Program-made: the position numbers and the translations under genes
Source: a phage
Sequence record: OZ335960.1
Length of the DNA stretch: 64,000 bases
Reading direction: 5' to 3' (one strand)
Shown here: positions 1 to 64,000 of the stretch, piece after piece
How positions within the stretch are numbered: position 1 is the stretch's first letter
Layout: each line of letters starts with the position of its first letter
Notes under the pieces: model-generated
What the model saw: the letters and a program-made list of their open reading frames with translations, nothing else
What the model was told of the DNA's origin: nothing
Database searches by the model: none

Positions 1-395
1 TAAGTTGCAATAATCATTGCTTCTTCGCGGGTCCAATAATTACTATATTGGTCAATAAACCCTTGGTCATCATCACAAACTTGTTGAGTAACTAATTGAG
101 GTTTAACTACATCTAAAACTTCTGCCATATCTTTAGAATAATGACGAGCACCTGGAATAACAAGATTTCGACCATCTTTTAATTTAAAACGGTTGGCGGC
201 ACAAACAATTCGTCGTTGATACTTTTGGTTTTCGTCCCAATACGCAGTCTGCCAACAGATTTCAGGAACTTCTTTCAGAATATCTTCTTCTGTGCATTTA
301 TAACCATGTGCTTTAAATTTTTCAACAAGACTTTCTGGAGTTTCACGAGATAAAGGAACATTCAGCATTTTTAAACGATTAATAAATGGGTTCAT
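1..395 (-). CDS. hypothetical protein, N-terminal 131 codons only (gene runs off window start)
   Basis: ATG at 395-393 overlapping stop of upstream ORF (ATGA); open frame to position 1; begins [21 protein letters not shown]; absent from ORF track because no stop in window. Confidence 0.45.
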
Positions 396-721
396 TTAAG
401 CCATCCTTTAATACGCTGCCACAAAGTTTTCTGTTGAGCTTTGTTAATACCAATTGAGCGAATAACTGGTTGAGATTCCTGGAATTCTTTATAATCAGCA
501 AGGTAAATTTCGTAAGCTGCATCCGTAAATGAACTTATCGCCGCCATAAAATTATTGCGAATACCTACTGGAGCATCTTTACTTTCACGAATAATCATGT
601 ATTTACCAGTCTTAATCTTTACGATAGTTCCAAGATAAGCTCCATGGTACCAGATGTCCCACCCCTCTTGAGTGGGTTCTGCACAACGACGAAGTTCATT
701 GATAATTTCTAACTTGTTCAT
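392..721 (-). CDS. hypothetical early protein, 109 aa
   Basis: Six-frame ORF, translationally coupled to neighbours; no domain recognised. Confidence 0.5.
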
Positions 722-731
722 TATTTATTCC

Positions 732-1367
732 TCACAGTTCAGATGCTACGGTGATTACTGCTTCAATGTTTTCTGCCGAGCGTTTAATGTCAAGATACAC
801 ATTACCGTTTTTAGCGATTTTACATGACATTCCGATATCAGTAAATTTCTGAATATAGTGTTCCATCATTTTGTATCCAAAAATTCGCATATTTCCGTTG
901 TTGTTAATTTCAAAATTGCGAATTCCGTGAGTACGTTTTTCTAAAATAGCAAGATAGTTACTGCGGTAAGTTTCAACCTTTTTAAGAACAAATCCATTTT
1001 CATCTAAAAGTTTTAACATGAAGTCTTTATCTTCTTCCATATCGGAAGTAATCTCACGAGCTTTACGAGTTGCTCGTTTTTTCAGTAGTTCAGGAGCATT
1101 TTCCTGTGCGTATAAAGTTGCCGCATTTGAAATAATATCCTGAGCTTCACCAGTAATGATTAATCCATCACCGGATTTCTCCACCAGGCCTTTTTTAATC
1201 AATACCCCAATATTACTATTAACTACTGCATTACCTAAATCTGGATGCACCTCACGAACTTCTGCAGCTGTAATGAAATCTTTCTTAGCAATGGTAATTA
1301 AAATTGCAGCAGTTTTTTCATTCAGAACATCGTTAGAAGCTTTGATGATGTAAGTTACTTTAGACAT
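732..1367 (-). CDS. motA: MotA, activator of middle transcription
   Basis: 211 aa, the length of T4 MotA; position next to gene 52; early promoter and SD upstream. Confidence 0.8.
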   Translation of the reverse strand: MSKVTYIIKASNDVLNEKTAAILITIAKKDFITAAEVREVHPDLGNAVVNSNIGVLIKKGLVEKSGDGLIITGEAQDIISNAATLYAQENAPELLKKRATRKAREITSDMEEDKDFMLKLLDENGFVLKKVETYRSNYLAILEKRTHGIRNFEINNNGNMRIFGYKMMEHYIQKFTDIGMSCKIAKNGNVYLDIKRSAENIEAVITVASEL

Positions 1368-1399
1368 TTTCTAATCTCCGTAATTCTGTATCAGTAGTT

Positions 1400-1440
1400 G
1401 ATAGTTGTATAGTACCACAGTATGCTTTGGTTGTAAACCG
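1400..1440 (-). promoter_or_regulatory. T4-type early promoter (-35 GTTTACA, -10 TACTAT) upstream of motA
   Basis: Member of conserved ~45-bp repeat; -35 rc at 1432-1438, -10 rc at 1406-1413. Confidence 0.55.
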
Positions 1441-1461
1441 TTTTGTGAAAAAATTTTTGAA

Positions 1462-1489
1462 ATAAAAAAGGGAGAGCCTCAGCTCTCCC
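1462..1489 (-). terminator. intrinsic terminator hairpin
   Basis: GGGAGAGC/GCTCTCCC stem followed by U-run on minus strand, downstream of gene 52 unit. Confidence 0.6.
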
Positions 1490-1494
1490 TAAAA

Positions 1495-1644
1495 TTACTG
1501 CATGACTGTGATAACTGTCATGATAACACGTTGAATTCCGAACGCAAGAAGACCTCCTGCTACGGCAGGAACAACACCTAAACCCGCCAGTAAAATGCTA
1601 CCAGATACTAATGCAGCGCTTGTAATACCAATGAATGGACTCAT
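1495..1644 (-). CDS. small hydrophobic protein, 49 aa
   Basis: ATG overlaps gene 52 stop (ATGA); MSPFIGITSAALVSGSILLAGLGVV...; ends just before terminator. Confidence 0.35.
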   Translation of the reverse strand: MSPFIGITSAALVSGSILLAGLGVVPAVAGGLLAFGIQRVIMTVITVMQ

Positions 1645-2969
1645 TTGATTTCCTCTAAATCTTTGGTGTATTCTGTAACTACATCAGTAGTTTTCCAATA
1701 TTCGTTTTCTTCTTTCTTAGCTTTAGCTTCTTCGGCAAGTTTCTTTGCTTCGTCGGAAGTCATATGAAAAATATTCATTCCGACTAGTTTATCAACATAA
1801 GAAGAATACATATCAATTTTAGAAAGTTCTTCGGTCAGTTCTTTGCGAGTTTTACCTTGCACAACAATTTCACCTGAAATTACTTTCTTAATGAAATGTG
1901 CCTTGGCAAAAGCTAAACGAAATGCTGATTCAGTTTCTTTGATTTTGTTATCAATTCGTTTTTGGACATAAGTTTTACGAACTTCAACGAAGTCTTTGAT
2001 TAAATCAACTACATTATCGTAAACTTGCAGCTTTCCTTTCTCATTAATAACGGTGATATTCTGGGAACGACGCTCAATCAACCCAAAGTCTTTCATGATT
2101 TTTGCGTGGCGTTCTTCTTCGTTATCGCTCAAAGAATATTCTTTGCGGAATTTAACTTTGAAGCCAAAACCATGCTCACCACAAGCATCATCCCACGTAA
2201 TGAAGCCTTTATCTTCAAGCGGGTCTAAGATTTTACTCACATAAGTTTCACGATCATACTTATACGGAATCTCAGTGATATGCATTTGAGTTCGTGAAGT
2301 AAACTTGTATGTTCCACGAATTTCATATTGACCGTCAATTTCAACGACTTCACCACGAAATTCTGGGAATTCTACCTTCGGTTTAGTTACTTTCTTTCCT
2401 TGAAGAGCTTGCAATACAGCTTTCTTGACAGAAGAAACACTATGAGGAAGAATGTAAGTTGCATAACCAGTTGCAATACCGGAAACACCATTAAGAAGAA
2501 CAGTAGGAATAATAGGCAAATAGAAAGCAGGCGGAATGTGTTCTTTATCTTGATGTACCGGAGCATATTCAGTATCTTTATATACACTATAGAAATTTTT
2601 ACTTACACGAGCAAAAATATAACGACTTGCCGCTGCTTTTTGAACGGTACGAGAACCAAAGTTTCCTTGACCATCTAACAAAGGAAAGTTATTATTCCAA
2701 GTATTAGCCATCAAAGCACCTGCGTCTTGCGCAGAGTTTTCACCATGATGATATCCAAGGTCTGCTACACCACCTGCAATAGAAGCGAGTTTGTGAAACT
2801 TATCTTTATTTCCTCGTGCCAAATCAAGAGCTCGAGCAATAACAAATCGTTGAACTGGCTTAAATCCATCAATCATATTTGGGATAGCACGATTTTCAAC
2901 CGTGTACATAGCATAAGCCAATGCTTCATTATCAATGATACTTTTTAAATCGCGATTATTCAGTTGCAT
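1641..2969 (-). CDS. 52: DNA topoisomerase II medium subunit gp52
   Basis: 442 aa as in T4 gp52; GyrA-like N-terminal motif AIPNMIDGFKPVQR. Confidence 0.9.
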   Translation of the reverse strand: MQLNNRDLKSIIDNEALAYAMYTVENRAIPNMIDGFKPVQRFVIARALDLARGNKDKFHKLASIAGGVADLGYHHGENSAQDAGALMANTWNNNFPLLDGQGNFGSRTVQKAAASRYIFARVSKNFYSVYKDTEYAPVHQDKEHIPPAFYLPIIPTVLLNGVSGIATGYATYILPHSVSSVKKAVLQALQGKKVTKPKVEFPEFRGEVVEIDGQYEIRGTYKFTSRTQMHITEIPYKYDRETYVSKILDPLEDKGFITWDDACGEHGFGFKVKFRKEYSLSDNEEERHAKIMKDFGLIERRSQNITVINEKGKLQVYDNVVDLIKDFVEVRKTYVQKRIDNKIKETESAFRLAFAKAHFIKKVISGEIVVQGKTRKELTEELSKIDMYSSYVDKLVGMNIFHMTSDEAKKLAEEAKAKKEENEYWKTTDVVTEYTKDLEEIK

Positions 2970-3106
2970 AAATTTACCATACTAGTGAATGTAGTGCCAT
3001 AATAACATCAGAAATGAAAAGCACGACTTGAATTAATCCGAACATTACTCCATAATATAGTGCTACCAATAAAGTAGCAAGGGCTAATGAATAGCCCAAG
3101 ATTTTC

Positions 3107-3265
3107 TTAATCATTAGTAGATAACAACACAAATGTTAAATATGCACACATACCCTGGGCTAAAGCTTGTGAAAACACACTGCTAGCATCAATACAGATA
3201 GTTAAAACACATGCTACTATCCAACAAACAAATGAAATAACTCCTAATAATTTTGCGATATTCAT
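3107..3265 (-). CDS. small membrane protein, Ac-like paralog (52 aa)
   Basis: Internal ATG of track ORF 3107..3295 with SD GAGGAG; hydrophobic; shares ...SVF.QA.AQG motif with adjacent ac. Confidence 0.5.
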   Translation of the reverse strand: MNIAKLLGVISFVCWIVACVLTICIDASSVFSQALAQGMCAYLTFVLLSTND

Positions 3266-3275
3266 AATATTCTCC

Positions 3276-3431
3276 TCAACTATTTTTAGAACCAATGTAC
3301 GCGAATAATGATAAAATCGCTAATACGCCCTGAGCTGATGCTTGCAAAAATACTGAAGTTTCTCCAGTTATTACTGTTCCGATGCATAAAAAGAACCAAC
3401 AGAAAAAGGCTATACCGTGAACAAATTTCAT
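3276..3431 (-). CDS. ac: small membrane protein Ac (acridine sensitivity), 51 aa
   Basis: Hand-translated MKFVHGIAFFCWFFLCIGTVITGETSVFLQASAQG...; 51 aa and position directly downstream of stp as in T4. Confidence 0.5.
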   Translation of the reverse strand: MKFVHGIAFFCWFFLCIGTVITGETSVFLQASAQGVLAILSLFAYIGSKNS

Positions 3432-3438
3432 ATTTTCC

Positions 3439-3519
3439 TCACTGGCGTCCGAAGACGCCTTTGGTTTTAAGATTATTACGATAGAACTGCATCACGTGTT
3501 CGTTATGGAAATTACTCAT
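3439..3519 (-). CDS. stp: Stp peptide (26 aa), activator of host anticodon nuclease PrrC
   Basis: Hand translation [26 protein letters not shown] matches the T4 Stp peptide as I recall it; ATG overlaps ndd stop. Confidence 0.75.
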
Positions 3520-3974
3520 TAGTATGCCTGCAAAACAAATTTAAAGTTATCAGCCAACATACGGTTCATTTCTTCAAGCGTTTGATATTCAGAATGATGA
3601 TTACGAGTAAACGCTAAAGCTAACTGGCCTTTTCCAAATCCTGTCGTCAGAGGTTTCATCTTAGAAGCAGGTAGATAAAATACTGTATATGGAACATTAT
3701 TATTTGCAATAGTACGCGCAAGCTGAGACCGACGCTGACGAATATGACTTAGAACTGCACTGAATCCTTGCTTAGAACGCTGATTACCTACATAAAATCG
3801 TGCAGATACACACGGACTATCAAATGGACCACCAAATTTACTCACTAAAAAGTAAAATCCAGGTGTAGATAAAATGTCTTTATGTGGAGTTCCAAAAACC
3901 CATTCACCGCCCTTGATTGTACCAATAACAGTAGCACCTGCATTATTCAAATCAGTAACAGTCATGTATTTCAT
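3519..3974 (-). CDS. ndd: Ndd nucleoid disruption protein
   Basis: 151 aa as T4 Ndd; position between denB and stp. Confidence 0.75.
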
Positions 3975-4033
3975 ATTAATTTCCTCTAATTATTTTCTAC
4001 TCCAAGGCCGCATGAATACACACGGCCGATAAA

Positions 4034-4351
4034 TTAATCGTCGCAGTCGACGCTCAATTCCCAGAACTCTTCTACAGTATAAGTTTCAGTATCGTTTTCA
4101 ATACAGAAACGTTCATTACTGTTATTTGCTAAAGTAGCATTAACTGTCATTTTCTCGCTAGTGCTCTTAAGAGGTGAAATACGAATTAACTGATCACCAC
4201 TATCCAAGCAAAAAATTTCGCCAACTTTTACATCTTTAAAAATTTTCATATTCACCTCAGGGAGTATAAAATCCAAATGCAGTTGTTGACCATCCCATCC
4301 AATACGGAAAATTTGCACCAACGTAAAACATGAGAATATAAAACCAACCAC
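4034..4351 (-). CDS. hypothetical protein (ndd-denB interval); true start may be internal ATG at 4249
   Basis: Six-frame ORF 105 aa; internal MKIFKDVKVGE start has SD GAGGTG. Confidence 0.45.
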   Translation of the reverse strand: MVGFIFSCFTLVQIFRIGWDGQQLHLDFILPEVNMKIFKDVKVGEIFCLDSGDQLIRISPLKSTSEKMTVNATLANNSNERFCIENDTETYTVEEFWELSVDCDD

Positions 4352-4363
4352 TCAGCAAATTCA

Positions 4364-4561
4364 TCATTTTACACCATTCCAAATTGTTTCAACCACAGAT
4401 TTTAAGCCATTTTGATGAATGTCCATTCCGACAACTGCCATCAAATAAATTCCAACTACAACTGAACCTAAGGCAAAAATCAGCATGAAAATGAATAAAG
4501 CTGGAAAAATATTATCGAAAAACCATTCAATAAATGTAAAAGCACTACGTTTACGCTTCAT
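4364..4561 (-). CDS. small membrane protein, 65 aa
   Basis: Start MKRKRSAF with SD GAGGAAAAT; hydrophobic core. Confidence 0.5.
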   Translation of the reverse strand: MKRKRSAFTFIEWFFDNIFPALFIFMLIFALGSVVVGIYLMAVVGMDIHQNGLKSVVETIWNGVK

Positions 4562-4568
4562 ATTTTCC

Positions 4569-4682
4569 TCACATAAATCCAAAGTAAGCGTTTAATACAT
4601 CAATCATTAAAACGATTGGGAATATACTCAAAACTACTAGTATTATAACTACATTCCATATAGCTTTAACAATCTTTTTCAT
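4569..4682 (-). CDS. small membrane peptide, 37 aa
   Basis: MKKIVKAIWNVVIILVVLSIFPIV...; SD GGAGG; the longer track ORF 5' part is read-through of the early promoter repeat. Confidence 0.45.
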   Translation of the reverse strand: MKKIVKAIWNVVIILVVLSIFPIVLMIDVLNAYFGFM

Positions 4683-4702
4683 TTTCTGTTCCTCCGTAGT
4701 TG

Positions 4703-4742
4703 ATAGTTGTATAGTACCACAGAGGAACAGTCTTGTAAACAA
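4703..4742 (-). promoter_or_regulatory. T4-type early promoter
   Basis: Conserved repeat GTTTACAagactgttcctctgtggTACTATAC on minus strand. Confidence 0.55.
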
Positions 4743-4957
4743 CTTTTTTAAAAATATTCGTAATAAATGTGAATACCAATCACTACTGCCGAAACTTGCG
4801 CAACCCACCACGCACAAGCAATAAGCACAGAATTCAAAATTTTCATAATAACCTCATTACAAAAGTAAATGTTAAACAAATTAATGGAATACTAATTAAC
4901 CAAACAAAACACCACCACAATGAACTCATAGTTCAATCTCAACGATTTTCATTTTAC

Positions 4958-5176
4958 TCAATAATCTGCTAAAAGATCGACGATTGCATCACGAAGACAC
5001 TTATTCGCAATACGTTTAAGAGCAATTTCAGTTTCTGGAGCATTTTGAATAATCATTGAATTCAATTCAGCCTCAGCAAACTGAAGTTCTTTAACTAATT
5101 CAGCTTTATATTTTCCTTGCCCTTTCTTAGCTTTTGCTCGTTTTAATTCAGCTGTAGTAAACATTTTATTCTCCAA
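4958..5176 (-). CDS. hypothetical protein, 72 aa
   Basis: Six-frame ORF directly downstream of early promoter with SD GGAG. Confidence 0.55.
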   Translation of the reverse strand: MENKMFTTAELKRAKAKKGQGKYKAELVKELQFAEAELNSMIIQNAPETEIALKRIANKCLRDAIVDLLADY

Positions 5177-5189
5177 ATCCGTATCAGTT

Positions 5190-5231
5190 GATAGTTGTAT
5201 AGTACCACAGTCCTTGTGGTATGTAAACCGT
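5190..5231 (-). promoter_or_regulatory. T4-type early promoter
   Basis: -35 GTTTACA / -10 TACTAT; spacer contains CCACA..TGTGG inverted repeat. Confidence 0.55.
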
Positions 5232-5245
5232 TTTGTGAAAATTTT

Positions 5246-5803
5246 TTAAATGGAAAGATACCATCCGTTGTAGTTGCTTTTTCTTACAACCTTACGAAGG
5301 TCTTCTCTATCACCGATGAACTTCGGAGTGTACTGGATGACACCTGGGTGAATTTCTTTAGTGTTGAATATAATTATACAGTCAGCGACCTGATGATTCA
5401 GAATGGGCCCTAGATTTATTCCAGAACCATATGGATACTCTCCGCTGCATCCTGTTGTTACAGAAATCCAACGTGAGTCAGTTTGATGTGTCTTAACTTC
5501 TACACGAAGCCCGCAATATCTTGGATGCGCCAATACATCCCATGCGTATGTATACGGGTCATTAACATCCTCTTGGCCTTTGTTAACATACCCGCTTAGC
5601 CAATCTGCTACAAAAAACTCTGCGTACACCGCGATACGACATCTTTCAATAACTTCTGCTTTATCCTGATTTGGATTTTGTTTTAAAGAGTATCTTGCTG
5701 TATCAGCAATTTTGACCTTCATTTCACTAGTCAAGTCACTGTTCGATAGGGTAAATGTCGGAATCTGAAATAGTCTCTGTAAACCCGGATTCGTTTTCTG
5801 CAT
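5246..5803 (-). CDS. denB: endonuclease IV DenB
   Basis: 185 aa as T4 DenB; position next to rIIB side. Confidence 0.75.
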   Translation of the reverse strand: MQKTNPGLQRLFQIPTFTLSNSDLTSEMKVKIADTARYSLKQNPNQDKAEVIERCRIAVYAEFFVADWLSGYVNKGQEDVNDPYTYAWDVLAHPRYCGLRVEVKTHQTDSRWISVTTGCSGEYPYGSGINLGPILNHQVADCIIIFNTKEIHPGVIQYTPKFIGDREDLRKVVRKSNYNGWYLSI

Positions 5804-6065
5804 TTAGACTTTCCTTTTTACCGCTGAGATAAGCGTTATATACTTTAAGAGTGCCGTAATAAATTCGGTCATTTTCGTCTAAAGACTCACGGTCAAGTTC
5901 ATCGAGTTCCTTTTTATCCATGACTATAATATCATTGCAGTAAAGAAACCCAAGTTTTTCGTGACCAAACTCAAATTTATTGCAGTACACAATATTAGCA
6001 TGATGATTTCCGTGCAGTTTAATCTCTTTTATGTCGGAATCACCGATATTCATACAATAAATCAT
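5736..6065 (-). CDS. hypothetical protein, 109 aa
   Basis: Six-frame ORF overlapping denB start; acidic. Confidence 0.45.
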   Translation of the reverse strand: MIYCMNIGDSDIKEIKLHGNHHANIVYCNKFEFGHEKLGFLYCNDIIVMDKKELDELDRESLDENDRIYYGTLKVYNAYLSGKKESLNAENESGFTETISDSDIYPIEQ

Positions 6066-6077
6066 AATTTTTCCTTA

Positions 6078-6098
6078 AAACAAAAGGGCCGAAGCCCC
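6078..6098 (-). terminator. UUCG-loop hairpin terminator
   Basis: minus strand GGGGCUUCGGCCC followed by U-run. Confidence 0.5.
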
Positions 6099-6103
6099 TT
6101 ATT

Positions 6104-6298
6104 TTATTTGAATTGTGCAATTCTTTTTTCTAAACAATCTGCGTAAGATTTCATTGAGATGAACTGTGAAAGCAGTAATTCTTGCTCAACTTCATTAATC
6201 GTTAGAAACTTTGTGCTTTCTAAAAATTTGCTCAGTGCATTAATTTTGAGCATTAATTGATCGTATTCTTCTTTTACTCGTGCTTGATAACCTAACAT
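6104..6298 (-). CDS. hypothetical protein, 64 aa
   Basis: Six-frame ORF bracketed by two UUCG hairpins. Confidence 0.5.
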   Translation of the reverse strand: MLGYQARVKEEYDQLMLKINALSKFLESTKFLTINEVEQELLLSQFISMKSYADCLEKRIAQFK

Positions 6299-6326
6299 AA
6301 TTTTCCTTAGTTAAGGGCCGAAGCCC

Positions 6327-7265
6327 TTATTTAAATTGTTCAGTAACGTCTTCAACTACTTCGTATTGGCAGGTACGCATTTTAGCATCATTGTAATCAA
6401 TCGGAATTGATACTACATCGCGAGGATGTACTTTAACTTTTACAACTCGACTGGTTGAACTGCCAAAGTGACGAATATAAGATTTAGAACACACATGCAG
6501 ACCATGAGAACAAGTTTGTGTATCATCGTCATTCACGCGAGTACGTGGCATTTTAACTACTTTACCGGGACTGTTATCAAAAGTATTTGAATGACAGTCA
6601 AAGTAATTGCTGCGAACTACTTTCCAAGCATAGAAGTAACCATCTTCTGTAATTTCAATATCGTTTGCTACCAAGAAATCAAAGAGTCGAGATACTGCTT
6701 TTTGGCTTGGGTTTTCCAACAGATTTTCCAAGAACGGAAAATAAAATTCAAAGTTTTCACCTTTTTCCATCGAATCGAGAATACGATCAACTAAACCAGA
6801 CCGCAATTCAATATTTTGATAGAACAAGCTTCCACCTTCAATTCGAACATCACCGGAAATATATTTTTCAACAGCGCGGCGAACATTAATTTTTTGTGCC
6901 GCTTCTTCCAATTTATCTGCAACAAGCAGATTAAGAATTTCCTGGAAGTTTGAATGAGTATTAGGAGTTGCGTTATAAGTTACACCGTCAACAGTAATTG
7001 AAATGAATTTTTTAGATGCATTCCAAATAATGTCAGATTTAGCAACTGGAGCGATAGCTGTATCGCTATTAACTTTAACCGTAATATCACCACTAATAGT
7101 AACTTTAGAGCGCTCAGCTTCTTCAGCATTTTTCAAAACACGACGGATTGTGTCAACCGATACACCTTGCCAATCAGCCAATTCCTGCTGGGTGTAATTA
7201 CCACTTGAATACAGTTTGACAATTTCAGCTTGTTCGTTTTTGGTCAGGCATTTAATATTGTACAT
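6327..7265 (-). CDS. rIIB: rIIB membrane-associated protein
   Basis: 312 aa as T4 rIIB; immediately downstream of rIIA. Confidence 0.85.
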   Translation of the reverse strand: MYNIKCLTKNEQAEIVKLYSSGNYTQQELADWQGVSVDTIRRVLKNAEEAERSKVTISGDITVKVNSDTAIAPVAKSDIIWNASKKFISITVDGVTYNATPNTHSNFQEILNLLVADKLEEAAQKINVRRAVEKYISGDVRIEGGSLFYQNIELRSGLVDRILDSMEKGENFEFYFPFLENLLENPSQKAVSRLFDFLVANDIEITEDGYFYAWKVVRSNYFDCHSNTFDNSPGKVVKMPRTRVNDDDTQTCSHGLHVCSKSYIRHFGSSTSRVVKVKVHPRDVVSIPIDYNDAKMRTCQYEVVEDVTEQFK

Positions 7266-7276
7266 AATTTTCCTTA

Positions 7277-9454
7277 TTAGGCCGCAAGGGCCTTCATAGT
7301 TTTAGCGATTTGTGAAACTTCATCATCACTTAAAGAGTTGCGATAACCGATGAAGTCGGAAACAATACGGAATTTCTTAGTAAACTCAGTAACCATTTTA
7401 TCACTGTTTTTTGAAGCATTGTTTGATAATACATCAAAAAGATTAGTTACTGTCCAGATGTCATGACCGATGGTACCTTTTCCACCGTTGAAATATATAC
7501 CCTGCAATGAACTAACCATATTACCAAGGCGAGTATATTCTTCAGAAACTTCATCTACACTGAAGTACTTCATCATAAAATCTAGTTCAGGATACTTAAT
7601 AATTTTATCAATATATCGTTTAGCTGAACTTGAATAACCTACATACTTATCATAATCTACAGCATCAAAAGCATCTACATATAAATCACGTAGAGTTTCA
7701 AAAATACATTGGCATTGACCGAGTTCTTTTACCTTTTTCTGTAAAAGCGGACGAATAACATAAAATTCATTAATGCCAATAAGATTAGCCATACGAGTCA
7801 AAATACTCGTAGATGGATGACAAAGAGATGTAGTACCATCCATAGAGAAAATATCAGAACGATGCATATATGCTACATAGCCAGTAATTTCATCTGCTTC
7901 TGATGTGAGTGTAAACAGTTCCTCTTTTTCCCAGCGTCCGTCTTTAATTTCAAACTTAAATGCAGTGGCAGCTTTAGGACGAGGAGCTTTACTTTTAACT
8001 ACCTTCGGAATATAACTTTTAACTAAAGCTTCAATTTCTGACAAATAATGAATGTTAACTTCATCACTTTCAAACATTGCCATAATATCAGGGAGTAAAT
8101 CAATCTGTGATTCTACTTCCGGATTAATAAACAGAAGACGCTCATTGTGATGAATATTCAAAGTGTTATTAAATTCACTATCATCTAATGCACGTGCTAA
8201 TCCACGGACAATATTAACACGATTTTTAGTATTATCAATAACAATATTAATTTTTGTTGTATTAATACCAAACAGACGATAACTTGATGCAACGGCTGAA
8301 GTTTCATGACTTTGCTTAATGCGTTTCAGTCGAGGGTCAAGATTTACTTCATACACAACCCCTGCATTGCATAGTTTACTATCAGGTTCAAACATGCTTT
8401 GCATCTTCTTATATGACAGATTTTTAGTCGTGAATTTGACTGAATTACTAATCATATAATCTCGAGCAGAATACCCCATCTTCATCAATTCACGGTATGT
8501 ATGACGAGGAGATGTAGATTCTTTAAATCGTTTTACATCTTTATTAAATGCCTTCTCACTGAGCTCTTTAACACGCTCAATAATATTTTTACGAGTACGA
8601 TCATCTAATGAAAGAGCCTCACGCGATGGAGCAATATCAAGTGAACCCATTGGAAACTTAATGTAATTCACTTCATTGCGGATGCTTAACCAGTTACGGT
8701 CTCTAATAACACCATCAATAGGATAAACAATACCACCATAGATAGCATATAATCCACCGCGATCTGGCCAGTATCTTTCTGGATTTACACCGTAATAGTC
8801 ATCAAAATCAGGAAAATAATCAATTTCGCGGTCAAGACCATTAATGATAGCCAAATCTTTGAATGGCCGCATGATATAAGAAACTTCATAAGCAAAGTTT
8901 CTAAAGTCTTTTTCTTCAACTGGAACTACGATTTCAATACCAGTTTTATCGTTTGGACCCATTTCTTTTACGAATGTAGGTTTAATTTGCGGACCATCAC
9001 CATCCATGTAAGCTACATAACCACGAATTTCACCTTTATGATATGAAGTAATACTAAATGTATCAGTATAACTAAACGGAGATTTAGAACCTAAACCAAA
9101 TCCGCCAATGAAATCGTTAGATTCAGCCTTAGATGAACTAAAGTATGAATTATACAACCCAGGAGAATTATCATCACCTTGAATATCAAAATCACTCATA
9201 CCCGGACCAAAATCTCGACAAACAAATCGCGGATCTAATCGTCCTGGAACTTGAATGATAAATTTTTCAGGATTTCCATTGAGAGCATGGGCATCAATCA
9301 TGTTGGTAATCAATTCACGGACTACTGCGCGAATCCTGTTTGTATACAAATCAGATGACAGAATTTTAAATACTTTAGGAGATGCTGTGATGCTAAATGC
9401 TTTTGATTTAGAACCATTACCAAGAATTGTTTCTTTTTCAGTGGTGATAATCAT
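7277..9454 (-). CDS. rIIA: rIIA
   Basis: 725 aa as T4 rIIA; order rIIA-rIIB. Confidence 0.9.
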
Positions 9455-9464
9455 AATTTCCTCA

Positions 9465-9668
9465 TTAATTCATATTGCGTTTAATAACTTCAGCGACTTC
9501 TAGTAGTTCATCTTTAGTTGCAGTGTCAGATTGAATTTTATCTCTAATATCCTTAAAGCGGTTTTTAAACTCTTCGGCTTCTCCCATATCGAAAAAGCGT
9601 TGAATGATTCTATATTCTCGATGAACTGCTTTATCAAAAAGTTCTAAATTTACTTTATATGATTTCAT
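9465..9668 (-). CDS. hypothetical protein (rIIA.1 position), 67 aa
   Basis: Six-frame ORF downstream of early promoter. Confidence 0.55.
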
Positions 9669-9687
9669 TTCAATATCCTCATTTGCC

Positions 9688-9721
9688 CAATTAATTATAC
9701 CACATCCTTGTGGTAAAGTAA
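9688..9721 (-). promoter_or_regulatory. early promoter (-35 GTTTAC, 18 nt, -10 TATAAT)
   Basis: Minus strand GTTTACtttaccacaaggatgtggTATAAT. Confidence 0.6.
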
Positions 9722-9722
9722 A

Positions 9723-11540
9723 CTACTGGCTCATCCATTCTTTACGAAGGTCAGCATTATCTCCCATGAGCATTTCAAAAAGCTCTTTCCAGTTCTCAGG
9801 AAGTTTAACAACATCATATACCGGGTTTTGAATCATCTCACGATATTCAGATTTTTCCAAAGAGCCAAGTCCCTTAATATAACGGATGCTATGTTTAGGT
9901 AGAGCATCTTTGGCACTCTCATATTCAGCGACTGTATAAAACCATTCTTGTTTTTTACCGACCTGGGCGATGATTACAGGAGTTTTGACGAAACGAATTC
10001 TTCCTTGTTCAAACAGTTCTGGCCAATTACTAAAAAATCCGAGCAGAGAAGGATAAATGCTTCCTAGACCATCGTGGTCAGCATCGGTCATAATAGCAAT
10101 ATTATGATAATTCAAGTTTTCAGCTTTTTCACCAAGAACTAATCCAGTGATTGCGCAAATATCAAATAGTTCTTTGTTTTTAAGCATATCAGCATATGAC
10201 ATACCCCAGCTATTAAGAACTTTACCACGCAATGGATAACCACCATGAAGTTCTTTATCACGAACATCAATAAGATATCCGATAGCAGAATCACCCTCAG
10301 TCAAGAAAAGAGTAGTATCAGCATCTTTACCGCAAAGATTCGCTTTAATGTGTTTATGAACCTTAGCTTTAGAAGCCTTTTTAGCTGCTTTAGTTTCTGC
10401 TGCCTTTTCTGCCGCCAATTTACGAGCCAAGGCAGCTTCAATAATTGGCATTAAAATTGCTTCATTATTTAAAATAGCACGTGAAATCTTTTTAGCATCA
10501 AGCTGAATATGACTACGAATTTCACCAAATGGAGAAGTCAAACGCTCTTTAGTCTGAGAATCAAATCGCATGTTTTTCATATCACGAACAAACATAACGA
10601 TAGTCAAACATTCTTTAACCCGTGCTTTAGTTACATCAATTTTAAACTTGCGTTTGATTTGTGGAATAAGGTCTTCACAAATATCATCCATAACGCAGTC
10701 AATGTGATGGCCACCATTCTTAGTATGAATGTTATTGACGTATGTTAATTGACGAAAACCATCCGGTGAACGACCGACTGCAATAGAACAGTTTTCCTGT
10801 TCTTGAACGATAGCATGCTCATCATATTGGCGTGCATATTTCTTAAAATTACCCTGAACCTTTTTACCATTAAAGGTAAATTGAATATCAGGATAAACTA
10901 CTGCAAGTGTCTGGAGACGATCCAGTGTAATGTCAAGATAAACTTGAGATAGCTCATTAGTTTCAAATGACATAAAATCAGGAATGAAAGTAACACGAGT
11001 TCCTTTCCATTTTCCAGGAATAGTTTCCCATGATTTATTTTCCATGCCATTTGAACAACGAACTACAATATTATTTTGACCGTCGCCAGTTTCACCGACA
11101 AACATCACAGAAAAAATGTTAGTTAAACTAGAACCAACACCGTTCATACCGCCAGTGACGCGTTCTTTATCATCACCAAAGTTACCACCTGCTTTTGGAA
11201 TAGTCCATGCAGCAACAGGACCAGGAATTTCTTCACCAGTAGGTGTTTTAACCATCGCTTGCGGAATACCACGACCGTTATCTTCAACTGTTACTTGATT
11301 GTTTTTGATAGTAACATTAATTTTATTCGCGAATTTAAACTTAGTACGAATACCTTCATCTACTGAGTTATCGATAATTTCATCAATAAGCTTAACAAGA
11401 CCAGGTACATACTGAACACTTTCCCATTTACCAAACAGAAAGCGCTCATGCATTTCATTAGCAGAAGAACCAATGTACATGCCGCTACGCTTTTTGATAT
11501 GTTCAATATCGCTCAGAATTTTAATTTCATTCTTAATCAT
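9723..11540 (-). CDS. 39: DNA topoisomerase II large subunit, fused 39/60 form (605 aa)
   Basis: GyrB-like ATPase N-terminus; C-terminus ...NIAIMTDADHDGLGSIYPSL contiguous, no split or bypass; ATG at 11540. Confidence 0.9.
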   Translation of the reverse strand: MIKNEIKILSDIEHIKKRSGMYIGSSANEMHERFLFGKWESVQYVPGLVKLIDEIIDNSVDEGIRTKFKFANKINVTIKNNQVTVEDNGRGIPQAMVKTPTGEEIPGPVAAWTIPKAGGNFGDDKERVTGGMNGVGSSLTNIFSVMFVGETGDGQNNIVVRCSNGMENKSWETIPGKWKGTRVTFIPDFMSFETNELSQVYLDITLDRLQTLAVVYPDIQFTFNGKKVQGNFKKYARQYDEHAIVQEQENCSIAVGRSPDGFRQLTYVNNIHTKNGGHHIDCVMDDICEDLIPQIKRKFKIDVTKARVKECLTIVMFVRDMKNMRFDSQTKERLTSPFGEIRSHIQLDAKKISRAILNNEAILMPIIEAALARKLAAEKAAETKAAKKASKAKVHKHIKANLCGKDADTTLFLTEGDSAIGYLIDVRDKELHGGYPLRGKVLNSWGMSYADMLKNKELFDICAITGLVLGEKAENLNYHNIAIMTDADHDGLGSIYPSLLGFFSNWPELFEQGRIRFVKTPVIIAQVGKKQEWFYTVAEYESAKDALPKHSIRYIKGLGSLEKSEYREMIQNPVYDVVKLPENWKELFEMLMGDNADLRKEWMSQ

Positions 11541-11565
11541 CACTTATCCTCGTTTGGTTTCGGGA

Positions 11566-11593
11566 ATATTATACTCCGGTAATCATAAAGCTA
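11566..11593 (-). promoter_or_regulatory. middle-type promoter (MotA-box-like GCTTTA, 12 nt, TATAAT) upstream of gene 39
   Basis: Minus strand tAGCTTTAtgattaccggagTATAAT. Confidence 0.45.
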
Positions 11594-11611
11594 AAGGCCC
11601 GAAGGCCTTTT
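11594..11611 (-). terminator. UUCG-loop hairpin
   Basis: GGCCUUCGGGCC on minus strand after upstream ORF stop. Confidence 0.45.
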
Positions 11612-11882
11612 ATTTAAAACGGATAGTCGAATCCTTGAAGAATAGACCAGAACATACGGTTCCTTCTACTTTCTGCCCGGTAGGTCCAATAGCACGAAAT
11701 CCAGTATGTTGGAAATCATTTTCAGAGCAACCGAACCAATTGTATCCAGTGATTTCAATATTAGTAAAACCGCTTGAAGACAAAACTTTGGTTGCATTAT
11801 CAGCATCAGTACATCCTGCTAAAGACACTGCTAATACTAATGCCGCGATAGAACGATTAACATATTTCATAATTTCACTCAA
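11610..11882 (-). CDS. predicted lipoprotein, 90 aa
   Basis: Signal peptide plus lipobox LAGC. Confidence 0.55.
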   Translation of the reverse strand: MSEIMKYVNRSIAALVLAVSLAGCTDADNATKVLSSSGFTNIEITGYNWFGCSENDFQHTGFRAIGPTGQKVEGTVCSGLFFKDSTIRFK

Positions 11883-12246
11883 ATTTAATGGCTTGAAGGA
11901 GACTAATAATTCTTAAACGGCTTCTTTCATCTTTAACCGTAAAAGAAAGAGGGTCGCCAGATTTCATAGTGATAGTGCATTCAAAACTAAAATCTTCAGG
12001 AACTTCTTCGAAGAAGTCAAATTCTTCATCATATATTAGAACATTACTCTGAAAACTGTGAAGAATTTTTCCGTCATTTCCAGATGCTGTACTAATCATT
12101 GTAACATTATTACCTTTCATATCTTCAACGATAAATTCGCTTGTAGATATTACGGCATTAATAGAACCATTCCTATAAATAGAAGAAAGCAGATATTTCT
12201 TTTCTTCACCTTCACGAATGCGATATTTCTTACCGATTTTAAACAT
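11875..12246 (-). CDS. hypothetical protein, 123 aa
   Basis: Six-frame ORF; ATG at 12246 (track start is GTG). Confidence 0.5.
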   Translation of the reverse strand: MFKIGKKYRIREGEEKKYLLSSIYRNGSINAVISTSEFIVEDMKGNNVTMISTASGNDGKILHSFQSNVLIYDEEFDFFEEVPEDFSFECTITMKSGDPLSFTVKDERSRLRIISLLQAIKFE

Positions 12247-12248
12247 AA

Positions 12249-12425
12249 TCACCCTTTAAGTAAGTCATAAAATCCGCCATTCACATGCTTAGGAGCAGAA
12301 GGCCGACGAGTAGACAGACGATGGCATTTAGGGCAAACATCATTTTCTCGTTCAGAAATCTTTTTAATTTTTTCGTATTCATGCCCGCAATCTTCGGATT
12401 GGCATTTATAATCATACATTGGCAT
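12249..12425 (-). CDS. FmdB-like zinc-ribbon protein, 58 aa
   Basis: Hand translation MPMYDYKCQSEDCGHEYEKI...CPKCH; two CxxC pairs. Confidence 0.5.
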   Translation of the reverse strand: MPMYDYKCQSEDCGHEYEKIKKISERENDVCPKCHRLSTRRPSAPKHVNGGFYDLLKG

Positions 12426-12427
12426 AA

Positions 12428-12847
12428 TTATTCCTTAAAGTGTGCTTTCAACATCTGATACAAGGACCATGCCTGTTCATTATTTTCAATAGTAACTTTC
12501 ATGACAGGAAATTCTGTGAAATCTTCTATTTGTTCTTGCTCTTCCTGCTCTTGCTCTTCAGATGCCTGATATGGATTTTCAACTTCATCAAAGAACTCAG
12601 CTTCGTTAGTAGAGAGCCAGATAAAGTTTTCGTCAAGGATATCACCATGTGTTGCATATCCAACTGTGCCAGTAGATGTCACAATTTTAGTAGGACGACC
12701 AAGATGGTCAACATCTAAAATTTTAAAAGGATGCATACCTAAACGGCGTGCATAGATTCCGTTATCAGTATGGTCTTTAATAAAATTTTCTTGAGCTTGT
12801 TTATTTTTAAATTGATACCATTTATTAACTTCAAATCTAATAGCCAT
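12428..12847 (-). CDS. hypothetical protein, 139 aa (goF position)
   Basis: Six-frame ORF; acidic E/Q-rich linker; identity to goF not verified. Confidence 0.5.
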
Positions 12848-13062
12848 TAATAAATTTCCTTCCAGTAAGTTGTGCCATCTTCAGTAATTTCACGGAATAC
12901 ACCGTAAATTGGTTGTTTATCGCCGGCTTTCTCATACACATAAACCGAAGTCAAGTGAGTAAACTTAACAGTATGTTCCTTTTGAACTACTACCAAATCT
13001 GGATCGAATAATACATCTTCAAATTCGTCATTAGTGCAGTTCTGAACAATTTTACGTTTCAT
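12847..13062 (-). CDS. hypothetical protein, 71 aa (cef position)
   Basis: Length equals T4 Cef (71 aa) and position fits; sequence identity not verified. Confidence 0.45.
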
Positions 13063-13075
13063 TACAATTTCCTCA

Positions 13076-13357
13076 TTAATTGAACAGTGGAGCGATGCGT
13101 TTCAGAAGAGTGGCAGCACCTTTGGCGAATTTTACATCATGAAAAACAGTTTCTTCTTCCGTTACAACACGAACTTTAATGTTTTCACAATCCCAATTTT
13201 TACGAACAATCTTCAAAAGCTGCAGTAAATCTTTACATTCAGCAATATCGATAACACATCCACGAGAATCTTCCATTATCGCACGATAACCGTAAGCCAT
13301 ACCATAATCGTTGAAAGATTGTTCGATGATAATTAAGTTTTCCATTTTATTCTCCAA
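13076..13357 (-). CDS. hypothetical protein, 93 aa
   Basis: Six-frame ORF downstream of degenerate early promoter repeat. Confidence 0.5.
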   Translation of the reverse strand: MENKMENLIIIEQSFNDYGMAYGYRAIMEDSRGCVIDIAECKDLLQLLKIVRKNWDCENIKVRVVTEEETVFHDVKFAKGAATLLKRIAPLFN

Positions 13358-13442
13358 ATTGTTTTCTGTATCAGTAGTTGATATTGATATAGTACCATAA
13401 TCAACTACTGATGTATATAGTTTTATGAAAAAATTTTAAACT

Positions 13443-13940
13443 TTATGCACAGCGGGCTTTGCTATAGTGTTTAATCCAACTTTCTGGAATGACTTTGTAT
13501 GTTCCTAAAAATACCGCGTTGTACAACTTAACGCCATCTTCTACCCACTGATCGGTAATGTATGCACACATAGCGCGAGTACGGTGTTTTTGAACAACCC
13601 CTTCCTCATCTTCAGTAAATTCGAATTCATAAGGAGCAACGAACTTAATAGCTTGACCGAGTTTCCACTTAAAGTCTACGCCTACATGCGAAGTATCAAT
13701 CGTTTCAATTCCTTTAGCAGGAACAGCTTTCAAAAACGCAGACTCAATAAATTTCGCACGAACATAGCCAAACTGAGGTTTAGATTTTCCATCTTTAGGA
13801 ATGATACGCACTTTTACTTCAGAATCTTCATCTTTAACACCGTGTTTAAGCTGAATGCTTACAATTTCAACCAATTTTCCTGCTGCTTTAGAACGGGATT
13901 TATCAGATACACGAGCAATTTCACCAATATTAATAATCAT
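13443..13940 (-). CDS. hypothetical protein, 165 aa (motB position)
   Basis: Six-frame ORF; C-terminal motif C.YITDQWVEDGV shared with next ORF. Confidence 0.5.
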   Translation of the reverse strand: MIINIGEIARVSDKSRSKAAGKLVEIVSIQLKHGVKDEDSEVKVRIIPKDGKSKPQFGYVRAKFIESAFLKAVPAKGIETIDTSHVGVDFKWKLGQAIKFVAPYEFEFTEDEEGVVQKHRTRAMCAYITDQWVEDGVKLYNAVFLGTYKVIPESWIKHYSKARCA

Positions 13941-13964
13941 AGTTATCTCTCACTTGTTAAAAAG

Positions 13965-14012
13965 ATTTTATACTCCACGGGACCATTATACTCTGGTCCC
14001 AAGAGTTTGTAA
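13965..14012 (-). promoter_or_regulatory. early promoter
   Basis: Minus strand GTTTACAaactcttgggaccagagTATAAT. Confidence 0.5.
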
Positions 14013-14016
14013 ACTA

Positions 14017-14559
14017 TTAATTCAAAATAGCTACCACTGCACTACGAGGTACTACGCTAAAATCGCCTGCATGAACCACGTTCAGAAGTTCAACACCATC
14101 TTCAATCCACTGGTCTGTTACCCAACCACAGACCGAAACAAATGGAGTCTTAATAGCTACTGCACGAGTCAAAAGGTCAGTAGGATCGCATTCTTGGAAG
14201 AGGATAAGCTCTGCTTCAAAGACTATAGTTTTAATTACTTCATCATTATCTAAGCGTTGTGCTCGAATCACATAAGCTTTATTCTTATCATACCAATTAC
14301 TTTTTGAAAAACTTTTAACCACAAACTCGCCTTCACCAAAAACACTAGTCAATGCTTTATAACCCAAACTTAGTTCAGTAGTTTTAATTTCGGTTTCAAC
14401 CAGTTTGTAGGTTTTGCCAATTTCGATGGTCCGAGCAGTCATAAAGGTTTCCTTAATTTCCAGTGGTTTAACAGGGCATACATAAGTGCTTAAAACATCA
14501 AAATCAATCAATTTAGCTACCGGATTTGGTGTGTATTCAGGATTATAATTAAATTTCAT
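14017..14559 (-). CDS. hypothetical protein, 180 aa, paralog of 13443..13940 in C-terminal domain
   Basis: C.WVTDQWIEDGVELLNVV vs C.YITDQWVEDGVKLYNAV. Confidence 0.5.
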   Translation of the reverse strand: MKFNYNPEYTPNPVAKLIDFDVLSTYVCPVKPLEIKETFMTARTIEIGKTYKLVETEIKTTELSLGYKALTSVFGEGEFVVKSFSKSNWYDKNKAYVIRAQRLDNDEVIKTIVFEAELILFQECDPTDLLTRAVAIKTPFVSVCGWVTDQWIEDGVELLNVVHAGDFSVVPRSAVVAILN

Positions 14560-15062
14560 AATTGTCTCATTTCAATAAAATCTACAAGTTCAGCATGGGA
14601 TTTACGGAACATTACTTGGTGTCCGCCAATGATAACTTCATCTTCAGGAACTTCGTATATAGCGAGATAAAATCCTTTAGAAGATAATTCTTCACGCTCT
14701 TCTCGTGTGAACCATCTCATCATATCATATTCGCTAGCGAAAGCAAAATGATAAAGAGCTATAAACCATCCTGGAATATGATATTCTACTCCAACATAAT
14801 CTTTCTTGAACTTAGTATTAATTACTATATTAGCGTTTTTAACTAATAGTTTATCTTCATGTGGTACAGGAATTCTTTTATTATCATCACTATGATGCAT
14901 AAAATTAGGTCTGCTATAACCTACCCGTAATAGCCACTCTTCGCTCCATGAATCTATTATACTCCTGTATGGCGTTATTTGAACACAAAGATTTCGACGT
15001 ATTGTTATAGCATCTTCATAATCAAGAATACTAAACGATGATTCAACACGATAAATTTTCAT
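14556..15062 (-). CDS. hypothetical protein, 168 aa
   Basis: ATG at 15062 with SD GAGGA; track 5' extension overlaps the promoter. Confidence 0.5.
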   Translation of the reverse strand: MKIYRVESSFSILDYEDAITIRRNLCVQITPYRSIIDSWSEEWLLRVGYSRPNFMHHSDDNKRIPVPHEDKLLVKNANIVINTKFKKDYVGVEYHIPGWFIALYHFAFASEYDMMRWFTREEREELSSKGFYLAIYEVPEDEVIIGGHQVMFRKSHAELVDFIEMRQL

Positions 15063-15087
15063 TTTATTATCCTCAGTAGCTATGGTG

Positions 15088-15121
15088 TTATAATACCACA
15101 ACTAACCGAGGAAGTAAACAA
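15088..15121 (-). promoter_or_regulatory. early promoter (-35 GTTTAC, -10 TATTAT)
   Basis: Minus strand GTTTACttcctcggttagttgtggTATTAT. Confidence 0.5.
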
Positions 15122-15125
15122 CTTT

Positions 15126-15809
15126 TTATCGTTTTGTTGGAAGGGAAAGAGGATCGCACTCTTCCTCTGACGGAGCATCTTCAAGACCCATAGCATATCG
15201 CAAAGCATACTTCATCATCAGGATGTCTTTCGCACAGTCATGAATAGAATCATGTGCAACGAATCCGTCTAAAGTTCCCTTTGGAAGAGGACATGTGGTC
15301 ATATCACGAACAAGCAGAAGTGCTTCAATTCTTGTACGGATATCACGCTGATTCCAGAATTTACAAGGTTCTAACTTAAACGTATCAAGCTCATTCTCGG
15401 AAACGCCGTTAAGACGTTGAATATCACGAATGAGATCAACTAAAATTGGAAAATCAAACGACATTCCACGACACCAGCCTTGAGATTTCCAAGGATCGAT
15501 ATTATGCGCATTGATGTAATCATTAAATTTTGCAATACCATCGATAGTGCTTACATCTTCATCTGATGGCGCAATATTTTTTCGAGCTTCAGGAGATTGA
15601 TTTTTCCACCATTCGATAGTGCTTTTAGTAAAAAGACGATGTCCTTTTTGGCTTTTTAAATCAAACTTGATTTTAATGCCGCGTGAAACTAATTCATCAA
15701 ATGTTTCAACTACTTCTGGATTAGGGTCAAAGGCAATAACAGCCAAATCAATAACAGCTGCCTTTTCACCGCTTCCCATTGTTTCAAAATCTATAATAAA
15801 ATCAAACAT
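15126..15809 (-). CDS. dexA: exonuclease A DexA
   Basis: 227 aa as T4 DexA; DEDD-type exonuclease N-terminal motif DFETMG. Confidence 0.8.
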   Translation of the reverse strand: MFDFIIDFETMGSGEKAAVIDLAVIAFDPNPEVVETFDELVSRGIKIKFDLKSQKGHRLFTKSTIEWWKNQSPEARKNIAPSDEDVSTIDGIAKFNDYINAHNIDPWKSQGWCRGMSFDFPILVDLIRDIQRLNGVSENELDTFKLEPCKFWNQRDIRTRIEALLLVRDMTTCPLPKGTLDGFVAHDSIHDCAKDILMMKYALRYAMGLEDAPSEEECDPLSLPTKR

Positions 15810-16084
15810 TAAATTTTCCTCGCTAAATCGCGAATTTGACCTACAGTATAATCTTGGATATAAACTTTATTAATGGGCTCATCAATAAATTTTGCCATAG
15901 ATTCAATATCTTTTTGTATCTCTTCAAGACTGTATACTATCTTTAAAGCTTTTTCGCGAATAGTAACATTATCAGGTCCTGGATTTTCTTGAATGACAGC
16001 TTTAACATTTGCCATAAGAGATTTAAACTGATGCAAACTTAATTCAATCATTAATAACCGCCTTATAAAGATGGCTAATTTCAC
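15809..16084 (-). CDS. hypothetical protein, 91 aa
   Basis: Six-frame ORF, translationally coupled. Confidence 0.45.
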   Translation of the reverse strand: MKLAIFIRRLLMIELSLHQFKSLMANVKAVIQENPGPDNVTIREKALKIVYSLEEIQKDIESMAKFIDEPINKVYIQDYTVGQIRDLARKI

Positions 16085-16304
16085 CTAAAACATAATCACT
16101 GATTGTGACAGTTTTCACTTCACCACAAAAGAATTCTAACGCAATCAAATCTCGTTCAATTTCTTCCAATTGAAGCATTAACTTGCCTGATTCAATTTTC
16201 ACGTTTTTGCGATTTTTACTATAAGCTATTTCATAAATTTCGCTCACTTTATCTTGAAGTAGATAAAACTGATCTTTAGTTATTTCCACGAATAGCTTCC
16301 TCAA
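16044..16304 (-). CDS. hypothetical protein, 86 aa
   Basis: Six-frame ORF. Confidence 0.4.
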   Translation of the reverse strand: MRKLFVEITKDQFYLLQDKVSEIYEIAYSKNRKNVKIESGKLMLQLEEIERDLIALEFFCGEVKTVTISDYVLGEISHLYKAVIND

Positions 16305-16536
16305 ATTTAATTAGTAATTTACAGACACTTTCATCTAGCGTAATTACCGTGTCTGTATTACTGTGATATGATTGTTTTTCAATTCGTTTAATTGCTAGTA
16401 TAGTATCACTTATAAGATTAAGCTTATAAAGGAGCTCAGCTCCTGTTACCATAACACTGAGGTTATCTTGCTTATCAGTATGCTTCTTTATACCATCTAT
16501 TAGACGATTTAAATATTTTGAATTGATGTTAATCAT
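16276..16536 (-). CDS. hypothetical protein, 86 aa
   Basis: Six-frame ORF. Confidence 0.4.
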   Translation of the reverse strand: MININSKYLNRLIDGIKKHTDKQDNLSVMVTGAELLYKLNLISDTILAIKRIEKQSYHSNTDTVITLDESVCKLLIKFEEAIRGNN

Positions 16537-16542
16537 ATATCC

Positions 16543-17862
16543 TCACACATAAAACACATCATAACGACCACGAGTGACACCAACATAAAGAAGCTGCTGA
16601 GCCAATTCAGCGTCTGCATAATGAATACAAGGCGTATAGATGAAAGCACGGTCTACAGACATGCCCTGAGCTTTATGGAATGTTGATGCAGGAAGTGCTT
16701 TCACTTTACTAAACTGTGATTTAGCATCCCAAAAATCACTCCACGGAGCTTTTCCACCTTTATTCCAATTTTTATACGTTTCTGCCGTTTTACCTAAAAA
16801 TAAGTTAAACTTATACAGCTCTTCATCAGATGAAATTATTTTAATCTTTTCACGATAATATTCATCATCGCCGTAAGTTTCTACTGTTAAATCCCAATGA
16901 CGAATTAGATATTCTCCAGAAACACCACGAGCTTTAACAAATGTTGATGTATACTCTGCTTCTATAATACGAACTAATTGTCCGTTATTAAAAATAATTT
17001 CTGACACAGGCTTTCCATCAATTTTATATGTTTTAATTAATGGTTCCTGCATTACAATAATTTCACCAACGATAAAATCTTTATCAGTTTCAAAAATCTT
17101 TTTGCGAATAATGCTATTTAACTTGTCGACAGATTTATTCGTAAATGCCATTACGCGATTTTCAAACAAATCATCTAGCGATTTTACGATTGAAAAATAA
17201 TTTACCATAAAATCGCGTAAAGCGGTATCACCAGTAAATCCACGTACTCCATGCCCGTCAACAACTTTATCATAAATCCACTTACCGTTGCGAACATCAG
17301 TAGCTACATCAATAATAGGAGCATTACTGCGTTTAACTTCAGTGAGTTCACACTGATAAAAATCTTTATGCGTAAAGAATGGACTGATATAAGCAGTGTT
17401 TTCTCCTGGGTCAACAGGTCTAATTTGCTTATTATCGCCTATTCCAATTATAGTACACCACGGCGGGATAGTTGAAAGCAGAATTTTAAATAGCTTTCTA
17501 TCATACATTGACACTTCGTCGCAGATTAATACTCTACATTTAGCTAAATCTGGTACTTCTTTTTGTTCAAAAAGAACGTTTTCTTCATATGTTACTGGGT
17601 TAATTTTAAGAATACTGTGAATAGTACTCGCTTCTTTCCCTGATAGTTTTGAAAGAATCTTTTTAGCCGCATGTGTAGGAGCTGCTAAAATAATGCCAGT
17701 TTCGCCTGTAGATATTAAGGCTTCAATGATGAACTTAGTAAGAGTAGTCTTACCAGTACCAGCAGGTCCATTAATAGTTACATGATGTTTCTTTTCTTTA
17801 ATAGCCCTCATAACTATGTTAAAGGCATTTTTCTGACCTTCTGTCAAATCATCAAATGTCAT
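16543..17862 (-). CDS. dda: Dda DNA helicase
   Basis: 439 aa as T4 Dda; Walker A GPAGTGKT, SF1 helicase motifs. Confidence 0.9.
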   Translation of the reverse strand: MTFDDLTEGQKNAFNIVMRAIKEKKHHVTINGPAGTGKTTLTKFIIEALISTGETGIILAAPTHAAKKILSKLSGKEASTIHSILKINPVTYEENVLFEQKEVPDLAKCRVLICDEVSMYDRKLFKILLSTIPPWCTIIGIGDNKQIRPVDPGENTAYISPFFTHKDFYQCELTEVKRSNAPIIDVATDVRNGKWIYDKVVDGHGVRGFTGDTALRDFMVNYFSIVKSLDDLFENRVMAFTNKSVDKLNSIIRKKIFETDKDFIVGEIIVMQEPLIKTYKIDGKPVSEIIFNNGQLVRIIEAEYTSTFVKARGVSGEYLIRHWDLTVETYGDDEYYREKIKIISSDEELYKFNLFLGKTAETYKNWNKGGKAPWSDFWDAKSQFSKVKALPASTFHKAQGMSVDRAFIYTPCIHYADAELAQQLLYVGVTRGRYDVFYV

Positions 17863-18170
17863 CGTAAATTCCCTGCAATTGGTATACTAACAATACGCCC
17901 AGTATCTAAAATTCGCCGATATAATCTTTGCGTGTCTACATCAGGCTTAACATGTTTAACTTCTATTTTATTAAACCAAAACTTGCGTGGAGTCTCAACT
18001 AATCTCGGAATTCCCATACCTAAAGCTAGTCGATACTGCTCTTTAAGAGTGGTAAATACTTTATCAGCAATCTCCCTTTCAAAAAATACAGCAGGGCGAT
18101 GTTCATCAAGCGGAACTGGCACCGCAAATCCATCTTTATCTCTATACACTATCGCATATACATAAAACAT
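17859..18170 (-). CDS. hypothetical protein, 103 aa (dda.1 position)
   Basis: Six-frame ORF. Confidence 0.5.
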   Translation of the reverse strand: MFYVYAIVYRDKDGFAVPVPLDEHRPAVFFEREIADKVFTTLKEQYRLALGMGIPRLVETPRKFWFNKIEVKHVKPDVDTQRLYRRILDTGRIVSIPIAGNLR

Positions 18171-18171
18171 A

Positions 18172-18918
18172 TTATCCTCGGATAAGTTTAAAAATTGAAC
18201 AATTTAGCGGGTATCCTCTTTTCAGTTTAAGTTTATCAATAAAAGACAAGTTTTGATACCGCTCTACACCTTGAATAATTTTATCACACATGTCATATTG
18301 CATTTCTGCTTCTGACAACTTTTTCACAGTTTTCCAATCAGAGCCTTTAAGAAGAACGTTCAATTTAACAACTTCAGTGCCTTCTGCTATACGAGAACCA
18401 TCAATACGAGCTTTGAGTGCTACAATCGTTAGCTTAACGTCAGAGGTCTGTTTTGATTTAGAAAGCTGAGAAATGTGTTCAATTCGGTTTTCACGTTTTT
18501 TCTGTATAGCTTTAATTTGATTATAAGTCTTTTTGATTTTAGCCCATTTCTTTTCATCTAAATTTAGTTTATGAACTTTTTTCGCAGATGAACGACCAAT
18601 TCGCAAAGCAAATAAATCACGCTTTTCAATCAACTCTTCTAAAGTATAATCAGAACGAAATGTATTGTACTTTTTCTTTACTGCAATAACATTCCCTTTA
18701 ATGTATCCAACGTTATTATCAAAACGTTCTAATGATAATTTCTCTCCTTCAATACGATTATCAAAAGGTTCTCCCGAGTAAGCGCAAACTTTCTGATCTA
18801 AAATGTTCTTAATGTAATTGAAGTCTAAGTTAAAATCTTTAGAACGTCTTTTAGCAGATGCCTGAGTGTGCTCTAGACGACGTGTAATTTTACGAATTTG
18901 ATTTTTAGACAGTTTCAT
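18172..18918 (-). CDS. srd: Srd-like protein
   Basis: 248 aa basic protein at srd position between dda and modA. Confidence 0.55.
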   Translation of the reverse strand: MKLSKNQIRKITRRLEHTQASAKRRSKDFNLDFNYIKNILDQKVCAYSGEPFDNRIEGEKLSLERFDNNVGYIKGNVIAVKKKYNTFRSDYTLEELIEKRDLFALRIGRSSAKKVHKLNLDEKKWAKIKKTYNQIKAIQKKRENRIEHISQLSKSKQTSDVKLTIVALKARIDGSRIAEGTEVVKLNVLLKGSDWKTVKKLSEAEMQYDMCDKIIQGVERYQNLSFIDKLKLKRGYPLNCSIFKLIRG

Positions 18919-18944
18919 ATTTTTCTCACGGACGGGTTAACTAC

Positions 18945-18980
18945 TTATACTATAACATTTTTACTTCAGCTTGTAAACAA
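18945..18980 (-). promoter_or_regulatory. early promoter upstream of srd
   Basis: Minus strand GTTTACAagctgaagtaaaaatgttATAGTAT. Confidence 0.45.
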
Positions 18981-19034
18981 CTTTATGAAAAATGCTTTAA
19001 AACTTTCATGGTATAATGAATCTAAGTCCTTCCA

Positions 19035-19637
19035 TTATAGATTAAATCCTTCAAAGTCAAGAGTATAGATAGTGTATGTTGAATACTTTTTATACTCATA
19101 TCTATCCGCAATTCTAAATACACTTCCAGCCGGTATCATTACTTCTTGTTCATCTGAAACTAATTCCATATTACGATAGCGATGGCTATCTGGAAACTTA
19201 AAACTCGGACTATATTCTTTACAACGTAGAGCTTTTATAGCATACTCCTGGAAATTAAACACCATAGGAGCTTTGAATTCAAAAATAACTTGTGTGTTGT
19301 ATTCTAATCCAGAAGCAAAATGTAGAGCTATATTTTTATCATATGAAGCTGATACTACTTTATCAAATGTAATAATATCAATTCCTTGATTTAACACCTG
19401 TTTAGTCTCAACTGGAACACCTCTCCAAAGAGGTTTATCGTTTGGAACCAAACGAGATTTGATTATTTCATTTAACCAAGAATGATCGTCTGGCTTATTA
19501 GTAATACAATGAATTAAAAGTTCAATTTCGGATAAATTAAATCCTTCAGAAAGTAATTCTTCACGAATAGAAGCACGCACCGATGCATCCATTGATTTGA
19601 TTTTAAAATCTTTTAATTGCATTGCTGAATATTTCAT
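19035..19637 (-). CDS. modA: ADP-ribosyltransferase ModA
   Basis: 200 aa as T4 ModA; tandem with paralog ModB. Confidence 0.75.
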   Translation of the reverse strand: MKYSAMQLKDFKIKSMDASVRASIREELLSEGFNLSEIELLIHCITNKPDDHSWLNEIIKSRLVPNDKPLWRGVPVETKQVLNQGIDIITFDKVVSASYDKNIALHFASGLEYNTQVIFEFKAPMVFNFQEYAIKALRCKEYSPSFKFPDSHRYRNMELVSDEQEVMIPAGSVFRIADRYEYKKYSTYTIYTLDFEGFNL

Positions 19638-20269
19638 TCAACTACCTCAATATCATACACTTTAAATGTTCCAAATGAATCGTGTAATTTTTCTTTTGAA
19701 ATAGAAGTTATTTTATACTTTCCAATTGGAATCATCCATTCTTGTTCACGTACAATCATCATTAAGTTATCAGTACGTTCTGAATCTAATCCATCGGTAT
19801 CTTCATATGTATACTTAAACTCAGTATTAGGAGAAGAAAGTATAATATCGCTGATATGGTCAGAATAATTAAAAGCTTTATCAGTTTTTAAGCGAAATAT
19901 TATTTCAGTGGAATATTCAACATAAGAAAAACCACATGCTGTATGCAAACTAGTAGTAAATGAATCTACTCTGTTCGTTGAAAACACTTCTCCAACTTGT
20001 AAATCTTTAATGAGTTCTTTTGTCGATTTTGATATACCACGATATAGCTGATAAGGCGATTTAGTTAAATGCTTTTTAACGATTTTATTCAACTGCCGAT
20101 GAAGAGCTTCATTCTTTTTGGCTTCCATACATTGCCAAAGAACTGACTGTTCAAAGTCAGTAAATTTTTCACAGACCTTTTTATACATATTATATTGAAA
20201 ATCGACACTTTCAGCTTTTATAGATAACTGTTCAACATCTGCGAGATTAATAATCATGATAGCCTCCAT
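19634..20269 (-). CDS. modB: ADP-ribosyltransferase ModB
   Basis: 211 aa; paralog of ModA immediately upstream. Confidence 0.7.
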   Translation of the reverse strand: MEAIMIINLADVEQLSIKAESVDFQYNMYKKVCEKFTDFEQSVLWQCMEAKKNEALHRQLNKIVKKHLTKSPYQLYRGISKSTKELIKDLQVGEVFSTNRVDSFTTSLHTACGFSYVEYSTEIIFRLKTDKAFNYSDHISDIILSSPNTEFKYTYEDTDGLDSERTDNLMMIVREQEWMIPIGKYKITSISKEKLHDSFGTFKVYDIEVVE

Positions 20270-20283
20270 ATACTTCAGAAGCT

Positions 20284-20316
20284 ATCATATCATTGTTAGG
20301 AAGGAAAGTAAACAAC
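20284..20316 (-). promoter_or_regulatory. early promoter upstream of modB
   Basis: Minus strand GTTTACtttccttcctaacaatgaTATGAT. Confidence 0.5.
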
Positions 20317-20324
20317 TTTTTGAA

Positions 20325-20507
20325 TTATTTTGCCCAGGGAGCCCAGGGCGGAGGGTCAAGATGGTATGAAGCTAGTTCTTCTAGAAGAGCATCTGGGGCT
20401 TCAATTCCATAATTCTGTAATACTATACGGTACTCTTTCTTATAATCACTAGAATCATTCTGGATATTCGTAGAATGATTATCTTCTAACATCTCAAATA
20501 AATCCAT
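20325..20507 (-). CDS. hypothetical protein, 60 aa
   Basis: Six-frame ORF; C-terminal PPPWAPWAK. Confidence 0.4.
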   Translation of the reverse strand: MDLFEMLEDNHSTNIQNDSSDYKKEYRIVLQNYGIEAPDALLEELASYHLDPPPWAPWAK

Positions 20508-20515
20508 ATTAATTC

Positions 20516-20986
20516 CTAGCGATAAAAACCAAAATAACGATTAGCTTCAATAATCTTTCTTTCTTCTTCAGACATTCTCCAGCGTAGTCCAACATCAAAA
20601 TGAGCCCAGACCATCTTAACAAATGCATTTATATCTTTAATATCTTCAATAATGAATGATTTACTTTTAGAAGGTTGACTAGCTAATTTAACTTTATCGT
20701 CTTCAAACAGGTCAAAAAGACCATATTCATGAGCTCTTTTATAGCCTTTAATAGTTAAAGCTTCAGAAGAAGAAAAAGGTGAATCAGTATTCTGCAAAAT
20801 ATCTTCAGTATGCTTTATAATTAGAATAACATTTTCTGGATATTTTCTTTCTTTTATATCTTTAATTAAAAGATCCGGATTTTCTGCTAAAGGAATAATT
20901 AATGAGCACTTTTTATCAAGTGTATTTACTGATTTACCTTCTTTGGACATAAATTCTATTGAATAATGTTTTGCTACTTCAATCAT
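20516..20986 (-). CDS. hypothetical protein, 156 aa
   Basis: Six-frame ORF. Confidence 0.5.
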
Positions 20987-21139
20987 GTGATTTCCTCTTG
21001 CCTACTAATGGGCCGTCAGGAATTTTGTTTTCCTGGATATATTTCTCATTTTCTTCCATCATTTTACTGCCAATTTTAAGAAGCAAATCCATTGCTTCAT
21101 TTGCTTTAGCTTTAGCCTCTTCTAACGTCATATCTCTGT

Positions 21140-21343
21140 TCACGATTTATCCCCATAGATGTCTCTCATCAATTTAAGCGCTGAGCGTTCTAATTTCTTT
21201 TCTTTCTCAGCACTAATCATTGATTTCATCCATTCTTCTGATTCGTTCTGCATTTCTTTATTTGCTTGTTCAACCCAACCATCGTCAATATACATTGAGT
21301 TTGGTCTATTGAACCATTCAAGCATCTTCTTCAGAACTTTCAT
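21140..21343 (-). CDS. hypothetical protein, 67 aa
   Basis: Six-frame ORF. Confidence 0.4.
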
Positions 21344-21815
21344 TTGTTTTACCTAAAACAATAGTAGGAGCATCGTCAAATTTATGAATTTTTAGTAAAT
21401 TTGGATGTAAACTATTCCACACAGAAGAAATAAAGTATGATAAAGCATCTTCACTTGCAATTATAAATTTATTTCCTTTATCTATTTTCCAACTATATAC
21501 TGAATCATACGAATAAAAAGATAAAGGTTTATCATTATATTGTTCTGCGCTAACATTAATGTATTCTGATTTAGTAAATGCTTCAATTGCTCTAAACGGA
21601 ATATTTGGCACAGTTTCAATAATACCAATCTTTTTAAGTTTTATTTCAGCATCTTCTGGAACTGGCATTGAAACGAAATTTTCTACGAGATACATTGGGT
21701 CACAATAACCCTTATCAATCATTACTGCTACGGTAATTGGAACGTCTTTAGCAAACGACAAACTATTACTGCTAATATACATTTCAAACAAAATCGCTTC
21801 CATAATTTTCCTCAA
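21318..21815 (-). CDS. hypothetical protein, 165 aa
   Basis: Six-frame ORF. Confidence 0.5.
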
Positions 21816-22150
21816 TCACAAGATGTAGATGAACAACTAGAATCACAAGAACTTCCACATGAATCGCCCGTCCATACATGAATAGGAACATTAGTGTCAT
21901 ATGAATCAGAACTAGACTGTGCATTCTGTGTATTAGATGATGTAGGTGTTGACCAGCGCCAAGGATTTTTATAATATTCCTGGGCTTCTTCATAAGTCAT
22001 AGTAACTGCTTCTACTGTTCCATCTCCCATATAAACATATTCAACTACAGTTAAAGGAAGGTAGTCATTTGAAATAGGAACTACACCTTCTCCGGGAGTT
22101 GTAGAGAAAAAATCCGTAAAGAAACTTTTAAACCAATTAAAGATAAACAT
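21812..22150 (-). CDS. hypothetical protein with Cys/Ser-rich C-terminal tail, 112 aa
   Basis: C-terminus [18 protein letters not shown]. Confidence 0.5.
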
Positions 22151-22362
22151 TACAAAAAGCCTCTTTGAAATTCGACTCTTTGAAATCCACCCCAGTCAGT
22201 GTATCGCATTTCAGCATTGAACTCGACTGAACCATCTGCATGCATCATGAATGAATGCGTGACGATATCACAATCCCAGCTTTTCATACCCCATTTATCA
22301 GAGATAGCTTTATCAAGAACCTTCTGGAGGTCTTCATTTGGTTTAATCCAGCGATTTAACAT
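22150..22362 (-). CDS. hypothetical protein, 70 aa
   Basis: Six-frame ORF downstream of promoter 22387-22420. Confidence 0.5.
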   Translation of the reverse strand: MLNRWIKPNEDLQKVLDKAISDKWGMKSWDCDIVTHSFMMHADGSVEFNAEMRYTDWGGFQRVEFQRGFL

Positions 22363-22386
22363 AGTGCTCTCCTCTATAAGATAATT

Positions 22387-22420
22387 CTATTATACCATAC
22401 TCATTTTGGAAAGTAAACCG
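22387..22420 (-). promoter_or_regulatory. early promoter (-35 GTTTAC, 18 nt, -10 TATAAT)
   Basis: Minus strand GTTTACtttccaaaatgagtatggTATAAT. Confidence 0.6.
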
Positions 22421-22426
22421 GTAAAA

Positions 22427-22451
22427 TGAAAAAGGACTCCCGAAGGAGTCC
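22427..22451 (-). terminator. UUCG-loop terminator after soc
   Basis: GGACUCCUUCGGGAGUCC plus U-run on minus strand. Confidence 0.6.
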
Positions 22452-22457
22452 TTGAAA

Positions 22458-22703
22458 TTATTCACCAGTTACTTTCCACAAATCTTCGTTTGCAGCAATC
22501 CATGCATCACGTTGATTTTCTTCGTATACTGTAGTATATGCTGCTTTTTCTGAAGGGAATATCTGATAATGAGCGCCAGAAATTTTGTGAACGTCAGAAT
22601 AAAGAGGGAAAGCTACAGAAATTTCTTTTCCTTCAATTTTCTTATTTCCATCTAATTTCTGCTCAAATGTTTTAATATTAACATAACCGCGAGTACTAGC
22701 CAT
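22458..22703 (-). CDS. soc: small outer capsid protein Soc
   Basis: 81 aa; sequence MASTRGYVNIKTFEQ... as I recall Soc. Confidence 0.85.
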   Translation of the reverse strand: MASTRGYVNIKTFEQKLDGNKKIEGKEISVAFPLYSDVHKISGAHYQIFPSEKAAYTTVYEENQRDAWIAANEDLWKVTGE

Positions 22704-22775
22704 GTAATTCTCCTTTTATTTAAATTACATGACTATTTATAATAAATTCTCACAGCTTTTAAGCTGTCGTTTATA

Positions 22776-23294
22776 TTAATAACCTCGGTCTTGACGAGCG
22801 AAGTTTTCGGCATTTTTTAGATAATAAAGTTTAAAGATTTCTTCAGCCGTAAGACCGAGACTCTGGAACATGTTCAGAACGAAATGAAGAATATCAATCA
22901 TTTCAAATTTAATTTCCAACTGGTCTTGTGGAGATAAGTCAGTAATCAGAGTTTCACGACGTTCACCGTGTTGAGCTTTCCACGGCTTCCATACAGCAGA
23001 TGCATCTTTTTCGCCATTGCTCATACCACCAAGAGAAGTCAGTAGTTCGCGGAATTCATCATCAATATAATCTTTCTGATTACGCAGCCAATCAACAACT
23101 TCACCTGCGGTAGCCAAATCATCAGGATGACGGTTATATTCAGGTTTATCTTTAGCTAAACGAACCTGCAGAGATTTCTGCATATCAAGCATAACTTGCA
23201 GCGGATCTTTTTCATCACCGAGAATATCCCAGTATTCGTTTTGAGCTTTATCAGCGCCTTCAATCAGTTGTGAACATTCATTAAAGTAAGCCAT
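22776..23294 (-). CDS. 56: dCTP pyrophosphatase gp56
   Basis: 172 aa from ATG at 23294 with SD AAAGGA; MazG-like; T4 gp56 is 171 aa. Confidence 0.75.
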   Translation of the reverse strand: MAYFNECSQLIEGADKAQNEYWDILGDEKDPLQVMLDMQKSLQVRLAKDKPEYNRHPDDLATAGEVVDWLRNQKDYIDDEFRELLTSLGGMSNGEKDASAVWKPWKAQHGERRETLITDLSPQDQLEIKFEMIDILHFVLNMFQSLGLTAEEIFKLYYLKNAENFARQDRGY

Positions 23295-23365
23295 TATTTT
23301 TCCTTTCAATTCATGGGTTAGTAGATTAATTATACAATAAATATATAAAGCAATAAGGAGGACAT

Positions 23366-23566
23366 ATGGTACAAAAATTAATGGCACTTGTTAATGCCAT
23401 AAAAGGTAATAAAAGACGTATAGCTTTTACTATTTCTGCTATGGTAGGAATTTTACTTTGGAATTTTATTTTATCACCAATTGCTATTGCTCATGGCGTT
23501 AATATTCCAGTAATTACTCTTGATACATTCGTAGATTTAGCATTTGCTTTAGTTGGGTTAATTTAA
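23366..23566 (+). CDS. small membrane protein, 66 aa, plus strand
   Basis: Strong SD AAGGAGG 4 nt before ATG; two hydrophobic segments; intergenic between 56 and 61. Confidence 0.4.
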   Translation: MVQKLMALVNAIKGNKRRIAFTISAMVGILLWNFILSPIAIAHGVNIPVITLDTFVDLAFALVGLI

Positions 23567-24591
23567 ATCTTAGCATATTTAGATAGCCGCATTTTAGCCA
23601 TCAACCCTTGAGCAATATTATTTTTCATATATTCCATAATTTGTTCAGGGGTTGCACCTTCCTTTCTAATCATATCATTAACATCTTTTGATTTCCAGGG
23701 AGATTTGTCCCAAAACATAACCCTTTCTCCTGCATCAACTAATTTAGTCATTCGTTTAATAGTGTCAGGGTGACGAGGTTCATTATCTAAAACCCATACA
23801 CGTCTATCTTTAAATGGAACAATTTCTAGGTCTAATTGACCACCCGTAATAGCTATACCATTTTCAATAAAAAGTGAATCTATAGGTCCTTCTAGAACAT
23901 ATACATCACCATCTTTGACTCGTTCAACTCCATAGATTTTTGTTGCCTCAGGATAAGCTTTGATGGTAATATATTTTTGAGGAGCATCTTTCTTTAGTGC
24001 ACGTCCTTGAAAAGACTCAGCTTTTCCATTAGCGTTATAAATTGGAATAACAAGACGAGGCTCAGGTATTTCCTTTTTATATGTTCCTGGCGCTATACTA
24101 TTAACTAATTTAGGCCATTCGGTTGTAAACCAAAGATATTTCCATTTATCCTTTGGAATACAACGAGCTTTTACATATTTTATAATTGGATGGTCTTCCG
24201 CCAGTTTATCTAATCTAATGCATGACGGAAGAGATTTAATTATTTTCTTCTCAGGTTGTTTAGGAAGTTCTTTAGGTTTTTCTACTGGACGACTTTTACC
24301 TTTTTCTTTTCTTATTTCAAAGATATACTCACGATATAAATCGGGTTCAAACTCCTTTAAATATATTCCAATTGGTGCATGATAGTTACAGTTATAACAA
24401 TGAATATTTCCTTCATTATTATCACCATAATACCATCCACGGGCTTTATTTTGGTCGGTTTTTGAATCTCCACAAACAGGGCATCTAAACCGCAATTTAA
24501 AAGTTGAACTATTATTTACTTGTGTGAATTTAGGTAAATGAGCTAATGCACGGTATGCAAACTCATTATCAATCCAAGGTATTGATGACAT
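23563..24591 (-). CDS. 61: DNA primase gp61
   Basis: 342 aa as T4 gp61; zinc ribbon CPVCGDS...CYNC. Confidence 0.9.
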   Translation of the reverse strand: MSSIPWIDNEFAYRALAHLPKFTQVNNSSTFKLRFRCPVCGDSKTDQNKARGWYYGDNNEGNIHCYNCNYHAPIGIYLKEFEPDLYREYIFEIRKEKGKSRPVEKPKELPKQPEKKIIKSLPSCIRLDKLAEDHPIIKYVKARCIPKDKWKYLWFTTEWPKLVNSIAPGTYKKEIPEPRLVIPIYNANGKAESFQGRALKKDAPQKYITIKAYPEATKIYGVERVKDGDVYVLEGPIDSLFIENGIAITGGQLDLEIVPFKDRRVWVLDNEPRHPDTIKRMTKLVDAGERVMFWDKSPWKSKDVNDMIRKEGATPEQIMEYMKNNIAQGLMAKMRLSKYAKI

Positions 24592-24593
24592 TT

Positions 24594-24758
24594 TTACTCT
24601 TCTTTTTCTTTAGATTCCTCTTTTTTCTTTTTAGGAATCTGTTCAGGACCTTTATTTACTACAGCGCCTGACGTTGTTCCAGTGGAGATATTTTCAGGAT
24701 TACCACCTGAATCTCCAGCGACCATATCTTCTTTAATAAATTCTTTAAACGTTTTCAT
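24594..24758 (-). CDS. hypothetical protein, 54 aa (61.1 position)
   Basis: Hand translation MKTFKEFIKEDMVAGDSGGNPENIS...; stop overlaps gene 61 start. Confidence 0.5.
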   Translation of the reverse strand: MKTFKEFIKEDMVAGDSGGNPENISTGTTSGAVVNKGPEQIPKKKKEESKEKEE

Positions 24759-24770
24759 ATTAGCCTCTAA

Positions 24771-25064
24771 TTATTCACCTACCACTTCAGCGATGATATT
24801 TTTATTATTAAAGTTTTTATCGCAATACAGAACATAATTATACTGCATTACACCGCCAGACTTAAGCTGTTTTTGCACTTCAACTTTCATTTCAGGACGA
24901 TCACGCTCAACGATATTCATAATATCTGCTTCAATTTGAGTTTCAACCTCAGTCTGATCTGCAGTCATAGACCACTCACACAAATCTTTGTCATAACCCG
25001 CCATAGCAGGCTGAGCAGCGCAAGAAGATAAAGCAAAAATTGCAGCAAAGATAAATTTTTTCAT
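24771..25064 (-). CDS. sp: Spackle periplasmic protein
   Basis: 97 aa with signal peptide, as T4 Sp. Confidence 0.75.
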   Translation of the reverse strand: MKKFIFAAIFALSSCAAQPAMAGYDKDLCEWSMTADQTEVETQIEADIMNIVERDRPEMKVEVQKQLKSGGVMQYNYVLYCDKNFNNKNIIAEVVGE

Positions 25065-25122
25065 GATAATCTCCTCAGTAGTTTATGTTTATAGTATCTC
25101 AATTTCCAATAAAAGTAAACAG

Positions 25123-25422
25123 TTATTTTAAAACTTCTGCATAATCGCATGTTACAAACTGTTTCTCTAACTTGACGATTTTACGAAAGTATCTTTTGCA
25201 TTGACGAATCTGTCGCTTCGTAGGGCGCACAGCAAACTTAATAAATTCCACTCGACCAAATGGAGGACTTTCTTCTGCCGGAATATCTAACACCAATTCC
25301 CACGTATCTGCAATAAGTGCTTTAAATTGAGTATTTTTCCTGACGTTATACGGAGTAGGTTTAAATAAAACAATATGCATATTATCCTCGGCAATCCACT
25401 TCGCATACTTTCTTGTCATCAA
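25123..25422 (-). CDS. hypothetical protein, 99 aa
   Basis: Six-frame ORF. Confidence 0.5.
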   Translation of the reverse strand: MMTRKYAKWIAEDNMHIVLFKPTPYNVRKNTQFKALIADTWELVLDIPAEESPPFGRVEFIKFAVRPTKRQIRQCKRYFRKIVKLEKQFVTCDYAEVLK

Positions 25423-25564
25423 TGAAAGCTTTAACTAGTGCTTTATTAACTTCAGCATATTGATTAGTAGCCCATTGAACGTCATCTTTCATCATTGTGA
25501 TTTCTTTAGTAAACATGCTTTCGTTCTTAAACCACCCCATAAAAACTACCTTTACCAATTCCAT
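25382..25564 (-). CDS. dmd: Dmd, inhibitor of RnlA/LsoA toxins
   Basis: 60 aa, MELVKVVFMGWFKNESMF... as I recall T4 Dmd. Confidence 0.75.
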   Translation of the reverse strand: MELVKVVFMGWFKNESMFTKEITMMKDDVQWATNQYAEVNKALVKAFIDDKKVCEVDCRG

Positions 25565-25622
25565 AACAATCTCCTCATTTAACCAACAAGACTACTATAC
25601 CATAGTCTTGTCAGCTTGTAAA

Positions 25623-27050
25623 CTAAAATTTTAATTCATTTGCCAAAGCATCTAACTGAGCTCGAGCAGATTCGTTTCTTTGATAGCGATTCTGTTCAGC
25701 CTGAATCTGTTGTGAACCTGCTACTTCGTTCACTTCAGTTGGAGTAGAATCTTGTTCAATTTCTACCCATTTCTGATTTCCTTTTTGAACACCCATTAAA
25801 AACTTATTCCATTTATTCTTATCACCATATCGTGATTTGATTTGCTTAATGAGTTGTTGTTCAGCAGCTGCTAACTCCTCGGTTTCAATGACCGCAAGCA
25901 TAAAATCAGCTGTTGCTGGAAGCCCGGCAGATTCTGCAATATCGCTCATGTTAACATCAGAAGAATCCCAAGCTTGCTTACCAACCTGTGCTGCAGTCCA
26001 AAGAACGGTTTCGGTTTCAACAGCAAGAGCACGCAATTCCTCTGCGATAGCTTTAACAGTCGTGTAACTATTTTCTGAATAAACTCTAATGCGGCAAGAT
26101 TTACAAATACCCAGATAGTCAACAATAATGATTGTTGGAACAAAATTCTTCTTGAGCTTCAATTCATTCAAGAGAGACCTGAATGTATTAGCGTCTGCTC
26201 CACCAGTAGGATACTGTTTAACGATTAAACGACCGAGAGTAGATTTCTCACGCCATTTTTCCATTTTTCCTTTATATTCAGCGTAAGAAATATGCCCATC
26301 ATCAATGTCATCAAGAGAAACATCAAGCATATTAGCATCAATACGCTTAGCACAGACTTCTTCTGCCATTTCCATGGAAATGTAAAGAACATTATGTCCG
26401 AGCTGCAAATAATCTGCTGCTAATGAACACAATCCTAATGACTTACCAACGTTAACACCAGCCATTAAAACGTTCAGTGTTCCAGTTTCAGCTCCGCCTT
26501 TAGTAATTTTATTTAGAATTTTGAGTTTAAATGGAACCTTACGAGCTTTATTCATATAAGATAGCCAACGTGCTTCGTAGTCATCCATCCAATCATGACC
26601 AACGTAACTATCAAATGAAATTGATAATGCTTGGCGCATGATGTCAGGAATAGCACCAACATCCGGCATTTTCTTATTTCGTTTTTCCGGAGGAAGCTCA
26701 GCATTAGTTTGAATTTCAATTATTTTAGATGTGGCGTTAAACATCGCCCTTTGCTGAACATATTTTTCTGTTTCTTTTACTAACCAGCTGTGGTCTTCTG
26801 GAGAATCGGCTAGTTTCGAAATAAGTGTTTTTACACCAGAATATTCTGTTTCAGTAAATGAACTATTTTCTAATGCAACATTTAACGCATTAATAGATGG
26901 AACGCTATGGTACTCATTAACATGAGATTTAATTAATTTGAATGTATTTTTAGCTGGACCACTTTCAAAATATTCTGAATCCATATATGGCCAAACTTTT
27001 GAAAAATAAGCTTGATCAAATATGAGATGAGAAAGAATAATTTCTACCAC
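25623..27050 (-). CDS. 41: replicative DNA helicase gp41
   Basis: 475 aa as T4 gp41; DnaB-like Walker A GVNVGKS. Confidence 0.9.
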   Translation of the reverse strand: MVEIILSHLIFDQAYFSKVWPYMDSEYFESGPAKNTFKLIKSHVNEYHSVPSINALNVALENSSFTETEYSGVKTLISKLADSPEDHSWLVKETEKYVQQRAMFNATSKIIEIQTNAELPPEKRNKKMPDVGAIPDIMRQALSISFDSYVGHDWMDDYEARWLSYMNKARKVPFKLKILNKITKGGAETGTLNVLMAGVNVGKSLGLCSLAADYLQLGHNVLYISMEMAEEVCAKRIDANMLDVSLDDIDDGHISYAEYKGKMEKWREKSTLGRLIVKQYPTGGADANTFRSLLNELKLKKNFVPTIIIVDYLGICKSCRIRVYSENSYTTVKAIAEELRALAVETETVLWTAAQVGKQAWDSSDVNMSDIAESAGLPATADFMLAVIETEELAAAEQQLIKQIKSRYGDKNKWNKFLMGVQKGNQKWVEIEQDSTPTEVNEVAGSQQIQAEQNRYQRNESARAQLDALANELKF

Positions 27051-27059
27051 ACTTACTCC

Positions 27060-27404
27060 TTAAAAGAATTTAAATTTTTTCTTTGACCTTTTATTAAATG
27101 CATCTTGTAGTTGCATTGTAATACATTTTTCTACATGAGGAGCTAACTCAGCTTTTCTTTCTTGGTCAAGAACAGCAAAGTCCATTACGACTTTTCCATC
27201 AACCCAATCTAATTTTGTCACATACACAATGTGTGTAGAACCGTCTTCTAGTTTAATGACAATCTCCTGGATAACATTTTCCATGGCAGATTTAATTATC
27301 TTAAGAGATTCATTAAAAAGACGTTCTTTTCTTTCTTCTTCCCCCTCCGAAGAGGGGGATTCATCGATAATTTCTAGATCTAAATCTAAATCATCTTTAT
27401 TCAT
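27060..27404 (-). CDS. 40: gp40 head vertex assembly chaperone
   Basis: 114 aa from ATG at 27404; position between uvsX and 41. Confidence 0.6.
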   Translation of the reverse strand: MNKDDLDLDLEIIDESPSSEGEEERKERLFNESLKIIKSAMENVIQEIVIKLEDGSTHIVYVTKLDWVDGKVVMDFAVLDQERKAELAPHVEKCITMQLQDAFNKRSKKKFKFF

Positions 27405-28578
27405 TAAATTCTTCCATATCACTTAACTGATCTAGGTCAGTTTCTAAATCAGCTGCTGATTTACTTTTACTTTCTGGAGATTTAAATTTTTCAACCTTTG
27501 AGTTAATCAATTCATCAACTTCAGCTTCAACAATTTCATTACTATCAATAGCACCTAACTGATAAGCACGTTTAATAGCATCTCGGAATGGTTGATGCTT
27601 AAATAAAGGACCCCAGAATGTAGTGCAATTGGTATCTTTTGCACGCCAAGATTTTTCTTCGCGAATCATCTCGCCGGTTTCTTCGTCAAGAAATTCACGA
27701 GCATACCAGCCATTTTTAGGTTTTACCACAAATCCTAATTCAAGAGCCATATCTAACAATCCAGAATAAGGATCGATACCACCGTCAAATTTAACATCAA
27801 TAAAGAATTTACTTTTTTCTTTAACGGTACGAGATTTTTCTACATTTAGAACAAATTGATACCCCTGAAGATCAGAACCATCTTTAATCTGGCGCTTACC
27901 GATAATGAATACAGTATCAGCCGAATACATTACGCCTGTACCACCTGTCATCACGGTTTTACTAAACATTTCAATTGTTTCAATTGTATGGTTAACCGCA
28001 ACACATGGAATGTTTTTAATACTAAAATAAGGAGTAACAATACGGAATAATGACTTCAGTGATTTAGCACGAGTCATATCTGCCACAGATTTTTCATTCA
28101 AGGCATCTTCCGTTTCTTTCTTAGAAGCCATATTACCAATTGAGTCGATGAATACAATAACTTTTTCACCACGCTCAATAGCTTCAAGCTGATTCACCAT
28201 ATCAATTTTCAGCTGTTCAACTGACTGGATTGGTGTATGAATTACTCGTTCCGGGTCAACTCCCATGGATCGCAAATAAGCAGGAGTAATACCAAATTCG
28301 CTATCATAGAATAGACATACCGCGTCAGGATATTTGTTCAAATACGCCGCAACCATAGTCAAAGACATATTTGATTTAAAGTGTTTAGAAGGACCTGCAA
28401 AAATAGTTAAACCAGACTGCATACCACCGTCAATCGCACCTGAAATAGCGATATTAAGCATTGGGATTTTTGTACGGATTACATCCTTTTCATTAAAGAA
28501 TTTAGATGTAGTCAGTTCAGCAGTCATTTTAGAAGTGGAAGCTTTAATCAAACGGGATTTTAAATCTGCAATAGACAT
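27397..28578 (-). CDS. uvsX: UvsX recombinase (RecA-like)
   Basis: 393 aa; Walker A GPSKHFKS; acidic C-terminal tail. Confidence 0.9.
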   Translation of the reverse strand: MSIADLKSRLIKASTSKMTAELTTSKFFNEKDVIRTKIPMLNIAISGAIDGGMQSGLTIFAGPSKHFKSNMSLTMVAAYLNKYPDAVCLFYDSEFGITPAYLRSMGVDPERVIHTPIQSVEQLKIDMVNQLEAIERGEKVIVFIDSIGNMASKKETEDALNEKSVADMTRAKSLKSLFRIVTPYFSIKNIPCVAVNHTIETIEMFSKTVMTGGTGVMYSADTVFIIGKRQIKDGSDLQGYQFVLNVEKSRTVKEKSKFFIDVKFDGGIDPYSGLLDMALELGFVVKPKNGWYAREFLDEETGEMIREEKSWRAKDTNCTTFWGPLFKHQPFRDAIKRAYQLGAIDSNEIVEAEVDELINSKVEKFKSPESKSKSAADLETDLDQLSDMEEFNE

Positions 28579-28655
28579 TCATTTTTTCCATAGGCATCAT
28601 TATATTTTCCTCACTGGTTAAAGATAGAGTAATTATAACACAATAAATTTAGGCA

Positions 28656-29504
28656 TTAATCAACTGCTATTGGATGAATAGCATTAAACTTATGAAACGC
28701 TTCTGATTTTTCTTTGCGCGAAACACACATGCGAAGAACCTTTAATGGCTCGTCTTCTTCACCTAATGATTTTCGTTTTTCAATATTCGATGTTTTCCAA
28801 CGAGCTTGCTCTGGAAACTCTCTATTGATTTGCTCAAGCGCTCTATTATGTTTAGAATTACTACGAATTGAACTACATCCGCCTGGGGCTTGTGCTTTTC
28901 CAGATACAACCAGATATTTGAACAAGGCCAAATGCGGATAACCTTGATTAATTAAATTGAGAAATGCATACATATCTTCGCATAAATCAATTTTTCCATA
29001 CCCAATTTGTTCTGTTGTAAGTTTTCCAAGGTCATACCAGGTATTCGTGAATCCATATGAATTTTCACGATAATTACCCCAAGATGAAGTAATTTTAAAA
29101 ATAGGCAGACGAGCATGACCATGATAATACCCGCAATCCATGGCATCTTCAACGTATTGAATCAATTCATAGAACTGTTCACGAGTTAACTGATTAATTT
29201 TATCTACGCAGCGACGATCATCTTTCTTTCGCATTGAACTCATACGAATAGTAGTATCATCATCAATCATCCAAATTCGTTGACCTGCATACATATCAGT
29301 AATTGCTTTACGAGTACCAGCAATTCCGTTAACATCATCAGGAATAATTATAATTTTAGCTCTAGACCCGTAAGCGTCATAATAAGCTTTTTCTTCGTGT
29401 TCACGTACTACAATATGAGGTTCATAATCAGTCGGAAACATATCAAGGGCAGAAACTGCCCCTACGCGCTGATAGCTTGGAATTACGAATTGAATCATTT
29501 CCAC
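28656..29504 (-). CDS. DNA glucosyltransferase, probably beta-glucosyl-HMC-alpha-glucosyltransferase
   Basis: 282 aa in b-gt position but shorter than the ~351 aa I recall for T4 b-gt; size fits T2/T6 ba-gt. Confidence 0.6.
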   Translation of the reverse strand: MEMIQFVIPSYQRVGAVSALDMFPTDYEPHIVVREHEEKAYYDAYGSRAKIIIIPDDVNGIAGTRKAITDMYAGQRIWMIDDDTTIRMSSMRKKDDRRCVDKINQLTREQFYELIQYVEDAMDCGYYHGHARLPIFKITSSWGNYRENSYGFTNTWYDLGKLTTEQIGYGKIDLCEDMYAFLNLINQGYPHLALFKYLVVSGKAQAPGGCSSIRSNSKHNRALEQINREFPEQARWKTSNIEKRKSLGEEDEPLKVLRMCVSRKEKSEAFHKFNAIHPIAVD

Positions 29505-30235
29505 TCACCGTTATAATCTTTTTTCGCAATATGAGTTTCGCCAGTTTTCCACCAATGGTCAACCAAATAAAAATGACGGGAATACACATGAAGGCTTCCG
29601 ACATTCCATATAATGGAACCTGCTTTATACTGACGAGTTGAATCACCTGCATTCAAATCAGATACTAATTTATCTAGTACGTATTTTTGCCACGCATAAT
29701 CATTACGGAATCCGAAGACCACGTCATTTGAACGCATGCTTACTACTGCATTGACTTTCTTATCACGAATCAGGTACTGTACTGTATTCGTACACATGAA
29801 ATCTGACATACCATCTTTACGATAGTCAAACTGCATGGATGGGCGAGTATAAATCATGATACCACGCCGAGAATCAGGATTTTGACCAAGTTCAAATAAA
29901 CACATATCATACTGGGCATAGTTATCTTCTGACCAGATGGCCCAACCATAATTCGAGTTAATTTCGCCTTTAGAAGATGCTACCTGCTGCCAAATCTTTG
30001 GTGTTTCGCCTGGAATATCTTTAACAAACAAACTTTTAGATTTATACCATTCAAGTTCACGCTGAATGTATTCATCATTAAGAGCGCCAAAAATAAACGG
30101 TTCATCTGCTACAAATGATGCACCAATAATTTCAATAGTTTTAACACCAGTTTTATCAACTACGAAATCTTTTTCCTTTAATGCAAGCCCCAAATGAAGA
30201 CGGATTTCTTCAACTGTCATAGAGTCACTAATCAT
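29495..30235 (-). CDS. 42: dCMP hydroxymethylase gp42
   Basis: 246 aa as T4 gp42; thymidylate-synthase-like. Confidence 0.9.
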   Translation of the reverse strand: MISDSMTVEEIRLHLGLALKEKDFVVDKTGVKTIEIIGASFVADEPFIFGALNDEYIQRELEWYKSKSLFVKDIPGETPKIWQQVASSKGEINSNYGWAIWSEDNYAQYDMCLFELGQNPDSRRGIMIYTRPSMQFDYRKDGMSDFMCTNTVQYLIRDKKVNAVVSMRSNDVVFGFRNDYAWQKYVLDKLVSDLNAGDSTRQYKAGSIIWNVGSLHVYSRHFYLVDHWWKTGETHIAKKDYNGEWK

Positions 30236-30388
30236 TTAAACCTCAATTGATACATTCATATTTAACTTGTAACAGTAATAAACCCCAACCTATAATAAGG
30301 GTCGGAATCATAAGAGGAACCGTTACGCTATAGTATATACTTATTATAATCATCAAGATTAAAAGCAATACTGCTAAAATTTTGCTTT

Positions 30389-30640
30389 TCATTCCTTCTC
30401 TCTGATGATAATTACTTGATTTTGCTGTGCGGATTTTTTAGTTTCACCCGCAATTGACCAAATAAAGGTAATAAACCAACCAATAATTGACCAATTAAAC
30501 AGTAAAGATGTGAAAAAGATTCCTACTGTCGATTTTGACCCACGCATCAAGGCGATGAACCATGGAAGCATGTATATAATAATAGCCAACACGCCTGAAA
30601 CTAAAACCATAAAAATTGAACCTGCTACTAAAGTTTCCAC
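30389..30640 (-). CDS. imm: Imm superinfection immunity membrane protein
   Basis: 83 aa, two TM segments. Confidence 0.8.
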   Translation of the reverse strand: METLVAGSIFMVLVSGVLAIIIYMLPWFIALMRGSKSTVGIFFTSLLFNWSIIGWFITFIWSIAGETKKSAQQNQVIIIREKE

Positions 30641-30647
30641 GTTTTCC

Positions 30648-31028
30648 TCACTTAATCAAATTTTTTACACATGAATTATAAGAATTCACTACATACTCCA
30701 TTGGAGCATTTTTACCAGTACGCCATTGATAATTATTAGCCCAATTAGCCCAAAGTTCGGCACAGTAGTTTTCAATTTTTTCTTCGCGTGTAATTACATC
30801 TGAATTACGATATGCTTGAGCAGATTCATCTGGACGAATAGCTTCGTCAAAATTCGCCTGCATTTGTTCTACTGTCTGTTTTGGAGCCTCTTTATAACAC
30901 TTAACGTTAGGATTATAAAATTTGCTTGAACAATTTACAATTTTTCCTGCGTCAGACTGATTTACTACTGATCCTTGAGCTACACAGCCAGTAAGACCCA
31001 ATGCAATAACCAAAATAGCGATTTTCAT
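30648..31028 (-). CDS. predicted lipoprotein, 126 aa (imm.1 position)
   Basis: ATG at 31028 with SD GGAG; signal peptide and lipobox LTGC; longer track ORF is promoter read-through. Confidence 0.55.
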   Translation of the reverse strand: MKIAILVIALGLTGCVAQGSVVNQSDAGKIVNCSSKFYNPNVKCYKEAPKQTVEQMQANFDEAIRPDESAQAYRNSDVITREEKIENYCAELWANWANNYQWRTGKNAPMEYVVNSYNSCVKNLIK

Positions 31029-31057
31029 TTCATTCTCCAAATCCGTATCAGTTGATA

Positions 31058-31094
31058 GTTGTATAGTACCACAGAGGAACAGTCTTGTAAACAG
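31058..31094 (-). promoter_or_regulatory. T4-type early promoter
   Basis: Conserved repeat, -35 rc 31086-31092, -10 rc 31061-31068. Confidence 0.55.
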
Positions 31095-31175
31095 TTTTGT
31101 GAAAAAATTTTTAATGAATTTACAGGACCTAGAATCATCTATTTTTCTTAAGTATAGATTTATATTACTTGTATG

Positions 31176-31197
31176 AAAAAGGGACCCGGAGGTCCCT
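31176..31197 (-). terminator. hairpin terminator after gene 43
   Basis: GGGACC-UCCG-GGUCCC plus U-run on minus strand. Confidence 0.55.
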
Positions 31198-31209
31198 AGA
31201 TTTATTCTA

Positions 31210-33906
31210 TCAGCCAAACAGGAAGTCTAACGAAGCTTTTTCCTCATAGTCCATACCTGCCGATTCACACATACCCGCAAGCGGTTTAACAAACGATTTT
31301 TGGAACAAAGTTGAGTAGTCAATCCAAGACAGTACGTCAGAACGAATTTCCTTTGGAAGTTCTGTGCCTGACGGCCAAGCAATGCACTTATCACCAAATG
31401 GATTTCCTTCACGTAATGGAAGAACCATTACCTTATTTCCATCCAAAATTGGAGCTACACCTAAACCGCTAACAGCTCGACGATAAGTTAGCACACCACG
31501 AATATGGAACGGACATTTAAATCCTGGCCAACCTTTATCATCATATTTCGCTATATCGTTCGCAGTTTTTACTTCAGCAATAACTTTATAGTCAAGTTGA
31601 CGATATTCTTTCTCAAAGTTCTTGTAGTATTCTTGGACAGACTCTTCGCCTTCCTGAAGAATACGACGAATACTTTCTTCGAGAGCTTCTTGCACTGCTT
31701 TTGGTGTTGAACTTTGCTGAGTTTCCATACCCATGATTTTTAGATGCGGTTCAGCAAATCGCTTATCTTCCATATCATAAACGTTCAGAGCATAACGTTT
31801 TTTCGCTTTCCAAAATCCACCAACACCCTTTGAACCAAGCGGAGGGCAAGAAATAGCTTCACGGTCCATATGCATCAGATGCTCGCGGTTATTCATATAG
31901 TCACATAACTCACGATATGCAACATCAATCATCGGTTCCATCTTTTTCTTACCGAACTGATTCATGAATTCAACTAAATCATTTTGTTCTTTAAAGCGGT
32001 CAAGACCTACTTTTTCAATTACTTTATCTACACAAACATATACCGAATCAGTATCACCTGCTGCGATGAAATCTTCACCATTAGTTCCACATACTTTATT
32101 CAGATATTCATTAATTTTGCGAGCAATCCATTGAATACCGACTTGACCGAAAATTGTGATAGCAGTAGCATTTCGCAAATCATAGTAGCGAAAATGAATA
32201 TTACCAAGAGCACCATAAAGACTGTTAATAAGAATTTTACGGTTCAGCTGATTTGTGTTAGCAAGCGTAGCTGCTTTTTCACATTCTTCGATCAGACTAT
32301 TAAGAACAGATTCAGTGTAATTCGATAATTCGTTTAAGAAATCATCATTGAACTTAACATATCGTTCAACTTCCGGTTTAGTTGAACAAGACCCTGCACC
32401 TTTCATAATAATTTTTTTAATAGCTTCGGCATTCATTTCTTCCGCGAACATTTTCTTTTTCCAATCTTTACGCTGGAAAAATACTTTAGCGATTTCCTTT
32501 GGAATGATACCTTCTTGGTGCTTATCATACATCCATCCATTCGGAGAACAAGAATATTCATCACTTGGCTTAGGAGCTGTTCCTGCGATATATTCATGAA
32601 TTGGATGAACTTTAAACTGCCCACGAATAGTCTCAGGACTAATGTTAACCTGACGAATAATGCTAGGATACAGAGACGTCAAGTCAAAACTCATAATGTA
32701 TCGACGAGCAATCGGTTTAGGTTCAAACACAAATGCACCTGGAAAACTCTGTTTAACGTGCGAACCTTGTTGAGGAATAACCTTATGTTCACCTTTCAGT
32801 GAGTTAAAAATAATAGCATCCCAAGTTTTAATAGGACTCATTACACCAGAAAAAGGCATTTTAGCGTAATAAGACATACTTAAAACTAGATCGATAAACC
32901 CACGAATTTTATCAATTGCTTGAACTGATTCTACGTCAATGATGTTATAACTAATGTATCGTTGATGATTAGTCTCACGAAGTTTATTAATAGGACCATC
33001 ATACGGCAATTTACCTTTTTTGGTTTCATGTTGAGCAACTGATTCCAAAGAGAACGATGGCAAATTAGTAAATGCGAATTTCTTGTACAAATCTAAATAA
33101 TCAAGAATAGATACACCATCAATAGAATAAATTTCTTTGCTACCGTACATATTTTGAATTAGTTTAGATTTTACTCGACCGATTGGAGAGAAGCGTTTCA
33201 TACTACGTTCACCGAGAACCATTTTAACACGATTCATGATATACGGAACGTCAAATCCCTCAATATTCCAACCAGTAAAAATAGCAGGTCGTTTCTGTTC
33301 CCAGAGATTAATATATTCCATGAGCATATCACGCTCACTATCAAATGGCATATAAATTACTCGGTCAAGAATTTCTTGAGGAACTTCATCACCACCTTCA
33401 CAGTCAAGCTTAGCAGCTAACTTTGCATCCCATTTTGATACTGAACCGTACATTGAATTCAACAAATCAAAGACGTAAAAACGGTCGTCAATTGAATCAT
33501 AATGAGTGATAGCATCAATTTCATATTCTGCTTTCATTGGGTCAGGAAATTTATCACCAGTAACCTCAATGTCACAGTTAGCTACACGAACAAATTTTCG
33601 GTCATAAACAATTTCTGAACCATATGTATCACTGATATAAGCGAGTTTAAAATCGTTCATACCGAGAGCTTCGAGACCGATGTCTTCCATTCGCTTCATC
33701 CAGTCTCGCGCATCTTTCATTGATGGAAATTTTTGAGGAGCGCAATTTTTACCATAAATGTCTTTGTATTTTGACTCTTCCTTACAATGCCTAAACATAG
33801 TCGGAAGATATTCTACTTCGCGAGTACGTTCCTTTCCGTTTTCATCAATATAACGCTCAACAATATTATTTCCGACTGTTTCGATAGAGATATAAAATTC
33901 TTTCAT
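31210..33906 (-). CDS. 43: DNA polymerase gp43 (family B)
   Basis: 898 aa as T4 gp43; exonuclease motifs and polymerase YGDTDS. Confidence 0.95.
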   Translation of the reverse strand: MKEFYISIETVGNNIVERYIDENGKERTREVEYLPTMFRHCKEESKYKDIYGKNCAPQKFPSMKDARDWMKRMEDIGLEALGMNDFKLAYISDTYGSEIVYDRKFVRVANCDIEVTGDKFPDPMKAEYEIDAITHYDSIDDRFYVFDLLNSMYGSVSKWDAKLAAKLDCEGGDEVPQEILDRVIYMPFDSERDMLMEYINLWEQKRPAIFTGWNIEGFDVPYIMNRVKMVLGERSMKRFSPIGRVKSKLIQNMYGSKEIYSIDGVSILDYLDLYKKFAFTNLPSFSLESVAQHETKKGKLPYDGPINKLRETNHQRYISYNIIDVESVQAIDKIRGFIDLVLSMSYYAKMPFSGVMSPIKTWDAIIFNSLKGEHKVIPQQGSHVKQSFPGAFVFEPKPIARRYIMSFDLTSLYPSIIRQVNISPETIRGQFKVHPIHEYIAGTAPKPSDEYSCSPNGWMYDKHQEGIIPKEIAKVFFQRKDWKKKMFAEEMNAEAIKKIIMKGAGSCSTKPEVERYVKFNDDFLNELSNYTESVLNSLIEECEKAATLANTNQLNRKILINSLYGALGNIHFRYYDLRNATAITIFGQVGIQWIARKINEYLNKVCGTNGEDFIAAGDTDSVYVCVDKVIEKVGLDRFKEQNDLVEFMNQFGKKKMEPMIDVAYRELCDYMNNREHLMHMDREAISCPPLGSKGVGGFWKAKKRYALNVYDMEDKRFAEPHLKIMGMETQQSSTPKAVQEALEESIRRILQEGEESVQEYYKNFEKEYRQLDYKVIAEVKTANDIAKYDDKGWPGFKCPFHIRGVLTYRRAVSGLGVAPILDGNKVMVLPLREGNPFGDKCIAWPSGTELPKEIRSDVLSWIDYSTLFQKSFVKPLAGMCESAGMDYEEKASLDFLFG

Positions 33907-33961
33907 AGATATTCCTTAGTTTATAGCCCGAGTTATTAGGCTCTTGATATATTATACTCCA

Positions 33962-33981
33962 AATAAGGGGCCGAAGCCCCT
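33962..33981 (-). terminator. UUCG-loop hairpin
   Basis: GGGGCUUCGGCCCC on minus strand. Confidence 0.5.
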
Positions 33982-33984
33982 TGC

Positions 33985-34206
33985 TTAAATTAATACCAGT
34001 TGTCGGTGAAAAATTGTTAATCCATCTGCATTAATTGACTTAACCACTGCGGTAAAGTGTTTTTGTTCTGGGTGAACTAATTTTTGAAATTCTACCTGAA
34101 ATTTTAGTTGGAGGTTTTCTGGTAAATCAAAAAGTGTTTCTGTTGCAGAAAGATTATATTTTTCTTTAAGGGACGCCATGTATTCTTGCGGAGTTATAGC
34201 AGTCAT
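33985..34206 (-). CDS. small ORF between regA and 43, 73 aa
   Basis: ATG 1 nt after regA stop; ends 4 nt before UUCG hairpin. Confidence 0.4.
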   Translation of the reverse strand: MTAITPQEYMASLKEKYNLSATETLFDLPENLQLKFQVEFQKLVHPEQKHFTAVVKSINADGLTIFHRQLVLI

Positions 34207-34207
34207 A

Positions 34208-34576
34208 TTAATTACCAATCGTATATTTAGGAACGAGTTTCCATTCATGTTTTTGTTTAAAAGAAATAACTCGGAAGTTATTGGTTAAATCTTTCATAAA
34301 AGTTCTTTGACCAGGAACGATTTCAATCAGTCCCCAATCTTCTAACAGCCACGCAATCGAATCACGACGAACTTCATCTTCTTCTGTCATTTCAACCTGA
34401 CGGCCATCCATACGAAGCATTTCTTTAAAATGAACGATATAGTATAGTCCTTTTTTCTGAAGAATGTGGCAGGACTGATACAGAACTTTATCTTTATTAT
34501 TAGCAATTCCCATACGAGTCAAAGTTTCTTTTACTTTCAGAAAATCTTCAGGTTTTTTAAGAGTAATTTCAATCAT
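34208..34576 (-). CDS. regA: translational repressor RegA
   Basis: 122 aa as T4 RegA; position 62-regA-43. Confidence 0.85.
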   Translation of the reverse strand: MIEITLKKPEDFLKVKETLTRMGIANNKDKVLYQSCHILQKKGLYYIVHFKEMLRMDGRQVEMTEEDEVRRDSIAWLLEDWGLIEIVPGQRTFMKDLTNNFRVISFKQKHEWKLVPKYTIGN

Positions 34577-34577
34577 T

Positions 34578-35141
34578 TTACCATTCCAATGCTAGTTTTT
34601 TGAGTTGTTTCTGTTCTTTTACATTCTTAGTCACTTCTTTCAAAAAATCATCCGTGACTAAACCTTTTAGTTCTTTTAATACTAAAGGAAGTTTTCCATT
34701 TTTAGTAAGAATTGATTTATAGTTAATTGCATCATTTGTATTAACTTGATACCGCTTAGCAAGTAACTTAATAATCAATACTTCGGTAGAATCTTCGACC
34801 AGTTTTGCCCATTTACCATATCTTTTACCCCGAGGAACAGCAGCCATCAGATAATTAAAATGGGCTTCATCGCTTAAACCTGATCCAATTAAATTCATCG
34901 CATATACAGCTGGCATGCATTCAGGAAATTGTGATAATGCGTTCTCAACCATGTATTTTGAATAATCTTTTTGAGCAATAGAGCATTTAGTTTTATTATT
35001 AATAGCTCCAATTATTTCAAAAAATTCATTTTCAGCTTTTTCCTTAAAAGAATCAGCAGCAGATTGGACAGCTGTCCAATCTTTTGAATACCAAGCAACT
35101 TGATGCTCGTTTAATTGAATATCATCTTCAAATAAGCTCAT
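34578..35141 (-). CDS. 62: clamp loader small subunit gp62
   Basis: 187 aa as T4 gp62. Confidence 0.9.
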
Positions 35142-35142
35142 A

Positions 35143-36102
35143 TCACTTCCACTGCATTTCGCATGCTAATTGAATGAAAAGATATGCTAAATGTAATTCA
35201 GTATTAGCCGCAATTCCATGATACTGGTTATTTTCACCAACAATTTCATACATACGAATAATACTTTGCGGAGTTACGCGTGTATAGATTTCTTCGGCAA
35301 GTTTACCTACGAACCACGAATAATCAGCCGCATATTTTGGTGCTAAAGCTCTGAGTTGTTTAACATCTTTATTTTTGAGAGACTCAAGAACATCATCAAT
35401 AGCACCACGATCGTTAGTAACCAGTGATAAAATACCAGCATCCAAAACACCTTTAGATGAATAACTATCGAGCTCACCAATAGTTTTACGAAAATCAGGA
35501 AAATTCTTTTTAACCAAAGCTGCTACAACTTTCATATCAGCTATAGCAATTCCTTCATGCTTGCAGATTTCAGTCAATCGACGAATCATCTGCTTCATCA
35601 TTTCAATTTTATCTTCATCGGTCGGTTGACCGAATGTAATAACTCGGCAGCGTGACTGAAGTGGTTTAATAATACCATCAATATTGTTAGCAGTAATAAT
35701 AATACTACAGTTTGAACTATAAGCTTCCATAAAGGAACGAAGATGTCGCTGAGACTCTGCTAACCCTGAGCGGTCAAATTCATCAATAACGATTACTTTT
35801 TGACGACCATCAAATGAAGCTGCACTAGCAAAATTAGTCAAAGGACCACGAACGAAATCAATTTTACAATCTGACCCATTCACAAACATCATATCAGCAT
35901 TTACATCATGACACAATGCTTTTGCTACAGTTGTTTTACCTGTTCCTGGAGAAGGAGAATGAAGAATAATATGTGGAATTTTACCTTTACTTGTAATAGA
36001 TTTAAAGGTTTCTTTATCAAAGGCGGGAAGAATACATTCATCGATAGTAGATGGACGATATTTCTGTTCAAGAATGTGTTCTTTTTCATTTACAGTAATC
36101 AT
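35143..36102 (-). CDS. 44: clamp loader gp44 (AAA+)
   Basis: 319 aa from ATG at 36102; Walker A SPGTGKTT. Confidence 0.9.
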
Positions 36103-36133
36103 AATTTCCTCATTCAAGTTTTAATGTAAATTA

Positions 36134-36151
36134 TAAAGGGCCGAAGCCCTT
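36134..36151 (-). terminator. UUCG-loop hairpin after gene 45
   Basis: GGGCUUCGGCCC plus U-run. Confidence 0.55.
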
Positions 36152-36153
36152 TA

Positions 36154-36840
36154 TTAAAAATCGTGGGTAGAATCAGCTTCAAGAGCTACTACATAATTCG
36201 CGTGTTCACCTTCAAATTTAGCAGCACCTTGTTTACCTTTTGCCCAGAGCAGAAGTTTATAATTTCCTGGTTGCATTTTCATATTTGCCATATTGATAAT
36301 GAAATTAAATGTATTTTCACCGTCATAATCACCAAGAGTCAAAGAATATTTAACACGGGTCAAAGCAGAATCTTCTACTTTATTAAAACCGTTAATTACA
36401 ATTTTACCTTCTTTTACTGTGATAGCAATTGTATCAATCTGCAGACCGCGAGATACACGCAACAGCTGTTGAAGGTCTTCAGCTTTAATTTCGGTAACAA
36501 CAGATGCTACCGGGAATGGAATTGGTTTATTAGGAGCAACTACTGTACTCGGATCGGCTGCTGGCCAAAAAATTGTTGAACGAGCATCAGCAATTTTAAT
36601 ATTTCCATCTTCTGACTGGGAAATTTCTGCATCGTCATTAACTAGAGACAGAATACCGAGAAAACCGTTCAAATCGTAAATTGCTACATCAAAATCAATA
36701 GTGTCAGAAATATTTGCTTCTGCATAAGTTGTACCATTAACAGCGCGAGTCATAATAAATTGACCGGATTTAAGCATAATGCCAGAGTTAATAGTAGCGA
36801 AATTTTTGAGCAGAGCAGTAGTATCTTTAGACAGTTTCAT
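36154..36840 (-). CDS. 45: sliding clamp gp45
   Basis: 228 aa as T4 gp45. Confidence 0.9.
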   Translation of the reverse strand: MKLSKDTTALLKNFATINSGIMLKSGQFIMTRAVNGTTYAEANISDTIDFDVAIYDLNGFLGILSLVNDDAEISQSEDGNIKIADARSTIFWPAADPSTVVAPNKPIPFPVASVVTEIKAEDLQQLLRVSRGLQIDTIAITVKEGKIVINGFNKVEDSALTRVKYSLTLGDYDGENTFNFIINMANMKMQPGNYKLLLWAKGKQGAAKFEGEHANYVVALEADSTHDF

Positions 36841-36895
36841 GTAATTTCCTTCAATTCAAATGAGATTTAATTTTATAACTAATTTAATAAAGCAA

Positions 36896-37285
36896 TTAAC
36901 GATTAAAATCAGAAGCAATTGTTTCCGCAACAATTTGAGCAGCGATAATTAGACGTTCATCTGCATTACCACAATAATCGTCTTCAAGGCGTTCACCACA
37001 TGAAGTCATAATAAATTTAGCACCAGCATTTAAAGATTCTGTCGTATGTTTGCGCATTAGTTCAATCCATTTATTACTTACTTCACGATCGATAGCTTCA
37101 TAATACGCATGACGAGCAGGTGCAGATTTAATTTTATTCTGAATAACTTCCATCGCGTTATCAGAAAGAGACAAAACCCATGCTCGACGAATTTTATTTT
37201 GGTTTTGTGGATTTGATTCAGAACGCACGTGTTTTGGCTGAATATCTTTTACATCAACAGTATAATTCACAGTAATTTTAGTCAT
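36896..37285 (-). CDS. rpbA: RNA polymerase-binding protein RpbA
   Basis: 129 aa as T4 RpbA; position between 45.2 and 45. Confidence 0.75.
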
Positions 37286-37294
37286 AATACACCT

Positions 37295-37483
37295 TTAGTC
37301 ATAATAATCAGTAACAGTCCAAGCTTCATTTCTGTTGGACATTATTTTCGTATATTCTGCTTTAAATGCATTCTTAAGCATAGATTCAGTAACTATATGC
37401 TCTTCATTAGAAAAATTATTTCTCAGAATATATCGTTTTATTTCAGGAATAGTTAATAGATGCTGTCCAGTTGAATATTCCAT
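37295..37483 (-). CDS. gp45.2-like small protein
   Basis: 62 aa as T4 gp45.2. Confidence 0.65.
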   Translation of the reverse strand: MEYSTGQHLLTIPEIKRYILRNNFSNEEHIVTESMLKNAFKAEYTKIMSNRNEAWTVTDYYD

Positions 37484-37498
37484 GTTTTTCCTCCATAG

Positions 37499-37526
37499 AG
37501 ATTATACTCTAATAAATTAAAGCATA
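37499..37526 (-). promoter_or_regulatory. middle promoter (MotA box TGCTTTA, 12 nt, TATAAT)
   Basis: Minus strand aTGCTTTAatttattagagTATAAT. Confidence 0.55.
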
Positions 37527-37538
37527 ATCTCTTATAAA

Positions 37539-39221
37539 TTAAACCATTACAGTAAATCGACCAACTTTCTTCATTTGAAGATGCTGACCATATGCTTGCG
37601 GGTCGTGGTCTCTATGTGAAATAACAAAAACATTAGTATTTTTTAAACTATCTAAAATAGTTGAAATAGCTTTTACACCTTCAACATCGGTCGCTGAATC
37701 AAAAACTTCATCAAGAATTAACGTGTTTATTTTAACACCTGAAACTTTTTCAGCAATATCACGCCAAGTAAATAAAAGAGCAATATCAATTCGTGCTTTT
37801 TCACCTTGACTGAATGAAGCATAACTAAAATCTTCACGACCACGGGATTTAATTGTCTCATTAAATTCTTCATCTAATGTAAACACATAATCCGCTTCCA
37901 TTATTTTAAGATAATGGTTAATCTGCTTATTAAATAATGGAATGTACTTTTTAATAATAGCACCTTTAATACCAGAATCTTTGAGCATATCAGTCAAAAT
38001 TCCTCTGTGGTATTTTTCCATTACTAAATTAGTTTTTGTCTTAACAATTTTATCAAGTTCTTCTTGAAGCAGTGCTATTTCATCAGCATGGTCAATAAAC
38101 TCAGATGATGCTTTTTCTATAGCTGCTTTAACTTTTTTAGCTTTATCTACCGTCGTGATTAGAGATTGCTTTTTATTGCGAATATCATTCGCCAACGTCT
38201 GCTGGGTTTTAATATTATCTCGGTATTCATCAACGAGAACTTTTAAATTATCACGATGTGTTGAAAGCTGTTCAAACGAATGCGTGCATTCAGAAACTTT
38301 ATCTTTAATTTTAGAAACAACTTTATCGCCGGAACTTAATTGTGACAAACAGGTTGGACATAATCCACCTTCGTGATACATATTAATGACTTTATTATAC
38401 GAGTCAATTTTTGATTTAATTAAAAATGCTTCTTGACCGATTTTATTAAATGCATCAGTTGGGTCTTCATCCAAAACAATATTAACTAATCTTTCATTAG
38501 CTTCTTCTATTTCCGATTTTAACGTTCTAGCTTCTTTTGCCAAATCATCATACATATTCTGTAGACGAGTAAGGTTATCACCAGTTAATTTTTTCTGGCG
38601 TTCAACGTTATCATTATATATTTTAATTTGCTGGATAATACTATCTTTTTTAACATCAAGCACTTGGTTTTGTGAATTTAATTCACGTATTAGTGCTTTA
38701 TTAAGCTTATCCATTTCAGCTAATGTTCCTACCTCGAGTAGGTCTTCGACAAGCTTTCTTCTTGCAGGAGTGGATAAGCCCATAAAAGGGGTATATCCAG
38801 CCGTGCCGAGTACGACGATCTGTTTGAAACTGGCGTATGACATTCCGATAAGCTGTTCAAATTCTGCTTGGAAATCTTTACTGCTGGCAGATTCATTAAG
38901 ACGTGTACCGTTAACGGTGATTTCGAAAACATTCGGTTTTTGTCCTCTTTTGATATAGTACTTTTTCTCATCATATTCCATCCACAGTTCAACTAAAAGT
39001 TCTTTCTTATTTGTGCTGTTTATTAATTGACCTTTCTTTACATCACGAAATGGCTTGCCAAAAAGCCCAAATGTGATGGCTTCTAACATAGTAGACTTAC
39101 CACCGCCATTTCGTCCAGTAATAAGAGTTTTTTGAACCTTATCTAGTTGAATGTCAATAGGATTTCCACCTACTGACATTATATTTTGATACCTAACTCG
39201 GTTTAGTTTAAAATTCTTCAC
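37539..39221 (-). CDS. 46: recombination nuclease subunit gp46 (Rad50/SbcC-like)
   Basis: 560 aa as T4 gp46; Walker A GRNGGGKST. Confidence 0.9.
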   Translation of the reverse strand: MKNFKLNRVRYQNIMSVGGNPIDIQLDKVQKTLITGRNGGGKSTMLEAITFGLFGKPFRDVKKGQLINSTNKKELLVELWMEYDEKKYYIKRGQKPNVFEITVNGTRLNESASSKDFQAEFEQLIGMSYASFKQIVVLGTAGYTPFMGLSTPARRKLVEDLLEVGTLAEMDKLNKALIRELNSQNQVLDVKKDSIIQQIKIYNDNVERQKKLTGDNLTRLQNMYDDLAKEARTLKSEIEEANERLVNIVLDEDPTDAFNKIGQEAFLIKSKIDSYNKVINMYHEGGLCPTCLSQLSSGDKVVSKIKDKVSECTHSFEQLSTHRDNLKVLVDEYRDNIKTQQTLANDIRNKKQSLITTVDKAKKVKAAIEKASSEFIDHADEIALLQEELDKIVKTKTNLVMEKYHRGILTDMLKDSGIKGAIIKKYIPLFNKQINHYLKIMEADYVFTLDEEFNETIKSRGREDFSYASFSQGEKARIDIALLFTWRDIAEKVSGVKINTLILDEVFDSATDVEGVKAISTILDSLKNTNVFVISHRDHDPQAYGQHLQMKKVGRFTVMV

Positions 39222-39481
39222 AAAAGATTCCTTTTAATGTATCTTTTAGACCATTCTATCATATCATCATAATCTAAAAAGTATTCATCAAATTCAGCCA
39301 TGCAAACAACACCTTGTGCTGCTTTTGATGTGATATAAATTATTCCAACATATCTAGAATCTTCTTCGGTGTAATCAATATTTGCTATAAATTCATCGTT
39401 AATGTCAAATGTCGAAAACTTCACAGTATGCATCCTTAATACAAGATACAGCCATATCTTGTAATGATTTAGGTGTGTCAT
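39218..39481 (-). CDS. hypothetical small protein between 47 and 46 (start uncertain)
   Basis: Six-frame ORF overlapping next ORF in another frame. Confidence 0.35.
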   Translation of the reverse strand: MTHLNHYKIWLYLVLRMHTVKFSTFDINDEFIANIDYTEEDSRYVGIIYITSKAAQGVVCMAEFDEYFLDYDDMIEWSKRYIKRNLL

Positions 39482-39668
39482 TATCTAAAATGTTGAAGTT
39501 AAAAGATACGGCCCAATCAGTGCAGACCGTAACCTTTTTAATACAATTATCTTCAACCTCTAGCGGTTCAAACCAATATTCAATAATTTCTTTATGCCCA
39601 ATATCATCTTTTACTTCGCATTCAAAATGCTGACTCATCATAACATTTTTAAATTCATCAAAAGTCAT
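39405..39668 (-). CDS. hypothetical protein, 87 aa
   Basis: ATG overlaps gene 47 stop. Confidence 0.4.
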   Translation of the reverse strand: MTFDEFKNVMMSQHFECEVKDDIGHKEIIEYWFEPLEVEDNCIKKVTVCTDWAVSFNFNILDNDTPKSLQDMAVSCIKDAYCEVFDI

Positions 39669-40684
39669 TGTGTTGCCTCTACATATAACTGATTTGCATA
39701 TTGAATAAGTGCTTCGCGATCAGAATCAGTGATGTCTGGAATTGCATTAATGTATTCTTCCATCAACGTCTGAAGAGATTGAACTTCAACTTCTTCACTA
39801 TCATCTGACTCGACAGAGTTATCAATCTTTGACACAACTCGTAATGAATGCACAACTTTTTCTAGTTCAGATTCGAACTTCGTTAGATTTTTGTCTACTT
39901 CAGTTACTATAACACGTACTGATAGATTTGTAAAATCTTTATAGTCAATTTTTCCCTTAAATGGATACTGAATTCGACGATGCCAGGTAGTGTTGTTTGG
40001 AATAAATTCCATTCGTTCTGTTTCTGTATCAAACATCCAGAACCCGCGAGGGTCATTCTCGTCACCTGCAGTTAGTGTCCATGGTGTCCCAATATATCTG
40101 ACATTAGCAGCCTCAGAGATAGTATGGAAGTGACCAGACCACACCTCTTTATAAGTCTTAAGGAAATCAGGTTCAAGACCGTGAGATTTCATTCCTTTAT
40201 AAAAATAAAATCCATTCAGTTCCCAGTGACCAACACAAAAAGAAGCAGATGAAGTTTTGATGTGTTCAAGAATTTCACCAGTATTTTCTTCGCACATCCA
40301 AGGAATTAAATCAATCAAACATCCGTCAAAATCTACTGTAGCAGGCTTATCATATACTTTAACATTAGGATATTTAGCCAAAAGCTCAGTAGAAGCATTT
40401 GGATGCATTACATTTTTGTAGTGGAGATCGTGATTTCCTACAATAGTATGTAATGTGATTCCAGCGTCATCAAGCATTTGAACTATTTCACGGGCAAACT
40501 CCATTGTTTTATGCGTGATCGCTTTTCGCACATCAAAAATATCACCATATTGAATCCATACCGTAATTCCATTTTTCTTAGAATATTCTATCGCTTGCTT
40601 AATTCCATCAATTTGAATACCGCGAATCCACTCATCATCAGCTTTAACGCCTAAATGCCAATCACCCAAGTTTAGTATTTTCAT
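39665..40684 (-). CDS. 47: recombination nuclease subunit gp47 (Mre11/SbcD-like)
   Basis: 339 aa as T4 gp47; phosphoesterase motifs GDWHLG, GNHD. Confidence 0.9.
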   Translation of the reverse strand: MKILNLGDWHLGVKADDEWIRGIQIDGIKQAIEYSKKNGITVWIQYGDIFDVRKAITHKTMEFAREIVQMLDDAGITLHTIVGNHDLHYKNVMHPNASTELLAKYPNVKVYDKPATVDFDGCLIDLIPWMCEENTGEILEHIKTSSASFCVGHWELNGFYFYKGMKSHGLEPDFLKTYKEVWSGHFHTISEAANVRYIGTPWTLTAGDENDPRGFWMFDTETERMEFIPNNTTWHRRIQYPFKGKIDYKDFTNLSVRVIVTEVDKNLTKFESELEKVVHSLRVVSKIDNSVESDDSEEVEVQSLQTLMEEYINAIPDITDSDREALIQYANQLYVEATQ

Positions 40685-41285
40685 GATGTCTTTTCCATCC
40701 TAATTTAGCTGCTTTTGAAACCAGTTCTTTAATTTTTCCTTTTGCCCATTCAGGACCAGGAGGTTCATGACATAACATTTGCTTAACTCCGTTATTATAC
40801 CATTTTTTACCTTTATTATGTGATGAAGCTTTAAATTTATTTGACCTTCCTTTTACATAACCTTCTGGAATATAAGGTAAAAAGGCAGATTTTCCTGTTA
40901 ATGGATCATGTGAATGTATATTTCCTTTACAATTATGAGAACCATATAATGGATGATTTTGTCCTTTATTATCTCTTCCAAATGAACCTTTTGGAGCAGC
41001 ATATGACATATTAAAGAATAATGGATTTTTAACTGCATCATGCAATCGTTGATAATATAACTCGCATTTAATAGCTTCTTCACGCGTATCAAATTCAGCT
41101 AAAATGCATGAATCAAATAAGTGAGGATTATCTGAAAGCTCTTTATTATAAATTTTCTTATACTTTTTAGATAAAACTGAACCATGATATCCAGCTAAAT
41201 GCCTATCTAAAGACGTAGATCCAATATAAAAAGGAGGAAGTTTATCTCCATTATATATTGTTAAATAAGTTATATATTTTTTCAT
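40662..41285 (-). CDS. GIY-YIG family endonuclease-like protein (Seg-like), 207 aa
   Basis: N-terminal ITYLTIYNGDKLPPFYIGSTS..R...E...N pattern; basic Gly/His-rich C-terminal region. Confidence 0.55.
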   Translation of the reverse strand: MKKYITYLTIYNGDKLPPFYIGSTSLDRHLAGYHGSVLSKKYKKIYNKELSDNPHLFDSCILAEFDTREEAIKCELYYQRLHDAVKNPLFFNMSYAAPKGSFGRDNKGQNHPLYGSHNCKGNIHSHDPLTGKSAFLPYIPEGYVKGRSNKFKASSHNKGKKWYNNGVKQMLCHEPPGPEWAKGKIKELVSKAAKLGWKRHHENTKLG

Positions 41286-41444
41286 ATATCAAGAACCGTC
41301 ATTGAAATGCAAAATAAAATTATTGAAATAAATCCATCTGGAGTGCTAAAGAACCCAATCCAACATGCTCTAGTGAATAGATAAAATGCGAGAAAAAGTA
41401 TCACATATCCAAGAAATATCATTATATCAAACTCCGTATAAAGC

Positions 41445-41460
41445 TAAAGGGCCGAAGCCC
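41445..41460 (-). terminator. UUCG-loop hairpin after a-gt
   Basis: GGGCUUCGGCCC on minus strand. Confidence 0.5.
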
Positions 41461-41461
41461 T

Positions 41462-42664
41462 TTATTTTGTAATAATGTCAAATTGTTCTTTAAAGCAGAA
41501 GCTTGAATCTTGATGCTGATACAAAAATTCATAAGCTTTTTCGCGTTCACGGTCATAAAGAGTTCGGTCAGATGACAGTTCTTTAATACGCTCAAATGTT
41601 GATTCCATGTCATTTTCATCAAACCAAACGATACCGCTATCATGAGAAATTAACGGAGTATTATCAACACGGAATTTTAAATTTTCGCCAGTAGATTTCC
41701 AAAATACTGGAATTGTTCCACATGCACCAAGCTCGAGATGAGTATATTCTAAAGAACGTTGTAGATATTTTTTATCCAACTTACTCAGCTGATAACCAAA
41801 TCCGGATTTACTCATGCGTTCAAGCATTTCGCTATTTACATAACGGTCGAGAATTTGCGTTGGCAAATTAGGAGCAATTTTAATTTGGTCTACTTGATGA
41901 AGACGATAATACTCGTATGGAATTCCTTTTTCTTTAATAGGAATGAACGCTGGAGAACGTTCCAGACCTTCCATAATAGTACTTAGTCCAGCAGGTTTAA
42001 GATGTTTTTCGTGAAAATCAAACATCTGATAAAAACCTTTCCATGTAGTCGTACGACCAATCCAACGGTTGACATTCATGTTAATTTCAGAAACATCTTT
42101 CCAGTAGGTTGATCGAACCTTCGCAATATCCATAGGAGGCTGAAAGTTGTATACAGTCGGTGCTTCTTCAATATCATCAAACAGTGAAACAGTTTCTGGA
42201 TACCATTCTTTCATCAAAACTTTATTAAAATCACCATTATCAGAATGACTAAAAATAACATCAGCTCGACGAACAGTTTCTTCTAACCCCAAATTTCGGC
42301 GCAAAGAAAGAGAAGAATGGTCATGTTGATAAACTACAACACGAACCGAAGGTTTAATGTTATCAATAATTTTTTTATAGTTATTAATAGTGTCTTCTTC
42401 GACTGAAGTAGCAGGAACTGAATTGATAATTAGAATATCACAATCATTTACCAGCTTAAGTGTTTTATCGTATTCTTTTGCCAATAAAACCGGAATTGAA
42501 AATGATTTATAATCATGCGCGCAATTACGGGTAAATGATTTATCTTTAGCATAAACCAAAGTTACTTCATGACCATTTTTAATAAACCAATCACGTTGCT
42601 CGAGAGAAAATTTAGTTACGCCGCAACCTTCAAGACCTCTAGCCATAAAAATACATACTTTCAT
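41462..42664 (-). CDS. a-gt: DNA alpha-glucosyltransferase
   Basis: 400 aa as T4 a-gt; position between 47 and 55. Confidence 0.85.
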   Translation of the reverse strand: MKVCIFMARGLEGCGVTKFSLEQRDWFIKNGHEVTLVYAKDKSFTRNCAHDYKSFSIPVLLAKEYDKTLKLVNDCDILIINSVPATSVEEDTINNYKKIIDNIKPSVRVVVYQHDHSSLSLRRNLGLEETVRRADVIFSHSDNGDFNKVLMKEWYPETVSLFDDIEEAPTVYNFQPPMDIAKVRSTYWKDVSEINMNVNRWIGRTTTWKGFYQMFDFHEKHLKPAGLSTIMEGLERSPAFIPIKEKGIPYEYYRLHQVDQIKIAPNLPTQILDRYVNSEMLERMSKSGFGYQLSKLDKKYLQRSLEYTHLELGACGTIPVFWKSTGENLKFRVDNTPLISHDSGIVWFDENDMESTFERIKELSSDRTLYDREREKAYEFLYQHQDSSFCFKEQFDIITK

Positions 42665-42713
42665 TTAATATCCTCATTGTTTTGGTTTATTTTACCAAAA
42701 ATTTATAAAGCAA

Positions 42714-42733
42714 TATAGGAGCCGAAGCTCCTA
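42714..42733 (-). terminator. UUCG-loop hairpin
   Basis: GGAGCUUCGGCUCC; weak U-run. Confidence 0.4.
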
Positions 42734-42907
42734 TCCGCATAATACACCATACAGAGGCTCATTAGAGCTTCTAAATTTTATACGCTTATATGTTATAGTT
42801 CCTTCTGCTTTAGCTTTATCATGAGACTCTTTAAAGCGTCTCATCATTTCTACTTTAGAGGAACGAATTTTATTATAATCTATTTCAGAAGTCTGGATGT
42901 TCATCTT

Positions 42908-43114
42908 TCACAGTTGCCACCATTTTTTAACTTGATAAGAATCAACCCACACTTTCATATTAGGGTCTGCTCTTACAATAGGAGGATTAACTTCTTTAAT
43001 TGAACTATCATGGTATTCTTTTTCAGAAATTTTCACACAAAGATGACCATTCAAAGATTCAGTAAATCCTGCATTAATTTTAAGACGCTTGAATTTTACG
43101 TGTGTAAGCATCAA
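42908..43114 (-). CDS. hypothetical protein, 68 aa
   Basis: Six-frame ORF. Confidence 0.4.
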   Translation of the reverse strand: MMLTHVKFKRLKINAGFTESLNGHLCVKISEKEYHDSSIKEVNPPIVRADPNMKVWVDSYQVKKWWQL

Positions 43115-43397
43115 TCATATCCTCAATCTGCGATCTAGTAGTCTTCCAAAGAATACTAATGAGTTCATCGTTATATGGCTGTTTTAGAATATCCCGACTT
43201 TTCTTGATAGCATATTCGTATTGAGCGAAATTATTGTTTTCAGCTGCAATCTGAGCGTGCTTATAAAGACGGTTCAGTTCGCGTTTGTTTTTAGACAATA
43301 ACTTATTTGCTTTTCTTTCTGCTTCAAGACGGTTCTTTTCTTCAATAGAAGAAATAAGCTTTTCCACTTCATCATTAATTTCGGGTTTATCAGTCAT
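43080..43397 (-). CDS. hypothetical protein, 105 aa
   Basis: Six-frame ORF. Confidence 0.5.
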   Translation of the reverse strand: MTDKPEINDEVEKLISSIEEKNRLEAERKANKLLSKNKRELNRLYKHAQIAAENNNFAQYEYAIKKSRDILKQPYNDELISILWKTTRSQIEDMIDAYTRKIQAS

Positions 43398-43398
43398 A

Positions 43399-43617
43399 TT
43401 ATTTCTCTAATATAAAATAAAAATCATCATCTGTTAAATGATACCGATAGTTTAATTCTACACCATTAGATTTAAAAGCGGTATCATACGGATTTTCTGG
43501 ATCAATATCAATGTCAAGAGCTAAAACTTCCCTGAGATACATTTTAAGTAAATAGGGAATAGCTTCAACTTCAGGTATTTCTTCCAAGAATCCGGAGAGG
43601 TTAATCGTTAGCCTCAT
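43399..43617 (-). CDS. hypothetical protein, 72 aa
   Basis: Six-frame ORF. Confidence 0.5.
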
Positions 43618-44158
43618 ATAAAAAATCCAAACTAGGAGAATCGTCTACAACACTTTTCTTTTCAGCCCCCGGTGTTCTATAGGTTGATTCTTCGTAATGC
43701 GTCATTTTATCGTAGATGTCTTGAATAAAAGTTTCATCTACTAACGCAACCATATCGTCGTCACGACTGTCATAGACATTGTGAACGAAGTAACTGTATT
43801 TCTTTGCAACTTCCTTACGTTCTTTTTTAATACGTTGGACGAATGCATTAAAACAAGCTTGAGTTATATATGCATGTGGGTTTTTATATTTCGTTTCATC
43901 AAAATTATGAAGCCCCTTAATAGAAGCTTCTATACCATCTGCAATCATTTCTTGTTTCCAAGATTGGGTGTATCCTGAAAAGTTGAAACGTTTAGATAAG
44001 CCTTCTGCGATAAGCATAATGGCCAATCCGATAGTATCATTCTGACGAACTACTTTATTTGGGTCTTTATTATTTGCTAATTCTGTTTTCCAATCAATAA
44101 TAGCTTGTAAAAGCTCTTTATTGTTTACGTAATTATATTTAGGCTTAGTTTCTGACAT
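43601..44158 (-). CDS. 55: late sigma factor gp55
   Basis: 185 aa from ATG at 44158 ([13 protein letters not shown]...), as T4 gp55. Confidence 0.9.
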
Positions 44159-44236
44159 TTTCACCTCTTAGCTCAATTCATAGATCTATTATATCATAAT
44201 ATTTGAAGATCTATCTTAAAGCATAGAGGATATCAG

Positions 44237-44506
44237 TTATCTAAGTAAGCAGTATGCTTGGAATACTTTCTCCATCATCTTTTTAAATTCATGAATATCT
44301 ATATAATGACTAGTTAAATCAGCATGATATAAAAAGTCTAAAAACTTTTCATGTGTGCTAACATATTCGCTTTCATTTAATTCAGAAACATGGCTTTCCC
44401 AATATCCAACACCAGTCTTATTTGGGAAAAATGAAATTTTCATGTATTGATCAACATAGAAAATGCCATAATTTTCAATAGTAATAGAAATATTAATAAA
44501 TTTCAT
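44237..44506 (-). CDS. hypothetical protein, 89 aa
   Basis: Six-frame ORF. Confidence 0.45.
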   Translation of the reverse strand: MKFINISITIENYGIFYVDQYMKISFFPNKTGVGYWESHVSELNESEYVSTHEKFLDFLYHADLTSHYIDIHEFKKMMEKVFQAYCLLR

Positions 44507-44724
44507 GCATTCATCAACTTAGCCGCTTCAAGAGCTGCATCTAGTGAATCAAACTGGTCAACGTATTCAATCAATTCGCCATAATTAGCGTATAACCACC
44601 ATTGGCTAAATTCATACTCAAGGATGAATCCATTTCCTTCAATTTGAGTTAAACCAATGCCATTTGTATTTACTTCATATCCGGCAAGACGTAAATCGTT
44701 AATAAGAGCTTCGTTCATATTCAT
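44503..44724 (-). CDS. hypothetical protein, 73 aa
   Basis: Six-frame ORF. Confidence 0.45.
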   Translation of the reverse strand: MNMNEALINDLRLAGYEVNTNGIGLTQIEGNGFILEYEFSQWWLYANYGELIEYVDQFDSLDAALEAAKLMNA

Positions 44725-45047
44725 ACCTTAGTAATTTTCAGATCAGCAAATTTTTTCTTGCGTTGATTTTTCATACGACGAATAGTTTTATCGGAAATTT
44801 CATGCTTTTGATAAGCTTTAGATTCTACACCAAAAGCTTTAACATCAAATTCTGACAAGATATATTGAACCAACAATTCGCGGACAGTATTGCGTCCAAT
44901 CTTCTGATCATTCTGTTTCATCGTCTGATGAAGCTCTTTTTCCCATTTATCCAAAATTTGAGGAGTTACAATACCGCCTTTTTCTAGCAAAGAAACTACT
45001 TTATCATATGCGTAAGAATTGATGGCGTTTTTAATTTGAATAGTCAT
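44721..45047 (-). CDS. hypothetical protein, 108 aa
   Basis: Six-frame ORF; basic C-terminus. Confidence 0.5.
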   Translation of the reverse strand: MTIQIKNAINSYAYDKVVSLLEKGGIVTPQILDKWEKELHQTMKQNDQKIGRNTVRELLVQYILSEFDVKAFGVESKAYQKHEISDKTIRRMKNQRKKKFADLKITKV

Positions 45048-45080
45048 ACATTATCCTCAATTACATTAAAATTTTATTAT

Positions 45081-45100
45081 CCAAAAGGGCCGAAGCCCTT
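45081..45100 (-). terminator. UUCG-loop hairpin
   Basis: GGGCUUCGGCCC plus U-run. Confidence 0.5.
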
Positions 45101-45299
45101 AGCTAAACTTTTTTGCACCCTTCCAGCCTTCGTACATCATTGCGGCTGATATTAATATTGCTCCTGAGCAACTTGAATATTTGTGATTCCAAAACCAGTT
45201 TAGAAAAACTTCGTCATCAATACCTTGGGCTATCATATTTTCAAAGAACTGACGACGAGATTCAGCAATTCGTTGCGATAATTTAGATTCAGGATTCAT
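45099..45299 (-). CDS. hypothetical protein, 66 aa
   Basis: Six-frame ORF. Confidence 0.45.
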   Translation of the reverse strand: MNPESKLSQRIAESRRQFFENMIAQGIDDEVFLNWFWNHKYSSCSGAILISAAMMYEGWKGAKKFS

Positions 45300-45515
45300 T
45301 TAAATTTTCCAGTTACCATTTTCATCAATAAATTTAATCCAATCATTTACTGACCACTTGGTCGTATCACCTTTTGGAGCAACATTTAAAGTGTATAATC
45401 CTTGTTTAAAAAGCATGCGTTTGATATTCATATTTTCCTCAGCTGTAACGATAGCACTCGTTTGATTTACGCTTAGCAACTCGTTGAGAAGTATTGTAAT
45501 CAAAATCATCGTCAA
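45300..45515 (-). CDS. hypothetical small protein (probable start at internal ATG 45431)
   Basis: Internal start MNIKRMLF has SD GAGGAAAAT. Confidence 0.35.
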   Translation of the reverse strand: MTMILITILLNELLSVNQTSAIVTAEENMNIKRMLFKQGLYTLNVAPKGDTTKWSVNDWIKFIDENGNWKI

Positions 45516-45732
45516 TGTAAACTGATTTTTTCAACTTTCTTACTTCACCACGTAATTGGCGATTTAACTCATCTTTAACTTCTGAATCAATGCCTTTCAT
45601 TCTACGCCATTTATCAGAGCGAAAAATGTTTTCGACCATATCTTTATGACTTACACCATCAGGAGCTTTACGCTTTCCAAAATAGTCATAATCACGCACT
45701 TTTAAATCTTTACGACGATACGTTTTACCCAT
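45439..45732 (-). CDS. basic protein, 97 aa
   Basis: ATG at 45732; Lys/Arg-rich. Confidence 0.45.
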   Translation of the reverse strand: MGKTYRRKDLKVRDYDYFGKRKAPDGVSHKDMVENIFRSDKWRRMKGIDSEVKDELNRQLRGEVRKLKKSVYIDDDFDYNTSQRVAKRKSNECYRYS

Positions 45733-45901
45733 GGAGTTTAATTTCCTTAGCAACTGAACTAAATACAGCACGATCACAAATCAAGCGTTTATTCCATTTA
45801 AGTAAAGTATAGTGAACCTCAAAATCATCTACTGCTGTAACAATAACAATATGTCCGTTAACACGATAATACTGATCTCTTTTAATCTCTTTATCAACCA
45901 T
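45725..45901 (-). CDS. hypothetical protein, 58 aa
   Basis: Hand translation MVDKEIKRDQYYRVNGH...; SD GAGGA; downstream of early promoter. Confidence 0.35.
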   Translation of the reverse strand: MVDKEIKRDQYYRVNGHIVIVTAVDDFEVHYTLLKWNKRLICDRAVFSSVAKEIKLHG

Positions 45902-45927
45902 ATCAAATCCTCAAAGGCAATTCATAT

Positions 45928-45963
45928 GTTAATAATACCACAGTTTGAACTTGTTGTAAACAA
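45928..45963 (-). promoter_or_regulatory. early promoter
   Basis: Minus strand GTTTACAacaagttcaaactgtggTATTAT. Confidence 0.5.
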
Positions 45964-46035
45964 CTTTGTGAAAATTATTTTAGGGAACGATAAGAAGGGA
46001 ACGATAGCTTAGAATGGTAATATACAGAATGTGAG

Positions 46036-46056
46036 AAAGAAAGGCCCAGAGGGCCC
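46036..46056 (-). terminator. hairpin terminator
   Basis: GGGCCC stem with short loop, U-rich tail on minus strand. Confidence 0.4.
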
Positions 46057-46059
46057 GTC

Positions 46060-46383
46060 TTAGTCTTCTATGATATCTCTATCATATCCAAGTGAAATGA
46101 GAGTTTCTTTGAAGTGTTTAATGTTCTTTTGTCTAGAATCATTAATGAAAATGACTGGATAACGAATATTAAGAGATGTGAATCCAGCGCGTTTAGCAAG
46201 AGATACAATCAGTGGACGATCATACTCAATCTTACCATTATTTGTAAGAACTTTATAGAAAGTAAAAGGAGCATTGAGCTCCTTTAAAAGTTTTGTAACT
46301 GATTGACATCCAGGACAACGACCAACTTCATCTGGAATTCCATAGACTTCAATCTTATTCTTTAAGTTCGAGTTTTGTTCCAC
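46060..46383 (-). CDS. nrdH: NrdH-like glutaredoxin (start codon uncertain, possibly GTG)
   Basis: CPGC redox motif after IEVYG beta strand; adjacent to nrdG/nrdD. Confidence 0.55.
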   Translation of the reverse strand: MEQNSNLKNKIEVYGIPDEVGRCPGCQSVTKLLKELNAPFTFYKVLTNNGKIEYDRPLIVSLAKRAGFTSLNIRYPVIFINDSRQKNIKHFKETLISLGYDRDIIED

Positions 46384-46666
46384 GAGAAATAATTCCTTGA
46401 TAAGCCCAATATGGCGGATTAACAGAATCATCGCCAGAATTTTCTTCAGGAAAATAAACCTGGATAACAAATCCAGATGCATCAAAGGTAAAATAAACCG
46501 TAGGTAATTCACCTAACAATTCAGCACGATTATTAATTTCTTCGAGTTCTCGTTCTCGTCCAGCCCAAAAACTAGGATTTAGACTACATTCATAGAAATA
46601 ATAGTCATTACCGAACATATCAAAACCCTTCCAACTCTCTACCACATACCGCTCAAAACTAATCAT
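46355..46666 (-). CDS. hypothetical protein, 103 aa
   Basis: Six-frame ORF. Confidence 0.5.
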   Translation of the reverse strand: MISFERYVVESWKGFDMFGNDYYFYECSLNPSFWAGRERELEEINNRAELLGELPTVYFTFDASGFVIQVYFPEENSGDDSVNPPYWAYQGIISRGTKLELKE

Positions 46667-46668
46667 AA

Positions 46669-46884
46669 TTAATCCTTTTTATCAAGAACAGCATTCAGCT
46701 TATTAGTAATTTTATCCAGACGCTCATTGAACTCGCTAGAAGATAGACCTTTTTCTGGAGAAATCAAACTAATCACGAAAAATATAACAATAAAAGGAAT
46801 AAGGAAAATAGCTCCAACTGCCATAAACAAAAAGAATGTTACAGTTGTAAGAAAATCAGCTAAACCTTTACGAAATTTATACAT
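46669..46884 (-). CDS. small membrane protein, 71 aa
   Basis: Long hydrophobic stretch. Confidence 0.5.
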   Translation of the reverse strand: MYKFRKGLADFLTTVTFFLFMAVGAIFLIPFIVIFFVISLISPEKGLSSSEFNERLDKITNKLNAVLDKKD

Positions 46885-46999
46885 ATTTTACCCTTAATTG
46901 ATTAACCAAGCATTGATAAGCACTAAACTATATTGTGAATAAAATTCTGGACCAAAATGAAAAATCATATCATTTATAGTGTCCATAATATAATTCAAT

Positions 47000-47470
47000 T
47001 TAATCATGTTTCCACACCCCATCGGTATTTGACCAAAGTCGCTGATTATCTGATCCTCGCCACAGCTTTTTGGTCGGAAGATTTTTCTCATACTTCCCAT
47101 CAATAATAACATCAACATATTTAAGCATTTCTAGTTGTTTAATATCTTCAAACTTATATCCTGTCCATAACCAAATGCTTTTATTGGGATAAAGATTTTT
47201 TACTGTTTGAACAATACAATGAACAACATCTCGGTTATCAGGATAGAGAGGGTCTCCTCCAGTTATAGTTAATCCTTCTATATAATCATTATTCAAACAT
47301 TCAATTAATTGTTCTAGTGTTTCACCAGTGAATGGAACGCCATTTCTAGCATTCCATGTTGATTTATTATAACACCCTTCGCATTTATGCAAACAACCAG
47401 TAACGAAAAGAACGACCCTGCATCCAGGGCCATTCACAAAATCGCAGGGATAAAATCTATCGTAATTCAT
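47000..47470 (-). CDS. nrdG: anaerobic ribonucleotide reductase activase NrdG
   Basis: 156 aa; radical-SAM cysteine cluster CLHKCEGC. Confidence 0.9.
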   Translation of the reverse strand: MNYDRFYPCDFVNGPGCRVVLFVTGCLHKCEGCYNKSTWNARNGVPFTGETLEQLIECLNNDYIEGLTITGGDPLYPDNRDVVHCIVQTVKNLYPNKSIWLWTGYKFEDIKQLEMLKYVDVIIDGKYEKNLPTKKLWRGSDNQRLWSNTDGVWKHD

Positions 47471-49284
47471 TGGTGTTTAACCCTATGCATGATTTCTTTA
47501 TTTTTGCCAAGATTAAATCCACGTTCGTTCGGATTTCCTAAATAACCGCAAGTTCTTCTTATTGTGTTCATCTTTTTAGGATCAGTTTCTCCACAAATAG
47601 AACAAACAAATCCGTTTTCAGTAGGAGTCATTTCATGTGTACTTCCGCATGTAAAACACTTATCTACTGGCATATTAACGCCAAAATAATCTAAATGTTG
47701 TGCAGCATAATCCCATACAGCCTCAAGACCTTTTAGGTTATTTTTCATATCAGGAAGTTCAACATAAGAAATGTGACCACCTGTCGCAATGAAATGATAC
47801 GGTGCTTCGCGAGAAATCTTTTCAAACGGGGTGATATTTTCTTCTACTGAAACATGGAAACTGTTAGTGTACCAGCCTTTATCAGTAACATCCTTTACAC
47901 TTCCATATTTTTCAGTATCAAGTTTACAGAAGCGATAACAAAGGTTTTCAGCAGGAGTAGAATACAAGCTAAAAGCAAAACCAGTTCTTTCAGACCACTG
48001 CTTAAGACGAGCATTCATTTTAGTTAAAATTTCCTGTCCAATATTACGTCCGACAAGAATATTCAATTCGTGAATTCCAATGTATCCCAAAGACACTGAA
48101 CTTCTACCGTTTTTAAATAACTCAATTATGTCGTCATCAGGTTTAAGACGAACCCCGAATGCACCTTCTTGGTAAAGAATAGGAGCTACAGTTGCTTTAA
48201 CACCCTTTAAAGAACTAATTCTACACATCAAGGCTTCAAAACACAAATCCATTCGTTCATTAAATAGCTCAACAAATTTCTGTTCATTGAACTGTGTTCC
48301 AATATAAGAATCTAACGCAATACGAGGAAGATTCAGTGTTACAACACCAAGATTATTACGTCCATCAAGAATTTCATTACCAGTCGAATCTTTCCATACA
48401 CTCAAGAAACTACGACAACCCATTGGAGAAACAGGAATAGATGAGCCGGTGATAGCTTTATTGTTCTTAGCTGAAATAATATCAGGATACATTCTTTTGC
48501 TTGCACACTCTAGAGCAAGCTGCTTAATATCATAGTTCGGGTCGTCTTTATAAAGATTAACACCTTCTTCAACGAACATAACAAGTTTAGGGAAAATAGG
48601 AGTTATCCCATCACGACCAAGACCTTTAATACGATTTTTCAGAATTGCTTTCTGAATCATTCGTTCAGTCCAATCAGTTCCCGTACCAAATGTAATGGTT
48701 ACAAAAGGCGTTTGTCCGTTTGAACTAAAGAGAGTATTTACTTCATATTCATAAGCTTGGAATGCATCGTATACGTCTTTTTCTGTTTTAGACTGGGCGT
48801 AATTCAACGCATCAGCGATTTGCCATTTTTCTGCATCCTCAATATGTTTTGCATAGGTGCGTTTAACATAAGGAGAAAGTACTTTATCTACATTCGCAAA
48901 AGTCGTTCCGCCATATTGATGGGAAGCAACCTGTGCAGTAATTTGCGCCATAATTGCAGTAGCAACGCCGATTGATTTAGGAGTTTCAATCTGTGCATTA
49001 CCGAGCTTAAATCCGTTTTCAAGCATTCCTTTTAAATCTACTAAACAGCAATTAGTAAATGGAAGAGCAGGGGAATAATCAATATCATGGAAATGGATAA
49101 TTCCGCTTTCATGCGCTTTCATAATAAAAGACGGGACCATATTTTTGGCAATGTGTTTAGACACAATACCAGCCATAAGGTCCCGTTGAGTTGGAAAAAC
49201 ACGAGAATCTTTATTAGCATTCTCGTTTAAAAGGTCTTTATTAGTTTTATGAATCAATCCTTCAATTTCTTTTTCAATTGTCAT
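47467..49284 (-). CDS. nrdD: anaerobic ribonucleotide reductase NrdD
   Basis: 605 aa uninterrupted; glycyl-radical motif RRTCGYLG; C-terminal zinc cysteines. Confidence 0.95.
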   Translation of the reverse strand: MTIEKEIEGLIHKTNKDLLNENANKDSRVFPTQRDLMAGIVSKHIAKNMVPSFIMKAHESGIIHFHDIDYSPALPFTNCCLVDLKGMLENGFKLGNAQIETPKSIGVATAIMAQITAQVASHQYGGTTFANVDKVLSPYVKRTYAKHIEDAEKWQIADALNYAQSKTEKDVYDAFQAYEYEVNTLFSSNGQTPFVTITFGTGTDWTERMIQKAILKNRIKGLGRDGITPIFPKLVMFVEEGVNLYKDDPNYDIKQLALECASKRMYPDIISAKNNKAITGSSIPVSPMGCRSFLSVWKDSTGNEILDGRNNLGVVTLNLPRIALDSYIGTQFNEQKFVELFNERMDLCFEALMCRISSLKGVKATVAPILYQEGAFGVRLKPDDDIIELFKNGRSSVSLGYIGIHELNILVGRNIGQEILTKMNARLKQWSERTGFAFSLYSTPAENLCYRFCKLDTEKYGSVKDVTDKGWYTNSFHVSVEENITPFEKISREAPYHFIATGGHISYVELPDMKNNLKGLEAVWDYAAQHLDYFGVNMPVDKCFTCGSTHEMTPTENGFVCSICGETDPKKMNTIRRTCGYLGNPNERGFNLGKNKEIMHRVKHQ

Positions 49285-49754
49285 TTTAAACTCTTTCTAA
49301 GCTGCTTCTTAAATGAAGCTATTAATTGTGTTTTGGTGTCAGATTCATTATATTCAAATCCTCTTTGAAGCATCTCAGCCATCATTTCCTCTTTTCCTAA
49401 ACGAGAAAATTCCTTTGATTTATCTCCAACGAAGTTAGGGTGAATATTATTTTGAGTGTAATCAGATTTTAAATAAGTAAGTAAATTTTCTAACCATTCA
49501 AGATAATCAACACCTTGTCCCTTTAAGCCAGAACGATTAAATTTGTGCTTCATTTGACCTTCCGCTGCATTGCAGAGATTACAAAGCAATCCACGTACCT
49601 TTCCTGCTTTTGGTCCATTTAATTCGTGGTCATGGTCGAGGTGATTAGCTTGAACATCAGGATTTAGTTCTCGTTGGCAAATTAAGCATTTACCGTTTTG
49701 TGCATCATAAAATTTCTGTTTTTCTTCTTTGTATAATTTGCCAGTCAATAACAT
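49281..49754 (-). CDS. 49: endonuclease VII gp49
   Basis: 157 aa as T4 gp49; HLDHDH and Cys zinc-binding motifs. Confidence 0.85.
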   Translation of the reverse strand: MLLTGKLYKEEKQKFYDAQNGKCLICQRELNPDVQANHLDHDHELNGPKAGKVRGLLCNLCNAAEGQMKHKFNRSGLKGQGVDYLEWLENLLTYLKSDYTQNNIHPNFVGDKSKEFSRLGKEEMMAEMLQRGFEYNESDTKTQLIASFKKQLRKSLK

Positions 49755-49796
49755 AATAAAACCCTTACCTTGAATAGATAAGGGTATTTATTATTT

Positions 49797-49973
49797 TCAA
49801 GTATTGTAAAACATTCGATGCAATCGCTTGTATTGTCGAATCATCTTTTTAGTAGGACGAGAATAAGTTCCTACACAAGTGGTCATATTAAGGTCAGTAG
49901 GACTTCCTTTAATAAAAAGTTTCCAGACCTTACCGCCATTTAACTTTTCAGTATAAATTAATTCGGTTTTCAT
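49797..49973 (-). CDS. hypothetical protein, 58 aa
   Basis: Hand translation MKTELIYTEKLNGGKVWKLF...; ATG overlaps pin stop. Confidence 0.35.
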   Translation of the reverse strand: MKTELIYTEKLNGGKVWKLFIKGSPTDLNMTTCVGTYSRPTKKMIRQYKRLHRMFYNT

Positions 49974-50437
49974 TAAAACGCTCGGTCAGAAAAAGAAATT
50001 TGAGTTTCAAGCCATTCAATATATTCTGCCGCAGCTTGCATTAAATTTCCTTCATAACCATCATTATTTTCTTGTGCAGCTAATTTAGCTAATGCATATG
50101 AAATACGTTCACCTTGAAAAGCAGCTTCAGGCTTCCGAATAACTTGATCAATTCGTTCTACAACTTCTTCAATTTCGCCATTTTCTGCGGATTCAGTATT
50201 CCACAAGCACCAATACGTAATTGGCTTATCATAGATGTTAATAATCTTTCCATCAGAAAGTTCAATTTCAATAATTCCAGTATCAGGTTCTATATCATCT
50301 TCGCATTCTTTTGCAAGTTCACGAACTTTAAAGACAGTACCTGCACTAAGTTCCGGCCAGTAATTACACAGCCCTTTATCAGCACGATTAATTCTAAACC
50401 ACTTATCTACTGCAATCATATCCCATCTCCATATCAA
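49973..50437 (-). CDS. hypothetical protein, 154 aa (pin position; possible Lon protease inhibitor Pin)
   Basis: Assigned by position after gene 49 and approximate size only; sequence identity to T4 Pin not verified. Confidence 0.5.
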   Translation of the reverse strand: MIWRWDMIAVDKWFRINRADKGLCNYWPELSAGTVFKVRELAKECEDDIEPDTGIIEIELSDGKIINIYDKPITYWCLWNTESAENGEIEEVVERIDQVIRKPEAAFQGERISYALAKLAAQENNDGYEGNLMQAAAEYIEWLETQISFSDRAF

Positions 50438-50542
50438 TTAAGTCGTTTATCGTTGGTTCATTATATACTGTTTCTTCATCAGTGTAAACCGGTTCTTCCG
50501 GCTCTGGCTCTACAGTTTCCCATCTAGCCGCCCACCAAGATT

Positions 50543-50890
50543 TTATAGCGTAATCCATTCTCGTATTGTCTGAGTTACTACACGTTCACGGGGCTCGACT
50601 AGTTCAACAGTCGGAACTGCATAATACCAGTCAGAATGGTAAGAACCTGAGCGAGTTTCATTTACGGAAACATGTACATTGTGTTTTGGACTAAAATAAA
50701 CACACTGACGATATTGGCATTTGCCGTCTTGTACCCAATCTTCTATTTCGATAGGTTTAAGATAATCCGAAAAATCGAAATCATAATTTTCTGAAAATGC
50801 ATCATGGTCTTCGATGATTTCACTCAGAACTGCATCAACATCGTAAATCATATTTACCCCAGTTTGACCATACAATCGCCATATTTCCAT
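50543..50890 (-). CDS. hypothetical protein, 115 aa
   Basis: Six-frame ORF. Confidence 0.5.
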   Translation of the reverse strand: MEIWRLYGQTGVNMIYDVDAVLSEIIEDHDAFSENYDFDFSDYLKPIEIEDWVQDGKCQYRQCVYFSPKHNVHVSVNETRSGSYHSDWYYAVPTVELVEPRERVVTQTIREWITL

Positions 50891-51069
50891 TTAGAAATAG
50901 ACTTTTCACCATTAGAATAATAAACTTCAAGTTTAGCACGGTTATTTTTAATTTGAATAACCTTGGCTGTCATCAAAGTTCCATACCCATAATAAACTGC
51001 AACCTCATCACCGACATATACCGCGCTTCCGCGGTAGTCATGGATATAATCAGTTCCTTCGAGCATCAT
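50854..51069 (-). CDS. hypothetical protein, 71 aa
   Basis: Six-frame ORF. Confidence 0.45.
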   Translation of the reverse strand: MMLEGTDYIHDYRGSAVYVGDEVAVYYGYGTLMTAKVIQIKNNRAKLEVYYSNGEKSISKWKYGDCMVKLG

Positions 51070-51329
51070 TTAAAATATTCCCGCAATTGGTCAAATCCAC
51101 CAATATGACTTCCATCAGGAGCAAATACTTGTGGCATCGTCAATCCGATTTGAGTATCACGACCTAGTTTCGTCAGAAGCTCAGCGATTTTCTCATCATC
51201 AAAAACACCTTTTTCTGGCATAATGTTGATAAATTCAAACGGCTGTTTCTTTACAGTCAAAAGACGTTTTGCATTATCGCAATACACACATTTATGGATG
51301 CTGCTATCATAACCATATACTTTAAACAT
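51066..51329 (-). CDS. nrdC: glutaredoxin NrdC
   Basis: 87 aa; CVYC active site. Confidence 0.8.
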   Translation of the reverse strand: MFKVYGYDSSIHKCVYCDNAKRLLTVKKQPFEFINIMPEKGVFDDEKIAELLTKLGRDTQIGLTMPQVFAPDGSHIGGFDQLREYFK

Positions 51330-51330
51330 A

Positions 51331-51573
51331 TTATTCCTTAATTCCTAGTACTTGTTTAAAAGTCTCGTCGTAATCAAGACTTTGGCCCGTTTGTTCTTTA
51401 TGTTTGTATATAATATCACTTACTTCTGATAGCATATTTTTATATGAACGAGTTAAAGCAGATTTAAGCACGCTGTATCTATCAGGAAATTTACCATGTT
51501 CATTATAATAAGCTATTGCTAATTCACGGACTGCCTTTTCAGCAGTCTCCATATATTCTTTACGCTTTGTCAT
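51331..51573 (-). CDS. hypothetical protein, 80 aa
   Basis: Six-frame ORF. Confidence 0.5.
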
Positions 51574-51575
51574 TT

Positions 51576-51965
51576 TTAATCCAAAATATTATTAGGCATT
51601 GGTTGAACACTCACAAGTTCTTTAAAGAACTCAGTAGAGTCAGGTAATTTAACCATTTCCGGAGCATGCTTGCTAAATTTGTGTTTACAATGACGGCATT
51701 TATATTCAAGTTCCGGTTTACGCCAGTTAATCAATTGAACCTGTTCAGTACCACATTCAGGACAATTAGGAACGTTTTTAGAAGCCCTTTCGCGACGTTC
51801 AACCATAGCCATAATGGCATCCCAAGCTGGAGGTTTAAAGTCTAAATCATCACAACCATGAATCTTTCCACGCATTTCCAAATCGTCTTCTTCACCAGCC
51901 ATAATAATTTTAATTAGACTGGAATTACTTGAAGCTGCAATATCTTCTAATAGACGCTTTTTCAT
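51576..51965 (-). CDS. zinc-ribbon protein, 129 aa
   Basis: CPECG...CRHCKHKF motif. Confidence 0.5.
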
Positions 51966-52891
51966 TTCAATACCTCAATAGCATTACGTAAACCATTTGC
52001 TTTTGCATTAAGAGCTTTTAACAATTTGGTGTGTTCGGCAATCTGGGCTTCAACTTCAATTAAACGAGCATTGAGATATTCACGTTCTTCGCTCAGGTTA
52101 TCAACCTTTTCTACTTTAGGCTCTTTTACAACTGTCTTATATGTATTAGGGTTCTTCAGTTTAATTAGAATGCGTGAGCTATATAACATTGAACCATTAT
52201 CTTCGGTTTCGTCATACATTTCTACTACGTCCATGATTTTTAACATCATGCGGAGTTTATAAGACAACGAACGAATAGTTTTGTTGTGCTTATTAATTTC
52301 TCTAGAGTTCATGGTGCCGAGATTACGTGAGTAATAATAAGGAACCTGGATATTAATTAACACTGATGAACCACCTGGCTTATGTGTTACTTCATCAGCA
52401 ATAACCCAGTCCTTAACATGAACTGTATTTGTACGGTCATCACCAGCGGTAAATAGTTTGCGAGCATGCTTAAAAAGCATATTCACTTGGGTATTGAATT
52501 GACAAGCAAATTTATCAGCAAATTTAGTTTCAGGAATGGTAGATAACCAATCAGCCAAATGGGTCTTTTTAACATCGTTAACAATAGTAAATTCAACCAA
52601 ATCGGTTATAGATGTCGTAGATTTAATGAAGCTCGGCTTCATAAAGTTTTTAATGTTATCGCGAGCTACAGTAGAAGATAACATACGAGAACGTTTAAAC
52701 CATTCAAGCAAATTGCCTAATGAATGAGAATAGGCGTTCTGAGTATCTTTACAGATATGATTTTCCTGGCCAATATATTGAAGGAAATCACGAAGAATAT
52801 TATTGATTACTGCTCTGTGTCCGATCTGATAATTACGGTGTTTAGCAATAAGACTGTCAAAATAATCAATATAATGTTTACGAGTTTTCAT
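51962..52891 (-). CDS. coiled-coil protein, 309 aa (tandem paralog family member 1)
   Basis: Starts MKTR; internal FKHARKLFTAGDD motif; heptad-rich C-terminal ~40 aa. Confidence 0.55.
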   Translation of the reverse strand: MKTRKHYIDYFDSLIAKHRNYQIGHRAVINNILRDFLQYIGQENHICKDTQNAYSHSLGNLLEWFKRSRMLSSTVARDNIKNFMKPSFIKSTTSITDLVEFTIVNDVKKTHLADWLSTIPETKFADKFACQFNTQVNMLFKHARKLFTAGDDRTNTVHVKDWVIADEVTHKPGGSSVLINIQVPYYYSRNLGTMNSREINKHNKTIRSLSYKLRMMLKIMDVVEMYDETEDNGSMLYSSRILIKLKNPNTYKTVVKEPKVEKVDNLSEEREYLNARLIEVEAQIAEHTKLLKALNAKANGLRNAIEVLK

Positions 52892-52943
52892 GTTCTTCTC
52901 ACTTGGTTAATGATTTATACTCCGAGCCATCCTTGGCTTTAAA

Positions 52944-53945
52944 TTACTTAATTAACTGTAAAGCTTGTTCAAGACGATCCAGGCGATTAACAGATTCTTC
53001 CCAAATCCTTTTAGCCTGCTCATATTCTTTCTGGGCTTTATTAGAAATTTCTAGAGCTTCTTTATAAGCTTTTTCTAGTGCAATAACTTCTGGACGAATT
53101 TCTACCGGTTCAGGCGAATCGTCAAGATTATCCATTAGTTCCTCAAGGGTAGTTTCTTCTTTAGGAGTATTCACAATTTCATCACATTTTTGTTGGTAAA
53201 TTTCTTTATCAGTCGGTGAGTACGCACACTTTACTTCACGAAGACTAACTACAATTTTATATCCTTCCCAACCGCACATATTCTTAAAAGGATAAGTATG
53301 AATATTTTCTACTGTTTCCATACAAAGTAATGCAGTCTCTAACTGACGAGTTATATCGCTAGCAATTGAGAAAAATTTATTAATGTTCTTTTGATTAGCT
53401 TCTGGTGTAAAAAATTCATAATTCACAAAAATAGCTGCTTTATTTTTATCAAGTTCATATTCTTTTATGATAATCATATCAGAAGCCCAAGGATGAATTT
53501 GACGATAATCGCCATAGCATAATTTAGAAGCGGATTTTATAATTTGCTTCTTGAAAAGTCTAAAATTACTAATCCAACGACGAGTAAAAATATTCTCAGG
53601 GTCTTCTTTAATATTAAGATGATAAGAATTAACATCACCGAACCAATTATATCCTACTACATCTTTAGTTCGTTTAATTTCTTTCCCAAATTTACTAAGA
53701 ATATCTTGATTAACTAAATATGAAAGAAGACGAGACCCTTTAAAGGTTTCCTTAATATCATCTTTATCTTCGCGACTAGAAATTTTATGAACTTCATGAA
53801 TAAATTTACTGGAAGAAACAATGCTTACATCAATATTATTGAGCCATTGATTGATAATGGAAATAACGCTATTCTGACTAGACATAGATTTAACTTTATC
53901 ATCAATAACGCTATTGAATGATTTGATATATTCGTTACGAGTCAT
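52944..53945 (-). CDS. coiled-coil protein, 333 aa (paralog family member 2)
   Basis: ATG at 53945 (MTRNEY) with SD GAGGAG; internal FKKQIIKSASKLCYGD; C-terminal coiled coil. Confidence 0.55.
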   Translation of the reverse strand: MTRNEYIKSFNSVIDDKVKSMSSQNSVISIINQWLNNIDVSIVSSSKFIHEVHKISSREDKDDIKETFKGSRLLSYLVNQDILSKFGKEIKRTKDVVGYNWFGDVNSYHLNIKEDPENIFTRRWISNFRLFKKQIIKSASKLCYGDYRQIHPWASDMIIIKEYELDKNKAAIFVNYEFFTPEANQKNINKFFSIASDITRQLETALLCMETVENIHTYPFKNMCGWEGYKIVVSLREVKCAYSPTDKEIYQQKCDEIVNTPKEETTLEELMDNLDDSPEPVEIRPEVIALEKAYKEALEISNKAQKEYEQAKRIWEESVNRLDRLEQALQLIK

Positions 53946-53972
53946 ATTAATCTCCTCAGTAGAAAGTAAGAA

Positions 53973-54005
53973 CATTATACCACATCCTTGTGGCAAAGTA
54001 AACTA
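53973..54005 (-). promoter_or_regulatory. early promoter (-35 GTTTAC, -10 TATAAT)
   Basis: Minus strand GTTTACtttgccacaaggatgtggTATAAT. Confidence 0.6.
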
Positions 54006-55019
54006 GTTCAGTGCATTTAGTGCGTTGTTCAGTTTAGAACGTTGCTTCGTAAGATTTTTGACTTTTTCTTGAGCTTTTTCTAGCATCTTTTCAGCTTCTA
54101 ACACTTCATTAGTTGCTTTAACGAGTTCATCATCTACTGCCTTGATAGACTTCTCAATCGCATCCGCGTGCCATTTTTCAACAGGTTTAAGACTCGGATT
54201 TTCAACAGGAAGAAAATTCACTTTATTGAATTTCCATGCATCCTTATTACCTGAACTATACATCCAAAATTTAGGATCGTTTGATAAGTAATTAGATAAA
54301 TTTAAGTTATAGTTATCTTGTACTTCCTGCTTTTTCTCTTGCGGGATTTCGTCCTTTCTCAAAAAATCATATTTAAATGAAACGATCATATCAAGTTCAT
54401 ATGTTGTTGTGTCTAATAAACGGGGTAAAATCTTAGACTGAACAGCGGCAACAACATCCATATACTTAAATGCTTCTGTCAACTGCGATTTAAGGCATTC
54501 GCAAATTGAAAGAGAATTTTTTGTATTAGGTTTAAAGCTAATTCGTGCAGTTCTGTTATTTTCTTTTAATGGTCTTACTTCCATCTGAAGAGTATAACCA
54601 TCAAATTTCAGGTTCTTTAAATTAATGTCAGAACCTTTTAATCGACTAGCCGTCGACAAAATTTGCTTTAATTGTTTACGGAATAGAGCAATAAATCTCC
54701 ATTCAATACGATAATGATTTGGATTGAAAAATCCAGATGATAAATCAACCTTACTCTGACCAACACCTTGAACAAATAGAGGATTTTTATAATCAATAGT
54801 TTTACAGAAATCGGTGAGCTGCTCACGAGCCGTCATTTGTGTAATATACCCCGCTTTACTAAAATTACGCACCCATTCACTGCTATTCGTATACTTAAAG
54901 TGATGAATAACACGATTAACTTTATCAGGGTCTAAATTATTTTGGCACAAAAATGTCATAACATCACGAGTATAGCTGGCATTACGAACCATATCTTCAA
55001 TTTGAGAACGAGTTTTCAT
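54003..55019 (-). CDS. coiled-coil protein, 338 aa (paralog family member 3)
   Basis: Starts MKTR; internal FRKQLKQILSTASRLKGSD; C-terminal coiled coil. Confidence 0.55.
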   Translation of the reverse strand: MKTRSQIEDMVRNASYTRDVMTFLCQNNLDPDKVNRVIHHFKYTNSSEWVRNFSKAGYITQMTAREQLTDFCKTIDYKNPLFVQGVGQSKVDLSSGFFNPNHYRIEWRFIALFRKQLKQILSTASRLKGSDINLKNLKFDGYTLQMEVRPLKENNRTARISFKPNTKNSLSICECLKSQLTEAFKYMDVVAAVQSKILPRLLDTTTYELDMIVSFKYDFLRKDEIPQEKKQEVQDNYNLNLSNYLSNDPKFWMYSSGNKDAWKFNKVNFLPVENPSLKPVEKWHADAIEKSIKAVDDELVKATNEVLEAEKMLEKAQEKVKNLTKQRSKLNNALNALN

Positions 55020-55027
55020 GGTGTTCC

Positions 55028-55939
55028 TTAAGATTTAAGTAAATCGACAATTTTAATTAACTTTTCACGCTCAGATTTAGCTTTACTACTCAGTCCAGAT
55101 AGTCTGAAAATTTCATCATCATATTGTTGAATAGAAATATTCAGCTCTTCAATCTGTTTATTAAAATAATCAATTTGTTCAGAATGTTTTTCGTTACTAC
55201 GAACTGGTACAGGTGTCGTAGGCAATTTAGTTGAACTGGATTCATCCGGGCGATAAATTAAAATACAACTTGAACCAATAGGGCATTTTGCACCAGATGA
55301 ATATTCTAATGTTCCAGCTTCTTTTAAAACTTCAAAAGCTAAACAGAGATGATGCCCCATATTAACATAATCTGTAGAGCGAGCTCTGATATAATAATCA
55401 TCGCCACGAATACTAAATTTGAAGCATTTAAGGTCTTCTGTATTATTGGTCTTAAAAATCATTTGTTTATCTAGACCTTTAGCTAATCGAGCGCCTAATG
55501 CTAATAATCGTCTTTGATTTTCCCACAAATCCGCAATCATTTGATCGAATGATAATTTTGGCATCAGTCGACCATAAAGGTCATATCCTTTATTATAATT
55601 ACGAAGGATTTCACTTGCATTAATACGAGACAATGCTCCAATTTTATTAAGGGCTTTCATAATGCGATTAGATAAACTCATTCCAGACCCATTTGTTCGC
55701 TGCAAATGTTTTTCTAATCCAAATCCAATATCAACTTTAAACTTATCTAAAATTTCTGCATGAACATCTCTGTCAATAACATTCAAATCCAAAGTTGGGT
55801 TAAATCTATGAAAAAATTTATCTGGCTCTCCACGGCGAAATACAGTCCATTCATTCATCATTTTTTTATTAACTAAAGATTTAATTACTGCATTGACATT
55901 ATTAATTACTACTGACATATTTTCCTCACTCAATTTCAA
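55028..55939 (-). CDS. coiled-coil protein, 303 aa (paralog family member 4)
   Basis: Internal NQRRLLALGARLAKGLD; C-terminal coiled coil. Confidence 0.55.
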   Translation of the reverse strand: MKLSEENMSVVINNVNAVIKSLVNKKMMNEWTVFRRGEPDKFFHRFNPTLDLNVIDRDVHAEILDKFKVDIGFGLEKHLQRTNGSGMSLSNRIMKALNKIGALSRINASEILRNYNKGYDLYGRLMPKLSFDQMIADLWENQRRLLALGARLAKGLDKQMIFKTNNTEDLKCFKFSIRGDDYYIRARSTDYVNMGHHLCLAFEVLKEAGTLEYSSGAKCPIGSSCILIYRPDESSSTKLPTTPVPVRSNEKHSEQIDYFNKQIEELNISIQQYDDEIFRLSGLSSKAKSEREKLIKIVDLLKS

Positions 55940-56333
55940 TTTTACTAAATATACAGAATAAGATGGAACAGACTATATAAGCACCACACACAGATTGAAC
56001 TAATACCATTCCAAAGAACCAAACAATATTATCAAACCATGTCTGTTTTACGTCGAAAGGACGTAAACTTACAGTAATATTATCACCTTTTTCTATTGAA
56101 GAATACATCTCTGGGGAAATATATTCACTAAATCTATAACCGTCTTTAAGTTCATATATGGCAATAAACGATAAACTAGACCCTTTTCCTTGTGTTCCTG
56201 TAATGGTATTAACTACAGTAACATCATAATCTTTATAATGCATATAATCATTAATTGCGTAATAACCATATGCAACTACTACACATAAACAACATATCAA
56301 TAAATTCAATCTTTTAATTATCAACTGTTTCAT
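55926..56333 (-). CDS. membrane protein, 135 aa
   Basis: N- and C-terminal hydrophobic helices. Confidence 0.5.
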   Translation of the reverse strand: MKQLIIKRLNLLICCLCVVVAYGYYAINDYMHYKDYDVTVVNTITGTQGKGSSLSFIAIYELKDGYRFSEYISPEMYSSIEKGDNITVSLRPFDVKQTWFDNIVWFFGMVLVQSVCGAYIVCSILFCIFSKIEIE

Positions 56334-56388
56334 AATAATCTCAATTAAAAGGGCTTAGAACCATTATACCATCCTTGGTATAAAGCGG

Positions 56389-56916
56389 TTATGCGAGTAC
56401 CGTCTTTAACCGTTCTTCAAACTTCCGAAGAGTATTTTGGCGTTCAGCTCTTTGCTTTTTGTAAGTTTCAATACGCTCTGAAATGAGAGTGTATCGTTCA
56501 TTTACTGATTCTTTCATAAAATCAGGAATTTCACGAGAAGCTTTAATCTCGTCAAATTTATCAATAACAGCTTGCTCTTCAGCAATTAAGTTATCATACA
56601 TTAAAATATCTTTCTTGATGAACTCAATATCTTCTTGAGTTACACGAGATAATTTAGATGCTTTATCCTTTTTGTACTGTTCATTAGTATCACGAGACCA
56701 GTGTAATGTACGATTTTTATTCGTATTCTTGTAAATTTCTACAATACCAATCTCATCAATAATAACGATCCAATTCCAACGGGATTTGTAAATTTGTCCT
56801 CCATCAACAGTGATTTCACCTCCGATTGAGATGTCATTAAAGAACTTGCTTTGTGCCTCAGATTTAAATTTACCATCGTTGTAATTTACCAAGTTGAAAA
56901 TATCTTTAGCGTTCAT
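56389..56916 (-). CDS. hypothetical protein with C-terminal coiled coil, 175 aa
   Basis: Six-frame ORF with SD GGAGGAAC downstream of early promoter. Confidence 0.5.
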   Translation of the reverse strand: MNAKDIFNLVNYNDGKFKSEAQSKFFNDISIGGEITVDGGQIYKSRWNWIVIIDEIGIVEIYKNTNKNRTLHWSRDTNEQYKKDKASKLSRVTQEDIEFIKKDILMYDNLIAEEQAVIDKFDEIKASREIPDFMKESVNERYTLISERIETYKKQRAERQNTLRKFEERLKTVLA

Positions 56917-56939
56917 TTTGTGTTCCTCCGTAGTTGATA

Positions 56940-56976
56940 GTTGTATAGTACCACAGAGGAACAGTCTTGTAAACCA
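56940..56976 (-). promoter_or_regulatory. T4-type early promoter
   Basis: Conserved repeat; -35 rc 56968-56974, -10 rc 56943-56950. Confidence 0.55.
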
Positions 56977-57291
56977 CTAAAAGAAACTTCTTTCACATTT
57001 TTTTCCACTGAACCAGGCGCTCACTGCTTTCTTAGTCTCAGGAGCAGTATTATCCATAAACCATTCAAAGGCAGCCTTTTTGTGATTCTGGAGGGCTTCT
57101 CGGGCTTTAATCTGCTCACGGTCTATTAACACTAACATATGAGCCTTTCTTGTCACCATGGGCTTCTTATGATTTTTTGAATACTCCCAGTCATTTGTCC
57201 ATCGCATTGTTGTTGCGAACTGAAATACTGCTTCTTTAATTTTAGTTTCGTAAATTTCACGAGCCTTTGAGTATAACATCATTACCTCCAT
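56977..57291 (-). CDS. hypothetical protein, 104 aa
   Basis: Six-frame ORF. Confidence 0.45.
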   Translation of the reverse strand: MEVMMLYSKAREIYETKIKEAVFQFATTMRWTNDWEYSKNHKKPMVTRKAHMLVLIDREQIKAREALQNHKKAAFEWFMDNTAPETKKAVSAWFSGKKCERSFF

Positions 57292-57380
57292 TCACCAGTT
57301 TAATTCTAGTCATCTTTTTAATGGCAGTCCATATAATCTATTTCTGAACTGCCTTTTTGTCATAGAAGTCCTCTTATGAA

Positions 57381-58361
57381 TTATTTCAGAAGAGTAACCT
57401 CAGCGATTTCTTCCCAACCGTTTTTGTCGGTCATAATAAAGTCAGCAAGATAAAGAGCAGTACGCAGTGAAACATTGCGTAAACGATTAACATTAACTTT
57501 CATCCATGATAATGCTTTATAAGTTTCTTCATCAGAAAGACCGCGCTTTTGCATCATGTCAGTTGAAAGAATAACATCTTCAACCCTGACCATAATTTCT
57601 TCATTAGTGTGAACACCCAAATCCAAATAAACCGAGCGGGACACTAATGCTTGTAAATGTGGAGCAAGTTTAGTACCACGGTCTAATTCGCGGTCAATGT
57701 CAACGTTTGTGATAAAAACAATCGTTCCTTTAAATTCAAACTCACGCTCAATGCCTTTTTCTTCTAAGTAAGAAGATGCAGTGCTCCAGCAGACTTTACG
57801 GGTCTCTCCGGTGTCCAGAGCGGCTTTTAGAAGATTAAGAATGTCCATATCAGAGAAAACATCCACATCATCAATCAAAAGGACAGAATTCTCTTCACGA
57901 TTATTCCAAAGCTGCTCATAAAGACCAATACCAGAGATTTTACCATTAATGCTTTTATATTCAATGTATCCAATATCATTTGCTTTATTCAAAGCTTTAT
58001 CTAAAGAATACGTTTTACCAATACCTGCTGCGCCAGAGATAATCAATGAACGAATATTTCCATTAATAATACCATTCGTCATCATTCCCATAACATTAAA
58101 TCTTTTATTAATGCGGGTTTTCATATCTTCATACGATTCTTTAACTTCTTCAACTTTTACACCATCATATGAAATATCTGATTTGTAAACCCAAACACCG
58201 CGACGTTTACCGTCAATTTCAACAAAAACTTTACCATCTCCTTGTGCATCTACCGGAGCATTATCTGGGAACCATTCGCCTAAGAGCTCAAAAGTTCCAG
58301 AGATTTCTTTGCCGAAGTAGATACCCTTATTGATAGTTACAGTTTTCATTTTATTCTCCAA
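57381..58361 (-). CDS. AAA+/P-loop ATPase with N-terminal ~90-aa extra domain, 326 aa
   Basis: Walker A GAAGIGKT, Walker B VLLIDDVD, sensor-1-like FITN; own early promoter and SD. Confidence 0.65.
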   Translation of the reverse strand: MENKMKTVTINKGIYFGKEISGTFELLGEWFPDNAPVDAQGDGKVFVEIDGKRRGVWVYKSDISYDGVKVEEVKESYEDMKTRINKRFNVMGMMTNGIINGNIRSLIISGAAGIGKTYSLDKALNKANDIGYIEYKSINGKISGIGLYEQLWNNREENSVLLIDDVDVFSDMDILNLLKAALDTGETRKVCWSTASSYLEEKGIEREFEFKGTIVFITNVDIDRELDRGTKLAPHLQALVSRSVYLDLGVHTNEEIMVRVEDVILSTDMMQKRGLSDEETYKALSWMKVNVNRLRNVSLRTALYLADFIMTDKNGWEEIAEVTLLK

Positions 58362-58379
58362 ATCCGTATCAGTTGATAG

Positions 58380-58416
58380 TTGTATAGTACCATAAAGCTT
58401 TATGCTTGTAAACAGT
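58380..58416 (-). promoter_or_regulatory. T4-type early promoter driving the ATPase gene
   Basis: Conserved repeat; -35 rc 58408-58414, -10 rc 58382-58389. Confidence 0.55.
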
Positions 58417-58435
58417 TTTGTGAAAAATTTTTAAA

Positions 58436-58461
58436 ATAAAAAAGGGAGCCCGAAGGCTCCC
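58436..58461 (-). terminator. UUCG-loop intrinsic terminator after NTase operon
   Basis: GGGAGCCUUCGGGCUCCC followed by UUUUUUAUUUU on minus strand. Confidence 0.65.
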
Positions 58462-58463
58462 TA

Positions 58464-59477
58464 TCATTTATAATAACTTCGGTGGTTTTCAAGATAAACC
58501 CTCTCAAGGAAGTCATCCCAGAAACCCATGTCTACTTTTTGCTGCATACCGTTCTTAGAAGCTTCAATGGATGCTGCTTCTACCTGATCGACCACATCTT
58601 CCAAAAACTCTTGAACAGTTTTAAATGGATGTTTACCCAACTTCACGTCGAGAATAAATGGAGCGTCTTGAAGTGGATAAACTAAGTCACCTGTTTTGTA
58701 AATTTCCAATAGTTGGAGTCCACCACGACAAGCATGACTTAGAGCTTTCCAATCAATGCCCTCATTCGCTTCAGCCTTACGAGCGCGTTCGCCGTATTCA
58801 GCATCAAGTTTATTCAAAGATTGCTTAAGCTCGATAAGAGAAAGCGTTGTTTGATATTTACGACCCAACACAGTGTAGAACGTTTGTGGGCCTGTTTTCT
58901 CATGATTATGGAATACCCATTCACAGAATTCGTTCTCTGGAAGACGATGCTTAATATCTTCAACTTTAGTGCGACGCTGCTTAATGGAACCGTCTTCTTG
59001 ATAATCAACCCATTGCTCAGGGATTTGATTAACTACTTTCAATACATCACGTAATGCGGCCAAACGAGAACCCTTGACGCCGTATTTAGAAGCTTGCTTG
59101 CGAACATATCCTAAATAGGATTTCATGTTAGTCGTATAAAAACGAGAACGATTGTCTTGAATAAATTTCCATACATCAGGCAAATCAGATTTAACCACTA
59201 ACTCAGGTGGAGTGTGGAGCATATCCAATGCTACAGTTTCACCATCTGCTGCTAATTTAAAGAAATACTTAAGACTGTATAGTTCATGGTCAATATCATC
59301 TTTAGTGTTTTTAGATGATGTGTTGTTAGTGTTTTTACTCATATGCTCTTTAACATTTCCGATAAGAATGTCGCGAGCAGGAGGAACAAAGATTTCTTTA
59401 AAATCTACATCAGATTCTGGAGTAGAAGTTCCATAAAGATGACTACCAAAATAGCTTTTCATTACTGTTTTCATCAT
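58464..59477 (-). CDS. Pol-beta-superfamily nucleotidyltransferase-like protein, 337 aa
   Basis: N-terminus YFGSHLYGTSTPESDVDF fits GS-x-G-x-SDxD NTase signature; helical C-terminal region. Confidence 0.6.
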   Translation of the reverse strand: MMKTVMKSYFGSHLYGTSTPESDVDFKEIFVPPARDILIGNVKEHMSKNTNNTSSKNTKDDIDHELYSLKYFFKLAADGETVALDMLHTPPELVVKSDLPDVWKFIQDNRSRFYTTNMKSYLGYVRKQASKYGVKGSRLAALRDVLKVVNQIPEQWVDYQEDGSIKQRRTKVEDIKHRLPENEFCEWVFHNHEKTGPQTFYTVLGRKYQTTLSLIELKQSLNKLDAEYGERARKAEANEGIDWKALSHACRGGLQLLEIYKTGDLVYPLQDAPFILDVKLGKHPFKTVQEFLEDVVDQVEAASIEASKNGMQQKVDMGFWDDFLERVYLENHRSYYK

Positions 59478-59935
59478 TCAGCCTTATATTCAATAACAGG
59501 ACATACTTTAGCTTTACGCGCTTTTAAAAATTCGACGATAATAGATTTCTTAGGTTGAATAGGAGGTAAACCTTTATACGCCCTATCAATATTTTCTACA
59601 TGTAAAGCATAATCCTTTTTCCATTTATAATCTTTATATTTTTCATGCAGTTGTGCAGGAATAACAAATGAACCAATAATAAGTAAAACAAGCAAAATGG
59701 CAAGTATAAATGCTGATGGAATAAGAGTCCATAGACTGCTAAAAATAATCCAACGCTGTAAACTTTCTGCGCAGATAATAGTTAGACCTGCGAGTATAGT
59801 ACATCCGAAAAAAGAAACGAAAAATGTAGGGATAACAATAGACCAAAAGTATGCACATAATGTCTTAGGTCGTTTCCATTCGTCGTTAAACATTTTGAAT
59901 AATTTATAATGCCAAGAGTTTTCATTAATAATCAT
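59474..59935 (-). CDS. multi-pass membrane protein, 153 aa
   Basis: Two long hydrophobic blocks; stop overlaps NTase ATG (ATGA). Confidence 0.5.
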   Translation of the reverse strand: MIINENSWHYKLFKMFNDEWKRPKTLCAYFWSIVIPTFFVSFFGCTILAGLTIICAESLQRWIIFSSLWTLIPSAFILAILLVLLIIGSFVIPAQLHEKYKDYKWKKDYALHVENIDRAYKGLPPIQPKKSIIVEFLKARKAKVCPVIEYKAE

Positions 59936-59937
59936 AA

Positions 59938-60459
59938 TTATCCTTTCATTGAAGGTGTAACAGTTGTTAAATACTTAATCATAGCTTCAGCTTCTGATTT
60001 TGATAATGAAATTTCTCCATTGTTTTGACGAATAGAAATAAAATCCGGATGACGGTCACCACCAGCTTTTAAAATACACATATAAGTATCAGTTTCATCT
60101 TCAATATCTGAAATGATTGAAGCAGTTCCGCATGAATGCGGTTTTTGATAAATCAATGCAGCTTTTCTTCCGCCGTTTGACTGTTCATAAACTTTTAACA
60201 CATCAAACAAATCGCTTCTTTTATCAATAGCTAAGATGTTGTTTTCATCTTCAATGTTAAATCCTTCGGATACTTCATAAAGTGTCACCCATAAATCGCC
60301 AATATCAATGACAGCATTCACCTTTCCATGATTTTCAAGAGCATTACAAATTTTCTTAATTTCATCATAACTCATTTTAATAATATCATCTCCTTGAATA
60401 AAGAAGATGTCATTTTTAAATTCAACGCGAATTAAACCACTTCCACTTGAAATAAACAT
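59938..60459 (-). CDS. hypothetical protein, 173 aa (paralog A)
   Basis: C-terminal SKSEAEAMIKYLTTVTPSM shared with next ORF. Confidence 0.5.
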   Translation of the reverse strand: MFISSGSGLIRVEFKNDIFFIQGDDIIKMSYDEIKKICNALENHGKVNAVIDIGDLWVTLYEVSEGFNIEDENNILAIDKRSDLFDVLKVYEQSNGGRKAALIYQKPHSCGTASIISDIEDETDTYMCILKAGGDRHPDFISIRQNNGEISLSKSEAEAMIKYLTTVTPSMKG

Positions 60460-60465
60460 ATTTCC

Positions 60466-60957
60466 TCACTTTGAAATCATAGTTGGAATGACAGAATCAA
60501 GATAAGTCTTTAGCGCAATAGCTTCGTCTTTTGTAAATGTGACAATATGCGATCGAAAATCATCAATTTGACGAATAGTTAAGACGTCTCCATCTTCATA
60601 ACATTTTGATACGTTTAAAACAGTTTCATCATTCTGATTGCAAGCGTTAGTAATAATAGCATTGCAATTTTTAAACCATTTTAAACTATGTTTTCTTTCA
60701 TTAGAATAATAAAAATATTTAATCTTATCTATAAAACTGTCCCAATGGATAACTGATAAACACATTGACTCACTTTTAATATTAAATCCTGGGCATGAAG
60801 AATAAAAATGAATTTTGTGCTCATCATTGATGCTTACTATTTTATCAGTATAAGGATATTCAATTTGGGTTAAATGAATGATTTCACTAGGCGTAAAATA
60901 CAGCATATCGTCTTCTTGCGTCAAACGATACATGTTATTTACTTTTTCTATAGCCAA
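60466..60957 (-). CDS. hypothetical protein, 163 aa (paralog B)
   Basis: C-terminal TKDEAIALKTYLDSVIPTM. Confidence 0.5.
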   Translation of the reverse strand: MAIEKVNNMYRLTQEDDMLYFTPSEIIHLTQIEYPYTDKIVSINDEHKIHFYSSCPGFNIKSESMCLSVIHWDSFIDKIKYFYYSNERKHSLKWFKNCNAIITNACNQNDETVLNVSKCYEDGDVLTIRQIDDFRSHIVTFTKDEAIALKTYLDSVIPTMISK

Positions 60958-60999
60958 TTCACCAAAAAGGGACTAACTTCTAATACTAATCGTTTCATA

Positions 61000-61278
61000 T
61001 TAATCCTTTTTACTAACATGAATTTGTTCTAAAATTTTAGAGTATTCCTTTGTATCAGATTTACGCACAATCGATACGCTATAAGGCATACTATCAGTGT
61101 CTTTTATAAAGCGTTCCAAATGACACTCTAACAAAATTTCTGGATTATAAATCGTGTACATCAAATTACCTGTTGCTCCACGATATTGGCAGATTTCTAC
61201 TGATTGAGCATCATTCCACAATTTTGTTAAGACTAAATCACCTACTTCTAATTTCGGAAAGCTCACATTATTCACCAA
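61000..61278 (-). CDS. hypothetical protein, 92 aa
   Basis: Six-frame ORF. Confidence 0.45.
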   Translation of the reverse strand: MVNNVSFPKLEVGDLVLTKLWNDAQSVEICQYRGATGNLMYTIYNPEILLECHLERFIKDTDSMPYSVSIVRKSDTKEYSKILEQIHVSKKD

Positions 61279-61453
61279 TTAAAGTTTCAATATAAGAATC
61301 AAGATTTACTTTAGCTTCTTCCATAAGAGTTTTGTATTTAATCTTGTTAGCATATCCAGAGAAAGCTGATTCATCAATAACTGTTGATGTATGAACAGCT
61401 TTACTATACATCTCAATTAATTCTCTTAATTTAAAAGCCTGCTCACTTGTCAT
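61268..61453 (-). CDS. small helical protein, 61 aa (small paralog family member)
   Basis: MTSEQAFKLRELIEMYSKAV... Confidence 0.45.
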   Translation of the reverse strand: MTSEQAFKLRELIEMYSKAVHTSTVIDESAFSGYANKIKYKTLMEEAKVNLDSYIETLIGE

Positions 61454-61583
61454 TACATACTCCTTTGAATAATATCAATAATGTTGTTCACCAAATTATA
61501 CGTAAACATTGGGTAATTATATTGAATCATCACATACACAACAAACAAAACTTTCATTCTCTTCTCCTTGGCAGTTGACAAGA

Positions 61584-61617
61584 TTACTATACCATAACCT
61601 TGCCAACTTGTAAACCA
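61584..61617 (-). promoter_or_regulatory. early promoter
   Basis: Minus strand GTTTACAagttggcaaggttatggTATAGT. Confidence 0.45.
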
Positions 61618-61791
61618 TTAAATGACGTTTTCAATAAAATTCTGAAGCTTTGTGTGAGCATCAACCATGATTTTCATTTCTTCCTTTGCGAAAGCTGTAC
61701 CTCTTTCACGAGAAGAATACTCATAGTCAGAAACTGCATTAGCATATTCTTCAATTAGCTTCATTAAAAACATCTGCTTTTCAGTTTTCAT
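61618..61791 (-). CDS. small helical protein, 57 aa (small paralog family member)
   Basis: Hand translation MKTEKQMFLMKLIEEYANAV...; below track cutoff. Confidence 0.4.
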   Translation of the reverse strand: MKTEKQMFLMKLIEEYANAVSDYEYSSRERGTAFAKEEMKIMVDAHTKLQNFIENVI

Positions 61792-61975
61792 TATTCCACC
61801 TAATCATTTCAAGATATTGAACTAACTTAGCTTTAGATTTATCCAAATCTTTTTTAGCTGCTGCTATACCTTCGTATGAATATCCTTCACAATGCTCAAC
61901 TGCCAATTGGTATGAATCTGTTTCAACATCACGTGCTAATTTAATGATTTTTTCAAACTGTTCACGTGTTAGCAT
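61781..61975 (-). CDS. small helical protein, 64 aa (small paralog family member)
   Basis: MLTREQFEKIIKLARDV... Confidence 0.45.
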   Translation of the reverse strand: MLTREQFEKIIKLARDVETDSYQLAVEHCEGYSYEGIAAAKKDLDKSKAKLVQYLEMIRWNNEN

Positions 61976-61977
61976 AC

Positions 61978-62181
61978 TTAAACTCTCGTATTATGATCAA
62001 TAATTTCATCAAGAAACATATCTAAAGCTTCTACAGCATTATCAACTTTAGCTTCAAGTTCTTCAGCACCTTTATTTGCAATGCCTGACGAAAACCAAGC
62101 AAAGTCACTAAGTTCCTCATCTGCTTTGCGAATTAAAGCTACCAATTCTTTAATTTTATCTGCTTGTTCAATGCTAATCAT
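61978..62181 (-). CDS. small helical protein, 67 aa (small paralog family member; start could be 62217)
   Basis: [20 protein letters not shown]...; ATG overlaps upstream stop. Confidence 0.45.
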   Translation of the reverse strand: MISIEQADKIKELVALIRKADEELSDFAWFSSGIANKGAEELEAKVDNAVEALDMFLDEIIDHNTRV

Positions 62182-62369
62182 TATTCCACCACATATGAAA
62201 GAGAGAATATTGCACACGCCATATGAGTTGCAGCTTCATCACACATATTATAACGTTTCTTAAGAAGTTCTACAAGTTCTTCACTAGTAACTTCATCCAT
62301 GTTGACGAAAAAATCACCATTAATGATGACGTAGATATTTCCTTCTTGATTAAGTGCTTCAATTTTCAT
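62181..62369 (-). CDS. hypothetical protein, 62 aa
   Basis: ATG at 62369 with SD GAGGAG; downstream of early promoter. Confidence 0.45.
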
Positions 62370-62395
62370 GATGTTCTCCTCTTTATCCGATGGTT

Positions 62396-62431
62396 GTATA
62401 GTATCACAGCTCAAATGGAAAGTAAACCGGT
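62396..62431 (-). promoter_or_regulatory. early promoter (-35 GTTTAC, -10 TACTAT)
   Basis: Minus strand GTTTACtttccatttgagctgtgaTACTAT. Confidence 0.5.
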
Positions 62432-62435
62432 AAAA

Positions 62436-62460
62436 TGAAAAAAGTCTCCCGAAGGAGACT
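62436..62460 (-). terminator. UUCG-loop terminator
   Basis: GUCUCCUUCGGGAGAC plus U-run. Confidence 0.6.
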
Positions 62461-62464
62461 AATG

Positions 62465-62851
62465 TTATTCGAGGGAAAGAAGATATTTGCTCTGGTAAAA
62501 CATCCCAGTAATATCATCTATCGTGCTTTGAATGGCCGGAGGCATTTCTTTATAAATGCTGTTAGATTGGTCTAGTATGCGATCAATCATTTTAATTGTG
62601 TCGGTAGGAAGTTTACTGGCATCTGGAATAGAAGGCGTGTATTTTCTACCAGAATACCCCAAATATTGCTCACCAAATTTATCAATCAAATCTGGCAACT
62701 CAGAGAAAATAAAATCGTATGCTTTGTGTCTAGCATAACTTTTAGTTTCAAAATGTGCAGAATGAAAATAAGCTTGTGCAGCCATTAATAAACCTAAGTA
62801 TTCATCTGCCTTTGAAGGTTTTCCACTTTGTGAAAAGTCGCTGAATTTCAT
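62465..62851 (-). CDS. hypothetical protein, 128 aa
   Basis: Six-frame ORF. Confidence 0.5.
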
Positions 62852-63141
62852 TCAGTCTCCAATTTAATGTTCATAATTCTAGCGTATGATTGTGCCATCT
62901 CCGCGCCTCGCTCTATACATTCGAAATCGGAAGAGCACGGGTCATTTTTATAGGTCGTTCGCATAAAACTATAGAACTGTTCAGATGATTCTACGCTTTT
63001 ATTTTCAAAAAGCATATAAACGTGTCTAATACCAGATTCCATAAATTTATCAAAATGAGGATCGACATTCGCTTCAATCGGTGGAGATAAAGCAAATGCT
63101 AATCCTAGCATGGCAAATAGTGCCGTTGCTTTTAAGGCCAT
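62848..63141 (-). CDS. secreted/periplasmic protein, 97 aa
   Basis: N-terminal signal peptide MALKATALFAMLGLAFALSPP; cysteine pair CSSDFEC. Confidence 0.5.
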   Translation of the reverse strand: MALKATALFAMLGLAFALSPPIEANVDPHFDKFMESGIRHVYMLFENKSVESSEQFYSFMRTTYKNDPCSSDFECIERGAEMAQSYARIMNIKLETE

Positions 63142-63153
63142 AAAGGCCTCCTA

Positions 63154-63366
63154 TCATTTTTGTCCTGTATTTACTTTATGCCGATGCACGGCCTTAACTT
63201 TATCAAGGTATTTTTCAAAATTTCGCAATCTAGTATAGTCTGCCGGAGATTGGTTGAGTGATACTTCTCGACGCAAAGCTGAAATGATATTTCCAACTTC
63301 CCTACGAATTTCATCTAATTGAAGAACAGTAAGATTGCGAAGTTGCTTTTCAGTTAATTGTAGCAT
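63154..63366 (-). CDS. hypothetical protein, 70 aa
   Basis: Six-frame ORF; TATAAATA late-promoter-like motif 26 nt upstream. Confidence 0.5.
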
Positions 63367-63391
63367 ATATACCCCTTTAGTTAGATAAACC

Positions 63392-63399
63392 TATTTATA
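63392..63399 (-). promoter_or_regulatory. late-promoter-like TATAAATA box
   Basis: Exact TATAAATA on minus strand between tk stop and next ATG. Confidence 0.35.
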
Positions 63400-63408
63400 A
63401 CTTTTGCA

Positions 63409-63990
63409 CTAACCGAGCTTTTTAGTTAATTCATTCCAGTGTTTTCTACACAAAGAAACATAAATTTCATCACCAATACAGATTTGATTACCTTCTTTAA
63501 CTGGTGTTCCATCTTCCATTAATCGAGCTGTCATAATCGCTTTTTTACCACAATGACAAACTGCTTTTAGTTCAATAAGTTTATCTGCAATCGCCAAAAG
63601 TTCTTTAGAACCTTCAAATAATTTTCCAGCGAAATCAGTCCTTAGACCATAAGCCATAACAGGAACATTATATGTATCAACAATTCGGCTTAATTGATGC
63701 ACCTGTTCAGTTTTTAAAAACTGGGCTTCATCTACAAATACACAATGAATATCTTTTTGTGCTTCTGCCCATTTATAGAACTCAAAAATATCCATATCAT
63801 CCGTAATAATATTCGCTTCCTGTTTAATTCCAATGCGAGAAACGACTTCACAGACAGAATCGCGAGTATCAATAGCAGGCTTAAGAACTAATACGCCCAT
63901 TCCGCGTTCTTTATAATTATGCGCAGCAGTCAAAAGAGAAGCAGATTTTCCAGCATTCATTGCTGCATAAGTAAAAATTAAACTCGCCAT
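63409..63990 (-). CDS. tk: thymidine kinase
   Basis: 193 aa as T4 Tk; P-loop MNAGKS; C-terminal zinc cysteines. Confidence 0.9.
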   Translation of the reverse strand: MASLIFTYAAMNAGKSASLLTAAHNYKERGMGVLVLKPAIDTRDSVCEVVSRIGIKQEANIITDDMDIFEFYKWAEAQKDIHCVFVDEAQFLKTEQVHQLSRIVDTYNVPVMAYGLRTDFAGKLFEGSKELLAIADKLIELKAVCHCGKKAIMTARLMEDGTPVKEGNQICIGDEIYVSLCRKHWNELTKKLG

Positions 63991-64000
63991 CTTAGTCCTT

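Follow-up and report, generated by a model that had tools for sequence, protein, structure and literature searches.

A conserved two-cysteine, Asp-flanked C-terminal tail in the T4-type early protein Mrh.1, a putative metal-ligand motif

Why would a small protein encoded in the early region of a phage end in a run of alternating Cys and Ser residues? The question was raised by the first-pass annotation of the window, a stretch of 64,000 nucleotides of phage DNA (sequence record OZ335960.1), where the C-terminal end of a 112-aa product was described in these terms and was suggested to be metal-binding or heavily modified. The window proved to be a Tequatrovirus genome, of the T4 type. No virulent phage has been studied as thoroughly as T4, yet about half of its genes, including mrh.1, to which the ORF described here corresponds, are without a known function.

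The gene, its family and its surroundings

The 112-aa ORF was confirmed at positions 21812-22150, from an ATG start to a TGA stop, and was placed on the minus strand, which the first-pass annotation had not given. Its product exceeded the gathering threshold of the Pfam family PF23836 (DUF7206), with 97.2 bits against a cut-off of 25.6 and residues 3-112 aligned to model positions 1-107; 28 of 28 aligned relatives matched this family too. The ORF also matched phrog_2031 with an E value of 4e-33, and the depositors of related phages label its homolog as Mrh.1, the T4 [quoted passage not shown]. The UniProt entry of the T4 protein is P20706. In this Tequatrovirus isolate the ORF is orthologous to T4 Mrh.1, and all the motifs of the DUF7206 family are contained in its product: the WLKxLF helix, PGEGVVPI, YMGDGxxE and the C-terminal ...C-x(4-10)-C-D. 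Since both the gene and the family are catalogued, as T4 Mrh.1 and DUF7206, we regard the locus itself as already known.

The 1.5 kb around the ORF was 97.9% identical to Shigella phage Sfk20 and matched 505 phage records. Along the minus strand, the genes for the gp61 primase and the gp56 dCTPase are followed by soc, mrh.2 (70 aa), mrh.1, mrh and srh and, further on, by modB and modA; these last two, encoding ADP-ribosyltransferases, lie 1.5-3 kb downstream of mrh.1. The order soc, mrh.2 (PF26878), mrh.1 was found within the gene 56-modA early region of the Tevenvirinae and was repeated in distant contigs. The positions of the features on and around mrh.1 are given in Table 1.

Table 1. Features of mrh.1, its product and its flanking signals, by position in the window
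Feature	Position	Strand	Description
Intrinsic terminator-like hairpin	22432..22453	(-)	After soc, parting soc from the mrh.2-mrh.1 unit
T4-early-type sigma-70 promoter (predicted)	22389..22417	(-)	GTTTACT...17 nt...TG-GTATAAT; upstream of mrh.2/mrh.1
mrh.2	22150..22362	(-)	70 aa; Pfam PF26878 Phage_T4_Y01J, phrog_1873
mrh.1 CDS	21812..22150	(-)	112 aa + TGA; ortholog of T4 Mrh.1 / DUF7206 / phrog_2031
N-terminal aromatic/amphipathic helix	22106..22150	(-)	Motif M-I-x-W-L-K-x-L-F; AlphaFold2 helix at residues 3-15
PGEGVVPI motif, conserved	22073..22096	(-)	From alignments; P19 and P25 nearly invariant
Small structured core	21950..22051	(-)	Beta-hairpin with EYVYMGDG(T/M)xE, then helix
Variable S/T/N/Q-rich disordered linker	21875..21949	(-)	pLDDT <50 at residues 72-97
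Cys/Ser/Asp tail	21815..21874	(-)	C106 and C111 family-wide; C98 and C102 T4-lineage-specific
Shine-Dalgarno GAGG of mrh	21810..21813	(-)	Overlaps the mrh.1 TGA stop; sequence TGTGATTGAGGAAAATTATG; mrh ATG at 21803

A promoter scan upstream of mrh.2 returned a candidate with 10 of 12 matches and an extended -10 TG, read as GTTTAC-17 nt-TGGTATAAT. In its position this candidate appears to correspond to Pe15.0, a T4 early promoter named in PMC6024815. The hairpin after soc was found in a terminator scan as a 9-bp stem (AAGGACTCC/GGAGTCCTT) with a run of T residues after it, and a terminator is annotated at the equivalent place in phages e11/2 and G2540-3. The TAA stop of mrh.2 overlaps the ATG of mrh.1 (TAATG), an overlap that recurs in distant relatives and suggests that the two genes are probably translationally coupled. 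At the other end of the gene, the arrangement in RB69-type phages is either a TAA stop of the mrh.1 homolog abutting the srh start, or a TAATG overlap with srh.

Information on the T4 gene was available in supplements only, as a full-text search of the literature turned up neither mrh.1 nor DUF7206 in the main text of any paper. The supplement of a T4 multi-omics study classes the mrh.1 RNA as "early" and gives no protein class for Mrh.1, which, unlike Mrh.2, Mrh and Srh, escaped detection by mass spectrometry (PMC9697503 supplement). The predicted tryptic peptides of Mrh.1 have 8, 53, 4 and 47 residues, and we infer that these lengths are probably the reason why the T4 protein was missed. The RNA class, together with the T4-early-type promoter preceding the coupled mrh.2-mrh.1 pair, bears out the earlier description of the ORF as a coding gene of the early region. 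In CRISPRi-ART, a transcriptome-wide knock-down screen of T4, mrh.1 was scored as "Semi-Fit" with five guides, a score of 0.79 and a statistic of 0.069, which makes the call marginal, and mrh.2, mrh, srh and soc were all "Not Fit" (PMC11879866 supplements). The authors of the screen list mrh.1 as one of five Semi-Fit genes of T4 whose function is wholly unknown, which they propose as openings to new biology, and suggest that unknown Semi-Fit genes may be defence inhibitors (PMC11879866).

Modular organisation of Mrh.1 and conservation of its tail

The alignments and an AlphaFold2 model showed that Mrh.1 is modular, with an amphipathic helix, the PGEGVVPI motif, a core of about 35 residues, a disordered linker and a flexible Ser-rich tail. 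The model, built from a 28-sequence alignment, is of low confidence (overall pLDDT 59). Its sole confident region is the core (pLDDT 78-85), made of strands at residues 34-40 and 46-52 and a helix at 53-67; the linker and the tail had pLDDT <50 and no secondary structure. In the N-terminal helix, K8 and F11 were nearly invariant or invariant. The linker varied widely in length and sequence, other genera carrying longer charged/helical or hydrophobic inserts at this place, and a 164-aa mosaic form contained an RB69-type middle between T4-type ends; the tail was retained in all of these insert-bearing and mosaic forms. A Foldseek search of the model against BFVD returned only members of the family, and the sole match of the family profile to PDB chain sequences, a capsid protein at E 0.022, was judged to be due to chance. 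We describe Mrh.1 as a small acidic early protein of T4-like Enterobacterales phages (pI of the window protein about 4.05), predicted to be intrinsically disordered over most of its length.

With regard to its composition, the tail was as the first-pass annotation had described it, rich in both Cys and Ser. The last 20 residues contain 4 Cys, 8 Ser and 3 Asp, the Cys being spaced as C-x3-C-x3-C-x4-C (4 Cys per 112 aa), against a background of 1.39% Cys and 6.6% Ser in the window ORFs of at least 80 aa. At least 4 Cys per 20 residues were found at only two places in the window ORFs, namely the Mrh.1 tail and a CxxxCxxC segment that we take to be the radical-SAM motif of NrdG, and the combination of at least 4 Cys plus at least 8 Ser per 20 residues would be expected 9e-6 times in 18,099 residues. 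The Ser codons of the tail are a mixture of TCA, TCT and AGT; therefore, the tail is not a nucleotide simple repeat.

Relatives of Mrh.1 were sought in several ways. A search of 5.8 billion clustered proteins returned 11 relatives, including a 515-member cluster named Mrh.1, and an exhaustive profile search over 1.84 billion representatives returned 27 clusters. With a distant member as the query, tblastn located relatives in 762 phage records, the hosts of these phages belonging to Escherichia, Shigella, Klebsiella, Yersinia, Citrobacter, Salmonella, Enterobacter, Serratia, Erwinia and Edwardsiella; a more distant branch of the family was found in Serratia and Cronobacter phages. A profile scan of 185,579 species genomes gave no cellular homolog. 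The tail had been judged unusual for a phage early protein; this view stands for its composition, but not for the gene, which is catalogued and has relatives in more than 760 phage records. As tblastn masks the tail as low complexity, its alignments ending at residue 93, the conservation of the tail was read from fetched loci. When the C-terminal 46 residues of an RB69-type homolog were used to look for the tail on other proteins among the 5.8 billion, no match was returned, the word index of this search likewise leaving out low-complexity sequence.

In an alignment of 31 sequences with a mean column identity of 27%, the invariant positions were F11, Y40, G42, G44, E47 and the penultimate Cys, and the terminal Asp and the S-C-D-S block of the tail were among the nearly invariant ones. 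In each of the 28 cluster representatives the penultimate residue is a Cys, and another Cys lies 4-10 residues upstream of it; the residues between the two are almost exclusively S, G, D, P and T, and an Asp normally follows both conserved Cys. Apart from the tail, Cys is nearly absent from the proteins of the family. Of the 39 loci that were fetched, 38 keep the C...C[D/N] end; in the remaining one the gene extends past the edge of its contig. The outcome that would have refuted the first-pass reading, a tail absent or frameshifted in all relatives, was not observed: few parts of the family are conserved as well as the tail, and frameshifted or truncated versions in the databases (P0005 and P0006) amount to one sequence each, whereas the intact form comprises 515 clustered sequences.

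The pN/pS ratio of the tail was 0.08 among T4-type and 0.02 among RB69-type phages, and codon alignments revealed many synonymous changes at its Ser, Cys and Asp positions while the residues were unchanged. The tail is under strong purifying selection. Moreover, the penultimate and the upstream Cys are invariant across genera whose proteins share 30-50% overall identity, and the ...SCD end is kept while the stop codon and the downstream gene differ; it is therefore selected at the protein level. A constraint at the level of DNA or of a ribosome-binding site was excluded, since the T4-type arrangement (a TGA overlapping the mrh Shine-Dalgarno) and the RB69-type arrangement (TAA followed by srh) differ. 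An origin of the tail at the DNA level, as a tandem repeat, as a downstream ribosome-binding site or as an alternative frame, was also dropped in view of the mixed Ser codons, the synonymous changes and the differing stops and downstream genes. On the evidence of the alignments, the C...C-D-COOH tail is the hallmark of the Mrh.1 family.

The codon alignment identified C106 and C111 as the ancestral pair. At the positions of C98 and C102 the relatives have Ser (TCT) and Tyr (TAT), respectively, and the T4 lineage has TGT, and all members outside the T4-type branch have exactly two tail Cys. By this comparison only two of the four tail Cys of the window protein are ancestral, and the changes from Ser to Cys and from Tyr to Cys imply that thiols were gained in the T4 lineage. 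We did not find the C...C-D-COOH hallmark, the two ancestral Cys or the constraint on the tail above that on most of the protein stated in the searchable literature.

Candidate roles of the tail

The explanation that we favor, tentatively, is that the tail is a putative flexible set of thiolate and carboxylate ligands binding a divalent metal. The ligands would be two Cys, two Asp and the free C-terminal carboxylate; the presence of an Asp after each Cys, with the protein ending directly after Cys-Asp, suggests that this carboxylate takes part. The metal, such as Zn or Fe, would be chelated by Mrh.1 itself, possibly across a dimer. Alternatively, the N-terminal modules might recruit a partner, from the host or the phage, whose metal centre the tail would ligate. 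The amphipathic helix, the PGEGVVPI motif and the core would provide targeting, and the T4 lineage would have reinforced the tail with two additional Cys in place of a Ser and a Tyr. The points that we count in support of a metal-binding tail are the Asp residues beside the Cys, the thiols gained in the T4 lineage, the scarcity of Cys elsewhere in the protein and the predicted disorder, known flexible metal-trafficking or metallothionein-type peptides being likewise disordered. On the other hand, there is no CxxC, two Cys per chain at a spacing of 4-10 do not make a canonical structural Zn site, and the Cys content of Mrh.1 is far below that of metallothioneins. A redox-active dithiol or a docking motif pure and simple would account for the features of the tail about as well as a metal-ligand set does.

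A composite metal site formed with Mrh.2 was also considered and found to be unsupported, because the only invariant residue of interest in Mrh.2 is one His (His36) and it has no conserved Cys. The AlphaFold2 model of Mrh.2 consists of a helix and a three-stranded sheet (pLDDT 89.8), and it had no significant fold match in the PDB.

Among the rival explanations, one that we hold to be doubtful is that the ...S-C-D-COOH end is a terminal docking motif fitting a pocket of a host or phage protein, much as the C-terminal tails of SSB or EEVD-COOH motifs do, with the Cys acting as plain contacts and no metal or redox chemistry involved. With the same degree of doubt, Mrh.1 could then be seen as a disordered inhibitor or adaptor serving host take-over or anti-defence. 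The invariant C-terminal position is what such a motif would call for, as the protein always ends one residue past the Cys, and the disordered architecture with several separately conserved short motifs is compatible with it. So is the location of mrh.1 in an early host-takeover cluster with mod, srh and mrh, and a weak resemblance links the N-terminal motif of Mrh.1 to that of Srh (hhalign probability 43%, E 2.4e-4). The suggestion of the CRISPRi-ART authors that unknown Semi-Fit genes may inhibit defence points in the same direction (PMC11879866). However, it is not obvious that a docking motif would tolerate a spacing of 4-10 residues between its Cys-Asp units, nor that a contact motif would drive the replacement of Ser and Tyr by Cys.

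We consider it unlikely that the tail is redox-active, its conserved Cys pair cycling between dithiol and disulfide as a substrate, decoy or shuttle for systems of the thioredoxin/glutaredoxin type. A pair of invariant Cys, set 4-10 small flexible residues apart in a disordered segment near the C-terminus, would suit this role, and the variable spacing is of the kind that disulfide loops tolerate. T4 brings its own thioredoxin/glutaredoxin, with which it rearranges deoxynucleotide and redox metabolism, and the tail of E. coli NrdA, CESGAC, has an acidic residue after its first Cys, both of which we count in favor of this role. Nevertheless, profile and family searches gave no sequence similarity to any redox protein, and an Asp beside each Cys should give the thiols a higher pKa, to the detriment of thiol-disulfide exchange. 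Neither the fixed position of the last Cys nor the extra Cys of T4 would be required, and there is no linkage to nrd or trx, the neighbors being soc, mrh.2, mrh, srh and mod.

A further proposal, which we rate as improbable, extends the metal-ligand idea to a target: the terminal Cys-Asp-COOH and the upstream Cys-Asp would form a "warhead" that ligates the catalytic metal of a host metalloenzyme or of an iron-sulfur or zinc-dependent defence protein, by analogy with a cysteine switch or with captopril-type inhibition. The flexible segment would serve as a leash and delivery would depend on the N-terminal helix and the core. We group with it, at the same low level of belief, the notion that the tail is a phage-borne peptide modified by host enzymes. 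If either were true, Mrh.1 would exemplify a new kind of phage inhibitor, small and disordered, and the mild fitness effect in T4 would be explained.

It is very unlikely, in our view, that the Ser/Cys-rich tail is a core-like substrate of a host enzyme or of an unrecognised phage enzyme, with the N-terminal part acting as leader or recognition region; lanthionine or thioether rings, azoles, phosphorylation and ADP-ribosylation would be, just as improbably, the candidate modifications. The Ser/Cys/Asp composition resembles that of RiPP cores, and the sole NCBIfam match was that of the tail to the FxLD lanthipeptide precursor model TIGR04363 (E 0.096); nevertheless, since its 12.7 bits are far below the cut-off of 30 bits, this match reflects composition only. 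One member of the family weakly matched the putative bacteriocin family PF25184 (E 9e-4). The closeness of modA and modB could provide a modifying activity, but ModA and ModB act specifically on arginine, a residue that is missing from the tail. In 10 genomic contexts no LanB/C/M, YcaO or radical-SAM maturase was adjacent, all the neighbors being small T4 early ORFs, and the scan of the 185,579 species genomes gave no cellular homologs or biosynthetic clusters.

Finally, we give almost no credence to the view that the tail lacks a specific function, whether as low-complexity sequence that is simply tolerated or as the outcome of overlapping signals or of another frame. In its favor are the predicted disorder of the tail, an overlapping ORF of 69 aa in another frame (21784-21993) and the rare P0005 and P0006 versions. 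This view is contradicted by the amino-acid purifying selection, by the Cys kept across genera, by a peptide end that is constant while the downstream gene arrangement differs by lineage, and by the predominance of the intact form over the single frameshifted ones.

Whichever role is correct, the two-Cys, Asp-flanked tail on a disordered protein is the most constrained feature of the family, and it offers a concrete handle for experiments. A metal- or redox-directed device acting on a host factor would, if true, represent a new mechanism of phage take-over or anti-defence; if not, Mrh.1 would be one more conserved accessory protein of T4.

Comparison with known systems

For the favored metal-ligand tail, the natural comparison is with metallothionein-type and metal-trafficking sequences, such as fungal Cu-metallothionein and the DCxxC site of ZntA. 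The likeness lies in a short disordered peptide rich in Cys, Ser, Gly and Asp, with a carboxylate beside the thiolate and, in the T4 lineage, 4 Cys in 20 residues. In contrast to these systems, the Mrh.1 tail lacks the CxC, CC and CxxC clusters and the high Cys content of metallothioneins, its relatives keep two ancestral Cys at a spacing of 4-10, and it sits on a protein of 90 residues without Cys; no sequence homology was found. Nor does the tail belong with zinc ribbons or knuckles, as it has no CxxC, the spacing of its Cys varies from 4 to 10 and the segment is modelled with pLDDT <50 and no secondary structure.

Lanthipeptide and other RiPP precursors share with Mrh.1 a C-terminal Ser/Cys-rich segment placed after a longer conserved N-terminal part. 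They differ in that the TIGR04363 match is below threshold and the Mrh.1 family is confined to virulent T4-like phages; no LanB/C, LanM, LanKC, YcaO or radical SAM enzyme was found in the 10 contexts, where the neighbors encode Soc, dCTPase, Mrh, Srh and the Mod ADP-ribosyltransferases.

Pairs of Cys at the C-terminus are also known from the large (alpha) subunits of class Ia ribonucleotide reductases, from MsrA and from MerA. Mrh.1 resembles the class Ia alpha subunits in having a Cys pair, a few small residues apart, in a tail near the C-terminus that is flexible (in Mrh.1, by prediction). This is a resemblance and not homology: the spacing is different and variable, there is no nrd linkage, and the carrier is a tiny disordered protein rather than an enzyme.

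The comparison with T4 Mrh.1 itself leaves no difference of substance. The window protein is about 95-96% identical to the cluster containing the T4-type Mrh.1 proteins, and it agrees with T4 Mrh.1 in length, in the place of its gene between mrh.2 and mrh, and in the 4-Cys tail. The locus is, in sum, an ordinary member of a known family, yet one with a sharply defined motif and a reported mild fitness effect.

Modular composition of Mrh.1 and its overlapping frame

A mosaic variant of Mrh.1, represented by 17 clustered sequences, was found in which both the N-terminal and the tail modules are of the T4 type. The middle module corresponds to an RB69-type insertion (…IIRQPEKAGNVGAGALPLNSKKLKEHLD…IDTAPII…) placed between them. 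This combination of T4-type ends and an RB69-type middle indicates that the modules of Mrh.1 have been exchanged by recombination across genera, with retention of the tail.

The 3' half of mrh.1 is overlapped by an ORF of 69 aa in a different frame. A single database protein, P0006 (141 aa, encoded on a 175-kb contig), corresponds to Mrh.1 shifting into the frame of this ORF past residue ~60; the shift most likely reflects a sequencing error or a pseudogene, rather than an alternative product.

Features of mrh.1 and its surroundings (L-numbers, fetched loci of relatives; P-numbers, database relatives of Mrh.1)
Feature	Location	Strand
Mosaic Mrh.1 variant, 164 aa	L023 547-1041 (phage G2540-3); also P0003, L036	
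69-aa ORF overlapping mrh.1	window 21784-21993	-
Mrh.1 N-terminus with Srh-like motif	window 22106-22150	
srh, N-terminus similar to Mrh.1	window 21140-21343	
Mrh.1/Srh-like N-terminal likeness, other loci	L009 4340-4534; L012 4333-4533; L025 2068-2268; L027 2056-2244	
mrh.2	window 22150-22362	-
Gene 56-soc interval, short spacer only	window 22704-22775	
Gene 56-soc interval, homing endonuclease gene segF	T4 15606-16280	
Gene 56-soc interval, additional 66-aa ORF	ZN18, L002 3127-3327	
Hydrophobic 66-aa ORF (MVQKLMALVNAIKGNKRRIAFTISAMVGILLWNFILSPIAIAHGVNIPVITLDTFVDLAFALVGLI) between gp56 and gp61	window 23366-23566	+

The N-terminal motif and Mrh.2

The N-terminus of the Srh-like proteins of 61-67 aa (MKPLSWLKDWLDRPG...) is similar to the Mrh.1 N-terminal motif M-I-x-W-L-K-x-L-F...PGEG. 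Alignment of the two families with hhalign gave an E value of 2.4e-4 and a probability of 43% over 35 columns, and the likeness may represent a common targeting helix or an ancient duplication. The start of the Mrh.1 homologue P0026, MKMNPLPWIKSWFE, is like that of the Srh-like ORF in Edwardsiella phage PEi26.

The Mrh.2 segment MLNRWIKPN bears a loose likeness to the Mrh.1 motif. This segment and HSFMM are invariant in Mrh.2, and DGSVEFNAE(I/M)R is mostly conserved. Its predicted fold, of high confidence (pLDDT 89.8), consists of a three-stranded antiparallel sheet plus a helix; a PDB search retrieved no significant match for it (best E 0.13).

Neighbouring intervals and their annotation

The content of the gene 56-soc interval differs from relative to relative; that of CF1 holds three small ORFs. 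The hydrophobic ORF between gp56 and gp61 lies opposite to the surrounding early region, which is otherwise minus-strand. The phage W143 annotation lists it as a hypothetical protein, and a counterpart of 65-66 aa, minus relative to its neighbours, is also called in distant contigs.

In the RefSeq record of Yersinia phage ZN18 (NC_054945; L002 526-1344), modA.2 to modA.4, which are small T4 ORFs, are named 'molybdenum ABC transporter, periplasmic molybdenum-binding protein ModA', an obvious error propagated from the gene-name prefix modA.

Follow-up and report, generated by a model that had tools for sequence, protein, structure and literature searches.

The interval between gene 56 and the DNA primase gene 61 of the T4-like phage in sequence record OZ335960.1 contains a 66-codon open reading frame (ORF) that is protein-coding and under purifying selection. 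We consider it very likely that this is a real, conserved gene that encodes a membrane protein and is independent of the neighboring methylase gene dam, which some of its relatives carry and this phage lacks. The explanation that accounts best for the observations, and that we judge quite likely as a whole, is that of a genuine gene conserved across T4-like enterobacterial phages, here lying in a dam-less junction of the T6 type, with an interval that would hold back-to-back promoters for the ORF and for gene 56.

Here, we describe the analysis of a stretch of 64,000 nucleotides (the window), which is a segment of a Tequatrovirus, i.e. T4-like, genome. Over a 24-kb stretch, the agreement is 97.9% with Escherichia phage ECp13 and 97.7% with Shigella phage Sfk20, and a nucleotide database comparison found no record identical to it. 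The features of the locus are collected in Table 1.

Table 1. Features at and around the gene 56 to gene 61 interval, in positions of the window
Feature	Position	Strand	Remarks
soc	22458-22703	-	
Gene 56 (dCTPase/dUTPase)	22776-23294	-	ORF list, megablast matches ‘dCTP pyrophosphatase’, homology to T4 gene 56; left edge of the interval
MotA-type middle promoter of gene 56	23329-23354	-	Homologue of T4 P(M)16.53 (oriA promoter)
Putative late-promoter -10, A(-13) variant AATAAATA	23336-23343	+	22 nt before ATG; within the spacer of the opposite middle promoter
Mot box ATTGCTTTA	23346-23354	-	11-nt spacer to the -10 TATAAT at 23329-23334
Shine-Dalgarno AAGGAGG of the 66-aa ORF	23355-23361	+	From the sequence; 4 nt before ATG
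66-aa ORF (‘dam.1’/RB32ORF030w/RB69ORF029w family, PHROG 2024)	23366-23566	+	ATG start; predicted small inner-membrane protein
Terminator-like hairpin (ATGGCATTAACAAGTGCCAT) with T-run	23371-23400	-	Consensus scan and folding; ~165 nt past the gene 61 stop, within ORF codons 6-12
Gene 61 (DNA primase, 342 aa)	23563-24591	-	ORF list; convergent with the 66-aa ORF

A sequence-only reading of the window, made earlier, had described some 270 bp between genes 56 and 61, occupied by a 66-aa plus-strand ORF with a strong Shine-Dalgarno (SD) sequence, convergent with gene 61 and one of very few plus-strand candidates. This description has held up. The gap measures 268 bp and contains a single plus-strand ORF, whose stop codon overlaps that of gene 61 in the tetranucleotide TTAA (23563-23566), and in the ECp13 annotation the orthologue is the sole opposite-strand coding sequence (CDS) over the ~64 kb equivalent to the window.

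On the far side of gene 56, the spacer to soc is 72 bp long in the window (22704-22775), which is the minimal form of a hyperplastic spot. Neither segF nor soc.1/soc.2 is present in the window, whereas T4 has segF between 56 and soc, and T6 has soc.2 and T6ORF029 there. We regard this region as plastic since relatives bear homing endonucleases or extra soc-like ORFs in it; soc.1/soc.2-type ORFs or homing endonucleases are found in T6, ime09 and others. Gene 56 is intact in the window. In the ECp13 record it is split into two overlapping hypothetical CDSs (125902-126249 and 126204-126419; extract 25902-26419), pointing to a frameshift, or else an error of sequencing, in that record.

Conservation, family and the link to the primase gene

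The ORF is found in 504 phage records at the DNA level and in ~700 at the protein level, which settles the matter of conservation, whose lack the sequence-only reading had named as telling against the ORF. Purifying selection is seen in dN/dS values of 0.09-0.22 in those within-genus pairs that have enough substitutions; the close pair of the window and L012 gives 0.92, a value derived from only eight substitutions. Between the window and T4 there are seven synonymous and four non-synonymous changes, and the two proteins, of the same length, differ by four conservative replacements (R17K, A24T, I39V and I49V). Amino acid identity of the window protein to Tequatrovirus members is 92-98%, and to its Mosigvirus and Gaprivervirus counterparts ~50%. 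Between genera, synonymous sites are saturated (pS ~0.7-0.78), with dN at ~0.45.

A GGAG-containing SD sequence is kept in all genera examined, and the start is conserved. In T6 the first ATG has become ATT (extract 2232-2234, equivalent to window positions 23366-23368) and the gene is annotated from Met6 as a 61-aa protein, so that T6 translation starts either at the ATT or at Met6. This indicates some tolerance at the N-terminus, whose first five residues are perhaps dispensable in T6.

The protein matches PHROG 2024, a family of unknown function, with an E-value of 8.1e-31 (residues 2-66 against positions 1-65 of the 65 in the profile), and the orthologues from Dhakavirus, Marfavirus and Mosigvirus match the same profile at E 6e-26 to 3e-27. 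At least six T4-like genera hold orthologues. Those of Mosigvirus (RB69) and Gaprivervirus (VR25 and pEC-M719), with ~50% amino acid identity, sit at the equivalent site, where Dhakavirus dhabil, Gelderlandvirus CGG4-1 and the Klebsiella Marfavirus PWKp16 have a more divergent subtype B (MGxxFYQIWKL...FLALDxFLWNLLVVP...). The two subtypes, A and B, are joined by hhalign with a probability of 95.5% and an E-value of 1.5e-8. Orthologues are 65-66 codons long across six genera, and 74 in CGG4-1. In an alignment of eight sequences from six genera, residues W32, N33, P38, G44 and P48 are invariant, and the window protein has the core W-N-(F/L)-x4-P-x5-G-x3-P. Set against the rest of the dam.1 family, the window copy shows no substantive difference: length, strand, SD, upstream late-type motif and overlap with the gene 61 stop are all the same.

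The annotation of the family is uneven. It is called ‘dam.1’ in RB55 (RB55_p033, the T4 twin) and T6 (AXN58073), RB32ORF030w or RB69ORF029w in RB32, RB51 and RB69, VR7ORF033w, and ‘putative transmembrane protein’ in U115. The orthologues dhabil_90 (extract 1468-1668) and CGG41_026 (1468-1692) are annotated as ‘dCTP pyrophosphatase’, which looks like a mislabel propagated from the adjacent gene 56; the true gene 56 of CGG4-1 is labeled hypothetical.

An exhaustive search over 1.84 billion representatives added clusters from Mosigvirus and Gaprivervirus and found no relatives outside T4-like phages. Its top-scoring entries, P0032, P0033 and P0037 (1255-1822 aa), were rejected as repeat proteins that accumulate many weak stretches. 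A word-index protein search returned Tequatrovirus copies alone, at no less than 88% identity, and single-protein locus scans gave seven IMG/VR loci. Pfam and NCBIfam searches with the 66-aa protein gave nothing meaningful (the best was DUF6124, E 0.086, far under the cut-off), and literature searches found no published account of the ORF or its family.

The orthologue lies on the plus strand and adjoins the primase gene in T4, T2, T6, RB55, U115, RB69, VR25, pEC-M719, dhabil, CGG4-1 and PWKp16. It is always convergent with that gene, on the strand that the early genes do not use, and the stop codons mostly overlap; the overlap is the same 4 nt in T4, T2, T6, RB69, VR25 (second copy), dhabil and PWKp16. 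In PWKp16, MazG- and LprI-domain genes stand between the orthologue and gene 56, and adjacency to the primase gene is retained despite them, which links the ORF to gene 61 and not to dam or 56. At least six genera show this physical linkage of the ORF to the 3' end of gene 61, regardless of what separates the ORF from 56.

Two of these phages show a second copy. VR25 has both subtypes in tandem (extract 2995-3192 and 3201-3401), with the subtype-B copy adjoining the primase gene. In pEC-M719-6WT.2, the first subtype is accompanied by a second copy that has apparently decayed to a 119-bp remnant (extract 3193-3310), some of whose codons are still recognizable (…TSKKDKK…).

The promoter region and a putative late element

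The spacer between gene 56 and the ORF is 71 bp long. Within it the SD sequence of the ORF adjoins the Mot box of gene 56, and the late-type -10 element lies inside the spacer of that middle promoter, on the other strand. In the T4 record X01416, an equivalent set of Mot box, -10 and SD is annotated ahead of gene 56, and a GCTT(T/C)A motif, followed ~11-12 nt on by TA(T/G)AAT, is found in RB69, VR25, dhabil and CGG4-1. The T6 junction equals that of the window base for base over the 71 bp, save for three substitutions, and has the same Mot box, late -10 and SD. The leader upstream of the ORF in the window is of this T6 (dam-less) type, not of the T4 type. The T4 leader (ATAAATATTAATTTAA...) matches Dhakavirus; the leader shared by T6 and the window differs from it but still gives ATAAATA at a nearly equal distance.

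The heptamer ATAAATA is strikingly rare: the two strands of the window together (128 kb) contain six, against ~46 expected from base composition. Four of the six sit 22-30 nt upstream of a start codon, and at the observed frequency the chance of finding one in an 11-position stretch before a given ATG is ~5e-4. These four precede the 66-aa ORF (AATAAATA), soc (TATAAATA), the endonuclease VII gene 49 (AATAAATA at 49791-49785 on the minus strand, 30 nt before the gene) and a 70-aa ORF (TATAAATA at 63398-63392 on the minus strand, 25 nt before it). A perfect TATAAATA is also present at 12174-12181 on the plus strand, antisense to early genes. No ORF reaching 30 aa follows within 80 nt, and the element could act as an antisense late promoter.

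The element recurs in other phages. Of eight further lineages examined, seven have NATAAATA at 16-22 nt before the start of the orthologue, in flanks that are themselves unalignable. The full -10 is GATAAATA in T4 (21 nt upstream of the ORF) and U115, AATAAATA in RB69 and dhabil, CATAAATA in VR25 and pEC-M719, the canonical TATAAATA in PWKp16 and ATTAAATA in CGG4-1, so that the -13 position is off consensus in most lineages (A, G or C). In a list of 50 T4 late promoters, 32 match perfectly and the commonest variant, A at -13, accounts for nine, and T4 late transcripts have either polarity (Geiduschek and Kassavetis, PMC2988020). From the recurrence of a rare -10 element upstream of orthologues, together with these late-promoter statistics, we infer a gp55-dependent late gene, and we hold it reasonably probable that the 66-aa ORF is expressed late. 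RNA polymerase carrying gp55 would transcribe the ORF from AATAAATA, 22 nt upstream, yielding a transcript with a short leader that bears the strong SD.

The terminator-like hairpin on the minus strand within the ORF (Table 1) is present in T4 and absent in RB69 and VR25; owing to that absence, we dropped it as a conserved dual-use element. On the plus strand, no terminator is predicted in the 1.1 kb downstream of the ORF, so late transcripts would probably continue antisense into gene 61, there being, if we may speculate, no room for a terminator between the convergent genes. This raises the alternative that the selected function lies mainly at the level of RNA or transcription, namely late antisense transcription through the primase gene, with the peptide secondary. 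In dam-less phages, the promoter would then fire within the oriA/gene 56 middle promoter and help to shut off primase and origin transcription late in infection. The lack of a predicted terminator agrees with such a role, as do the position of the late -10 within the spacer of the opposite middle promoter, the unfailing convergence of the gene with 61, nearly always without intergenic space, and the finding that several T4 sites have both strands transcribed, each at its own time (PMC2988020). However, a purely antisense role needs neither the strong purifying selection on the amino acid sequence nor the conserved SD, and we consider this alternative unlikely.

The predicted membrane protein and its possible role

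The product of the conserved gene has a GRAVY score of 1.24 and a net charge of +3. Its five basic residues (K4, K13, K16, R17 and R18) all lie at positions 4-18, and its only acidic residues are D53 and D57. With no K or R beyond R18, trypsin would leave one hydrophobic peptide of 48 residues, so that the protein would probably escape standard tryptic proteomics. The two hydrophobic segments claimed by the sequence-only reading were recovered by Kyte-Doolittle analysis at residues 19-42 (mean 2.0) and 48-66 (mean 1.9); averaged over 19 residues, the profile peaks at 1.98 over 19-37, with all five basic residues N-terminal of the peak. The predicted sequence thus has the marks of an integral inner-membrane protein, i.e. 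a hydrophobic helix of at least 19 residues, a basic flank and a charge distribution that follows the positive-inside rule.

AlphaFold2, run with a 15-sequence alignment, predicts (mean pLDDT 79) an amphipathic helix at residues 2-12, a 27-residue helix at 16-42 and a helix at 52-63, with the invariant G44 and P48 in the loop formed by residues 43-51. As the C-terminal helix has just 12 residues, both a hairpin and a single pass are possible. The most economical topology in this model is N-in with a single transmembrane helix, to which a tight hairpin may be the alternative. With a single pass, the product would insert in the inner membrane with its basic N-terminus in the cytoplasm. The transmembrane helix would carry the invariant W32-N33 and P38, while G44 and P48 would form a loop on the periplasmic side, and the short acidic amphipathic C-terminal helix (D53 and D57) would sit at or in the periplasmic face of the membrane.

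Searches of Pfam, NCBIfam and PHROGs, and of BFVD with Foldseek, found no homology to a characterized protein. Foldseek returned the family itself and two marginal matches of ~63 aa, one of them from Enterobacter phage CIP9, which may be distant relatives.

Judging from the sequence, the product is most likely a small late inner-membrane protein that would modulate an envelope-associated protein of the phage or the host; as a speculation, a transmembrane modulator of this kind could act in, for example, lysis timing, envelope integrity or exclusion. To each particular function that might be proposed for the dam.1 protein we give a low probability. The Imm, Sp, RI, RIII and holin T proteins of T4, which are small, directed to the membrane or periplasm and act on the envelope, offer a working analogy only, as no sequence or family relationship to dam.1 was detected in PHROG, Pfam or NCBIfam. 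Imm and Sp are encoded in T4 by early genes, on the strand opposite to dam.1.

The orthologue in vB_EcoM_OE5505 bears the name ‘Holin’ in UniRef/BFVD, and a small protein that is predicted to span the membrane and is probably expressed late might well be taken for a holin or a holin-like lysis protein. We find this distinctly unlikely. The name is unreviewed and is carried by one entry alone, and no other holin match in the fold search is significant (E > 5). The C-terminus, FVDLAFALVGLI (...ALVGLI), does not resemble the typical charged hydrophilic tail, with no basic residue past position 18. Nor is the gene near endolysin or spanin genes, and these phages already have a T-type holin (annotated in ECp13).

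The dam cassette

The three classical T-even phages differ in what lies between 56 and 61. In T4 (NC_000866 16,270-18,963) the order is 56, dam, the 66-aa ORF and 61, in T2 it is 56, dam, a 181-aa ORF, the 66-aa ORF and 61, and in T6 (MH550421) it is 56, dam.1 and 61, without dam, as in the window. The 309-bp gap between dam and 61 is unannotated in NC_000866, although it contains the 66-codon ORF at 17,738-17,938 on the plus strand.

An empty stretch in the T4 reference annotation would suit the view that the frame is open by chance and that the interval is really a regulatory spacer, made up of the terminator of gene 61 and the promoters of 56 and dam; the middle promoter of gene 56 and the minus-strand hairpin could be read in the same way. 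We regard this as very improbable for a frame that shows dN/dS of 0.1-0.2 within genera, retains ~50% amino acid identity after synonymous saturation, and has kept its position in frame, its length, its SD and five invariant residues in six genera. The hairpin, for its part, is not conserved outside Tequatrovirus.

That dam is missing between 56 and 61, as the sequence-only reading stated, was confirmed by tblastn with T4 Dam, which found no homologue anywhere in the 64-kb window (best E 0.76); T4 SegF likewise found none (best E 7.5). On the T4 locus, used as a positive control, the same searches gave E-values of 5e-178 for Dam and 2e-155 for SegF. The possibility that dam might reside elsewhere, which had been named as counting against that reading, found no support in the window or in the complete genome of ECp13 (164,862 bp), the closest complete relative, where the best tblastn E-value was 1.7 and the record has no annotated methyltransferase. 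The methyltransferase motif (D/N/S)PP(Y/F/W) is absent from the window ORFs of 120 aa or more, and in ECp13 ORFs of that size it is found only in non-methyltransferase proteins, e.g. the neck protein gp13.

Of the 504 records with a DNA match to the interval, ~335 extend across the dam-less junction, and in the remainder the match starts only at the ribosome-binding site, which makes the dam-less state the majority state in Tequatrovirus. A T4-type Dam (at least 90% identity) is encoded in 182 records, in agreement with the dam-less share. The dam-less layout is also that of Mosigvirus, Gaprivervirus, Dhakavirus and Gelderlandvirus. We conclude that dam is an accessory cassette in about one-third of Tequatroviruses, alone in T4 and accompanied by an ORF of 181-186 aa in T2 and U115. 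On one side the cassette is bounded by the gene 56 Mot box and on the other by the SD of the 66-aa ORF; there T4, unlike the window, has dam (780 bp) and ~110 bp of upstream region. Since the stop codon of T4 dam adjoins the same Mot box, this cassette of dam and its ~110 bp amounts to a clean indel between Mot box and SD.

The companion ORF lies directly upstream of dam in U115 (extract 2352-2912), where it overlaps the dam start, in T2 (1165-1710) and apparently in many other dam-positive Tequatroviruses. The 186-aa form resembles the DpnII (GATC) restriction endonuclease family weakly and below threshold (E 0.0045); the PDB yielded no relative. In one record (Shinka) this ORF goes under the name of putative restriction endonuclease. 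A GATC restriction-modification module may be the ancestor of the dam cassette, and T4 would retain its methylase alone.

The sequence-only reading went further and held that a small membrane ORF had replaced dam and gene 69, which is scarcely credible even though dam is absent from the interval and the window and the ORF occupies most of the gap: the ORF coexists with dam in T4, RB55, U115 and T2, it is older than the split of six genera, and its dam-less setting is both the T6 state and the majority state. Gene 69 does not belong between 56 and 61. In the original 1984 T4 record, X01416, ‘gene 69’ starts at today's gene 56 start and continues through today's segF, so that it corresponds to 56 plus segF and extends to the opposite, soc side of 56. 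The proposed comparison with T4, T2 and T6 bears the earlier reading out in part, in that the ORF is common to all three and T6 is dam-less like the window, but not in its ‘instead’, as T4 and T2 have both.

As a conserved gene that is independent of dam, the feature is already catalogued and is an ordinary one: the ORF has been deposited hundreds of times as a hypothetical protein. Its annotation nevertheless has consequences. Some records mislabel orthologues as ‘dCTP pyrophosphatase’ or ‘Holin’, and because NC_000866 is without this conserved, selected and apparently late gene, omics studies that rely on that annotation miss the ORF. Whether dam is present or absent accords with how the T2, T4 and T6 genome records differ. 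It is a doubtful prospect that the product would be a late inner-membrane effector, near-universal in T4-like enterobacterial phages and concerned with lysis timing, lysis inhibition, superinfection exclusion or envelope maintenance, or that the promoter would aid the late shut-off of the origin and primase. As the sole opposite-strand gene in ~60 kb of early genes, overlapping the primase stop and abutting the oriA promoter, the gene is a tidy candidate for knockout or tagging. What interest remains lies in a conservation beside the primase gene that is near-universal, in expression that is probably late and driven from within the oriA promoter region, and in the gap that the gene reveals in the T4 annotation.

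Follow-up and report, generated by a model that had tools for sequence, protein, structure and literature searches.

Which host defences a T-even phage evades or triggers depends on the type of sugar that its hmC carries. The gene behind the second sugar in T2 and T6 is ba-gt (synonyms ggt and g-gt; EC 2.4.1.28), and the first cloning and sequencing of the T2 and T6 genes is reportedly due to Winkler and Rueger in 1993. Deletion of ba-gt (g-gt) in T6 leaves DNA with alpha-glucosyl-hmC only and changes the sensitivity to Brig1 and BapA (PMC11078745, PMC13160076). The glycosylase Brig1 excises alpha-glucosyl-hmC, whereas gentiobiosyl-hmC DNA is not degraded; GmrSD-type enzymes cut both forms, and hmC glycosylases and McrBC-type enzymes target the hmC that stays bare in T2/T6-type genomes (PMC11078745, PMC13160076, PMC13390438). 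Ten new Tequatrovirus isolates encode alpha-GT together with a TAGT, whose location is syntenic with that of beta-GT in T4, and lack beta-GT; HPLC/MS of their DNA detects hmC, alpha-glucosyl-hmC and alpha-gentiobiosyl-hmC and no beta-glucosyl-hmC (PMC13390438). The T6 enzyme has been modelled as GT-A, sister to GT2, whereas the alpha-GT and beta-GT of T4 are GT-B (2025 preprint, bioRxiv 10.64898/2025.12.06.692756). The extent of double glucosylation varies, since gentiobiosyl-hmC amounts to 5% in T2 versus 72% in T6 with near-identical ba-gt genes (PMC6024577).

The window analysed here is the whole stretch of 64,000 nucleotides of phage DNA (sequence record OZ335960.1). The gene order around ba-gt was confirmed by tblastn with T4 proteins, and the locus is composed of the following features:

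27397..28578, minus strand: uvsX recombinase, the downstream neighbour of ba-gt that defines the locus, 90% to T4 UvsX
28656..29504, minus strand: ORF as listed, 282 aa from the mechanical first in-frame GTG
28656..29498, minus strand: ba-gt (beta-glucosyl-HMC-alpha-glucosyltransferase, TAGT family), 280 aa from the ATG at 29498
29495..30235, minus strand: gene 42, dCMP hydroxymethylase (makes hm-dCMP), 96.7% to T4 gp42; PF00303

Further upstream, beyond gene 42 and on the same strand, are imm, imm.1 and the DNA polymerase gp43. The best match of the DNA between 27000 and 31500 is Shigella phage pSs-1 (98.2%). The preliminary description placed an ORF of 282 aa between uvsX and gene 42; its position and coordinates were exact, but the length counts from the GTG and 280 aa is the likelier value. 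In the start context GGTGAGTGGAAATGATTCAA (...GGT GAG TGG AAA TGA), the ATG at 29498 shares bases with the TGA that ends gene 42 (ATGA), and the T2 annotation uses the same ATG (843 nt, 280 aa). For these two reasons the gene is taken as 28656..29498, and this ATG is probably its true start. The overlap also suggests that ba-gt is translationally coupled to gene 42.

Between the window and T2, ba-gt differs at 41 nucleotides, and the codons affected are synonymous in 34 cases and non-synonymous in 5, which points to clear purifying selection. Given this mostly synonymous change and the tblastn matches in 690 phage records, the ORF is, on comparative grounds, a real gene and not a chance ORF. 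Two plus-strand ORFs that overlap it (28714..28941 and 29280..29516) are regarded as spurious, as the synonymous-dominated conservation fits the minus-strand frame.

The T2 (LC348380) and T6 (MH550421, AP018814) reference loci were fetched and compared directly. The window protein is 98% identical to T2 ba-gt across 280 aa, end to end, and 98% identical to T6 ba-gt, over 279 aa in AP018814 and 261 aa in the MH550421 annotation. T2 and T6 share with the window the uvsX-42 position, the ATGA overlap with gene 42 and the partner genes a-gt, 42 and 56. The protein matches PHROG 842, 'beta-glucosyl-HMC-alpha-glucosyltransferase' (E 7e-89), as well as Pfam PF20691, TAGT or TET-associated glycosyltransferase (E 6.5e-10; 39.7 bits against a gathering cutoff of 27.5 bits), where residues 5-209 align to model positions 2-205 of 205, i.e. 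the whole model. NCBIfam contains no model for ba-gt or a-gt, and a word-indexed homolog search with ba-gt returned 10 clusters. The earlier proposal of a T2/T6-type second-glucose enzyme is thus borne out by full-length identity in the same slot. Judged by its sequence, the gene is an intact ortholog of the already known ba-gt of T2/T6, and very probably it encodes the secondary DNA glucosyltransferase of this phage, making gentiobiosyl-hmC. The analysis shows its orthology and synteny, an unbroken motif, a predicted fold and the partner genes of the pathway. The assignment is correct but ordinary, as this is the usual arrangement in T4-like coliphages, and it adds no new biology.

The DxD motif of the window protein corresponds to D79-D80-D81 (DDD) and is invariant. 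The predicted structure is GT-A-like (Rossmann-like nucleotide-sugar), with the DxD after a central beta-strand, so that both the GT-A fold and the motif are found on the model; it agrees with the preprint model of the T6 enzyme (bioRxiv 10.64898/2025.12.06.692756). A PDB sequence search with the window protein gave nothing meaningful (best E 0.78, on His-tag-like stretches), and no solved structure of the ba-gt family is detectable by sequence. The whole-model match, the GT-A-like predicted fold and the DxD are features shared with the GT-A, GT2-like TAGT family. On the other hand, the family name refers to TET association, whereas the window ba-gt has no associated TET/JBP dioxygenase and hmC is made by gp42 at the nucleotide level. 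The acceptor also differs: following the T6 genetics literature, it would be the sugar on the base and not the base hydroxymethyl.

The pathway in which the enzyme would act includes, in addition to gene 42, two genes placed elsewhere in the window:

41462..42664, minus strand: a-gt, DNA alpha-glucosyltransferase (makes alpha-glucosyl-hmC), 90.5% to T4 a-gt; PF11440 E 1e-235
22779..23294, minus strand: gene 56, dCTPase/dUTPase (keeps unmodified dCTP out of the precursor pool), 73% to T4 gp56; PF08761

With alpha-gt, gene 42, gene 56 and ba-gt present, the gene set is complete: by gene content, all genes for alpha-glucosyl- and gentiobiosyl-hmC DNA are encoded in the window and beta-gt is absent. 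In the proposed pathway, gp42 and gp56 would cause hydroxymethyl-dC to replace dC in the phage DNA. Then, alpha-gt would transfer glucose from UDP-glucose to hmC in alpha linkage, and ba-gt would add a second UDP-glucose-derived glucose to the O6 of the first one, in beta linkage, to give beta-1,6-glucosyl-alpha-glucosyl (gentiobiosyl) hmC. This beta-1,6 transfer to alpha-glucosyl-hmC is a prediction supported by the literature on the T6 deletion and by the HPLC/MS of sibling phages. The enzyme would bind UDP-glucose via a divalent metal on the DxD motif (D79-D81), its chemistry being likely inverting and metal-dependent, with UDP-alpha-Glc as donor and a beta product, and the catalytic base is possibly the invariant acidic pair E174-D175, by analogy with the 'ED/TED' motif of GT2. 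We infer in this way the activity, the catalytic residues, the metal dependence and the resulting DNA composition, which is predicted to comprise alpha-glucosyl-hmC and gentiobiosyl-hmC, with part of the hmC left bare, and no beta-glucosyl-hmC because beta-gt is absent from the window. The presence of alpha-gt, the absence of beta-gt and the ba-gt orthology together point to a modification of the T2/T6 type rather than of the T4 type, in line with the different pattern anticipated in the preliminary description. Such an a-gt plus ba-gt gene set predicts a defence-sensitivity profile, which is useful for annotation and for phage choice.

The differences to the reference enzymes are few. Five substitutions separate the window ba-gt from that of T2 (R11H, I51T, K92R, I101V and P251S, window to T2) and six from that of T6, plus an amber codon at Q10 in the MH550421 record. 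The window gene is intact, unlike the gene in both public T6 genome records. In MH550421 (7138..7980), codon 10 is TAG instead of CAG and the CDS is annotated from Met20, with 261 aa; in AP018814 (2135..2974), the GAT-GAT-GAT run is 3 nt shorter, so that the invariant DDD lacks one Asp. Either these lesions are sequencing errors, or the enzyme that gives T6 its hallmark 72% gentiobiosyl-hmC is lost or impaired in the sequenced T6 stocks. Neither lesion variant was found in a search of IMG/VR.

The first alternative to be weighed concerns the extent of the reaction. The gene may encode a true ba-gt that contributes little, as in T2, leaving about 5% gentiobiosyl-hmC and DNA that is essentially alpha-monoglucosylated; we consider this unlikely. 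The window alpha-gt shares 99% identity with the T2 enzyme, against only 91% with its T4 and T6 counterparts, and T2 itself, with an apparently intact ba-gt, reaches only ~5% double glucosylation (PMC6024577, PMC11078745). However, gentiobiosyl-hmC makes up ~40-67% in every one of the ten environmental Tequatrovirus isolates that carry this gene set and were measured (PMC13390438). The value is higher, about two-thirds, in the Durham-set isolates without a dam-like gene (PMC13390438), and the window is also dam-less, a parallel that is a correlation only. The interval concerned is:

22779..24591: 56-61 interval, without dam, which is also missing from the T6 record but present in T2 and T4

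Relative to T4, the window lacks dam, segF and 61.2; with its T2-like alpha-gt, this amounts to mosaicism. The window ba-gt is likewise without the T2-specific residues H11 and S251, again only a correlate of a higher extent, and without the T6-specific N40, G55 and H106; its K92 and I101 are common to the main database cluster and I51 alone is unusual. To our knowledge, there is no sequence-level explanation for the difference between 5% in T2 and 72% in T6. The cause may lie in the alpha-gt allele, in residues of ba-gt, in Dam methylation or in expression. There is a slim chance that the phage is a natural mosaic of use in this respect, combining a T2-type alpha-gt, a T6-like 56-61 region without dam and a ba-gt devoid of T2- and T6-specific residues, whose ratio could help to map the T2/T6 difference. 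The ratio of single to double glucosylation itself is not readable from sequence, and the comparison of residues and dam is correlative.

A second alternative is that the protein is a TAGT-family enzyme with another acceptor or donor than in T2/T6, for instance acting directly on hmC or transferring another sugar. The Pfam family is broad, action directly on hmC has been proposed for TET-associated glycosyltransferases, and distant members are found in phages in which no primary GT is recognisable (bioRxiv 10.64898/2025.12.06.692756) or beside beta-gt (Serratia PS2, Enterobacter myPSH1140); this varied genomic company indicates that specificity varies across the family. For the window enzyme such a change is nevertheless very improbable, given that it is 98% identical to the T6 enzyme, which has been characterised genetically, that alpha-gt is present and that the few substitutions all lie outside the invariant motifs.

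The weakest alternative, a shortened or diverged T4-type beta-glucosyltransferase, i.e. a primary GT placing beta-glucose directly on hmC, can draw on the slot that beta-gt holds in T4 and on database records that label one enzyme as the other (e.g. RB55), but it is virtually discounted by BLASTP against T4 beta-gt (E 3.5, no detectable similarity), by PF09198 (no match of the window protein at E<=1, against 9e-98 for T4 beta-gt), by a predicted fold that is GT-A-like and not the two-domain GT-B, and by the T4 beta-gt tblastn query, which, as with segA, has no match anywhere in the whole 64-kb window.

Homology of the window gene to T4 beta-gt is consequently rejected by the BLASTP, tblastn and Pfam profile results, and the full-length similarity that would have spoken against the original proposal is absent. 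The length contrast drawn in the preliminary description also holds, as T4 beta-gt has 351 aa. The secondary glucosyltransferase ba-gt and T4 beta-gt (PF09198, GT-B) are alike in slot, UDP-glucose donor, beta anomeric outcome and hmC DNA target. They differ in sequence, with no similarity, and in fold (GT-B versus GT-A-like), as well as in the acceptor, which is bare hmC for beta-gt and alpha-glucosyl-hmC for ba-gt. In T4, segA lies between uvsX and b-gt, whereas the window has no segA. Taken by alignment and profile, the two genes are a non-homologous replacement at one locus.

Among phages, ba-gt is widespread. Approximately 473 of the 690 phage records matched by tblastn do so at 90% identity or more, and nearly all of these are Tequatrovirus-like, with Escherichia, Shigella, Yersinia and Salmonella as hosts. 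The next group, at 62-66% identity, comprises T4-like phages of Klebsiella, Enterobacter and Salmonella, and homologs of ~47% identity are found in Serratia phages. T4-type beta-gt at >=90% identity is present in 29 phage records versus the 473 of ba-gt; the window is therefore typical and T4 the exception, ba-gt being the usual state in the genus and in T4-like coliphages (see also bioRxiv 10.64898/2025.12.06.692756).

In Serratia PS2 (NC_024121), Enterobacter myPSH1140 (NC_055739) and others, a beta-gt homolog (~50% to T4) adjoins a TAGT/ba-gt homolog (47-64%), with no alpha-gt. This pairing suggests that a second sugar is added onto beta-glucosyl-hmC. The adjacency has already been tabulated (PMC6024577; 2025 preprint bioRxiv 10.64898/2025.12.06.692756). 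Several labels in the public records are misleading: 'thymidylate synthase' is a widespread label for gene 42 (dCMP hydroxymethylase), imm.1 is entered as 'iduronate sulfatase', RB55 has a true T4-type beta-gt under the name 'beta-glucosyl-HMC-alpha-glucosyl-transferase', and many ba-gt genes are named 'b-gt'.

Two further features flank the genes of this locus:

28579..28655, minus strand: ba-gt/uvsX intergenic region, 100% identity among the window, T2 and T6
30243..30392, minus strand: very hydrophobic 49-aa ORF (MKSKILAVLLLILMIIISIYYSV...) that fills the whole imm-42 gap, its ATG overlapping the imm stop (ATGA)

The intergenic region contains TGCCTAA, an 11-nt spacer and then TATAAT, a putative middle promoter that resembles the MotA type (MotA box). 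A generic sigma-70 promoter and terminator scan of 27300-31300 gave no enrichment over shuffles, a scan that is not informative for T4-type middle and late promoters. A strong GAGG Shine-Dalgarno precedes an ATGATG at ~28600, which is in another frame than the uvsX ATG (28578) and may open a short upstream ORF. In T4, T2 and T6 the frame of the 49-aa ORF is intact, with ~96% conservation. The ORF is unannotated in the T4 RefSeq and in the T2 and T6 feature tables, and is probably a real gene for a small membrane protein missed in the reference annotations.

Follow-up and report, generated by a model that had tools for sequence, protein, structure and literature searches.

orf43.1, a small accessory gene in a three-state slot between regA and gene 43 of T4-type phages

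Why does a phage whose RegA is 100% and whose gp43 is 99% identical to that of T4 carry, between the two corresponding genes, an open reading frame that is missing from T4, and is this frame a gene? The window, i.e. the whole stretch of 64,000 nucleotides analysed here, is a T4-type (Tequatrovirus) segment whose replication cluster lies on the minus strand, with gene 62 at 34578-35141, the translational repressor gene regA at 34208-34576 and gene 43, which encodes the 898-residue DNA polymerase, at 31210-33906. The reading frame in question, orf43.1, is located on the same strand at 33985-34206, with regA as its upstream partner and gene 43 as its downstream neighbour. It consists of 73 codons beginning with the ATG at 34206-34204 and closed by the TAA at 33987-33985, and its product (MTAITPQEYMASLKEKYNLSATETLFDLPENLQLKFQVEFQKLVHPEQKHFTAVVKSINADGLTIFHRQLVLI) has 73 residues, a mass of 8.4 kDa and a pI of 6.3.

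The initial annotation, made from the letters of the window, had described a 73-residue frame that opens 1 nt after the regA stop codon, ends 4 nt before a UUCG hairpin and fills a gap of about 300 bp, at a place where no gene of T4 was known to it. The coordinates bear out this geometry: a single base (34207) separates the regA TAA (34208-34210) from the ATG, four bases (GCAA, 33984-33981) separate the orf43.1 stop codon from the GGGGC-UUCG-GCCCC core of the hairpin, and the regA-43 interval measures 301 nt (33907-34207), composed of 1 + 222 + 78 nt. The statement on T4 is also correct. In T4 (NC_000866) the interval is 78 nt long with no gene inside and the hairpin comes directly after the regA stop codon, whereas in the window orf43.1 is placed between the two. 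The alignment gives the window 223 extra nt with respect to T4, extending exactly from the regA stop codon to the base of the hairpin; past orf43.1, the remaining 78 nt match T4 at every base, among them those of the UUCG hairpin and of the operator with its AAUAACUC loop. T2 and T6 align across the T4 junction in one piece, without a break. Across the T-even genomes, the 223 nt are absent from T4, T2 and T6, and homologues of the gene are kept elsewhere.

Coding potential and identity of orf43.1

Could such a frame be open by chance, in AT-rich DNA that codes for nothing and whose 223 nt only keep regA apart from the gene 43 leader or act at the RNA level? Stop-free runs of at least 73 codons arise in 3.6% of the shuffled versions of the interval, so that the length of the frame is by itself weak evidence, and T4 manages without the segment. 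The pattern of substitutions argues strongly the other way. The Nei-Gojobori dN/dS ratio lies between 0.02 and 0.35 in all pairs with at least 10 substitutions, within as well as between clades (a value of 0.55 is found in one pair, which has six substitutions), and is thus far below 1 in many independent pairs; between genera the synonymous sites are saturated and the protein is still alignable. Six residues (K14, L19, F26, D27, L28 and E30) do not vary among 27 family sequences. Judged by these patterns, orf43.1 is evidently under purifying selection. The GC contents of the three codon positions (0.51, 0.26 and 0.22) resemble those of regA, a periodicity that is shared with the neighbouring genes and likewise speaks against a chance frame, and frame 0 gives the best codon usage. 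A curated Pfam family and a confident AlphaFold2 fold complete the case, and we consider an origin by chance to be effectively refuted. The dN/dS values, the Pfam match, the syntenic homologues in five named genera and the GC periodicity together sustain the earlier proposal that the small frame is a real gene.

The gene is in fact already known: it is named, and it is catalogued in both Pfam and PHROG. Orf43.1 matches PF25760, "Phage RB18 ORF43.1 protein", with 101.5 bits (gathering cutoff 27) and E=2.4e-29 over residues 5-73 of 73, and phrog_3826, of category 'unknown function', with E=2.4e-37, its residues 1-73 falling on positions 1-73 of the 73 in the profile. The RB18 gene (PF25760, Phage_RB18_ORF43; PHROG 3826) and the window gene share family, size and position between regA and gene 43. 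By tblastn, the RB18 copy (NC_054906.1) is 95.9% identical over 73/73 residues, and between the window protein and its counterparts in RB18 and RB32 one to three residues differ, i.e. nothing substantive. The same frame is annotated as 'similar to RB18 43.1' in RB32 (RB32ORF047c) and as 'ORF43.1' in ime09, the exact 73-residue protein is present in NCBI for several phages as "hypothetical protein", and Orf43.1 is annotated in hundreds of genomes. The gene was reportedly first described, as "variable orf43.1", by Miller and Jozwik in 1990 (J Bacteriol 172:5180), under the title 'Sequence analysis of conserved regA and variable orf43.1 genes in T4-like bacteriophages'; our search of the full-text literature returned no paper on orf43.1.

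In some GenBank annotations the gene is extended to 87 residues from an ATG at 34248, located within regA in a different frame. This extension overlaps regA and is probably mis-called: stop codons interrupt it in several lineages, and the ATG beside the regA stop codon is therefore the conserved start.

The initial annotation took interruption of the frame in close relatives as the sign against a gene. Interruptions are indeed encountered, in rare cases, among the annotated copies of JB75 (P0006), PhiZZ23 (P0007) and GADU22/KK4 (P0002), which are frame-disrupted; on the other side stand about 178 records with a high-identity protein match. The JB75 copy looks like the result of a 1-nt loss in an A-run, as judged by the window codons. 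The PhiZZ23 copy is probably truncated after residue 40 by a change of CAA to TAA, and the GADU22/KK4 copy looks like a frameshift in the last codon with readthrough via the hairpin and the operator into the start of gene 43. These disrupted copies may fit dispensability and a real decay of the gene, or they may be sequencing errors. Altogether, we hold with high confidence that orf43.1 is a true gene, small, accessory and dispensable, within the replication cluster of the T-even phages (45-44-62-regA-orf43.1-43). The question with which we started is thereby closed, the frame being real and previously named, and T4 is without the gene because the slot is polymorphic and, in T4, empty.

A slot with three states

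Matches to the region occur in about 505 phage records. Within Tequatrovirus, 178 records carry the allele found in the window (allele 1), 69 carry a second allele and, by subtraction, about 258 are in the empty state of T4. The three states share nearly identical flanks up to the regA stop codon and from the hairpin on, and the high identity of RegA and gp43 to T4 holds regardless of the presence of the ORF. Allele 2, found in RB51, ECML-134 and slur07, encodes a protein of 78 residues that belongs to the same Pfam family; it occupies the same slot, is followed by the same downstream hairpin and lies between DNA flanks that are almost identical. Its protein differs from that of allele 1 by an 8-residue insertion near the N-terminus, with an identity of 43-47% between the two. 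The slot is thus a cleanly bounded, three-state cassette set between nearly invariant and heavily studied elements, the regA stop codon on one side and, on the other, the UUCG hairpin, which forms its right-hand boundary, with the gp43 operator. As orf43.1 is missing from about half of the Tequatrovirus genomes, it is dispensable, and since the slot is empty in the Mosigvirus RB69 as well (gap of 81 nt), any function of the gene must be conditional.

In RB32 the gene likewise stands between regA and gene 43. Outside the closest relatives of the window, syntenic homologues (regA-ORF-hairpin-43) with 28-75% identity are distributed over Tequatrovirus (as allele 2), Dhakavirus, Karamvirus, Kanagawavirus and Moonvirus, as seen in ECML-134, the Dhakavirus JS98, the Karamvirus CkP1, the Kanagawavirus IME523 and the Moonvirus Merlin, and metagenomic T4-like contigs display the same order. 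Related ORFs are also detected by tblastn in VR7, SP18 and Edwardsiella phages, with 45% identity to the Moonvirus-type protein (P0033), these matches being found by sequence alone, irrespective of their position. The occupation of the same slot in five named genera makes the locus itself old.

How did T4 come to differ from the window? The ends of the 223-nt segment bear a short imperfect repeat (GGTAATTAA / GGTATTAATTTAA), which could mediate a simple deletion yielding the exact T4 junction, and a loss in T4 would on this account be the more parsimonious direction. The reverse direction, a recent gain in which a laterally acquired cassette was inserted between regA and the hairpin, so that T4 would not have lost an ancestral gene, draws on the precise boundaries and identical flanks of the segment and on the affinities of the alleles: allele 1 is nearer to the non-Tequatrovirus contig L015 (75% identity) than to allele 2 (43%), and the nearest relative of allele 2 is in Dhakavirus (54%). 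These affinities across genera indicate a lateral replacement of alleles. A recent gain is, however, difficult to reconcile with a slot that is occupied in five named genera and with a repeat that permits the simple deletion, and both a mobility gene and a target-site duplication are absent at the segment; we judge it unlikely. The pattern rather suggests an old locus whose alleles are swapped by recombination in the conserved flanks. In the history that we favour, the empty state of T4 would have arisen by loss, and the variable alleles would be exchanged via recombination in the flanks that all of them share.

The window as a whole appears to be a Tequatrovirus mosaic that is identical to no record in the collection; between positions 22000 and 46000, no deposited phage covers most of the 24-kb stretch above about 98% identity.

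The junction with regA and the leader of gene 43

Genes 44, 62, regA and orf43.1 are chained in the window by three stop-N-ATG junctions with one spacer base each: TGA-T-ATG between 44 and 62 (spacer 35142), TAA-A-ATG between 62 and regA (34577) and TAA-T-ATG between regA and orf43.1 (34207). The last of these, at 34204-34210 on the minus strand, is a putative termination-reinitiation junction. The 1-nt spacing and the apparent lack of a strong Shine-Dalgarno sequence are features that the putative regA/orf43.1 pair has in common with the coupled chains of T4, such as 44-62-regA; the difference is that the downstream gene orf43.1 is dispensable, whereas 62 is not. A TAA-N-ATG or TAATG junction is found in 13 of the 16 loci compared. 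The most economical reading, drawn from this geometry only, is that orf43.1 is translationally coupled to regA, as the initial annotation had supposed.

A real gene could also dispense with coupling, either by using a weak ribosome-binding site of its own or by being controlled directly by RegA at its AU-rich start (AAUUAAUAUGAC). In some lineages the spacer does contain AAGG or AGGA: that of allele 2 has 10 nt with AAGG, and that of the metagenomic locus L016 has 97 nt with AGGA. These two homologues would evidently be translatable independently, and coupling is therefore not obligatory for the family. In the window, however, the sole Shine-Dalgarno-like element before orf43.1 is a GGU located 8 nt upstream, and the 1-nt spacing is the same as in 44/62 and 62/regA and is conserved across genera. 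As to a control by RegA, the start region of orf43.1 in the window may be partially similar to the SELEX consensus of RegA (AAAAUUGUUAUGUAA). The bases upstream of the start are also constrained by the C-terminus of RegA, so that no RegA site can be deduced from their conservation. For the window gene, translation from its own site or under direct RegA control therefore seems unlikely to us.

The expression that we propose for orf43.1 begins with its transcription on the same early and middle polycistronic mRNAs as regA. Ribosomes terminating at the UAA of regA would restart 1 nt downstream, and this would be the main route of orf43.1 translation; the output of orf43.1 would then track the translation of regA, which is itself repressed by RegA. 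At the other end, the C(UUCG)G hairpin (AAGGGGC-UUCG-GCCCCUU, 33965-33982, minus strand), which RNA folding predicts directly 3' of the gene, would mark or stabilise the 3' end of the orf43.1 message, upstream of a separately controlled gene 43 leader. The folding gives it a 7-bp stem (AAGGGGC/GCCCCUU) that begins 2 nt past the orf43.1 stop codon. Lacking a U-run, the hairpin was not called as an intrinsic terminator in our scan; it is more likely a 3' stabiliser or a processing boundary. A tetraloop hairpin (UUCG, UACG or UCCG) stands 3' of the ORF in all the lineages compared, followed in most of them by GGAGTATAAT.

This last element, in which GGAG, at 33957-33960, directly precedes TATAAT, is located in the window at 33951-33960 on the minus strand, downstream of the hairpin and upstream of the gene 43 operator, and most of the compared lineages (loci L003-L016) retain it. 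GGAG is the recognition motif of RegB. The element could be a candidate RegB cleavage site, a -10 element for the transcription of gene 43, or both; RegB processing is reported to stimulate gp43 synthesis (review PMC3014915). The gp43 translational operator, described in the same review (PMC3014915), is predicted by RNA folding as the hairpin AGCCU-AAUAACUC-GGGCU at 33925-33942 on the minus strand. Scans of the surroundings for a late promoter (TATAAATA) and of the regA-43 interval against Rfam gave no late promoter nearby and no meaningful match, respectively.

The Orf43.1 protein

With the family alignment as input, AlphaFold2 gives a model of Orf43.1 with a pLDDT of 88.2 and a pTM of 0.71, in which helices at residues 6-16 and 30-44 are followed by strands at 50-58 and 64-72. 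The protein is thus predicted with high confidence to adopt a helix-helix-beta hairpin fold; it is soluble, and no transmembrane segment is seen. Relatives are confined to phages: among 1.84 billion representative proteins, HMMER with the profile retrieved only eight real clusters, all of them small phage proteins, and in BFVD the only matches, the Edwardsiella phage PEi26 being one of their sources, are members of the family and uncharacterised proteins from T4-like phages. The top match of the profile search, a protein of 3009 residues (P0031), carries 49 copies of a 61-residue unit; weak repeats add up to its score, and the match is therefore an artefact, not a relative. The sequence profile search of the PDB returned nothing below E=0.4, Foldseek with the Orf43.1 model returned nothing in the PDB at E<=0.001, and neither NCBIfam nor, at E<=10, the PADLOC models for defence and anti-defence systems matched the protein. 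When the window was translated in six frames and searched with a profile, the gene itself was recovered and no paralogue.

What could such a protein do? It is likely too small and too featureless for an enzyme; we would guess that it binds, in stoichiometric amounts, some macromolecule of the phage or the host and thereby brings an advantage under certain conditions. A more specific role is suggested by its location within the cluster of the clamp, the clamp loader and the polymerase: Orf43.1 could be a modulator associated with the replisome, with the invariant TLFDLPE motif as its contact to the gp45 sliding clamp. Residues F26, D27, L28 and E30 of this motif are conserved in 27/27 sequences, and the motif is similar to the C-terminal end of RB69 gp43 (KKASLFDMFDF) and, more loosely, to that of T4 gp43 (SLDFLFG), two peptides that bind the clamp. 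Clamp-binding peptides of this type, [ST]L(DF|FD)[LM]F, are terminal or disordered. The likeness is worth noting because of the place of the gene in the clamp and polymerase cluster. It is, however, weakened by the model, in which TLFDLPE is internal, in an ordered region of high pLDDT just before helix 2, and where F-D-L-P-E reads as a helix start with a hydrophobic staple and a capping box, a structural reason that suffices for the invariance. Moreover, the polymerase C-termini differ between T4 and RB69, whereas the Orf43.1 motif is invariant. TLFDLPE is probably a helix-capping motif, and clamp binding by Orf43.1 appears to us very unlikely.

Stated more broadly, Orf43.1 might work together with its neighbours, as a regulatory factor or an accessory of the replisome, and would act either on the gp45 clamp through TLFDLPE or by binding RegA or gp43 and tuning the repression of the replication genes, possibly with a new small fold, a possibility raised by the lack of a relative among the solved structures. 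We regard this combination as very unlikely. If it were true, the polymorphism of alleles and empty slots would represent a host-dependent tuning of replication-gene expression, and a role connected with RegA, gp43 or the clamp would make a modest addition to a classic system. The residual interest of the gene resides in a conserved 8-kDa protein without structural relatives inside a core replication cluster. In the window, TLFDLPE corresponds to residues 24-30 of Orf43.1, encoded at about 34117-34137, and the C-terminus of gp43 is encoded at 31213-31233.

Follow-up and report, generated by a model that had tools for sequence, protein, structure and literature searches.

The 207-codon open reading frame on the 5′ side of gene 47 in phage record OZ335960.1 very probably encodes a free-standing GIY-YIG homing endonuclease of the Seg type, part of a selfish 601-bp cassette that sits between genes 47.1 and 47 and would spread by intronless homing. 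A selfish homing endonuclease gene of this kind is an ordinary addition to a well-known class and not a new type of system. In the parts consulted of the full-text literature, including the Edgell 2010 review and the GIY-YIG phylogenomics paper, an endonuclease between 47 and 47.1/a-gt is neither described nor named.

Table 1. Features of the gene 47 region. Coordinates are positions in the window, i.e., the whole 64,000-nt stretch of OZ335960.1 that was analyzed.
Feature	Position	Strand	Basis or remark
Endonuclease gene (Seg-like, GIY-YIG, free-standing)	40662..41285, TGA stop included	minus	207 aa, ATG start, ORF list
GIY-YIG catalytic domain, residues 1-100	40986..41285	minus	
Presumed DNA-binding region, residues 101-207	40665..40985	minus	Colinear with T4 SegE C-terminus
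Gene 47 (Mre11/SbcD-like recombination nuclease subunit)	39665..40684	minus	99% identity to gp47 of T4-like contigs, T4 annotation
Gene 47.1 (46 aa, predicted membrane protein)	41282..41422	minus	100% identity to T4 gp47.1, T4 annotation
Overlap of endonuclease 3′ end and gene 47 codons 1-8	40662..40684	minus	23 nt
601-bp insertion, absent from T4 and other empty-site phages	40685..41285	minus	From the ATG of the endonuclease gene up to, but not including, that of gene 47
ATGAAAA direct repeat, upstream copy (endonuclease gene start)	41279..41285	minus	Read from the sequence
ATGAAAA direct repeat, downstream copy (gene 47 start)	40678..40684	minus	Read from the sequence
Site resembling a T4 middle promoter (GCTT...TATAAT), ahead of the endonuclease gene	41421..41444	minus	Annotation of relatives
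GC-rich UUCG hairpin over the a-gt stop codon	41445..41464	minus	Consensus scan (scored on the plus strand only)

Gene Organization and Coding Evidence

A preliminary description made from the sequence had placed a 207-aa frame at 40662-41285, and the frame is intact at exactly these coordinates, on the minus strand. Its overlap with gene 47 was given the right length, 23 nt, but lies at the 5′ start of gene 47 and not at its end. The position between 47 and a-gt also needs a correction: gene 47 is indeed the neighbor on one side, but a-gt (41462..42664) is not adjacent on the other, as the small gene 47.1 intervenes. Both borders are compact. The stop codon of 47.1 and the ATG of the endonuclease share 4 nt (ATGA), and the endonuclease stop TGA sits within the Gly7-Asp8 codons of gene 47 (GGT GAT), part of the conserved N-terminal GDWH motif of gp47. 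A tblastn search of the 64-kb window for the seg, mob and intron endonucleases of T4 found none of them.

The frame is more than a chance reading frame, because it has 145 homologues (best E 1e-139), differs between intact copies mainly at synonymous codons (for example, 18 synonymous vs. 5 nonsynonymous) and yields a confident structure model (mean pLDDT 85.8 overall, ~96 over residues 1-100). The most divergent pairs of intact copies show 16-19 synonymous vs. 4-5 nonsynonymous codon differences; judged from these counts, the intact copies are under purifying selection. Among the PHROG families, the protein matches PHROG 10820 (E 4.8e-94) and phrog_314, "homing endonuclease" (E 2.6e-18).

The GIY-YIG Catalytic Domain

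The GIY-YIG interpretation is supported by a profile match, the conserved residues, the fold and homology to the Seg proteins. PF01541 is the sole Pfam match of the 207-aa protein, with an E-value of 2.8e-4 and 21.6 bits vs. a gathering cut-off of 22.6. The match spans residues 4-84 and profile positions 2-74 of 78, and the same profile is matched by 13 of the 49 family members (E < 0.01). A search of NCBIfam with the protein gave nothing relevant.

The motifs noticed in the preliminary description are present in the translation: KYITYLTIYNGDKLPPFYIGSTS, followed by REEAIKCE (E75) and FFNMS (N92). In the AlphaFold2 model, the predicted order is strand 4-11, strand 19-25, helix 26-30, helix 43-52, strand 57-65 and helix 68-81, a confidently modeled beta-beta-alpha-alpha-beta-alpha arrangement. 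The bipartite GIY...YIG motif is carried by the first two strands: ITY (Y7) on strand 4-11 and FYIG (Y20, G22) on strand 19-25. The predicted three-stranded sheet with its flanking helices is superposable on solved GIY-YIG domains.

Within this domain, Y7, Y20, G22, R28, Y33, G35, E75 and N92 are conserved. The first three are kept in 48 of 49 relatives, the remaining row being gapped; E75 is kept in all 49 and N92 in 48. When the T4 Seg proteins and I-TevI are aligned, Y7, Y20, G22, E75 and N92 are matched by identical residues in both, the catalytic Glu and Asn positions corresponding to E75 and N90 of the latter. The canonical catalytic Arg, R27 of I-TevI, has no clear equivalent; near this residue, I-TevI carries a 9-residue insertion relative to the 207-aa protein in the alignment. 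The short helix 26-30 contains R28. This position holds K or R in 43 of 49 relatives and N in the other six, and the aligned residue is Asp in T4 Seg proteins of experimentally demonstrated activity.

A single-sequence search of the PDB sequences returned no GIY-YIG chain, only spurious matches to ribosomal proteins. With the family profile, the sole PDB match was the NUMOD3 part of the I-TevI DNA-binding domain (E 0.12), and hhalign of the family against full-length I-TevI aligned a NUMOD3-like stretch only, at a probability of 27%. Since sequence methods alone fail to join the catalytic domains, the link between them rests on Pfam, the motifs and the fold.

The C-Terminal Region

The basic, Gly/His-rich tail noted earlier is borne out by the translation. 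Residues 101-207 contain the remnant of a NUMOD3 opening (NHPLYGSHN), a pair of beta-hairpin modules and, at the end, a basic helix (186-202). Each hairpin module is followed by a P-x-G-aromatic-x-K-G motif, as in IPEGYVKGR and KKWYNNG...PGPEWAKGK; the counterpart in the C-terminus of T4 SegE is FWVNNG...IPDGFIKGR. NUMOD3 repeats were found in 27 of 49 relatives, and the 207-aa protein gave no Pfam match to NUMOD3 (PF07460) at E up to 10. The region is a putative DNA-binding part.

Relation to Seg Proteins and I-TevI

The best T4 match of the family profile is SegE, aligned over its full length with 45 bits and an E-value of 6.7e-15. The other Seg proteins follow (SegC 3e-08, SegD 1e-07, SegG 3e-07, SegA 2e-06, SegB 1e-04), while MobB (E 0.15) and DenA (E 0.27) are not significant; these E-values refer to a database of 11 proteins. 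In BLASTP, the 207-aa protein and SegE share 28% identity over 193 aa (E 2e-5).

SegE is a free-standing GIY-YIG homing endonuclease encoded between inh and uvsW, which cleaves uvsW of RB30 (PMC2988022). The two proteins are alike in size (205 vs. 207 aa) and two-part architecture, in the Seg-type N-terminal motif YIG...(D)GY-x-GS and in the C-terminal W-x-NNG...P-x-G-aromatic-x-KGR modules. In addition, both genes are located directly 5′ of a conserved DNA-metabolism gene. They differ in their locus and presumably in their target. Moreover, a middle promoter dedicated to segE lies ahead of it in a non-coding spacer (PMC2988022), whereas the gene next to 47 has no spacer and overlaps both neighbors. 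The activity of SegE has been demonstrated, while that of the new protein is predicted.

The best structural match of the catalytic fold is I-TevI, the GIY-YIG endonuclease of the td intron (1MK0/1LN0). The Tyr, Tyr-Gly, Glu75 and Asn residues are common to both, and the NUMOD3 repeats of the I-TevI DNA-binding domain recur in relatives of the 207-aa protein. However, I-TevI is intron-encoded, unlike the gene described here, sequence identity is ~16-21%, no zinc finger or helix-turn-helix was detected in the 207-aa protein, and the helix bearing R27 is shorter in the latter, across the 9-residue gap.

In its genomic behavior, the cassette resembles segC, mobE, segF and segG. These are also present or absent depending on the T-even phage, are placed between conserved genes and show start/stop codon overlaps that suggest coupled or limited translation (PMC2988022). 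They are cassettes of T4, however, whereas the present one is missing from that phage.

Insertion Site and Distribution

T4 lacks the gene, and its 47.1 directly abuts 47. The frame is thus neither the ordinary 47.1 nor an a-gt.x gene. Eight insert-carrying and seven empty-site genomes, with flanks 90-99% identical, were aligned: the segment measures 1477 nt in the former and 876 nt in the latter. The exact insertion boundary is ambiguous because of the 7-nt ATGAAAA repeat present at both ends. This repeat also offers microhomology for precise loss of the insert.

Among the Tequatrovirus records, insert DNA occurs in 69, vs. ~504 holding the junction (~13%, about 1/7). Some copies are broken: KNP1 and KNP5 carry a 124-nt deletion that removes E75 and N92, and ESh36 and ERS-1 contain frameshifts. 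The insert-carrying examples were drawn from GenBank, because the loci obtained from IMG/VR were empty sites and two distant carriers, with no close Tequatrovirus carrier among them.

Four silent differences separate gene 47 of the carrier from that of empty-site phages, at 40676, 40675, 40670 and 40667 (codons 3-6; nt 9, 10, 15 and 18 of the gene). They are the only fixed flank differences between seven insert-carrying and seven empty genomes over 876 columns, 109 of which are variable. The insert-type variant of codons 3-6 is found in 73 of 74 insert-carrying GenBank records and also in about eight empty-site GenBank records; SHFML-26 is an empty-site phage with these codons. They are a candidate target or immunity site; as none of the four changes is more than 18 nt away from the insert, tight physical linkage alone could explain the association. 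The idea that the changes were forced by the overlapping endonuclease frame was rejected: T4-type codons leave this frame open to the same TGA. The tail of the endonuclease would then read NFKFR instead of NTKLG, as it does in ERS-1.

Outside Tequatrovirus, at least five further groups of Straboviridae have an orthologue in this place. Mosigvirus AV109, Jiaodavirus KP185, Aeromonas Biquartavirus L9-6, a QL01-like phage and vB_EcoM_005 each carry it directly 5′ of gene 47. In Erwinia FBB1, IME08 and HMGUkp2, the tblastn match touches the annotated gp47 gene, from which adjacency is deduced. A paralogue lies 5′ of a topoisomerase gene in Tegunavirus TG1. In the sample examined, which spans several genera, no lineage member at ≥58% identity was located away from the 5′ end of gene 47. 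For the T4 seg genes, the sources consulted document no such fidelity to one site. The divergence of the orthologues (49-70% aa) is similar to that of gp47 (~70%), and would fit long vertical residence as well as repeated homing.

Expression Context

The middle-promoter-like site upstream of the endonuclease gene, the -10 box of which overlaps the ATG of 47.1, is a putative promoter. At the homologous position, a T4-type middle promoter is annotated in phage SA20RB and a promoter in phage Lutter. T4 has the identical sequence; hence, the element would ride an existing transcription unit. The UUCG hairpin is conserved as well: it is an annotated terminator in SA20RB and is present in T4. Near the ORF, neither a late promoter (TATAAATA) nor, in the consensus scan, a convincing sigma-70 promoter of its own was detected. 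In T4, the endonuclease-specific promoters are mostly middle ones and overlaps with upstream ORFs are common (PMC2988022), a pattern matched by the middle-promoter context of the present gene.

Proposed Homing Cycle and Alternative Explanations

During a mixed infection of a carrier and an empty-site phage, the endonuclease would introduce a staggered double-strand break at the 47.1/47 junction of the empty allele or close to it. Recombination-dependent phage repair would then copy the cassette, along with some flank, from the carrier genome. This would amount to intronless homing and would exclude markers locally, around 47 and a-gt. The carrier's own genome would be safe from the enzyme, its site being split by the insert and altered at four silent positions in codons 3-6. 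Characterized Seg enzymes frequently cleave hundreds of bp away from the gene that encodes them (PMC2988022), so the cut site may also lie elsewhere in 47, 47.1 or a-gt. Once inserted, the cassette would take over the translation start region used by gene 47 in T4, would be transcribed together with 47 from the pre-existing middle promoter and, through the 23-nt overlap at its 3′ end, would give gene 47 a new upstream context.

Such an active cassette has to be weighed against a domesticated or decaying relic, in which the GIY-YIG fold is kept and homing is lost. The relic would be retained because its deletion would disturb the translation of gene 47, or for a role beneficial to the phage, for instance in regulation through DNA binding or as a weapon against phage competitors. 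The element supplies the upstream context of gene 47, an essential gene that it overlaps by 23 nt, and embedded regulatory signals are known to favor the retention of T4 endonuclease genes (PMC2988022). Its presence at the same spot in several genera, with a gp47-like divergence, fits long vertical inheritance, and the equivalent of the canonical Arg is uncertain. On the other hand, the element is patchy within a single genus (~13% of records) and its empty site is precise. Purifying selection and the conserved E75, N92 and Tyr residues speak for a nuclease that still works, and the phage can evidently do without it, as some copies are clearly broken (KNP5). A relic is, on balance, unlikely. 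It is still more improbable that the gene encodes a non-homing nuclease that degrades host or foreign DNA and is an accessory gene by coincidence. T4 EndoII (DenA) is such an enzyme and also has a GIY-YIG domain, but the family is far closer to Seg than to DenA (profile E 6.7e-15 vs. 0.27); the modular Seg/NUMOD-type tail is typical of site-specific homing enzymes, and the insertion geometry is that of a homing cassette.

Many RefSeq records, as well as the description of phrog_10820, name the product an HNH endonuclease, an identity with practically no chance of being correct. No HNH-family Pfam profile was matched at E up to 10, and the fold and motifs are those of GIY-YIG enzymes. Its structural neighbors are GIY-YIG nucleases, and its nearest T4 proteins are of the Seg type, with MobB at E 0.15. 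Furthermore, relatives are named "GIY-YIG homing endonuclease" in other records. The RefSeq label is wrong.

Significance

Free-standing homing endonucleases shape the survival of alleles when T-even phages co-infect a cell, which matters for phage genetics, for recombination within therapy cocktails and as a source of programmable nuclease domains. The cassette described here is a natural addition to the Seg set, with well-defined empty and occupied alleles, and its analysis corrects a propagated database label from HNH to GIY-YIG. The cassette also comes with a short candidate target, the 47.1/47 junction with its four silent polymorphisms, and with experimental partners at hand: cassette-bearing phages of the BASEL collection, such as AndreasVesalius (Bas42), on the one side and T4 or T2, which lack the cassette, on the other.

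A more far-reaching reading, possible but rather doubtful, is that of a lineage-specific "gene 47 homing endonuclease", which would track the first codons of gene 47, beside the invariant metal-binding GDWH motif, across much of the Straboviridae and recognize precisely this conserved coding sequence, with the changes in codons 3-6 as its immunity allele. If true, the small number of empty-site phages that have insert-type codons would have survived the homing cycle through resistance, and the element would target the very gene for a product (gp46/47) that is believed to carry out resection of the break in homing.

Gene and Neighborhood

The 207-codon open reading frame (ORF) is a real gene. 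Its protein has 145 database relatives, with E-values down to 1e-139, and matches PHROG 10820 at 4.8e-94 and phrog_314, a general homing-endonuclease family, at 2.6e-18. When five intact copies, each from another phage, are compared, the great majority of codon differences are synonymous (16-19 vs. 4-5 nonsynonymous in the most divergent pairs), indicating purifying selection on the protein. The coordinates in the preliminary description are exactly those of the ORF list, and the motifs quoted there are present. The 23-nt overlap with gene 47 was correct in size but misplaced: the last 23 nt of the ORF coincide with the 5' end of gene 47 rather than its 3' end, and in the window, the ORF stop codon falls within the Gly-Asp codons of gene 47. 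Similarly, the gene does lie in the region between gene 47 and a-gt, but its adjacent upstream gene is 47.1, whose TGA overlaps the ORF start (ATGA).

Positions of the endonuclease gene, its neighbors and related loci
Feature	Sequence	Position	Strand	Comment
Endonuclease ORF	Window	40662..41285	-	207 codons, ATG start; ORF list
Gene 47	Window	39665..40684	-	Mre11/SbcD-like recombination nuclease subunit; downstream of the ORF on the coding strand
Gene 47.1	Window	41282..41422	-	46 codons; upstream of the ORF
a-gt	Window	41462..42664		Beyond 47.1, seen from the ORF
Insert, 601 bp	Window	41285 to 40685	-	Endonuclease ATG to base before gene 47 ATG; alignment
T4-type middle promoter, GCTT...TATAAT	Window	41421..41444		Annotated at the homologous position in SA20RB and Lutter
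Relative	Mosigvirus AV109			Immediately 5' of gene 47
Relative	Jiaodavirus KP185			5' of gene 47, 17-nt overlap
Relative	Aeromonas Biquartavirus L9-6			5' of gene 47, 23-nt overlap
Relative	QL01-like contig (locus L028)			Immediately 5' of gene 47
Relative	vB_EcoM_005 (locus L031)			Immediately 5' of gene 47
TG1 paralogue	Yersinia phage vB_YenM_TG1, NC_028820 (locus L042)	1798-2481
KNP5 remnant	Shigella phage, NC_055713 (locus L038)	1499-1971		Unannotated in the record
Empty junction with four substitutions	SHFML-26, NC_031011	100381-100468
Empty junctions with four substitutions	vB_Eco_BCPEco_001, vB_Sen_BCPSen_003, Ec_YwIITB1, PBM-1, UGKSEcP1, EPIMAM01

Catalytic Domain

The proposed GIY-YIG assignment is in line with the profile search: PF01541 is the sole Pfam family matched (residues 4-84, E 2.8e-4, 21.6 bits, 1 bit below the curated cut-off), and it is also matched by 13 of the 49 aligned relatives. 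An AlphaFold2 model built from the alignment of these relatives (mean pLDDT 85.8, ~96 for residues 1-100) has the order strand, strand, helix, helix, strand, helix. Its top Foldseek match in the PDB is the I-TevI catalytic domain (1mk0/1ln0, probability 0.99), followed by Slx1 and UvrC. Alignment with I-TevI and the T4 Seg proteins, free-standing GIY-YIG homing endonucleases, identifies Y7 as the Tyr of GIY, Y20 and G22 as the Tyr-Gly of YIG, and E75 and N92 as the catalytic Glu and Asn. Y7, Y20 and G22 are each found in 48/49 relatives, the one other row having a gap at these positions; N92 is found in 48/49 and E75 in 49/49. No residue can be securely equated with the canonical Arg, R27 of I-TevI. 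Arg occupies position 28 here, with Lys or Arg in 43/49 relatives; I-TevI has a 9-residue insertion in the aligned region and the T4 Seg proteins have an Asp. Most of these Seg proteins are reported as active site-specific endonucleases in Table 1 of a review on T4 homing endonucleases (PMC2988022), SegD being listed as not determined. By its sequence and modeled fold, the domain is of the GIY-YIG type and would be catalytic.

GenBank labels for the gene vary from 'hypothetical protein' to 'putative homing endonuclease' (BASEL phages) and 'HNH endonuclease'. The latter name is given to orthologues in many RefSeq records (NC_054911, NC_054919, NC_054924, NC_054933, NC_055723 and others) and to PHROG 10820, from whose description it apparently spread to RefSeq. 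An HNH identity was ruled out, as profile, motifs and fold are all GIY-YIG. No HNH-family profile of Pfam matches the protein even at E 10; hence, the name is a mislabel.

Relationship to Seg Proteins

The whole protein is Seg-like in sequence, nearest to SegE. When all T4 homing endonucleases were searched with the family profile, SegE gave a full-length match (45 bits, E 6.7e-15, with E-values from a small database), followed by SegC, SegD, SegG, SegA and SegB; in the T4 protein set, MobB and DenA were not matched. BLASTP against SegE gave 28% identity over 193 residues. The Seg signature YIG-x(8-10)-G-Y-x-G-S is shared, and the C-terminal half resembles that of SegE: two 'W-x-N-N-G ... P-x-G-aromatic-x-K-G-R' modules (here IPEGYVKGR and KKWYNNG...PGPEWAKGK), then a basic helix. 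A zinc finger is absent. In many relatives, this region is swapped for NUMOD3 repeats or another tail, the modular pattern expected for GIY-YIG homing enzymes. The NUMOD search suggested in the preliminary description succeeded for 27/49 relatives, but in the protein itself, NUMOD3 is reduced to the opening of one unit, NHPLYG.

Insertion, Distribution and Decay

The cassette is inserted precisely and has a patchy distribution. In T4, the gene is missing: 47.1 abuts 47, with nothing between. Eight carriers (the window, AndreasVesalius, Killian, phiC600P9, PhiZZ23, KNP5, ESh36 and ERS-1) and seven empty-site genomes (T4 and six IMG/VR contigs) were aligned over the segment between the 3' end of a-gt and the 5' end of gene 47. 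It measures 1477 nt in carriers vs. 876 nt in empty genomes, a clean 601-bp difference. The same 7 nt, ATGAAAA, stand at both insert ends because both genes start with Met-Lys. Insert DNA is found in 69 GenBank phage records and the 47.1/47 junction region in ~504, at at least 80% coverage; the insert frequency is ~13% among T4-level relatives.

KNP1 (KX452694) and KNP5 have a 124-nt internal deletion (ORF nt 179-302), by which residues 60-101, including E75 and N92, are lost and the frame is shifted. Frameshifting indels in ESh36 (a 1-nt insertion) and ERS-1 (four single-base indels) may be sequencing errors, both records being flagged UNVERIFIED. Presence, absence and decay inside one genus make up the classic homing-endonuclease life cycle.

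The window (1-64000) was also compared with T4 162236-168903 and 1-60354. tblastn with every seg, mob and intron endonuclease of T4 found none of them in the window, and apart from the 207-aa ORF, these queries detected no endonuclease-like gene in the 64 kb. The slots for segF, segA, mobA, mobC, mobD and the nrdD intron (I-TevII) are empty or replaced. Between a-gt and the a-gt.2 homologue (42731-42904), 42665-42730 holds no mobB, a 795-bp HNH gene in T4; since the ORF is absent in T4, each of the two phages has its own endonuclease cassette, on opposite sides of a-gt. In the interval from uvsX to gene 42, a single 282-aa ORF (28656-29504, minus strand), which may be a putative T2/T6-type second glucosyltransferase, is unrelated to the ~1.9 kb with segA and beta-glucosyltransferase in T4. 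At 10058-10123, ~1.1 kb of T4 (2793-3911) is missing, comprising 60.1, mobA and the distal part of gene 60, which includes the 50-nt translational bypass. The topoisomerase large-subunit gene may therefore be unsplit, as in phages without the mobA insertion. The mobD slot (59474-60459, minus strand) contains two unrelated ORFs of 153 aa (seemingly hydrophobic) and 173 aa, neither matching any T4 endonuclease.

Expression Context

The ORF has neither a late promoter nor a convincing sigma-70 promoter of its own. The middle promoter is identical in T4; the 47.1 ATG lies partly in its -10 box, so transcripts from it would be without this start codon. A GC-rich, perfectly conserved UUCG-loop hairpin (41445-41464) overlaps the a-gt stop, directly followed by the promoter. 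From this layout, the cassette probably rides the middle transcription unit that already serves genes 47 and 46, and it would sit in the translation start region used by gene 47 in T4. This context agrees with observations in PMC2988022: in T4, endonuclease-specific promoters are mostly of the middle type, and translation may be limited where an upstream ORF overlaps.

Association with Gene 47

Relatives at 49-70% identity lie directly 5' of gene 47, frequently with an overlap. For Erwinia FBB1, IME08 and HMGUkp2, the evidence for adjacency is weaker, namely tblastn matches that reach the gp47 gene as annotated. Several metagenomic relatives (58-76% identity) have C-termini '...NEN...' or '...HEN...'; as xATGAAAAT in the overlapping frame encodes NEN/HEN, they probably also abut a gene starting ATGAAAAT. 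The gp47 start, MKIL(N/H)xGD(W/L/F)H, is kept in 28/28 loci recovered and includes the Asp-x-His of phosphoesterase motif I. Conserved, functionally critical sequences are favored by homing endonucleases according to PMC2988022; the gene 47 start is thus a reasonable candidate target. Characterized Seg enzymes can cut hundreds of base pairs away, as the same review states. The TG1 paralogue (Tegunavirus, 45% identity) lies immediately upstream of the gene for the large subunit of topoisomerase II, with an 8-nt overlap, showing that the family can change sites. Overlap with the start of a conserved DNA-metabolism gene recurs at this second locus.

Seven carriers (ERS-1 excluded) were compared with the seven empty genomes over 876 flanking columns, 109 of them variable. 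Only four differences are fixed: window 40676, 40675, 40670 and 40667, i.e., gene 47 nucleotides 9, 10, 15 and 18. Carriers read ATG AAA ATA CTA AAC TTG and empty genomes ATG AAA ATT TTA AAT TTA, all four changes leaving gp47 unaltered. The remaining flank polymorphism is mosaic, with PhiZZ23 becoming the T4-type haplotype within ~120 nt. The variant codons occur in 73/74 GenBank carrier records (the exception is ERS-1) and, also, in ~8 empty-site records. RB14 is intermediate, with 3 mismatches to the chimeric query.

The substitutions are not forced by the endonuclease frame, as T4-type codons leave it open to the same TGA. Two explanations remain: the four bases may simply belong to the inserted DNA as its tail, retained through tight linkage, or mark a cleavage-resistant allele of a target spanning the 47.1/47 junction, in which case they would be protective. 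Empty sites with variant codons are compatible with precise loss via the ATGAAAA repeat as well as with selection for resistance.

Intronless homing is established for SegA, B, C, E, F and G, according to PMC2988022. In a mixed infection, the present enzyme would cleave the empty allele close to where 47.1 and 47 meet. Through recombination-dependent repair, the carrier's cassette would then be copied along with neighboring markers, and the competitor's 47 and a-gt alleles would be locally excluded. The gene is not among the fifteen endonuclease genes of T4, and no published description or name was found in literature searches. It is a new, uncharacterized member of the well-known Seg-like kind, nearest to SegE. 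Its fidelity to the gene 47 5' end across genera adds modest interest, as does the compact candidate target or immunity site.
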